Origin: Zygophlyctis sp. KS116
Taxonomy: Eukaryota; Fungi; Chytridiomycota
NCBI GenBank assembly: GCA_054661495.1
Contig: BAAFSQ010000042.1
Location: 24,065 to 56,064 of the forward strand
Direction of reading: 5' to 3'
Length of the DNA: 32,000 nucleotides
Shown: in pieces, positions 1-32,000 of the stretch
Position numbering within the stretch: position 1 is the stretch's first letter
Layout of the letters: every line of letters begins with the position of its first letter
Notes under the pieces: generated by a model
Told to the model about the DNA's origin: nothing
The model's input: the letters and a program-made list of their open reading frames with translations, nothing else
The model's database searches: none
Position numbers and translations under genes: made by a program

Positions 1-405
1 ATTATCATGTACTTTTGGGTTTTCTAATATTAGATTAATTGCACAGAAGAATACTTTCATCAGATTAAAGGAGATATGATTTTAAAGATTGTCGAACCAG
101 ACGGGAAGTTTACTGATGTACACATAAAAGAAGGGGATGTGTTCTTACTCCCAGGAAACATTCCTCATTCACCTCAGAGATTTGAGAATACGCTCGGAAT
201 AGTCTTGGAGAGACGCCGTCCTGATAATTCTCTAGATACGCTTAGATGGTACTGTGAAAAAGAGGAATGTAGATCAATCGTGTACGAAGAATCATTTCAT
301 TGTGTGAATTTAGGGACACAGTTAAAACCAGTCATTGAAGCATATTTCTCTGATGAGGAAAAAAGAACTTGTCCGAAATGTGGACATCTGAATCCTAAAA
401 GTTGA
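1..405 (+). CDS. BNA1: 3-hydroxyanthranilate 3,4-dioxygenase (5'-partial)
   Basis: Removing a 25-nt GT-AG intron (9-33) gives (D)YH|INCTEEYFHQIKGDM. PHSPQR motif, LRWYC..C and CPKCG rubredoxin-like Cys pairs are present. Confidence 0.95.
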
Positions 406-453
406 ATTATAAAACCCGATCTCAAAGTTTTTAGATAATCTAATTGATTGCTT

Positions 454-1897
454 TTATTCTTCAGTTTCCTCGTGATGAGTCTCAAAAGTTCCAGAGACAA
501 GTGCTAAAGTACTGCAAAAAGCAATAAAATATACCTATAATTAGTATAAAAAATATCTTACAAAAGTTTCAATGTAAAGAAATGCTCTATTATAGGGAGT
601 GTTCACTGTTTGAGACCAGACATTAGGAAAAATTAATGTCGCTGTTAGTACACCCAATTGCTGAATAACTTGAATAGAAGAAAACATTGCGCCTTGGGAT
701 TCATGAGAAACAGATTTTGATAAGAGTCCCTTTGCAGTCGGAGTACCAAGCGCACTAAGTCCTTCAAAAGTGACAATGGCTAAAATCATCCAGCCAGCAG
801 TAGCAGTAGACATTAGAAAAGCTCCAAAAGTCATCACCATGAGAGAAATTCGCAAAATCCAAAGATCAAATAAAATAGACTGGGTAAATATTCGTTTTAC
901 TATTGGAAATATGAGAACCATTGTTAATAGTCTTCCAAGTGCTAATATTAGCAAGTAAATTCCTTGATCAAACGAATCCCATCCAAAAGAGAAGGCTGCC
1001 CATAAGAAAAAAGTACTTGCTCCTCCAATTGTAATTCCAATAGAATACATTACAAAAAACAGTATAGCTCTATAAGTTGCGTATGTTTCACCAAAAAAGG
1101 TGATAATTGATTTTACAAATTCTATAGGCGAAATATTCAAACTGTTTGGGCTGCTTTCCTTATTGAGAGATTCTTTAACTACTAGAAGAATGTATAACAG
1201 AACAAAAATTTGGATTCCTAGAGAAACCTCAAATACCCGTTCCATTCCATTTTCCAGTCCTCTATAAAGGGCACCACCAAGCACAGGTCCAATAGTGAAT
1301 CCTAGAAAAAATGTAGTTTCAAGAATCACGAATACAGAAGTTCTAGACTCTGCAGTGCTAATATCTGCAATATAAGCAAAAGATGTAGAAACCAACATTC
1401 CCCATGATCCTAAAAATCCACCAATCAATCTCTCTATAGCCAATAGCCATAACGGTAGCCGTAGTTGCATGATCAACAATATGGCGACATTGGAAAGTAT
1501 TGCAGATCTTAAACGTAAAATGTATATTGACTTACATGACCGGCAAAAGCATGATTGGCTTTCTACCAGTACTATCTGATAGTTTCCCCAAAAGCGGAAC
1601 CGAAAGTAGTGATGGTATATTTGCGAGTAAGGCAAATGTCATTTCCCATTTAGCCGTCGCCGATTGAACATTTGGCAATACTCTACATTCTTCCCATGAT
1701 ATAGTACTTGATCCATAATTTTCCTGACAAATATACAAAAGTAGCCATTGTTGCGTTACATTTATAATCTGACTGAATGCTAAAATATGCAAGAATAGAG
1801 CTGGGAGAAGCAGAACTGGACTATTTGCACCTTGTTTAGGGACCGATGTAGAATCAGGAATAATCTCTTCTAATAGAGGTTCTTGCTCATTGTCCAT
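454..1897 (-). CDS. MFS transporter (SLC46/TetA-like)
   Basis: GKLSDSTGRKP MFS motif A, AYIADIS..ESR, about 12 hydrophobic helices. Introns 1508-1535 (28 nt) and 535-561 (27 nt) join the ORF fragments. Stop TAA at 454-456. Confidence 0.88.
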
Positions 1898-1917
1898 GAC
1901 TGTATTTATTTATCTGT

Positions 1918-3063
1918 CTAATATGCAAGGGTTTTGTACATGAAAGAAACTGAGTCCTTGATCATTAATGGATCCAGATCAACAGCCTCATAATGCATAG
2001 CTGCCACAACCCATAAATGTGGACCGGTTAGTACTGAAATAGAAACTACAAACACGGCCCATACATTCACATCTACCAGAGTTAGTGAATGCATTCCAAA
2101 AGCTAAAAGATATGCTCCAGTCATACTTAATAAAGCTATTAAAGTGAATGGTGCTGTAAGATAAAGAAATCTAGCTAAGTCGGTCCATTCAACTTTTCTA
2201 ATTGGAGAAAATGCTGGATTTGATGACTGCTTGAGTGAAGATATTTCTGATAGCATATGTCCGATTGAGTGCCAAGGTCCTAAATAGACTATAAATCCTA
2301 CCAGAGGATTCATAGAGTTGAATAAAATCCAAAACATTGCAGATTTTAATATTTCATATATCCAAACTTGAGAACTTGGCTCCTGTTTTATAACTGGAAA
2401 TTGTGCCGGTGTAAAATCTTTCAGCTCTATTAAAAGATTTACAATTGCAAAAGTTGTTAAAAGTAGAAAATGTTGACTCACCATTATCCTGTGAAGCCAG
2501 ACATAAGAATAAGATGAGTCTGGAACCTTTATAAACCTTTCAACAATTGATATAGTTAGGTGTGGTCTTGTAAGAATCGCTAAAGATAAGATGAAAACTC
2601 CTCTTGAAAGGTATAATATTTGTTGATAGATTGATTTTAATTGAATGTAATCTAGATCCCCCTATCTTTAGAATTTTAGAAATACCTCTCCAAAATGATA
2701 TGCTGACAATGCAAGAAAAATCAGAAATGTAAATGAAGTCTGATACTGCCAAGACACTGACCATAAAACCATTATACTTAAATAATGAAAATAAAAGATT
2801 ATTCTAGGGATTATCCAGGCCATATTTGATGACTTCTTTCCTTTGTCAAAGTTTCTGGTATAGTACAACTGATAGAAAACAATATGATCTAATGCACCAT
2901 GTGGAATAACAGTCAGAACCATGAGTAAGATGATGAGTAGTCCGGAAATTGATTCAAAGTATTTTGGAGAAAGATAAGAGAAGAGTATGGATAATGCTGT
3001 GAGGAGTAATCTACCAAGTTGAATACCATGAGAGATCATTTGTTTGCTGGAACGTGATGTCAT
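1918..3063 (-). CDS. blh: Brp/Blh-family beta-carotene 15,15'-dioxygenase
   Basis: Multi-TM protein with the family His motifs in order: IPHGALDH, SAYHFGE|GD, PWHSIGH, LTGPH. One 24-nt intron (2662-2685) joins ORFs 2668-3192 and 1918-2484 in frame. Start ATG at 3063 is assumed. Confidence 0.85.
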
Positions 3064-3141
3064 TGCATTGTGTGATCTGCTGTGTGATCTAAATTCTATT
3101 TTTAAACGGCAACTTACCGCCGCAAACCGAAACTTGTTAAA

Positions 3142-3615
3142 ATGGCTGATCCTGATCAATCTCCTCCAAATGATGGATCCTCTAATGTGCAAGTCAATTA
3201 CATCATAGTCCCTCTTCTACTTATCCTGATCATCATTGTTGCTATACTCCTAATGAAGTATCAGACTTGGTGTGCATGGAAGTTTTTCAAGCCAAAAGTA
3301 ACCAAGCAAGAGGAACCGGTACAAATAAGTCATCTATCCATGTTAAGAGTGAGCTCTCCTCCACTTGATCAATCAAAATTGCAGTCAAAAGAGACTCCGA
3401 TTGTACTAGAACTTTCAAATTCTGCAGAAACTCGCAGATCTTCAAGCTCAAGATCTTGGATTTCAAAGTTTAAGAATTCAAAGGATTCTCAACAAAATAT
3501 GATTGGCTCAATTTTAGATGAAGATGAAGAGAATGAAGTTACTATTTTAGAAAGTAATGCCATTGTGTATTCAGGTACTCCTCCTTCTTATGGACAATCA
3601 CATTTGGATGTTTAA
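3142..3615 (+). CDS. Hypothetical single-pass membrane protein
   Basis: 157-aa ORF with one strongly hydrophobic helix (IIVPLLLILIIIVAILLM), a Ser-rich tail and a C-terminal PPSY (PY motif). Divergent from blh. Confidence 0.7.
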   Translation: MADPDQSPPNDGSSNVQVNYIIVPLLLILIIIVAILLMKYQTWCAWKFFKPKVTKQEEPVQISHLSMLRVSSPPLDQSKLQSKETPIVLELSNSAETRRSSSSRSWISKFKNSKDSQQNMIGSILDEDEENEVTILESNAIVYSGTPPSYGQSHLDV

Positions 3616-3882
3616 TAATTTTTGGGCTTATCAGTTGAAGCTGATTATATGTACAAGACTGTAGTTCAAACGGAAAATACTAAACTCAAAATGGTTGGCG
3701 TCAGTAATCAAATATTCATACATGGTGTTTTTCAATGGCAATTTGGCAAATAGTTTTTTACTCAAACCAATAGAATTTATTAATTCTTTTCAAGATATTT
3801 GGATGAGATAGATGTAACTTAAGTCGTCAAGAGCAGCATAACCGCACTCGAAGCCCTCTGTGACAAAAATCTATTTTTTAGA

Positions 3883-5319
3883 ATGAGTCTTCAATGCATC
3901 GAGAGATTGCCTTGGTATGATCATCAAGGATTGTCTTCTCAGCCATACATTATCGGCATTAGCGGTGGATCGGGTTCTGGGAAAACTTCAATCGCTAAAA
4001 AGATTATTGATGATCTGGCAATCCCTTGGATCACATTGTTGAGTATGGACTCATTCTATAAATCATTAACTGAAGATCAGAGAGAGCAAGCATACAGAAA
4101 GTAAGTCATCCGATATAAAAAAAAAGTGAATATGACTTTGATCATCCAAACTCATTTGATTACGATATTTTATATGATTCATTACTGAATCTCAAGAAAG
4201 GCATCAAGGTTGATATTCCAATGTATGACTTTACAACGCATTCAAGGTAATTTTTTAATTTCTAAGCTTTAGATTACCGCAAACTCAAAGCTTGTATGGG
4301 GCCAATGTAATAATTTTTGAAGGGATTTTTTCTTTTCATGATAAAAAAGTTCGAGATCTATTGGACTTGAAAGTTTTTGTTGCTTGCGATGATGATATAA
4401 GACTGGCAAGACGCTGTAATTTCGTCTAATATTTTAAGATCACAGTGAAGAGAGATATCTCTGAAAGAGGTCGTGATTTGAATGGTGTCTTGCATCAGTA
4501 TCATAAGTTTGTTAAACCAAGCTATGATACATATATTAAACGTACTATGGATTATGCAGACATTGTGCTTCCAAAAGGAATAGATTCACAAGGTTTTATT
4601 TTGATTTTTATTATTATTTAGCATCAATGGATCTCATTATTCAACATGTTTTACTTCAGCATATGAAAAGATGTTTTCCCTTTAAAGATCTTTTGAATAC
4701 TATATGCTTTGATGAAAAGGCGATCCCATCTACACTACATGTATTGGATCAAACTCCATATCTCAAGTCATGCATTGAAAAAATGAATGATGAGAAATTG
4801 GAACTGAAAGAATTTTTATCTATTTCAGATGAATTAGTAGTAATGCTACTTCGTTATGTTTCAACTCTTTTTGAAAACAGTAAAGAATTAACAGTATCAA
4901 AAATCTGCGGTGTCTTTTTAGAAAGATATCCTAATTCTATAAAGATTGATTTTAATCTAGTTTATACAGATGCATCTTTTGGGAAATTATGTATACGCAC
5001 CTTATCTAATGGAGAACCTGGACTCTATCTTTGTGACGTTCCAGAAGATATCTGTAATAGAAAGGTTATTGTATTTGATGCTCAATGCTCAACTGGATCT
5101 GCAGCTGTCATGGCTATTCGAGTATTATTGGATCATTGTGTCTTGGAGGAAAATATCATCTTTTGCTCTTTGGTTTGCTCAAGATCATCTGCTATTCTCA
5201 TACATAGTATCTTTCCAAAAGTTGTTATGGTGAGCTGTAGATTAGAGAACAGCATTACAGTTCACAAGTTTCCAGTTTTGGAAAACTTAAATACTTCACC
5301 TGATTCGGAACGTAATTGA
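3883..5319 (+). CDS. URK1: Uridine kinase with C-terminal UPRT-like domain
   Basis: GGSGSGKT P-loop, [28 protein letters not shown]-terminal [12 protein letters not shown]. Introns 4101-4126, 4247-4272, 4416-4445, 4593-4621. Confidence 0.93.
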
Positions 5320-5830
5320 TTATTTTCCCTCAATAAACTCAATATTACATCTCTCATATAATATTTGTAAATCTTCTCCATCTCTAAAAAAAATTCGCTT
5401 GTATCCACCCGTAAAAGATCCATAATCATCAGTATCTGCTATGTAAATCGTTTTGCATTTAGCATTATCTACCCGCTACCCGCTTCCCCCATCCTCGATA
5501 TTTCTGATATCAGTTAATATTTTATGAGGTGCGGAATCATTGACAAGACCATCTCCACTACTGATTATTCTCTTCATATCATTGCCAGTTCTAAGTATTC
5601 TTTCCGCATTTTAAAAGACAAGAATTAACTGACAAAGTAAGACAACTGAAGTTGATTGTGGCGCGTAATCAAAACGCTGATAGTCCAAGTTCGGACGAAA
5701 TAGTGCGGTACAAAGTTCAAATGTGATAAAGACTTGAAATTGAATTTGTATTAGTTATCTAAGGAAATTTAAACGGTTTTCTTAATAAATCTAATATTTC
5801 CAGAGTTACGTCATTTCAAATAATCAAAGA

Positions 5831-7943
5831 ATGAACAATGAGAGTGAGGAAGTTTATGATGATGTATCAGGAGCAACCTGTATAGATGTCGATGCTGTTA
5901 ATGAGCTTGCCAAGCAAGGTGATTCGTACATCAGTAATGATATTCATCAGGTCCAGAAAGCAATTGATTTATTTCTGAACTCTGATTTCTCAAACGCAGA
6001 ATTATTTTTAAAGACTCAATACTGTAAATCTCTATATTACACATTTGGGTATGGGACTATTCTCTTTTTAAAATCGATAATGACTTTTGATCCGGCAGAT
6101 ATTCATGATTGCTCAATAGCTTTAGAAAATTCTGTACAATTGGCTTCAATTTTGCGGAAACCGCAAGGTTTTATATCATCTATAAGTGGATATTTTACTG
6201 GGAAAGGTTCCAAGGAAGTTGCTCATTTAAAAATCATGAGTAAATTAGAAAGGCATGCAGAATTGGTATATGCAGAATCATTTCTTATTAAAGCACAATT
6301 ATCTCTGGTTACTGATAAGAATATGGTTGCTTTCATAAGAGAAGGACTTAAAATTAGAGCATCATATTCCATATATAAGAATATGTATAGATTTTTAAGA
6401 AAAGTATACAAGGAAGATGGAGAAGATGGCTTTAAAAAGTATAATATTGATGAACATTTTGTTTCTGGTGTACTTTTTGGAAATGGCGCATTCAATATGA
6501 TTCTGTCAATGATGCCATCAAAGTTGCTTAAATTATTTGAATTTATTGGATTTAGTGGAAATAGGCAGTTCTCAATGTCTTGCTTAGAGACTGGTGCTAA
6601 ATGGCCTAAAAGAGATACAACAATGTGTTATCCAGAGCCAAAAAAAGATATTCCAAAGGATAAAATACTAGTTCCTTTTAAACTTCCAGATGGGGTCTCT
6701 GGAAATCGAGCATTTTTGTGTGATCTTTGTTTGCTAGTATATCATATAGTGTTTTCAAGTATGATTCAACTTCCTGATAGCAACATGCCCTTGGCAGGAA
6801 AAATGGTTGATATGCAATTAAAAAAGTATCCGGAAAGTTTTATTTTTCTTGGATTAAAGGCAAGATTAGAGCAATCCAAATGTAACCCCATGCTTGCTGA
6901 AGCTGAATATATAAAAGTAATTGAAAATCAGCTAGATTGGAGAAACTTGACTCATGTTTGTTATTGGGATCTTGGGTTTTGTCAAGCAGCTCAAGGAAAA
7001 TGGAAAGAAGCTGCTCAAAGTTTTCAAGTTTTACTTGCAGAATCAAAATGGAGGTACGATATCATTTCCTGTTTCTAATTTCACAGTGCTGCTATTTATG
7101 CATACCTCCAAGCTTCATTTTTATATCATGCAGACAAGGAAAAATACGCTGACAAAATTCTGGAACTAATGGATTCTGTTCCAAATTTAACAAGAAAAAT
7201 TGCAGGAAAAAGCGTACCTTTTGAAGTATGATATTTCATTATTGATTTCCTAGAAATTTGTGTCTCGAAAAGCAAGAAAGTTTAAATCACAAAACAATCG
7301 ACTTCTATTACCTGGATATGAAGTAATTTATATGTGGACTGGTTTTGATATAATCCCTTTATCACATATGAACACTGTATTAAGTGAAATATCAAATCAT
7401 CTCACTGACCTTGATTCACAACTTGAAAACTTCCAAAAAACTGGAAAAAATGCAGACTTGATTCCTTATGAAACATTTAATGATGACATTGCATTAGCTA
7501 GATTTTTAAAAGGAATTGCTATTCGTGAATTGAATTATCCTACTAGCAATACGATAATACCAGCGAATGAATTAGTTTCTATTAAACCAACCACAACACA
7601 AATATCACAATTAACACTTTCATCTAAACAATTATCATTTATTACTGCTGTTGCAGATCAAATAGTATTCGACCACTGGATCTTACCATACTCAAGATTT
7701 GAATTAGGACAAATTTATATGAGACTTGGAAATTATAAATTAGCAAGAAAAGAGTTTAAAGCCGCCAAGAATGGCGGCTACACAGACAAGGAGACTGGAA
7801 TTCTTCGTAAACGCTACTCTATGGAAAATTCATTGCATTTAAAAACCCATAATTGTCTAGTAAAATTGACAGTATTGGAAATACTAGCAGGACTTACTGT
7901 AGAAGATTCTGAAGACGAAGAGATTGTTGAAGAGTCAGACTAG
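5831..7943 (+). CDS. IML2/TTC39-family TPR protein
   Basis: HAELVYAE, FIREGLKIRASY, FVSGV.FG.G.FN..LS, IGFSGNR, RKIAGKSVPFEKFVSRKARK, YSMENSLHLK. Introns 7054-7086 and 7226-7253. Confidence 0.9.
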
Positions 7944-8008
7944 ATTTTAAAAAGATCAGTACTAATACAAACGTTTAGTTATAAAGGGTTAGCGCAAGAG
8001 TTAAAGAA

Positions 8009-8895
8009 ATGCCGTCGCTCATTGCGTCTTCCTTTTTAATTCTCATTACATTGTATGCCTACAAGAAATCCCATAAATTCAAGTTTTTAATCAAGACTGT
8101 TTTATATTTTGTTGGACTAGGAATATCATCAATTGCAGGAATTTCAGTGTCTCCACTTTTTTATTTGCTGGGATCTGGAATTCATTGTAACTATATTGTT
8201 GGAAAAATCACTAAAGTTTTAATTCCAATTCTCACTGGTATTAAAGTTAATGTCAAGGGGAGAGAACATTTCAATATTGATAGACCATGTGTATTTATTG
8301 CAAATCATCAGTCACGATTAGATTTAGCTGTACTAGCTGAAACTATAACTCCAGGTACAATTGTCATTGTCAAAGAATCATTAAAATATTATCCTATTCT
8401 TGGTCAATATCTAATGATTGCTAAAAATGTCTTTATTACTAGATCAAACTCTCAATCTGCAGTAGATACAATGAAAAGAGTTGTTAAAACTCTAGTTAAA
8501 GATAAAACATCCCTATATATGTATCCAGAAGGAACTAGATCACATCAAAAGACTAATACCATGTTACCATTTAAAAAAGGAGCATTTCATTTAGCAGTTC
8601 AAGGACAAATACCAATTATACCAATAGTTATTTCTACCTATGATCCCTATTATTCTGAAGAGAATTTAGTCTGGGATGACCTTCAAATACAAGTTCAAGG
8701 TAAATAATAATAATTTTATAAAGAATAGTTTTGCCTCCAATAGAGACTGTTGGATTAACAGTAGACAATGTAGATGATTTAACAGAATCTACTAGAAAAC
8801 TCATGATTGACACATTAGCTACACTATCTACCAAACCATTAGGAAATTCTGCAGCTATTAGTTGTCTGAATCCAGTTGACAAGAAGAATGAATAG
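8009..8895 (+). CDS. SLC1: 1-acyl-sn-glycerol-3-phosphate acyltransferase
   Basis: NHQSRLD and YPEGTRS motifs, LPFKKGAFHLAVQ. Intron 8700-8728 restores VLPPI. Stop at 8893-8895. Confidence 0.95.
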
Positions 8896-9048
8896 TTTTA
8901 TGTAAAATTTCAGTCATGAGCTTTTTCATTATCTTTATTAGCAGTAAGAGAGAAGCAGGCTAGGAGTAAGCCCTACCAAGTTGTAGCGCATGGTCATGTA
9001 GAAAATATAAAAATCGGTACGCCACTTGCACCCTACTAATATAAAAAA

Positions 9049-9584
9049 ATGGTAATTTTGATCTTGGGAAATGATGATTATTGGTATATTTTTTCTGACA
9101 CCTCTTGTTTGAGTATCATTTTGATACAATGCGCAAAATCTACAATCTGATCCCTATTATTAAACTAATTATTTAGGGTCGAGTAAGAACAAAGACTGTC
9201 AAAAAGGCATCAAGAATTCTAATTGAAAAATATTATCCCCGTCTCACTCTAGATTTCCATACCAACAAGAAATTGGCTGATGAAGTCGCCATCATTGCTT
9301 CTAAACGTCTCAGAAATAAGATTGCTGGATTCACTACTCATTTAATGAAGAGAATTCAAAGAGGACCAGTCAGAGGAATTTCCTTTAAACTTCAAGAGGA
9401 AGAAAGAGAACGAAAAGATAATTATGTTCCAGAAGTCTCTGCTCTATCTGTGACTACTATTGATATTGATCAGGATACAAAGAATCTTTTGGCTGCTCTT
9501 AATCTAGATGGAATTCCTGGGATTAATGTTGTAGATCTATCCAAAGGGTTTGAAAAAGTTTCGGGAAAGAAGACTCGTAATTAA
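9049..9584 (+). CDS. RPS17: 40S ribosomal protein S17 (eS17)
   Basis: ATG-only first exon (9049-9051), 125-nt intron 9052-9176, then [20 protein letters not shown]...[38 protein letters not shown]. Confidence 0.98.
9066..9154 (+). ncRNA. Intronic box C/D snoRNA (snR48/SNORD60-like, LSU rRNA 2'-O-methylation guide)
   Basis: Box C ATGATGA 9071-9077, box D CTGA 9147-9150, terminal stem GGGA/TCCC. Guide TTTTCTGACACCTCTTG (9091-9107) is antisense to the conserved LSU rRNA segment AGAGGUGUCAGAAAA and is followed by a D'-like TTGA (9109-9112). Confidence 0.85.
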
Positions 9585-9646
9585 TAAAATTGGTGCAATG
9601 CACATTTTTTGATTTTTTTGTAGAGTTTTTAGAATATTTTCTAAAT

Positions 9647-10522
9647 CTAAAAATCAATACTAGTTTCTTGTATATCACATTCAGCCACGATAATATTTGC
9701 TGTTTTAAAAGTTGATAAATACATTAGATTAATCTTTTTCAAGACTAGAGACTTACATGTAGAGTATACAACTCCAAAAGAATCTAATCCTAAATTTTCT
9801 ACATCTAATTCAATTACTCCCAACTTTGAATCCATCAAAGATCTATAAGTCATGTGTGAGGGTATCATATCTAATAAAGTCTCTAAAGCAACTACAGAGA
9901 TGCCTTCATGACTAATAGTCATTGAAAAGAATTCTGTAAAATTGTAAAAAATATGCTGAATTAGAATCAAGATCCATTCATCAAGATAATCTCTATTTAA
10001 TCCAAATAGCTTTAGTCCAGAAATTATTTTTGGATTACAAGGATCAATTTTATACCTCAAGTCTAATTCTGGTATACTTGATAAATCATCAGCAGAATCA
10101 AAAGGAGCATCATAAATTTCAAATCCTATTTGCTTAAAAACCTTTTTAGCAATTTTCCAACTAGACTCCTTCATCAATAAAAAATCAGTTTGATAAGTAC
10201 TTAGATAAAAAATACTAATTCCACCTTTGGCTAATGGTTCTGAAAGATCATAAATTCTTTTACCAGAATTTTCAATGCCATCCAAGTCATCTATTGACAA
10301 TGCAACATATGGTTCTGAAGCTGTGATTATCCCTGGTGTTTTAAAATTAGCCCCACAGAGTGAAATTATAGATATTTCATTATGTGTAATAGTAAATGAA
10401 AAGAATGGGGATTGATTGATCCACGAGAGATTTAGCCAATCATGCATTAACAGATGTAGATTTGTTAGCGGTGCTGTGCTTAGAGCCAGTTTGTGGGGAA
10501 GAAGAGTGACTGATGATGACAT
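9647..10522 (-). CDS. CASTOR/GATS-like tandem ACT-domain protein
   Basis: Two repeats of FFSFT.T..EIS and GISIFYLSTYQTDFLL / INLMYLSTFKTANIIV. Intronless. Start is probably the second ATG (10522), alternatively 10573. Confidence 0.85.
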   Translation of the reverse strand: MSSSVTLLPHKLALSTAPLTNLHLLMHDWLNLSWINQSPFFSFTITHNEISIISLCGANFKTPGIITASEPYVALSIDDLDGIENSGKRIYDLSEPLAKGGISIFYLSTYQTDFLLMKESSWKIAKKVFKQIGFEIYDAPFDSADDLSSIPELDLRYKIDPCNPKIISGLKLFGLNRDYLDEWILILIQHIFYNFTEFFSMTISHEGISVVALETLLDMIPSHMTYRSLMDSKLGVIELDVENLGLDSFGVVYSTCKSLVLKKINLMYLSTFKTANIIVAECDIQETSIDF

Positions 10523-10693
10523 TTTTACAAGGGTTTCTGATATAGAGTTTCTGGTACAGAATGATACAGACATTGCTTAAATGATCTGCATTATCATTTT
10601 AATAGATGGCTATAGATCATGTTTAGATTTGTAAAAGAGGCAGCAAACGGCACCTGACGACGTCGGAAGTTTTCGCCGCCAACAAATAATAAA

Positions 10694-12167
10694 ATGAATC
10701 TTCAAGACTTTATCAGGAAAATTGTTGATATCATCCTGAGATCTAGATTCCAAAACATCACCAAAGAGATTTCTGGATTTGCTCCCTCTCTGGTTTTAGA
10801 TATCATTTGTCAGTCAAAGCTGGTCGAACGTTGGGTTTTACAGGAAGAGGCCTTCACCGACTATGACATTAAAGATTCTACTGAACTGGTAATCTTGTGC
10901 CAATCATTATTCTCCCATATTAAGCAATTCACTTTACTAAATGAAGCAGATTCCTATTCAATATCATCACTTGACGGTCAATTTTTGGCTTCGGACTCTG
11001 CAATTTTAAATGTTGGATTTCATGAAACTGCAAATCTAAAAGTTTACAAGTTTAAAAGTGCTAATACTGGAAGTGGTACTCTATTTCTTTCAGTAGTCTA
11101 TGATACATTTCTAGAATCTGTCAAAAATACTAGTAATATTGAAGCAACTGATATCCCTTTGGAAAATGTACTTGATTAATCTAAATATTTAGAAAAAATT
11201 ACAAAACTTATCGCCGTTTCCATCTCCAAGTTTAGTAAGGAAAATGACTCGGTTTGCAAAAAAAGGTTTGGAGTCTCAAGCGCCAATACCAAGTTTTATT
11301 TCAAATTCATCAACTGTAAATACATTGGATAATCAGCTACTGGGATTAAATATAGCTCAAAAGCCAAATACAGAGTTATTTGGATCTTTTGTAGGTTCTT
11401 ATGAACAGTCTTTGCTTAGTGGGAGAATGTCGACTTTTCCTTCAAAGCCTTTATGGTTTTCTTTAGAAATAGGAGTTATAGGTACTGGGAATTGTAAGAC
11501 AAAGTTAAAATGTCCTTCTCATAGGACAGTGGCTTTTCCTGCTTGTTATTATGAATTTGAAAATGATATACAGCAAGTTACGCCTTATGTTGGAAATGTA
11601 GAAATTAGTCAAAATGATAGAGGATATAGGATACCATTTCAAGGACAATTACAGGTTATCATCAAGAATCAAAAAATTCCATTCAAGATTTTTCTAATAC
11701 CATATGATTTAACTGATATGCCTCTTGATACTAAAACTTATCTCAGACAAAAATCATACCAGACAAAAGAACTCACGCCATCTATAAATTCTATATTTTC
11801 ATTCAGTCGTACAACTTCTGCCAGCGATTTGCAGTTTAATGGAAATGATATACTTCAACACGCTATTCATCTTCAAATCATTTGTACAAAACAAAAAAGA
11901 CTATATGTTCAGAAATCAATCAGAGTAGTATTTTCTCATAGGATACCAGATCAGAAATTACGAGTTGTAAGTGAAGTACCAATGAATCCCAAATTTTTCC
12001 CCATTGATTCTCCAGAACATCATGGCCCAAGTGTAAAATCAAAAATTAAGAGGTCAAGTTTTGGAATGTCAAGATCAGAGTATAAAGATACCCCTCTTAA
12101 ACAAGAATATTCTGCTTCATCTATGGCGGACGATTTCTCTCCATGTAATACTAGCGAAGGAAGATAA
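10694..12167 (+). CDS. Atos/FAM214-like (DUF4210) protein with HORMA-like N-terminus
   Basis: FGSFVGSYEQSLLSGRMSTFPSKPL, YRIP..GQLQVIIKN, YDLTDMP..TKTYLRQK, HAIHLQ, IRVVFS. A 25-nt intron (11168-11192) joins the two ORFs in frame. Confidence 0.85.
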
Positions 12168-12274
12168 ATAAACTTTTTCACAATAACTACTTTATGCATT
12201 TCTATATAGCATGAATGTTTTTTTAGTTTTCTCCAAAATCAGAGTTTCTTTCAAGTGCGCCCCCGATCTCGGGT

Positions 12275-12322
12275 TGACATTGACAGGTGAATGACAGTTG
12301 GTCCGCACATTCTCTTTGACAG
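12275..12322 (+). promoter_or_regulatory. Cluster of TALE-homeodomain binding motifs (TGACA/TGACAG)
   Basis: TGACAT 12275, TGACAG 12281, TGACAG 12292, TGACAG 12317, all within 60 bp upstream of the TALE gene ATG. Confidence 0.6.
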
Positions 12323-12332
12323 CCGAAATCTA

Positions 12333-13044
12333 ATGAGATTAACAGAGATAAACGACTCTATTATCCAATCATGTAATACTATACTTTAACACTTTAGGTT
12401 TGCTTGATCTAACAACCCATCCATTGTACTCGCCTCTTAGTACAGTATGGTTATGCAGAGAAGATATACATTGCTCATTATCATTGGAAGATTTACAAGT
12501 GATCGTGAATAATACAGCCAACGCCTTGATGAGTATATCTCTTGATGGTATACAAATTGACGATCTAACAATCGTTTTACTCTCCATGATCATTGTCTTG
12601 GGAGATCAGATTTTAAAAACTGCTCAATCTGCTTCAAGATTTATGGATGATTTATCAAGATTCTCTTTTAAAAGTTCAATCGAGTTCAAATCAGTCTATG
12701 ATCAGATCATGTCCGAGACTAACGCCGAAACAGACTCGGATTTTGTAATTGACAAGGAAGAGTATGATGATGACTATGAGCGTATGAATCTCATGAAACC
12801 AAGGAAAAATAACTTGAAATGGACTTGTAAATCTAGAAAGCGTCCTAATCATTCAAAGCCTGTCATTGAAATTTTGAAGAAATGGTTGCATTCTCATCAA
12901 TCGCATCCATATCCAACAGAAAAACAAAAATCAGAATTATGCAAATCAACTGATCTGAGCATGCTTCAATTGAATAATTGGTTTATCAATGGTAAATATT
13001 TAAATGTTTTAATCAAAGCTCGGCGTCGATTGCTCAAGGGTTAA
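12333..13044 (+). CDS. TALE-class homeodomain transcription factor (MEIS/KNOX/TGIF-like)
   Basis: LKKWLHSHQSHPYPTEKQKSELCKSTDLSMLQLNNWFIN|ARRR after removing intron 12992-13018. First intron 12373-12397. N-terminal HPLY motif. Confidence 0.92.
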
Positions 13045-13061
13045 AATTGAACTTACTGATT

Positions 13062-14769
13062 ATGAATTCTCTTGCTGATTATGGATCTTCTGATGAGGAT
13101 AAGAAAGTAGTTAAAAAATTAAAGAATTATAATCCTGCTCCGACTGTCCATTCTACTTCTTTTGATTATTTGCCTTCAGCAGGCACAGTTGCGATTCCTG
13201 TTAATCTTCCAGTCTCTAGATTAAATGCACCAGTGCTCGGTCCACAGAATCCATTTGCAAATGAAACGGCAAACAAAAATATATTAACGGGATTCATAGA
13301 GGAACATTATATGTCTAACGATGCCTTTAATAATATGAAGAGAACGTTTGATCGTCATGGTTACACTCTAGATCCTGAAACAGGGAAGATGATTGGAAAT
13401 AAAAAGTCAGAAAAGGACATGAAAAGTATGTTTATATCTTTAAAAAATAAGGCAAGTTTAATGCTGACAAGAATAAAGCAGCCGTAAAGAAGAAGCGGAA
13501 ACCCGCAGGAAAGGCAGAGGATGTGGATTCGTTTGCTGGTCCTTGGGCTAAATTTGAATGTGAATCATCAGATGAGGAAGAAGTTGGACCGCTGATTGAA
13601 GAACCGGCTCAAAAAGAACGAGAGCCAGCCGCTGCTCCTGCTAAAGTGGAACCAGTAGAGTCAGCATATACAGCAAAAGAAACTACAAAGTTTCATGGGG
13701 CATCAGAAACAGATTATTTGGGGAGAAGCTTTATTCATATACCTACAGATGTGGATGTGGATTTAACAGTAGAATTAAGTAATCAAATTTGTTATGCTCC
13801 AAAAAAACTGCTACATACATTTATTGGTCATACAAAAGGTATTAATACAATGAGGCTGTTTCCAAAATCTGGGCATTTGGTTTTATCAGGAAGTCAAGAT
13901 ACGAAAATTAAGATTTGGGATGTTTATCATGATCGAAAGTGTCTAAGAACATATAACGGTCATGATAAGCCAATTAAAGATTTGGCTTTTTCAAATGATG
14001 GAAAACAGTTTTTGTCTGCTGGTTATGATAAATGGATAAAATTATGGGACACAGAAACAGGTATTCTTTAGATTCTAAAAGCTTAGGAAAATGTATCAAT
14101 AGATTTCATCAAAAAAATGGGGTTCCTATGTGCGTGACGTTTCATCCAGATGATAATAAGCAAAATATTTTTCTTACTGGCTGTCAAGATAAGAAGATTT
14201 ATCAATATGATCTTAATTCTGCCTCTGTAGTTCAAGAGTATGATCAACATCTCGGTGCTGTGAATACAATCACATTTTTTGATGAAAATAGACGATTCAT
14301 TACCTCTTCAGATGATAAAACTATTCGAGCTTGGGAGTATGATATTCCCGTTGTCATAAAAAATATGTCAGATCCTGGTATGAAATCCATGCCAGCAGCA
14401 TGTATGTCGCCTAATAGTACGTTTTTTATTTTATTCTAAATGTCAGAGAAACATATCGCATTTCAATCTATAGACAATCAGCTTGTATCCTATTCAGCTA
14501 GTGATCGGCTTGTTGCTAGTGGTAGAAAAATTTATCGTGGCCATGTAGTTGCTGGAAATATTATTAGACCTTCATTTTCCCCTGATAACAAGTATATTTG
14601 CTGTGGTGATTCAAGCGGGAATGTATACTTGTGGGACTGGAAAACAACCAAGCTGTTCAAAAAGTTCAAGGCGCACAACTCTGTAGTTACTGCAATGGAC
14701 TGGTTGCCTCACGAGACATCAAAAATGATAACTTGCTCTCTGGATGCAACACTCAAATTATGGGATTAA
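13062..14769 (+). CDS. PRP17: Pre-mRNA splicing factor Prp17/Cdc40 (WD40)
   Basis: [55 protein letters not shown]. Introns 13426-13451, 14061-14086, 14417-14446. Confidence 0.95.
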
Positions 14770-14948
14770 ATTTTTGAAGATTGATATTATACTCCATATC
14801 ACATATTTCCAAAAAGCCACAGATCTCTTTAAAATGAGACTTTCACCAAAATAAACCAACCTAATCAATATTAATTTCATCGTGTAATAATTACAAATAG
14901 AATTGATTGCTCAATTAGTTCAATGATAATCCAATGTTAAACTATAGC

Positions 14949-16284
14949 TTATGGCCTCAATTCTACTGGAAGAGTTTCCTTTGAGAGAGCCCCTGCTTTG
15001 ACTAAAGCAACATGTAAATCTTCTATAAGATCGTTTACATCCTCAATACCAATACATAGACGTATCAAATCCTCTGGGAATTGTCTTTCTTTCCTAACTT
15101 CAGCAGGAATAGAAGCATGAGACATCCTACAAGGCATACTTTGATTAAAAAAATTGTGGCATACCTTATTAAAGAATTCACACATCCAAATGAAACCGAA
15201 ATTGCAAAAAGTCTAGTTTGATCTACAATACGTTCCGAAAGTTGCACTGATCCAGTTTCAAAACTTAAAACAGCACCTGGACCACTAGCCATTCTAATAT
15301 GAATATCATGTTGAGGATGAGATTTAAGACCTGGAAAGCGTACTTTAAATCCTAAAGACTCCAAAAATTCAGCAATCTTGATTGCATTTTCCTGTTGTCT
15401 TTCTATTCTAACAGAAAGAGTCTTGAGTCCTCTTAGTAGTAAAAAACAATCAAAAGGAGGCAACCCAACACCAGTTGCATTTATAGTAAAATACAACTTT
15501 TCTGCTAGTAATTGATCTTTTACACCAATCACACCAGCCATTAAATCATGATGCCCAGAGAGATACTTTGTACCTGAATGATATTCAATATCTGCACCTA
15601 ATTCCAAAGATTTCATCAAGTAAGGAGACATCTTTTGATTTAAAAACTTTAAATTACCATTGTATTATCCACAACTATTAGTACATTTGGTTCTTTTTCA
15701 TGACAAACCTTTGATACTTGTAATAAATCACAAATCTTTATTAATGGATTTGTTGGTGATTCAATCAGTATGAGTCTAGTTTTACTATTTAAAACCTTGC
15801 AGATATCTTGAATACACGTAGTATTAACATGATGAACCATTATATCCTGAGTAGTTTTTATAAAGTTTAATAGTCTATTTGTACCACCATATAAATCATC
15901 CCCAGCAATTACTTGATCACCTTTTGATAATAATCTAGAAATCACATCTAGTGCAGTCATTCCAGAATTCACTGCAAAAGCTTTATGAGCGCCCATTAAT
16001 CTCGCCAAATGCGTTTCAACATGAGATCTAGAAGGATTACCAGATCTAGAATAATCATATTCATTGCCTCCATCCTATTTTTATAAATAATAAATTACAG
16101 CCGTGGACTGTTTAAAAGTAGCCGTTAAATATCTTGTTTTAGTAAAATCAATTTACACTGGATGTGAGCTTGCCCCGTAAGGATCTCTCTCTATTGGAAC
16201 ATGAACACAAAGAGTCGCTTTTCTATAAGACTGTGTACAAGGATTATCAAGAGTCTGTTCACTTGCAGCATCAATATCGTCCAT
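14949..16284 (-). CDS. STR3: Cystathionine beta-lyase (PLP-dependent)
   Basis: YDYSRSGNPSR, SGMTALD, GDDLYGGTNR, ESPTNP, HSGTKYLSGHHD (PLP lysine), SVSFGCVNSLI|SMP. Introns 16133-16156, 16075-16098, 15632-15657, 15139-15164. Confidence 0.93.
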
Positions 16285-16432
16285 TGTCTGTTCTTTTCTT
16301 TTGTGGCACCGCTCTGATCGAATGAACCGTTCACTTATAGTGTTATAATTTTGCTTTAAATTGAATAGTTAAGGCTCTTGAGAATTTGTTTTACTATTCT
16401 ACATTGAAATTACAAGATTAGAAATTACAGTA

Positions 16433-17003
16433 ATGGGAAGTGGTGAAAGTAAATTATCATCAGAGGAATTATTAGATCTATCAAAGAAATCAAAATGTAT
16501 ATTTATTATCACTTAATGCAGTGTCTAAAAAGGAATTGGCGAAATGGAATACTGGATTTCTTGCTGATTATCCTCTGGGAAATTTAAAAAAATCTGATTT
16601 TGAGAATATATTTAGGAATTGGTTTCCTTTTGGAGATTCAAAGAAACTTGCATTGTATATATTTTCTAAATTTGATTCAACTGATGATGGAGTAGTAGAT
16701 TTTCAAGATTTTATTCTCTTATTCTCTATTTTTTCAAAGGGATCATTTGAAGATCGGCTAAAGTTGATTTTTAAAATGTATGATATGGACGAAGATGGTT
16801 ATATTGGACGTGCAGAATTAGAATATCTAGTAGAAATTCAATCAATGGCAATGGGAGATTTAGTACAAGAGTCTATAGAGACACAAGATTTATTTGATAA
16901 ATTAGATTTTGATAGAGATGGGAAAATATCATTTCAGGAATTTAAGGATGGAGTGTCTAATGATTTAGAAATTTGTAAAGCTTTTAATATGTACTCTGGA
17001 TGA
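16433..17003 (+). CDS. Neuronal calcium sensor / frequenin (NCS-1/Frq1) family EF-hand protein
   Basis: MGSGESKLS myristoylation signal, FPFGD, EF-hands DSTDDGVVDFQD, DMDEDGYIGRAE, DFDRDGKISFQE. Intron 16497-16521. Confidence 0.9.
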
Positions 17004-17063
17004 TTTGTTTGAAATTACATCCCTTAGTAAGGTCATCCCTTATTAAGGCCTAGAAAATTTTAA

Positions 17064-17657
17064 ATGTTTTTGATTTACGTCGTTTTACTATTAATTGCTG
17101 TAAATGCTGTAAAGAGTCCTCCAAAGACTTTACAAATTGGAATTAAAAAAAAGGTTGATCCATGTCCAGTCAAGAAAACTGAACGTGGAGACCAAGTGTC
17201 TATGCACTATAAAGGAATGTTGTTTGGGTCAACAGAGGAATTTGATTCTTCGTTTTCTAGAAATCAACCATTTGACTTTACTCTTGGGACTGGTCAAGTA
17301 ATAAAAGGATGGGATCAGGGATTGTTGGATATGGTATTTTATTAAGAATTTATTCTAGTGTCCTGGTGAAAAGAGAAGACTTGTGATTCCTCCTGAATTG
17401 GGATATGGACAGTCTGGGTAATTTTAAGATTCTAAATTAATAGTGCAGGTGATAAAATTCCTCCAGGTTCAACCTTGGTTTTTGAGGTTGAATTATTGAA
17501 AATTAAGGATAGTCATGGTCATGGTCATGGACACAGTCATGATGACTATCCACATATGCCTGGACATGATGAATTTCCAGAATTTAGTCATGATACTCAT
17601 CGTGATTTGGAAGCAGAAGCAGATGAGGTCTTGGGATTACATGATGAGGATCTTTAA
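17064..17657 (+). CDS. FPR2: ER FKBP-type peptidyl-prolyl isomerase (Fpr2/FKBP2-like) with His-rich tail
   Basis: Signal peptide, [31 protein letters not shown]|[18 protein letters not shown]-terminal ...HDEDL. Introns 17334-17358 and 17418-17443. Confidence 0.92.
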
Positions 17658-18424
17658 ATATGAATACCCTCGAAAGCTTCTTCGATTGTATGAGATGAGT
17701 CCAACTTCTTTTTTCTCTTTTTATCCAAGGCTGCTTCTTTTCTAGCCTTTTTGGCAGCCTTTTTACGATCTTGAGCTCGGGAATACTTTACAGGAACTTG
17801 GGTAATAGTACTACTCTTTACGATTGGCTCTGATGAGTCTTGTAAATTTAATTCATACAATTCATCCAAAACTAGTCCGAATTTACCATTATGTTTATCT
17901 AATAGTATTCTAATTTTTTCTGTATCATTACAACCACTTATAGACATGATTTGCTGTATAATTCTACTAGTTTTTTGAGAGTCTTTTAGATATTCTGGAG
18001 TTTTAAAATCTTTAGATGCAATTGTTGATGCATAATGTTCAAAAGAATAATAAATTAGATATAGTATTTTCTCTGCAGATTCAGATTTAATTATTAGAGG
18101 TACTACATGTGCTTGATAAATAACAATTGTGACATTTAAAGTCTTTGAAAGTGCCACTAATTCTAAATTTCCACCATAAACTCCATTTTTTGCCATTCTA
18201 CTAGTATAATCAGATATTGGTTCTTGCATAAAACAAGAGAAATCATTTGGATTATTTTTAATAAATGTTATAGCTTTAAATCTCAATTCCAAATGATATT
18301 GATCATTACCATAATACTGATGACTAATAGCTCTAAATAAACAATTTCCATCTCCCTGTACATCGAATTCCTCTAGTCCGATTGATTTTAAAGTATTAGA
18401 AATATTATAAATTTCAGATTTCAT
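17654..18424 (-). CDS. OTU-domain deubiquitinase (OTUD3/Otu2-like)
   Basis: GDGNCLFRA catalytic Cys loop, YGGNLEL, EHY catalytic His, basic C-terminal tail. ATG 18424 is the only ATG before the catalytic motif. Confidence 0.9.
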   Translation of the reverse strand: MKSEIYNISNTLKSIGLEEFDVQGDGNCLFRAISHQYYGNDQYHLELRFKAITFIKNNPNDFSCFMQEPISDYTSRMAKNGVYGGNLELVALSKTLNVTIVIYQAHVVPLIIKSESAEKILYLIYYSFEHYASTIASKDFKTPEYLKDSQKTSRIIQQIMSISGCNDTEKIRILLDKHNGKFGLVLDELYELNLQDSSEPIVKSSTITQVPVKYSRAQDRKKAAKKARKEAALDKKRKKKLDSSHTIEEAFEGIHI

Positions 18425-18839
18425 AATCTTTATTAGTGTAATGATGTTTAACAAAACGATAACCTTGAATCAATTGTGCACCTAGAGAATTTAGAATTAT
18501 TACTAGTCATGCTATTTCAACATAACCAAATCTTACATTCATTTGCTGCATGACATGCAAATAACAGATAATTTCTAGGCTGAACTTCAATCGCAAATTT
18601 CATAAACATTATTGAGTATAGCGCAAGTGCACCAGTCATTTTTCCAGAGATGAATTCTGGAGATTTTTGAGTATCAGCAATGGCAGCCAAAGGAAGACCC
18701 CAATTAGCCACCGGTCCCCAAAAATGAGTAGACATGAGATATGTCCTCTGGTAATAAGATTAAAATAAATTACAAACTCTGGGCTTTTGACATACTGGAT
18801 CGTCTTTGCTGTCAAACTTGATGAAACTGGACGAGACAT
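18414..18839 (-). CDS. MPC1: Mitochondrial pyruvate carrier 1
   Basis: [45 protein letters not shown]|[10 protein letters not shown]. Introns 18748-18773 (26 nt) and 18482-18536 (55 nt). Stop TGA at 18414-18416. Confidence 0.95.
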
Positions 18840-19025
18840 TTCACGATTGCACTAACCCGCCCCGTCCTCAACAGTCTCAACTCTAGCATTCAAGGTGATG
18901 CAGAGTATGAGATTGATCGCTCACGTCATTCCTGCAACAGAAATTCTCCTAGATTATATTTCAATTACTCTTTTTCATCGCTAATAAACTTGGCTACTAA
19001 TTAAAGAAGCATTACTTGATATCAA

Positions 19026-19388
19026 ATGATAATCATTATTATGCTGTCGATCATAGTAACTGATGCCTATAAAGCAGAAAGAGGTCAAAGATGCTCACCG
19101 GAATTTCTAGGAATATTTGAAATCATTAAAGGAATCAAACGATTTCCTACTTGTGATGATGGATTGTATTGTGATGATGATCTTGACATTTGTGTCTTTA
19201 AAGCAGGAGAACTTCAAGGTTGTGATCCAAGTAGGAGAGAGTGTCAGGATGGACTGGATTGTCATTTGGGTTATAAAGTCTGCATTCATCAAACAATGGT
19301 AGGACCTAGCTTATTAGAAACTATACTCCATAATTTATTATATGGAGCTGCACAAATTATGGATTTCTTCTTTCTGAGCCAGATTTAA
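19026..19388 (+). CDS. Small secreted cysteine-rich protein
   Basis: N-terminal hydrophobic signal, 8 Cys in two G..C...C.DGL.C......C repeats, hydrophobic C-terminus. Confidence 0.7.
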   Translation: MIIIIMLSIIVTDAYKAERGQRCSPEFLGIFEIIKGIKRFPTCDDGLYCDDDLDICVFKAGELQGCDPSRRECQDGLDCHLGYKVCIHQTMVGPSLLETILHNLLYGAAQIMDFFFLSQI

Positions 19389-19435
19389 GTTACAGTTTTG
19401 GCCGATATTGGGTTGTTTTTCAGGCTCTTAACTTT

Positions 19436-21353
19436 TTACTCACCTTGCAATAAAACCTTTTTTGTAAAATTAGAGGGAAATAGACCAATTCTCTCCTTTC
19501 CGTCTAATCCAAATCCAACTGCTTCCCACCATCCATCATCATTTGTGTCAAAAACTGCTAAAAGTTGTCCCTGAAAGATTGATAATTCTTCTGGAGCTGC
19601 TGCGTGATAATCATACAAGACTTGAACTTTTTTTAAGTATTATTGGAAAAGTACCATGATATAGAATCTTTTTTACTCTGGAAAAATCATATATATTATA
19701 GTGTATCTGAGGTTGTGGGATTACTTCATTTTCAATTTCCTTTTTAGGTCTGCTTAGGGAATGATGAAGAGGAAGTTTGGGCTGTTCTAGGACTCCTTGA
19801 GTCTGTCCAGGTCGTTCTAGGGATTGGATTTTTAGAGTATTAATCCCTTCTGTAAGTCTGGATTGTTCCTTGGATTGGGTATTTGCAGGTATAATTCCTT
19901 CTATAAGTCCAGGCTGCTCCTTGGATTGGATGTTTGGAGTATTAATCCCTTCTATAAGTCCGGGCTGCTCTTTGGATTGGATGTTTGGAGTAGTAATCCC
20001 TTCTGTAAGTCTGGATTGTTCTTTAAATTGGCTTTTGGCAGGAAAAGCTGCATGTTCCTTGGATTGGCTTTTTGCTTCTGCCTCTAGTAATTGACTCTTT
20101 GTAGGAATAAATCCTTCTGTACGCACAGATTGTTCTAGTAATTGACTCTTTGTAGGAATAAATCCTTCTGTACGCATTGACTGACCTCGCAATGACTGCC
20201 GTTGTTCAACCCGGTATCCTTGAGTTTGGCCTTGTGGTATTCCTTGTGATTGATCAAGTTTTACAGGATCAGAAGCAATAAAATTCCCATTTTCAGAGCT
20301 CTTTGAAACTGAATTGACTATCTTTAAGCGTGTAATTCTTACAAGACGATACTGAAAGATTTCCAATAAACATATCCAAAAAAGAACTTTTCTTTTGACT
20401 CTTACTCGCTAAAGAGTCATACTGCTCAGCAGTTTCAATAGAAAATGGAACATAGACTGGAACTTCTATTCCTGTAAATTTTGCGTGTTTTACCTTTAAG
20501 AGTATTTCCTGTCCTACTAGTCCTTAAAAATTCTTGAATATCATCCTCAAAATTACATTTTTCTAAACTTGTCCTAATTCTTTCACATCCTTCATCCTGT
20601 TCAACCAATGCCTCTGATAAAACATTTGTAAAACTCCAAATTTTTTCTCTTAAAAATTTGAATCTATCCCTATCCATCTGTTCTGCTTCCTTACAACATG
20701 CAGTCATTGTTTTTTCCCAATTTTTCCAAGAATCTTCCAAAACAATAGCATTATGTTGATATTCTGAATCTATATTCTGAATTTCTCTATTAAATTTTTC
20801 AATTTTTGCCTCTCTTTTACTTGCATCTTTTGCATTTAAAATCACATAACCGGTTTTTTGATTCAAAAGTTCCTTTTGTCTTTGAAAGTATTTATCTTTT
20901 GACTTGTAAAACAAGATTTCAGTCTGATTTTTCATTTTCAAACTCTTTTCTAAATTTTGTTTATGAAATTTCCTATTTGCAGTTTGATAATTTACAAAAT
21001 CTACAAGAGGATTTAAGACATTTACTTTTAGATTTTCTGCAATTTTGAGTGAATTTTCACACTTTTTTTCCAATTCCTTTTGAAATATCCTTATTGTAGC
21101 TCCAAATGTCCCAACTTCCATCCATTCTCTTGTTTTCTGAGAGAGCCTAGCATATCTTTTCCCAGAATCTTCTTGTATTTGTATTTCTCTTGACTTTAGA
21201 TGTAATAAATTACTCTTTCAGAATTGCTATTAAAATTTCTGAATTCAATTGACAAGATTTGAGTCTTTTTAACAATACATTTAGTCCGACAATTTCATCA
21301 TCACTCTAAGACTTAGATGCAAAAATTACCCAAAACGAATCACAAAATTCCAT
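19436..21353 (-). CDS. F-BAR + SH3 protein (Cdc15/Hof1/PSTPIP-like)
   Basis: MEFCDSFW start, coiled-coil F-BAR ending DEGCERIRTSLEKC..EDDIQEF...RTG, C-terminal SH3 (VLYDY.A..PEELSI..DDGWW..GLFPSNF). Five short introns including 20472-20493 (22 nt). Confidence 0.9.
19815..20180. repeat. Coding 51-bp (17-aa) degenerate tandem repeat in the F-BAR/SH3 linker
   Basis: About 7 units such as QSKEQPGLIEGINTPNI. An exact ~42-bp copy lies at about 20084 and 20135, 51 bp apart. Confidence 0.85.
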
Positions 21354-21501
21354 TTTTTCTCTCTTTAACGCTTTCGAGCGCAGTTTTGAATGCAAAAATT
21401 CGTTGAATTTGACATTGTTGACTAGGTTGTCTCTAGGTTGTGGGCATTATTGACTAGGTTGACTACTTTGGGGGTAATTAGGGCTTTGCAGAGTCTTAAA
21501 A

Positions 21502-22906
21502 ATGAAGAAAAAAAGATCATCTCTAAAGCCCCAAGACTCTGTTCAAATGTGTAGAGAAATTCTAGTCTATTTTTCAAAGAAATGTCTAGTAAATATAGAC
21601 TTTTCAGACCTTTCTCAATCAAAAACTTTACAGGAATTAAAATTTGTCTTTCAGCAAAATTTAGTTAAATTCTTGTTGAAATTTTCTAATCCTGCATCCC
21701 AGGAACATGAGCAAGGGAAAAATCTCTGGAAATTAGGATTGAGATTTTTAAATTTACAGATTGGAAATGCAATTGAAAAAGATATGCTTGATGTAGTAGG
21801 TGAAGGCTCAGAATGGGTTGAACCTCCTCTAAAAAAGTCAAGGAGTAGGTCTAAAGTAACTGAAAATCTTGAATCTCTAGATTTTGGGCAGAAATATGCT
21901 CTTGTACAAAAAGGAGTAGAGGGTAATTTCTTTTTTACCACTGCTGTCTCGAGATTAATTGATGATTATAATGTTGGTAAGGTTTTTTAAATTTTATGAT
22001 AGATACAAATGCTGCAAAAATTAAGATTGAGCCTACACAGCCTATAAAACAGGATCAAGTCGCGAATTTGGCAAGTGTTGCAGGAACTGGGCCGAAAATG
22101 GCTCCAGGAAGGCAAGTAAGAAAAGGTTTCAGGATTTATGCTGGTATTTTAGTTTTTACTAAGTAAATAGCTGAATTTCCTGAATATGGGGCTTTTCATT
22201 CTTTTGCTCCCTCTGTGGATTTAGCAAGGTCTAATTTATCTAGAATTGATTCGATTTCTATAAGATATCCAGGTAGAAAAGTAATTATAGAGGATGGGCT
22301 GCAAGTTGCTACATTCCCGGTAAGTGTATACAATGGAGATTTAGATTCATCTTTTCCACAGCTTATTTCTCTTCCGACTGAAGAAGAGTTGGATAATTTA
22401 AATGAGGCACCAGAAGTTGTAGAATCTGAATTTTTGAAAGAATTTGGCATTGATTTAGATAATTTATTGGAAAAAGAGGATATGGATATTTGTGAATTAG
22501 GTAAATCGATGGCTTTTTATAGACTAGATGACTCGGCATTATTTGAAAGGAATGTTCAGCTAATCAAGAAACTAATTTCTTTTCAAGATGATAGGATTGC
22601 AAAAGGTGCTGGAAAGGTTTCTTCTGCTGAATTAAACACTGGTATCATATTTTTGATTTTAAGAATATAGCAACATCTCTAAAAGCAAATCTATCCAAAA
22701 TTGTCTCTTCATTTAAGCCAAAGGATTTAGTAAGCGTCGATCAGATTAGAAAGGCTATGCAATATGTAAGGAAGACTGAAAAAGCATTTAGAGGGGGCTT
22801 ATCACAACAGGCGCCATTTGTTTTCCCATGTAATACTGCTGGAAATGGAGTTATACCGGCCGGTTCAGGGACTGTTCCATTGGCTTTACTCAAAGATGGT
22901 CGTTAA
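21502..22906 (+). CDS. Hypothetical protein with BRD7/BRD9-like (DUF3512-type) motif
   Basis: Spliced product contains EYGAFHSFAPSVDLARSNLSRIDS, similar to the BRD7/9 YGPFSSFAP.YDS motif, followed by LI..L..FQD.R. Introns 21977-22002, 22144-22170, 22642-22670. Confidence 0.6.
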
Positions 22907-22911
22907 AATGA

Positions 22912-25046
22912 TTAATTGTTGTTTTTTAATACGTCATTGAATGTGTATCTTAATATATCAGATATTTGAACCATGTTTCCTGAAATTCCAACGCCCAATT
23001 CTGTCGAGAATGATGTGATTTTAATGATGCTTTCATAATTATCTAAATCCTGGTCTGATAAGACTTCAACGTCCTCTAGACCAATCCCATAGCTCCGAAA
23101 CTTTTCAAAAAAGCTGGCATGCACAATCTTTTCTCTATGTTTTCGGTCAAGTATTGCCTGTTCATACTCTGCTTTAGATGATAAACGAAAAGCTATTCTC
23201 AGTGGTGATTGAGAAAGATAGCAGAAAACTAGAACTTTCCCCATTTTAACGGTTGGGCTTTGAATTGGAGTTTCATTAGACCGTAAATGCAATTGTTCGC
23301 CTTCTATATCATCTAGTTCTATAGTTTCAAAAGATATGTTGAACTCTTTTTCTAAATATTGTAATTCTTGTAAAAGTGTAAGAGGTTTGCCCACAGATGG
23401 AGATGTTTCGACGCCTTCTATACTATCCTGGTCACTTGTTTTGATCTTTTTTGTAGAAATATCAGAGAAAAAAGACTCGCTTTCTGATGAGATACTTTTC
23501 CTCTTTCTTGAACTTGAATCAATAGAATTTGGCGATTCAATTGGGGACTGATCTTCATCAAAATTAAAGTATTCCGAAAAATCATCTGCGGCTTATTTTA
23601 AAAAATAATCATACCTTCCTTTATAGGCAGCGGATCTGCCCCATTAGGTGTATTCTTTTGAAGTGCGGCTAACGTTCCTTCTGATAAAAGCAAATCAAGA
23701 TCCTGCTGTGAAAAGGTTTGCCGAACTTTAGTATTTAAACGGTCTTGTGCATTTTTTTGATTGATTTTCTGGATGAAAAGCTGTTGTTTTATTTGTGCGT
23801 TGAGTTTCATTGACGTGTTTGATGTAGACCGGGGTAAAATTGGTGTTGGCGTTTGATTTCCCATAACTGACTGATTTGGTGAAACATTAAGAGCTGAAGC
23901 CCCCAGGGCTGTAATATTTGGTTGGGATTGTGGAGATGGTGATGTAAAAATCTGCCCATGTTTCTTTGCATCTTTTGATTCCATCAAATGATGTAATTGA
24001 GAAGATCTTTCTTGATTTTGCTTTATTAACATTGCACCATACTGAAAATATCTTGCCATTGTAGCTTGTAAGCTATTGGCTGCTTCTACTGAAATGGTGT
24101 ACCGATCTACTTTAAGTCCTTCTAGTTGATAATAAATTGCCTTTTTCTATTATTAGTAAAAATGTTTATAGATATACAATATTAATTAGCTTATGAATTT
24201 GAAGAACGTCTGCTTTTGTTCCAAGAGTAGAAATTGTGTTAACCAGGCCATTTATTTTTGGGAAGAAATGTGAAATCTGCCCTAATTTTTCCTGTACTAT
24301 CTTTTTATCTACTTCAGATAATTGCAGGATAATTGGTAGTGTTCTGTCTTGAGAATTGCCATCCATTGTTTTCTTGTCAGATGCAGTGTTTGATGCCGCA
24401 ACATCACCATCAGGTGATGTACCCGGGGCAGACTGTGGACCTACGGAGCCTGCATTAGTTGGACTACCAGCCATAATCACTTGTGATTGCTGTTTAGAAT
24501 TTTTTGCGAATGCTATGTATAAGTTTTTAAGATGGCGAGAAATAATTTTTAAAAAGAATAGCTTTGCCGAAACTCTGAAATAATTACATTTTTTTTGAAT
24601 TTCAAAGATTTGTGCTTTTAAATTTGTAAAATATTCCATCTAATATTAGAGTCTTTGGATTACTTTTGATTTGCTAATATCAAAAAATCTTTTTTCTATT
24701 TTCTGTGCTATCTGACTTATTCTTGTTTCATTTTTCTGATCTGGAGGTAATGATTGAAATATTTGCTGAGATCTTTTACTTAATAAAATCTTAAACTATA
24801 CAGCTTTTGAATCACTTGAAAACGCTCCGTCTGACTTACTTCCAAGCGCCAATCTAACGGTACTTCAGTAGCGATAGCGTTTAGCAAATGTGATCTATTA
24901 GTAGGCTCTGATGATGTGAAGTTTATCATGTCCGGGCTAGCCTCTTTAGATTTGTTTGATGTGGGTGGTTGTGAAGTTAGCAGTTCTAATGCTGCATTGA
25001 TCATTGCCGATTCACTATTATGATCATGAGGAGTATTGTTTCTCAT
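22912..25046 (-). CDS. Mediator subunit Med15/Gal11-like protein (KIX-like domain)
   Basis: DWRLEVSQTERFQVIQKL KIX-like start and Q/S/P-rich middle. Introns 24773-24801, 24640-24663, 24147-24177, 23592-23614. A possible extra intron at 24513-24587 is unresolved. Confidence 0.65.
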
Positions 25047-25130
25047 TAGATTTCAAACTTGTTTTGCTGACGTTGTTCCTGTAACGTGAACGGAACTTTA
25101 TAACAGACTACAAGTAATATCGGATAAATC

Positions 25131-26069
25131 ATGTCGGCAATTACTAAGACTATAGTTTCAATAGGCCAATTACGATCTACCTCTAATATATCTTTAAACA
25201 TTCAAAATGTATGCTCCATGATTGGGGATGCAGCAAAGTCTGGATCTAAAGTACATTTGCCTTGTATTTAACGCTGAAGATGATATTCTTACCAGAAGCA
25301 AGCGATTTCATAACTGAAAACTTGACCCAAACAGGTACTATCAAATATGTAAGGCGGTAGTTGAATTATCCAAAGATGATACATTTCTTAAGTCCACCAT
25401 GGAAGGCGCGTTAAGACATCATATTTGGGTATCTGTTGGATATCATGAGCCAAGTGATTCTAGTGATCTGGTATACAATTCCCAAGCCAGTAACTCTTAA
25501 AACTTACATTGTAGTAATTAATGATTTGGGTCAAATTGTATCTAAATACCGTAAAATACATTTATTTGATATTGTAAGCTTATAAAAGAAATAATAAATA
25601 GGATATACCTAATGGGCCGTGTATAAAGGAATCAAAAAGTACGATTCCCGGTAATCAGATAATTATGCCAGTTGATACACCGATAGGAAAGTTGGGGATG
25701 TGTATCTGTTATGATTTACGGTTTCCAGAGCAGTCTTCTATTCTAAGAAAGCAAGGAGCAGAATTGATTTCTTATCCATCTGCTTTTACTGTCAAGACTG
25801 GTCAGGCGCATTGGGAAGTGTTATTAAAAGCCAGAGCTATTGAAACACAAACTTTTGTTATAGCTGCTGCACAAGTTGGAAATCATAATTCTAAAAGATC
25901 TAGCTATGGTCATTCTATGATAATTGATCCATGGGGTTATGTGCTGGTTGAACTTGAGCAAGAAGAAAATTGTATTGCATCTGCTGAAATTGATCTAGAA
26001 TTAATGCGAAAGATTCGAGAGCAGATGCCGATTCAAGATCATAAGCGGAATGATATTTACAGTTTTTGA
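25131..26069 (+). CDS. Nitrilase-superfamily deaminated glutathione amidase (Nit1 / yeast Nit2-like)
   Basis: FLPEASD, YRKIHLFD, ICYDLRFPE catalytic E-K-C triad, PSAFTVKTGQAHWEVLLKARAIETQ. Introns 25231-25259, 25335-25360, 25490-25514, 25574-25601. Confidence 0.93.
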
Positions 26070-26240
26070 TTCATCTTTGTATTTAAAGTAGTAGATATCT
26101 GTAAAATCAAAATTGAGTTTCGATGAATATAATAGGTAGCGCTCAAAGCTATTAGAATTTAATAAAGATCATTTATAAATGATAAGAAGTTTGTGTTGGT
26201 GGATATAGACGCGCAGAAGTCTGAAATTCGTCCGAAAGAA

Positions 26241-28524
26241 ATGGAAGATCATTGTCCGCAATACTGGTTAGATTTAGTATCAGCTTGCAACTCCCTCCCC
26301 GAACAAAGGCGTTTATTGACTGAAGCAACTACAAGGTTTCATAAATTTATGATTGACAATAGGCTAAGTATTGAGAGGTACCGTAATGATAATACGCTTC
26401 TCCAGATCTGGCTCAAGTTCATTGATGTAGAACGGTAAGTAGTCAGACTACTGTCAATGTTTGGAGTGAAACTCTAGGCTTTTTGTTGAAATGAATTTAC
26501 ATTTAGTGCTTTCGGACAAGAATATTCGGTGGTACTTGATATTTTCAAATTTCTCAAGTCAGCTAGACTTGGAGCTCAATCCATTGGATTTTATGAACAG
26601 TGGGCAATGTTTGAAGCATCTAATGGCAATTTCAAAAAGGCACGAGCAGTCGTAGAATCTGCGACTTGTCTGAATATTAAAGGCTCAAAAGACAAGATAG
26701 TAGAGATTAATCAAACTATTGATAGTCTTGAAGCTAAAAATCAATCATTGGACAAGGAAAACATCTACCCGAATAATTCTATCAAATTTAGAAGGAAGCA
26801 GAATTCTGGACTCAAGCTTCGTGGTTTCGATTCAGAAGTCGGATATGACATACAAATCCCTGAAGAATTAAGCATTGTACCAATTAAAAATCAATCTAAA
26901 TTATCGAAGAGCACTACGGTATACTTTACATATTTAAAATTTTAGGATTGTGTAGTTTCCAGTTTATCAGATCCTGGAAGTCTAGAGACATCGCCTAATC
27001 AATCCAATGTTCCTAGAAAGAAAACACACCAAGCAAGATTGATGAGGTTCCAAATTAATCCAAATTTAGGTAACTCATTTTATATGATTCAAAAGGTCCT
27101 CCAGCTCGTCTATTAAAAAAAGAACAAACTATTCAACTTTTGAAAAAAAACAATGAAGCGGATATTCTCTCCCAAAAACCTCGCTTCTCAGAAGATGATA
27201 TAAAGGAAAAAATCATATCTGCAGATATTAGTACTTGAATTTACTAAACTTTAGATACAGAACAACATTCTTCATCAAAAGATGCAAAGTTGAATACATT
27301 TGAATTGAAGAAAATTCCAGATTTAATTTCAAACTCACCAAATTCTAAGGCAGAATCTAAAGAATCCGTAGTTGCATCTACAAATGAAGATTTAACAATT
27401 CAGGAGAATTTGGAGAAAACAAAAGTCTTTGGTGACACAATAAAGGAATATATTGTTCCTATAAAGAATGATGATGAACCAATTCGAGATAAGAAACTTT
27501 TAAAGGTTAGAATTCGGTTAAAACTTATTATTTTAGATTAATTCCCAAACATATCAGAGGATGGAACTTATTGGCCGAGGAGGTAGCTCTAAAGTCTTCA
27601 AGATTATGAATGTTGATTCTGGAAAGCTGTTTGCATTAAAAAAGGTGAAACTATGCAAACAAGAACCAACTGTATCTGAGGGCTATCTGAATGAAATTGA
27701 ACTTTTAAAAAAATTAAAAGGAAATAAGCAAATCATTCAGTTATTAGATTATGTGATCTCTACTGAATCGATTCTTTTAGTAAATTTATAAATATTAACG
27801 AATAGGTATTAGAATATGGAGAGATTGATCTTGCAACAATTTTGAAAAAAACCAAATCTTTAAGTATGAATTGTATCAAAATGTATTGGGAACAAATGTT
27901 GAATGCTGTTGATACGATCCACAATTTAAATATTATCCATAGTGACTTGAAACCTGCAGTAAGACTTGCTTATATTAAATCTAGAATTTTTTACTAGTGG
28001 AAGGCGAATTAGTCTTGATAGATTTTGGAATAGCAAAAACTATTCCTAATGATACAACCAATATCCACAGAGATCATCAAACAGGAACTATAAACTTTAT
28101 GTCTCCAGAATCTATTAGTTTTGTAGATTCTAAAGATTCAAAGTATTTAAGACTAGGACGACCATCAGACGTCTGGTCACTTGGCTGTATTTTATATCAA
28201 ATGATTTATGGCTCACCACCTTTTAGTCATATTTCACCCATAGTATCAAAATTATCTGCAATTGTAAATCCTAAATACGAAATCACTTTTAACAATGCTG
28301 ATTCAAAAGCCATAGAGTCAATCAAGGCCTGTCTACAACGTGATCCTAAATCCAGATCAACCATTCCCAAATTATTATCAATGCCATTTCTAAAATCCGA
28401 TCACTTATCAAACACTACAGTATTGTCTATTTTATCACTTGGACTCCTTGAACTAGGAATAAACATTGAACCTCATCGACTAGAGCAAATTGCGGACAAG
28501 ATCAGTAAAGGAATCAAATATTAA
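26241..28524 (+). CDS. MPS1: Mps1/TTK dual-specificity kinase with N-terminal TPR-like region
   Basis: IGRGGSSKVF, IHSDLKPA|NF, LIDFGIAKTIPNDTTNIHRDHQTGTINFMSPE, SDVWSLGCILYQMIYG. Seven introns (26435-26506, 26919-26945, 27070-27095, 27231-27254, 27506-27536, 27780-27805, 27959-27984). Start codon uncertain. Confidence 0.92.
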
Positions 28525-28547
28525 ATTTGTATCTTGTAAATTTTTAA

Positions 28548-29247
28548 ATGAAGGCATTGATCACTGGAGCCAACAGAGGTATTGGCCTTGAGTTTGTTAA
28601 AACATATCTAAAATTAAACTATCAGGTAATTGCAACTGTTCGGGATAAAAACGCCATCAGCCCTGAATTATCTCTACTATTGTCTGATTATAAATCACTG
28701 CGACTTTTAGAGATTGATCTGTCTAATCCTGACTCAATATCAAAAGTAGATTTAGGAGATGAAGAGTTGGATCTATTAATCAACAATGCAGGAATTATTG
28801 ACCGAACAGAATCTTTAGTTGCATCTTCTGATCTAATGCATAATCTGTTTCAAGTAAATGCAGGTATGTTTTGTTCATTTAATAAAAGTTGCACCGCTGA
28901 TATTATTTCAGAAATTATCTCCCAATCTATCAAAATCTCAGAATCCACGAGTGATTAATATAACATCTCGGGTTGGATCAATTCAAGACAATGGATCAGG
29001 AGGTAAAATAGCCTATAGAACCTCAAAAGCGGCATTAAATATGATTACAAAAACACTTTGTATTGATTATCCAAAGATTACATTTTTACTGTTACATCCA
29101 GGGAGGGTTAAAACACAAATGGTTAATTTTAATGGGGATGTGACAACAGAAGAGTGTGTTGAATTATTGGTTCCAAGAATTGAAAATGCAACATTGGAAA
29201 ATTCTGGTAGTTTTATGCATCGGGATGGATATTCCTTGCCATTTTAG
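28548..29247 (+). CDS. Short-chain dehydrogenase/reductase (C-factor/CsgA-like)
   Basis: TGANRGIG, INNAG, YRTSK catalytic motif, LHPG.VKT. Intron 28864-28888. Confidence 0.92.
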
Positions 29248-29282
29248 TCAACAAATCCACGCCAAGGTTCAATGTTTAAAAA

Positions 29283-29974
29283 ATGAAATATTTGACGCTG
29301 GAAAATTTTGAGGAATTGAACTCTGCTCTTTCAGTCATTAATGCAGGAGACTTTTTAATACATGCTAGGATAGAAGCTTATTCTTGTAAACCGACAGACT
29401 CTGATAAGAAACTAAAACATTTTATAGAATCTAGATACCCAACAACTGTAGAATTATCTTCTTCCGTAGAGTCTCAGACTGCCCTAGATGATATTTCTAG
29501 GAAAACTCTAGTGTACTTGCTGTCAACATTAAATGCGGCATTTCCAGACTATGATTTTTCAGAGGTCAAACCAGGATATTTTAAAAAAACAACAATTGTA
29601 AATATTAGAAATTATCTTTCTCCTCTAAGTCATGCCATAGAAATCGGATATTTACTGGAATGTATAGATCATGTGGCGGATCTTCAAGAGTGTAGTTTTT
29701 ATGCTTTTGAACCAGATAAAGGTAATTCATTGATTGCAGATCTGCTAATGGAAATTTTCGCGTTTTAATAACTCTAGATATAGAACCAGACTCTGAAGAA
29801 GGGAATTTATGGAGTTTTTATGTCTTTTTTTTCAACAAGAAAATGAAAAGGATAGTGTTTTTCACTGCAAGAGCAGTTTCATGTTTGATTCAAGATGTTG
29901 AAGTGGAATTGGATGTTTCAAGGGAGTCTACAAGCCAATCTTTTGATGATTTTGTCATGGATCAGATGGACTAA
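29283..29974 (+). CDS. MAF1: RNA polymerase III repressor Maf1
   Basis: MKYL, RIEAYSCK, SRKTLVYLLSTLNAAFPDYDFS, LWSFYVFFFNKKMKRIVFF. Intron 29722-29777 (56 nt). Confidence 0.95.
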
Positions 29975-30003
29975 AAGTATTTTTAAATTTCCATTGTATT
30001 TTT

Positions 30004-31820
30004 TTATCGTTTCTTCTTTCGAGGCATTTTAGACTTTTGTATATCTGCATTTGGGATAACTTGTGAGGAAAGTTTTGGATTCTTTATAGTCTCTGAAGCT
30101 GGTAATCCCTGGGATCCTTGTGATCCTAATCCTGTAATTTCCTTTTTACTCTTTTTCTTTTTAAGAAATGAACTTCTTTCTCTTTTAGGAATCCATCTCT
30201 CTAAATATTATTTACTAGATAAATTACCTGGATCAGGAGTTGCATTTGGATCGTAATTTTTGGGATATTTTATAGCTCTCTTTCGTTTCTTTTTAGTTTT
30301 TTCTGTTTTACTTTTATAATTAGATTAAAGAAAAATACATCAAGAATTCATCAAAACTTTCCAATTTATCAACATCTATATTATTGGGTATAGTAATTAG
30401 AGGTAATTTGGAATAATATTCTTTTGCTTTTAAAGGATCATATCCTGCATATGCTGAAATCAATCCTGCAATATTGGATTCGTCCTTTTCAATCTTCAAC
30501 AACTCTTGGAATTCCATGGCTGATTCTTGATACATTTTAAGAGATAATTTGTATTGTGCAGATTTCTTTAGTAAAATTGTAAGAGGAGTCTAAAATTAAC
30601 ATCTTAAAAGAAATACATATTCTTGCTTCATCCTCCAAAATTCAATAGACTCTTTAAAAACCCATAAAATCGCATCCACTTCTTGCTCTAAAAACACAAA
30701 CAAGGACACTATCCTAGGTCTAAACCGGAAATCATCCAATTGTCCATTGAAAAACTCTTTAAAGGCTTCTTTAGCACTTTTTAAATCCTTTCTTTCCATA
30801 TAAACTTGTACTAGAGCCAAATTATATATTTTGGATTTAGGATTCTCCTGAATTAATTTCTAAATTTAGTTTTTCTAAAATTACTTTTAGTTCCTGAATA
30901 ACTCTTCCTTTTAGAGATTTAATTATTATTGAAACGTGTAATTTCTGTAAATTTTCATCCTTTGAATCCTTCTTGAGAGCTTCTTCAACTTTACCTTTTA
31001 TAGAATTAAATTTTCCAGTATTCCCTTGAACCTCTTTGATCTTCAATAATTCTAAAAGTAACTGATTATACTTTAAAATCCTTTTTTGCACAAGAGTTAA
31101 ATTTACATTTTTACTCTGCCCTGAAAAATCTTGATTTAAATTATGTTTAATAACATATTTAGAATTATCATCTACTTTTCCAACATCAATTCCTCCTAAA
31201 ATCTCTAGAGACTGATCTTTTAAACCTTTAATCTGTAAAATAACAGATTTTTGCATTTGTACCAACTTGACTTGCATTGAATCTTGATCCATGTCCGTAA
31301 TCAACTTTTCAGCTTTTTTTAAAACATTGACAGCTTCTTCTATTTGAGATTTCTGAATCAAGAGAGTAGAGTAATTAAATGCTTGCTCAAAGTTTTCCAA
31401 ATCTTCAGATTGCACGATAAAATCATCTAGTCCAAAGCTCGCAACAACTCCCAATTCATTAGCAACAATTTCAGCTCGAACATCTTCATCAATATCTGAA
31501 TCCTGTTCCAATTCCTTATAAATCTCCAGAGCCTGAATATTTTCTAATCTATTAAGAATCTGAGCCTTTAATAATTTTTCCTTTTTAGACTGTAATGATC
31601 CCAGTTCTTGCAATGCCTTTTCCTCTTGATTTAATTTCAATAGACAATAAGATTTCCTTGGATCGTTTGATTCCAGAGTTTCTAAAATCCGTTGAGCCTC
31701 TGAAAACTTTCCCAATCTTATTAAACAAGTGATTTTCAAATCCCTAAAATCCTCCCGATCGTTTAGCATTTGGAGAATTTCATCATCCTTGTCCAGTTGA
31801 ATAAGTTGCAACAGCGACAT
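30004..31820 (-). CDS. SRP72: Signal recognition particle subunit SRP72
   Basis: TPR-like N-terminus and C-terminal RNA-binding KRKR..KYPKNYDPNATPDP|ERWIPKRERS...GSQG. Introns 30860-30884, 30590-30616, 30311-30338, 30201-30227. Confidence 0.92.
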
Positions 31821-31932
31821 TTTCACAATTCTGCTTCCTTGGCTCAGCCCTCTTTTCAGATGGATTTGTATCAAAAAGTAATTAAAAATAATATACATGC
31901 TTCATTAAACCATATACAAATCATTTTTTACA

Positions 31933-32000
31933 TTATAGCTTTGAGTGAGCAGACATCGACGATTGATTCTTGGCTGTTACTGAAATTTCTCCATTTTCTA
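31933..32000 (-). CDS. 3' end of an upstream gene ending in peroxisomal targeting signal SKL
   Basis: Minus frame reads ENGEISVTAKNQSSMSAHSKL-stop (TAA 31933-31935). Only about 21 codons are visible. Confidence 0.5.
   Translation of the reverse strand, partial: ENGEISVTAKNQSSMSAHSKL

Follow-up and report, generated by a model that had tools for sequence, protein, structure and literature searches.

A Brp/Blh-type gene with a 24-nt intron as a candidate source of retinal for the rhodopsin-guanylyl cyclases of the chytrid Zygophlyctis sp. KS116

Introduction

How zoosporic fungi that carry rhodopsin-guanylyl cyclases (CyclOp/RGC) obtain their retinal is a question raised by a single gene in the genome of Zygophlyctis sp. 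KS116. Phototaxis in Blastocladiella needs retinal (PMC4046227), and native NeoR of Rhizoclosmatium globosum carries all-trans retinal (PMC12264004). The retinal pathway published for fungi with a zoospore eye names only a CCO-type oxygenase, which has been reported as missing in Rhizophydiales that have CyclOp; in Globomyces and Homolaphlyctis, phytoene synthase and desaturase were found and carotenoid oxygenase was not (Galindo et al., 2022; PMC9616733). The word blh occurs neither in that paper nor in its supplements, and its queries included the ChoanoV1 carotenoid set, which may be too distant to detect a chytrid Blh.

Here, we analyze a blh gene within 32,000 nt of contig BAAFSQ010000042.1 (GCA_054661495.1, positions 24,065 to 56,064, forward strand; hereafter the window). 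An earlier note, made from the sequence alone, had read it as an alternative, possibly horizontally acquired retinal supply for zoospore light sensing. The presence of Blh in fungi is not new, being annotated automatically in NCBI and UniProt and listed in the sheet of Rius et al. (2023; PMC10016063), and the Zygophlyctis gene adds one more member to a family and a fungal clade that the databases already hold. That sheet lists, as uncharacterised, Blh of Chytriomyces confervae (the protein P0026), R. globosum (A0A1Y2CFE3), Synchytrium microbalum (A0A507C5Z0) and Catenaria anguillulae (A0A1Y2HS41). All four of these fungi carry CyclOp/RGC, and the accessible part of the publication draws no link from their Blh to CyclOp/RGC or to fungal vision. 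In the literature searched, we found no work joining blh, zoospor- and rhodopsin, and no assay of any eukaryotic Blh.

Gene structure and family assignment

The gene is encoded on the minus strand by two exons (2686..3063 and 1918..2661) separated by a 24-nt GT-AG intron in phase 0 (2662..2685), which contains in-frame TAA and TAG codons. Exon 1 comprises 126 codons, ends in HFGE and carries His55 (PHGALD) and His123 (HFGE), while exon 2 encodes 247 aa plus the stop codon, starts with GDLDY and carries the WHSIGH and LTGPH motifs. The predicted product is a multi-pass membrane protein of the Brp/Blh family of about 373 aa. The intron, the coordinates and the motifs PHGALDH, HFGEGD, HSIGH and LTGPH are thus as the earlier note had described them, and its family assignment is borne out by consecutive matches of both exons to the Pfam BCD profile PF15461 (cut-off 28 bits), with 28.1 bits for exon 1 over profile positions 2-68 and 72.4 bits (E 6e-20) for exon 2 over positions 71-267. 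The exons were scanned one at a time, and full-length comparisons used database relatives of the protein. A genome scan reading through the intron scored 102 bits against PF15461 and returned the gene (1918-3063) as the only BCD locus of the assembly. Taken singly, the exons reached 30.8 and 62.4 bits against TIGR03753, whose cut-off of 95.25 applies to the whole protein. Neither exon matches PF03055, the CCO-family profile.

Comparison with relatives points to splicing at this site. The uninterrupted relative P0014 aligns with its residues 1-114 to exon 1 (59% identity) and from residue 115 onward to exon 2 (64% identity). A close environmental relative (L010/L011) has an intron of 23 nt, a frame-shifting length, which hence cannot be coding. 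An intron beginning with GT directly after HFG[EQ] also occurs in Polyrhizophydium, Entophlyctis helioformis, Chytriomyces (cf. hyalinus) and the environmental sequences L009 and L012. The coding sequence is uninterrupted at this site in L019 and L020, where the intron appears to have been lost. In the public annotation of the C. confervae protein (TPX76183.1), the conserved intron seems to have been translated, which adds 19 residues after HFGE. Seven short contigs from four metatranscriptome runs fall inside the blh coding region; no splice joint was seen in them, and one contig of 151 nt (2535-2685) carries the intron unspliced. Such intron-retaining contigs could represent unspliced RNA or DNA, and the predicted splicing therefore rests on comparison rather than on RNA. 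The dN/dS values relative to L010 are 0.11 for exon 1 and 0.19 for exon 2, both from small counts, and the gene is under purifying selection. It is a real, intact, host-encoded gene of two exons.

The predicted model of P0014, built from 101 sequences, is all-helical with a pLDDT of 94.3; an earlier fold from a five-sequence alignment had reached only 41. It superimposes on a bacterial Blh cluster with TM scores of 0.63/0.84 and an rmsd of 2.8 Å over 260 residues, and no solved structure in the PDB matches it. In bacterial Blh, His-21, His-78 and His-188, together with His-256, have been proposed to form the iron plane, with His-192 outside it (bioRxiv 10.64898/2026.08.06.743266). By motif order, the putative iron ligands of the Zygophlyctis protein, all encoded on the minus strand, correspond to exon-1 residues 55 (codon at 2899..2901, His-21) and 123 (2695..2697, His-78) and exon-2 residues 131 (2269..2271, His-188) and 215 (2017..2019, His-256), and the out-of-plane equivalent of His-192 to exon-2 residue 135 (2257..2259). 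No exception to the four plane histidines was seen among the 80 bacterial rows or among the fungal rows that cover the sites, and the Asp and Glu residues flanking the histidines are also conserved. The His-192 position is occupied by His in the subclade of the window's gene and in a few bacteria, by Ser, Thr or Cys in other chytrids and mostly by Ser in bacteria.

The chytrid protein thus shares with bacterial Brp/Blh (PF15461, TIGR03753; Blh of the marine bacterium 66A03, Q4PNI0) the Pfam family over its full length, the predicted fold, the four histidines and the His-192 equivalent, but identity is only about 22-30%. The bacterial 66A03 enzyme has about 275 aa and the chytrid protein is about 100 aa longer. 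The chytrid gene also differs from its bacterial counterparts in being nuclear, interrupted by an intron and located outside a rhodopsin/crt cluster, in an assembly in which no carotene synthesis was found.

Genomic context, distribution and evolutionary origin

The neighbors of blh are eukaryotic housekeeping genes, including an MFS transporter, a uridine kinase and 3-HAO. The MFS gene (541..1897, minus strand) lies downstream, its ATG following the blh stop on the same strand after a gap of just 20 nt (1897-1918), with equal spacing in L010; either the UTRs must overlap coding sequence or both genes must share one transcript. This conserved neighbor is given as context, with no functional link implied. 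On the other side, a small ORF with a single transmembrane segment (3142..3615, plus strand) diverges from blh across a 78-nt gap (3064-3141), which suggests a compact bidirectional promoter; weak matches to this ORF stand beside blh in L012 and L019. A uridine kinase/UPRTase gene follows (3883..5319, plus strand), with short GT..AG stretches resembling the blh intron. Polyrhizophydium, E. helioformis and L012 share the gene order uridine kinase - blh - MFS, which was not seen in Chytriomyces. Longer-range synteny is seen with L019 (JGI 3300047128), in which OTU and F-BAR genes (2690-5837) lie near an intronless chytrid-type blh (33-37% identical); in the window, the same genes (17654-21121) are found 15-18 kb from blh.

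Relatives of the gene were retrieved by word searches from many aquatic metagenomes and, among named fungi, from Chytridiales sp. JEL0842, Chytriomyces hyalinus, C. confervae, Irineochytrium, Polyrhizophydium and E. helioformis. These searches missed the known Blh of Rhizoclosmatium, Synchytrium and Catenaria, so that the list of carriers is a lower bound and their blanks for Globomyces, Homolaphlyctis, Batrachochytrium and Spizellomyces carry no weight. A quick maximum-likelihood tree of 82 rows unites the 19 fungal rows in one clade (SH-aLRT 100) on a long stem (0.82) and with large insertions, and it supports no bacterial sister of this clade; Blh of archaea, viruses and eukaryotes other than fungi, and probably most of the proteobacterial ones, lie outside its sampling. 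Within the clade, the named Chytridiales fall into one group and Polyrhizophydium pairs with E. helioformis. NCBI places the latter under Chytridiales, and the isolate groups near Batrachochytrium. The gene of the window lies in a subclade of environmental freshwater sequences, 45-64% identical to one another, which, in contrast to the named fungal Blh, keeps the His-192 equivalent and stands weakly (82) beside Chytridiales. With the proteins of C. confervae (A0A507FIQ9/TPX76183.1) and Polyrhizophydium stewartii (KAL2915001.1), it shares the clade, the intron position and 28-36% identity, and with P. stewartii also synteny; it is likely an orthologue of both, judged from these sequence comparisons. 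Synteny and the tandem RGC pair described below suggest that the host is Rhizophydiales-like.

The best GTDB matches in a pattern-limited scan were mostly from Bacteroidota (22-30% identity), and an ultimate prokaryotic origin of fungal Blh is plausible. No significant viral match was obtained, a 276-aa protein of ChoanoV1 reaching only E 1.4 (prob 0.54), and no Blh was found in scans of viral contigs or in plasmids. Four records titled Janthinobacterium, Brevundimonas and Synechococcus (L062, L077, L048, L029) carry Bacteroidota-like Blh and are probably mislabelled or mis-binned MAGs. Both Rhizophydiales and Chytridiales have orthologues whose intron sits at this site, and any horizontal origin can only be ancient. 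The suggested horizontal acquisition thus survives only as an ancient event for which no donor is supported, and not as a recent acquisition or a peculiarity of this genome; on comparative grounds, the chytrid gene is old and vertically inherited rather than a recent import.

Rhodopsins and carotenoid metabolism

The earlier note had tied its light-sensing reading to the presence of rhodopsins elsewhere in the genome. Rhodopsin matches (PF01036) were identified at four places in the assembly, all on contigs other than that of blh, and two of them are complete RGC genes arranged in tandem on contig C71, with the helix-7 lysine and the cyclase motifs. The light-sensing link thus withstood the check that the note had set for it. 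In its RGCs the assembly resembles other fungi whose zoospore eye uses CyclOp/RGC, such as Blastocladiella and Rhizoclosmatium, and the Rhizophydiales with their RGC(b) clusters and NeoRh (PMC10622942). In the DNA inspected around the other two matches (C38 and C43), no cyclase was found; rhodopsin matches that lack a cyclase, like the tandem RGC pair, are also known from Gorgonomyces and Globomyces (PMC10622942). The C38 gene (L004, 1402-2067, minus strand) has an E-W-x-x-D motif that recalls the counterion positions of NeoR, with no cyclase motif in 7.5 kb. The divergent C43 gene (L005, 1504-2844, minus strand) has an RGC-like Cys-rich N-terminus, and the ORF that comes after the gene is kinase-like rather than a cyclase. 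As the earlier note had stated for the neighborhood, neither opsin nor carotenoid genes are linked to blh, and no prokaryotic-type rhodopsin/crt cluster surrounds it.

No CCO/RPE65 candidate (PF03055) was obtained in the assembly even at E<=10, with positive controls, and phytoene synthase (PSY), CrtI, CarR-type cyclase and CrtY were not found either. Squalene synthase was recovered, along with three polyprenyl synthase loci. Matches to the crtI family were read by eye and rejected as desaturases, since they look like renalase-like, amine-oxidase-like, glutamate synthase and fumarate-reductase-like proteins, and SQS/PSY matches were rejected as phytoene synthase in favor of squalene synthase and an NDUFAF6-like protein. 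As the assembly consists of 1175 contigs and its completeness is not given, the carotenoid genes are reported as not found rather than absent. No nuclear 18S rRNA gene was found in the assembly either. Contig C172 (L017/L018) carries a short bacterial-type SSU (1257 nt) and an LSU rRNA gene on opposite strands, which are probably mitochondrial.

The retinal-forming enzymes of the CCO family are soluble proteins with a beta-propeller fold. Blh shares with them (CarX, the Blastocladiella carotenoid dioxygenase, BCO1; PF03055) the presumed reaction and product and a four-His iron site, but its fold is unrelated. Because no RPE65/CCO match was found, Blh looks like the only retinal-forming candidate in the assembly, and not just like the alternative supply proposed in the earlier note. 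Three cultured chytrids (C. confervae, Rhizoclosmatium and Synchytrium) have Blh and CCO together and mostly also carotene synthesis (PMC9616733; PMC10016063), whereas the Zygophlyctis assembly shows neither CCO nor carotene synthesis.

A putative role in zoospore light sensing

We favor the reading, at a probability of roughly 0.65, that Blh makes retinal for zoospore photoreceptors from beta-carotene taken up from outside. Judging from family, fold and residues, the four histidines would hold Fe(II) within the bundle of helices, and with O2 the enzyme would split beta-carotene at its 15,15' bond, yielding two retinals. Genome content and the work on Blastocladiella and Rhizoclosmatium suggest that this retinal would be loaded onto the RGCs and serve photo-orientation of the zoospores. 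The beta-carotene probably comes from an algal host or from food material, given that genes for carotene synthesis were not recovered from the assembly; this is the weakest step of the proposal. Supply by the host is a published idea, the algal host having been proposed as the source of carotenoids or retinal in sanchytrids (PMC8371127). Counting against the favored reading are the low identity to bacterial Blh (22-30%), the lack of linkage to opsin or carotenoid genes, the fragmented assembly and the lack of a splice joint in RNA. The main weakness of the Blh-RGC link is that Blh and CCO mostly occur together in the cultured chytrids whose status is known. Given their CCO, Blh need not be the source of retinal in C. 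confervae, Rhizoclosmatium and Synchytrium.

Substrate and pathway could also differ from this proposal. Blh might mainly cleave other carotenoids, such as host xanthophylls or keto-carotenoids, or serve an apocarotenoid signal, the breakdown of host pigment or a modified chromophore, and the long stem and large insertions of the fungal clade would fit such a shift, as would the algal pigments that the enzyme would meet if the fungus has no carotene pathway of its own. Bacterial Blh is promiscuous (canthaxanthin, astaxanthin, epsilon-ring carotenes), and changes in the cavity floor shift its range (bioRxiv 10.64898/2026.08.06.743266). However, the RGCs need retinal, no other cleavage enzyme was found in the assembly, and the chromophore of native R. 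globosum NeoR is all-trans retinal (PMC12264004); we regard this explanation as unlikely. Retinal could instead be made from the fungus's own beta-carotene, possibly beside a CCO, with carRA, carB and the CCO gene missing from an incomplete assembly, as its 1175 contigs of unstated completeness and the phytoene synthase and desaturase of cultured Rhizophydiales (PMC9616733) would allow. Five separate family searches were blank, however, whereas every general isoprenoid gene that was looked for turned up, and we consider this distinctly unlikely. Genes of the carRA and carB types are often adjacent, and the blanks therefore count as fewer independent absences.

A further departure would leave the fold and metal site of Blh in place and assign them to a non-carotenoid lipid substrate unrelated to light sensing. 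The low identity to characterised enzymes, the housekeeping neighborhood and the failure of either exon alone to reach the TIGR03753 cut-off are compatible with it, but all histidines and the flanking Asp and Glu residues are conserved and all listed fungal Blh carriers of known status have RGCs, which makes it improbable. The BCD family is mostly prokaryotic, which might point to bacterial contamination or a recent transfer; this was rejected in view of the fungal clade (SH-aLRT 100), the synteny with Polyrhizophydium and the common position of a spliceosomal intron, to which eukaryotic neighbors and host-like GC can be added, and its probability is close to nil. The same observations uphold the earlier note's view that the gene is not a contaminant.

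Implications for chytrid light sensing

The value of retinal formation by Blh as an explanation lies in joining two published loose ends, the presence of Blh in fungi and the missing oxygenase of CyclOp-bearing Rhizophydiales, a gap that Blh might fill. The conserved chytrid Blh is a directly testable candidate for the gap left by Galindo et al. (2022; PMC9616733) and, if active, would be the first characterised eukaryotic Blh as far as the literature searched shows. A wider, tentative proposal, which we hold to be doubtful, is that zoosporic fungi as a whole draw the retinal of their CyclOp/RGC eye from Blh, and not from the CCO that the literature assumes, as an ancient and dedicated supplier retained and lost along with the eye; in algal-associated chytrids seemingly without carotene synthesis, host pigment might then become the chromophore, perhaps a modified retinal, that guides the next generation of zoospores. 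If the carotene pathway is truly missing, the light sense of this fungus would depend on algal pigment, which would bear on how chytrids find phytoplankton.
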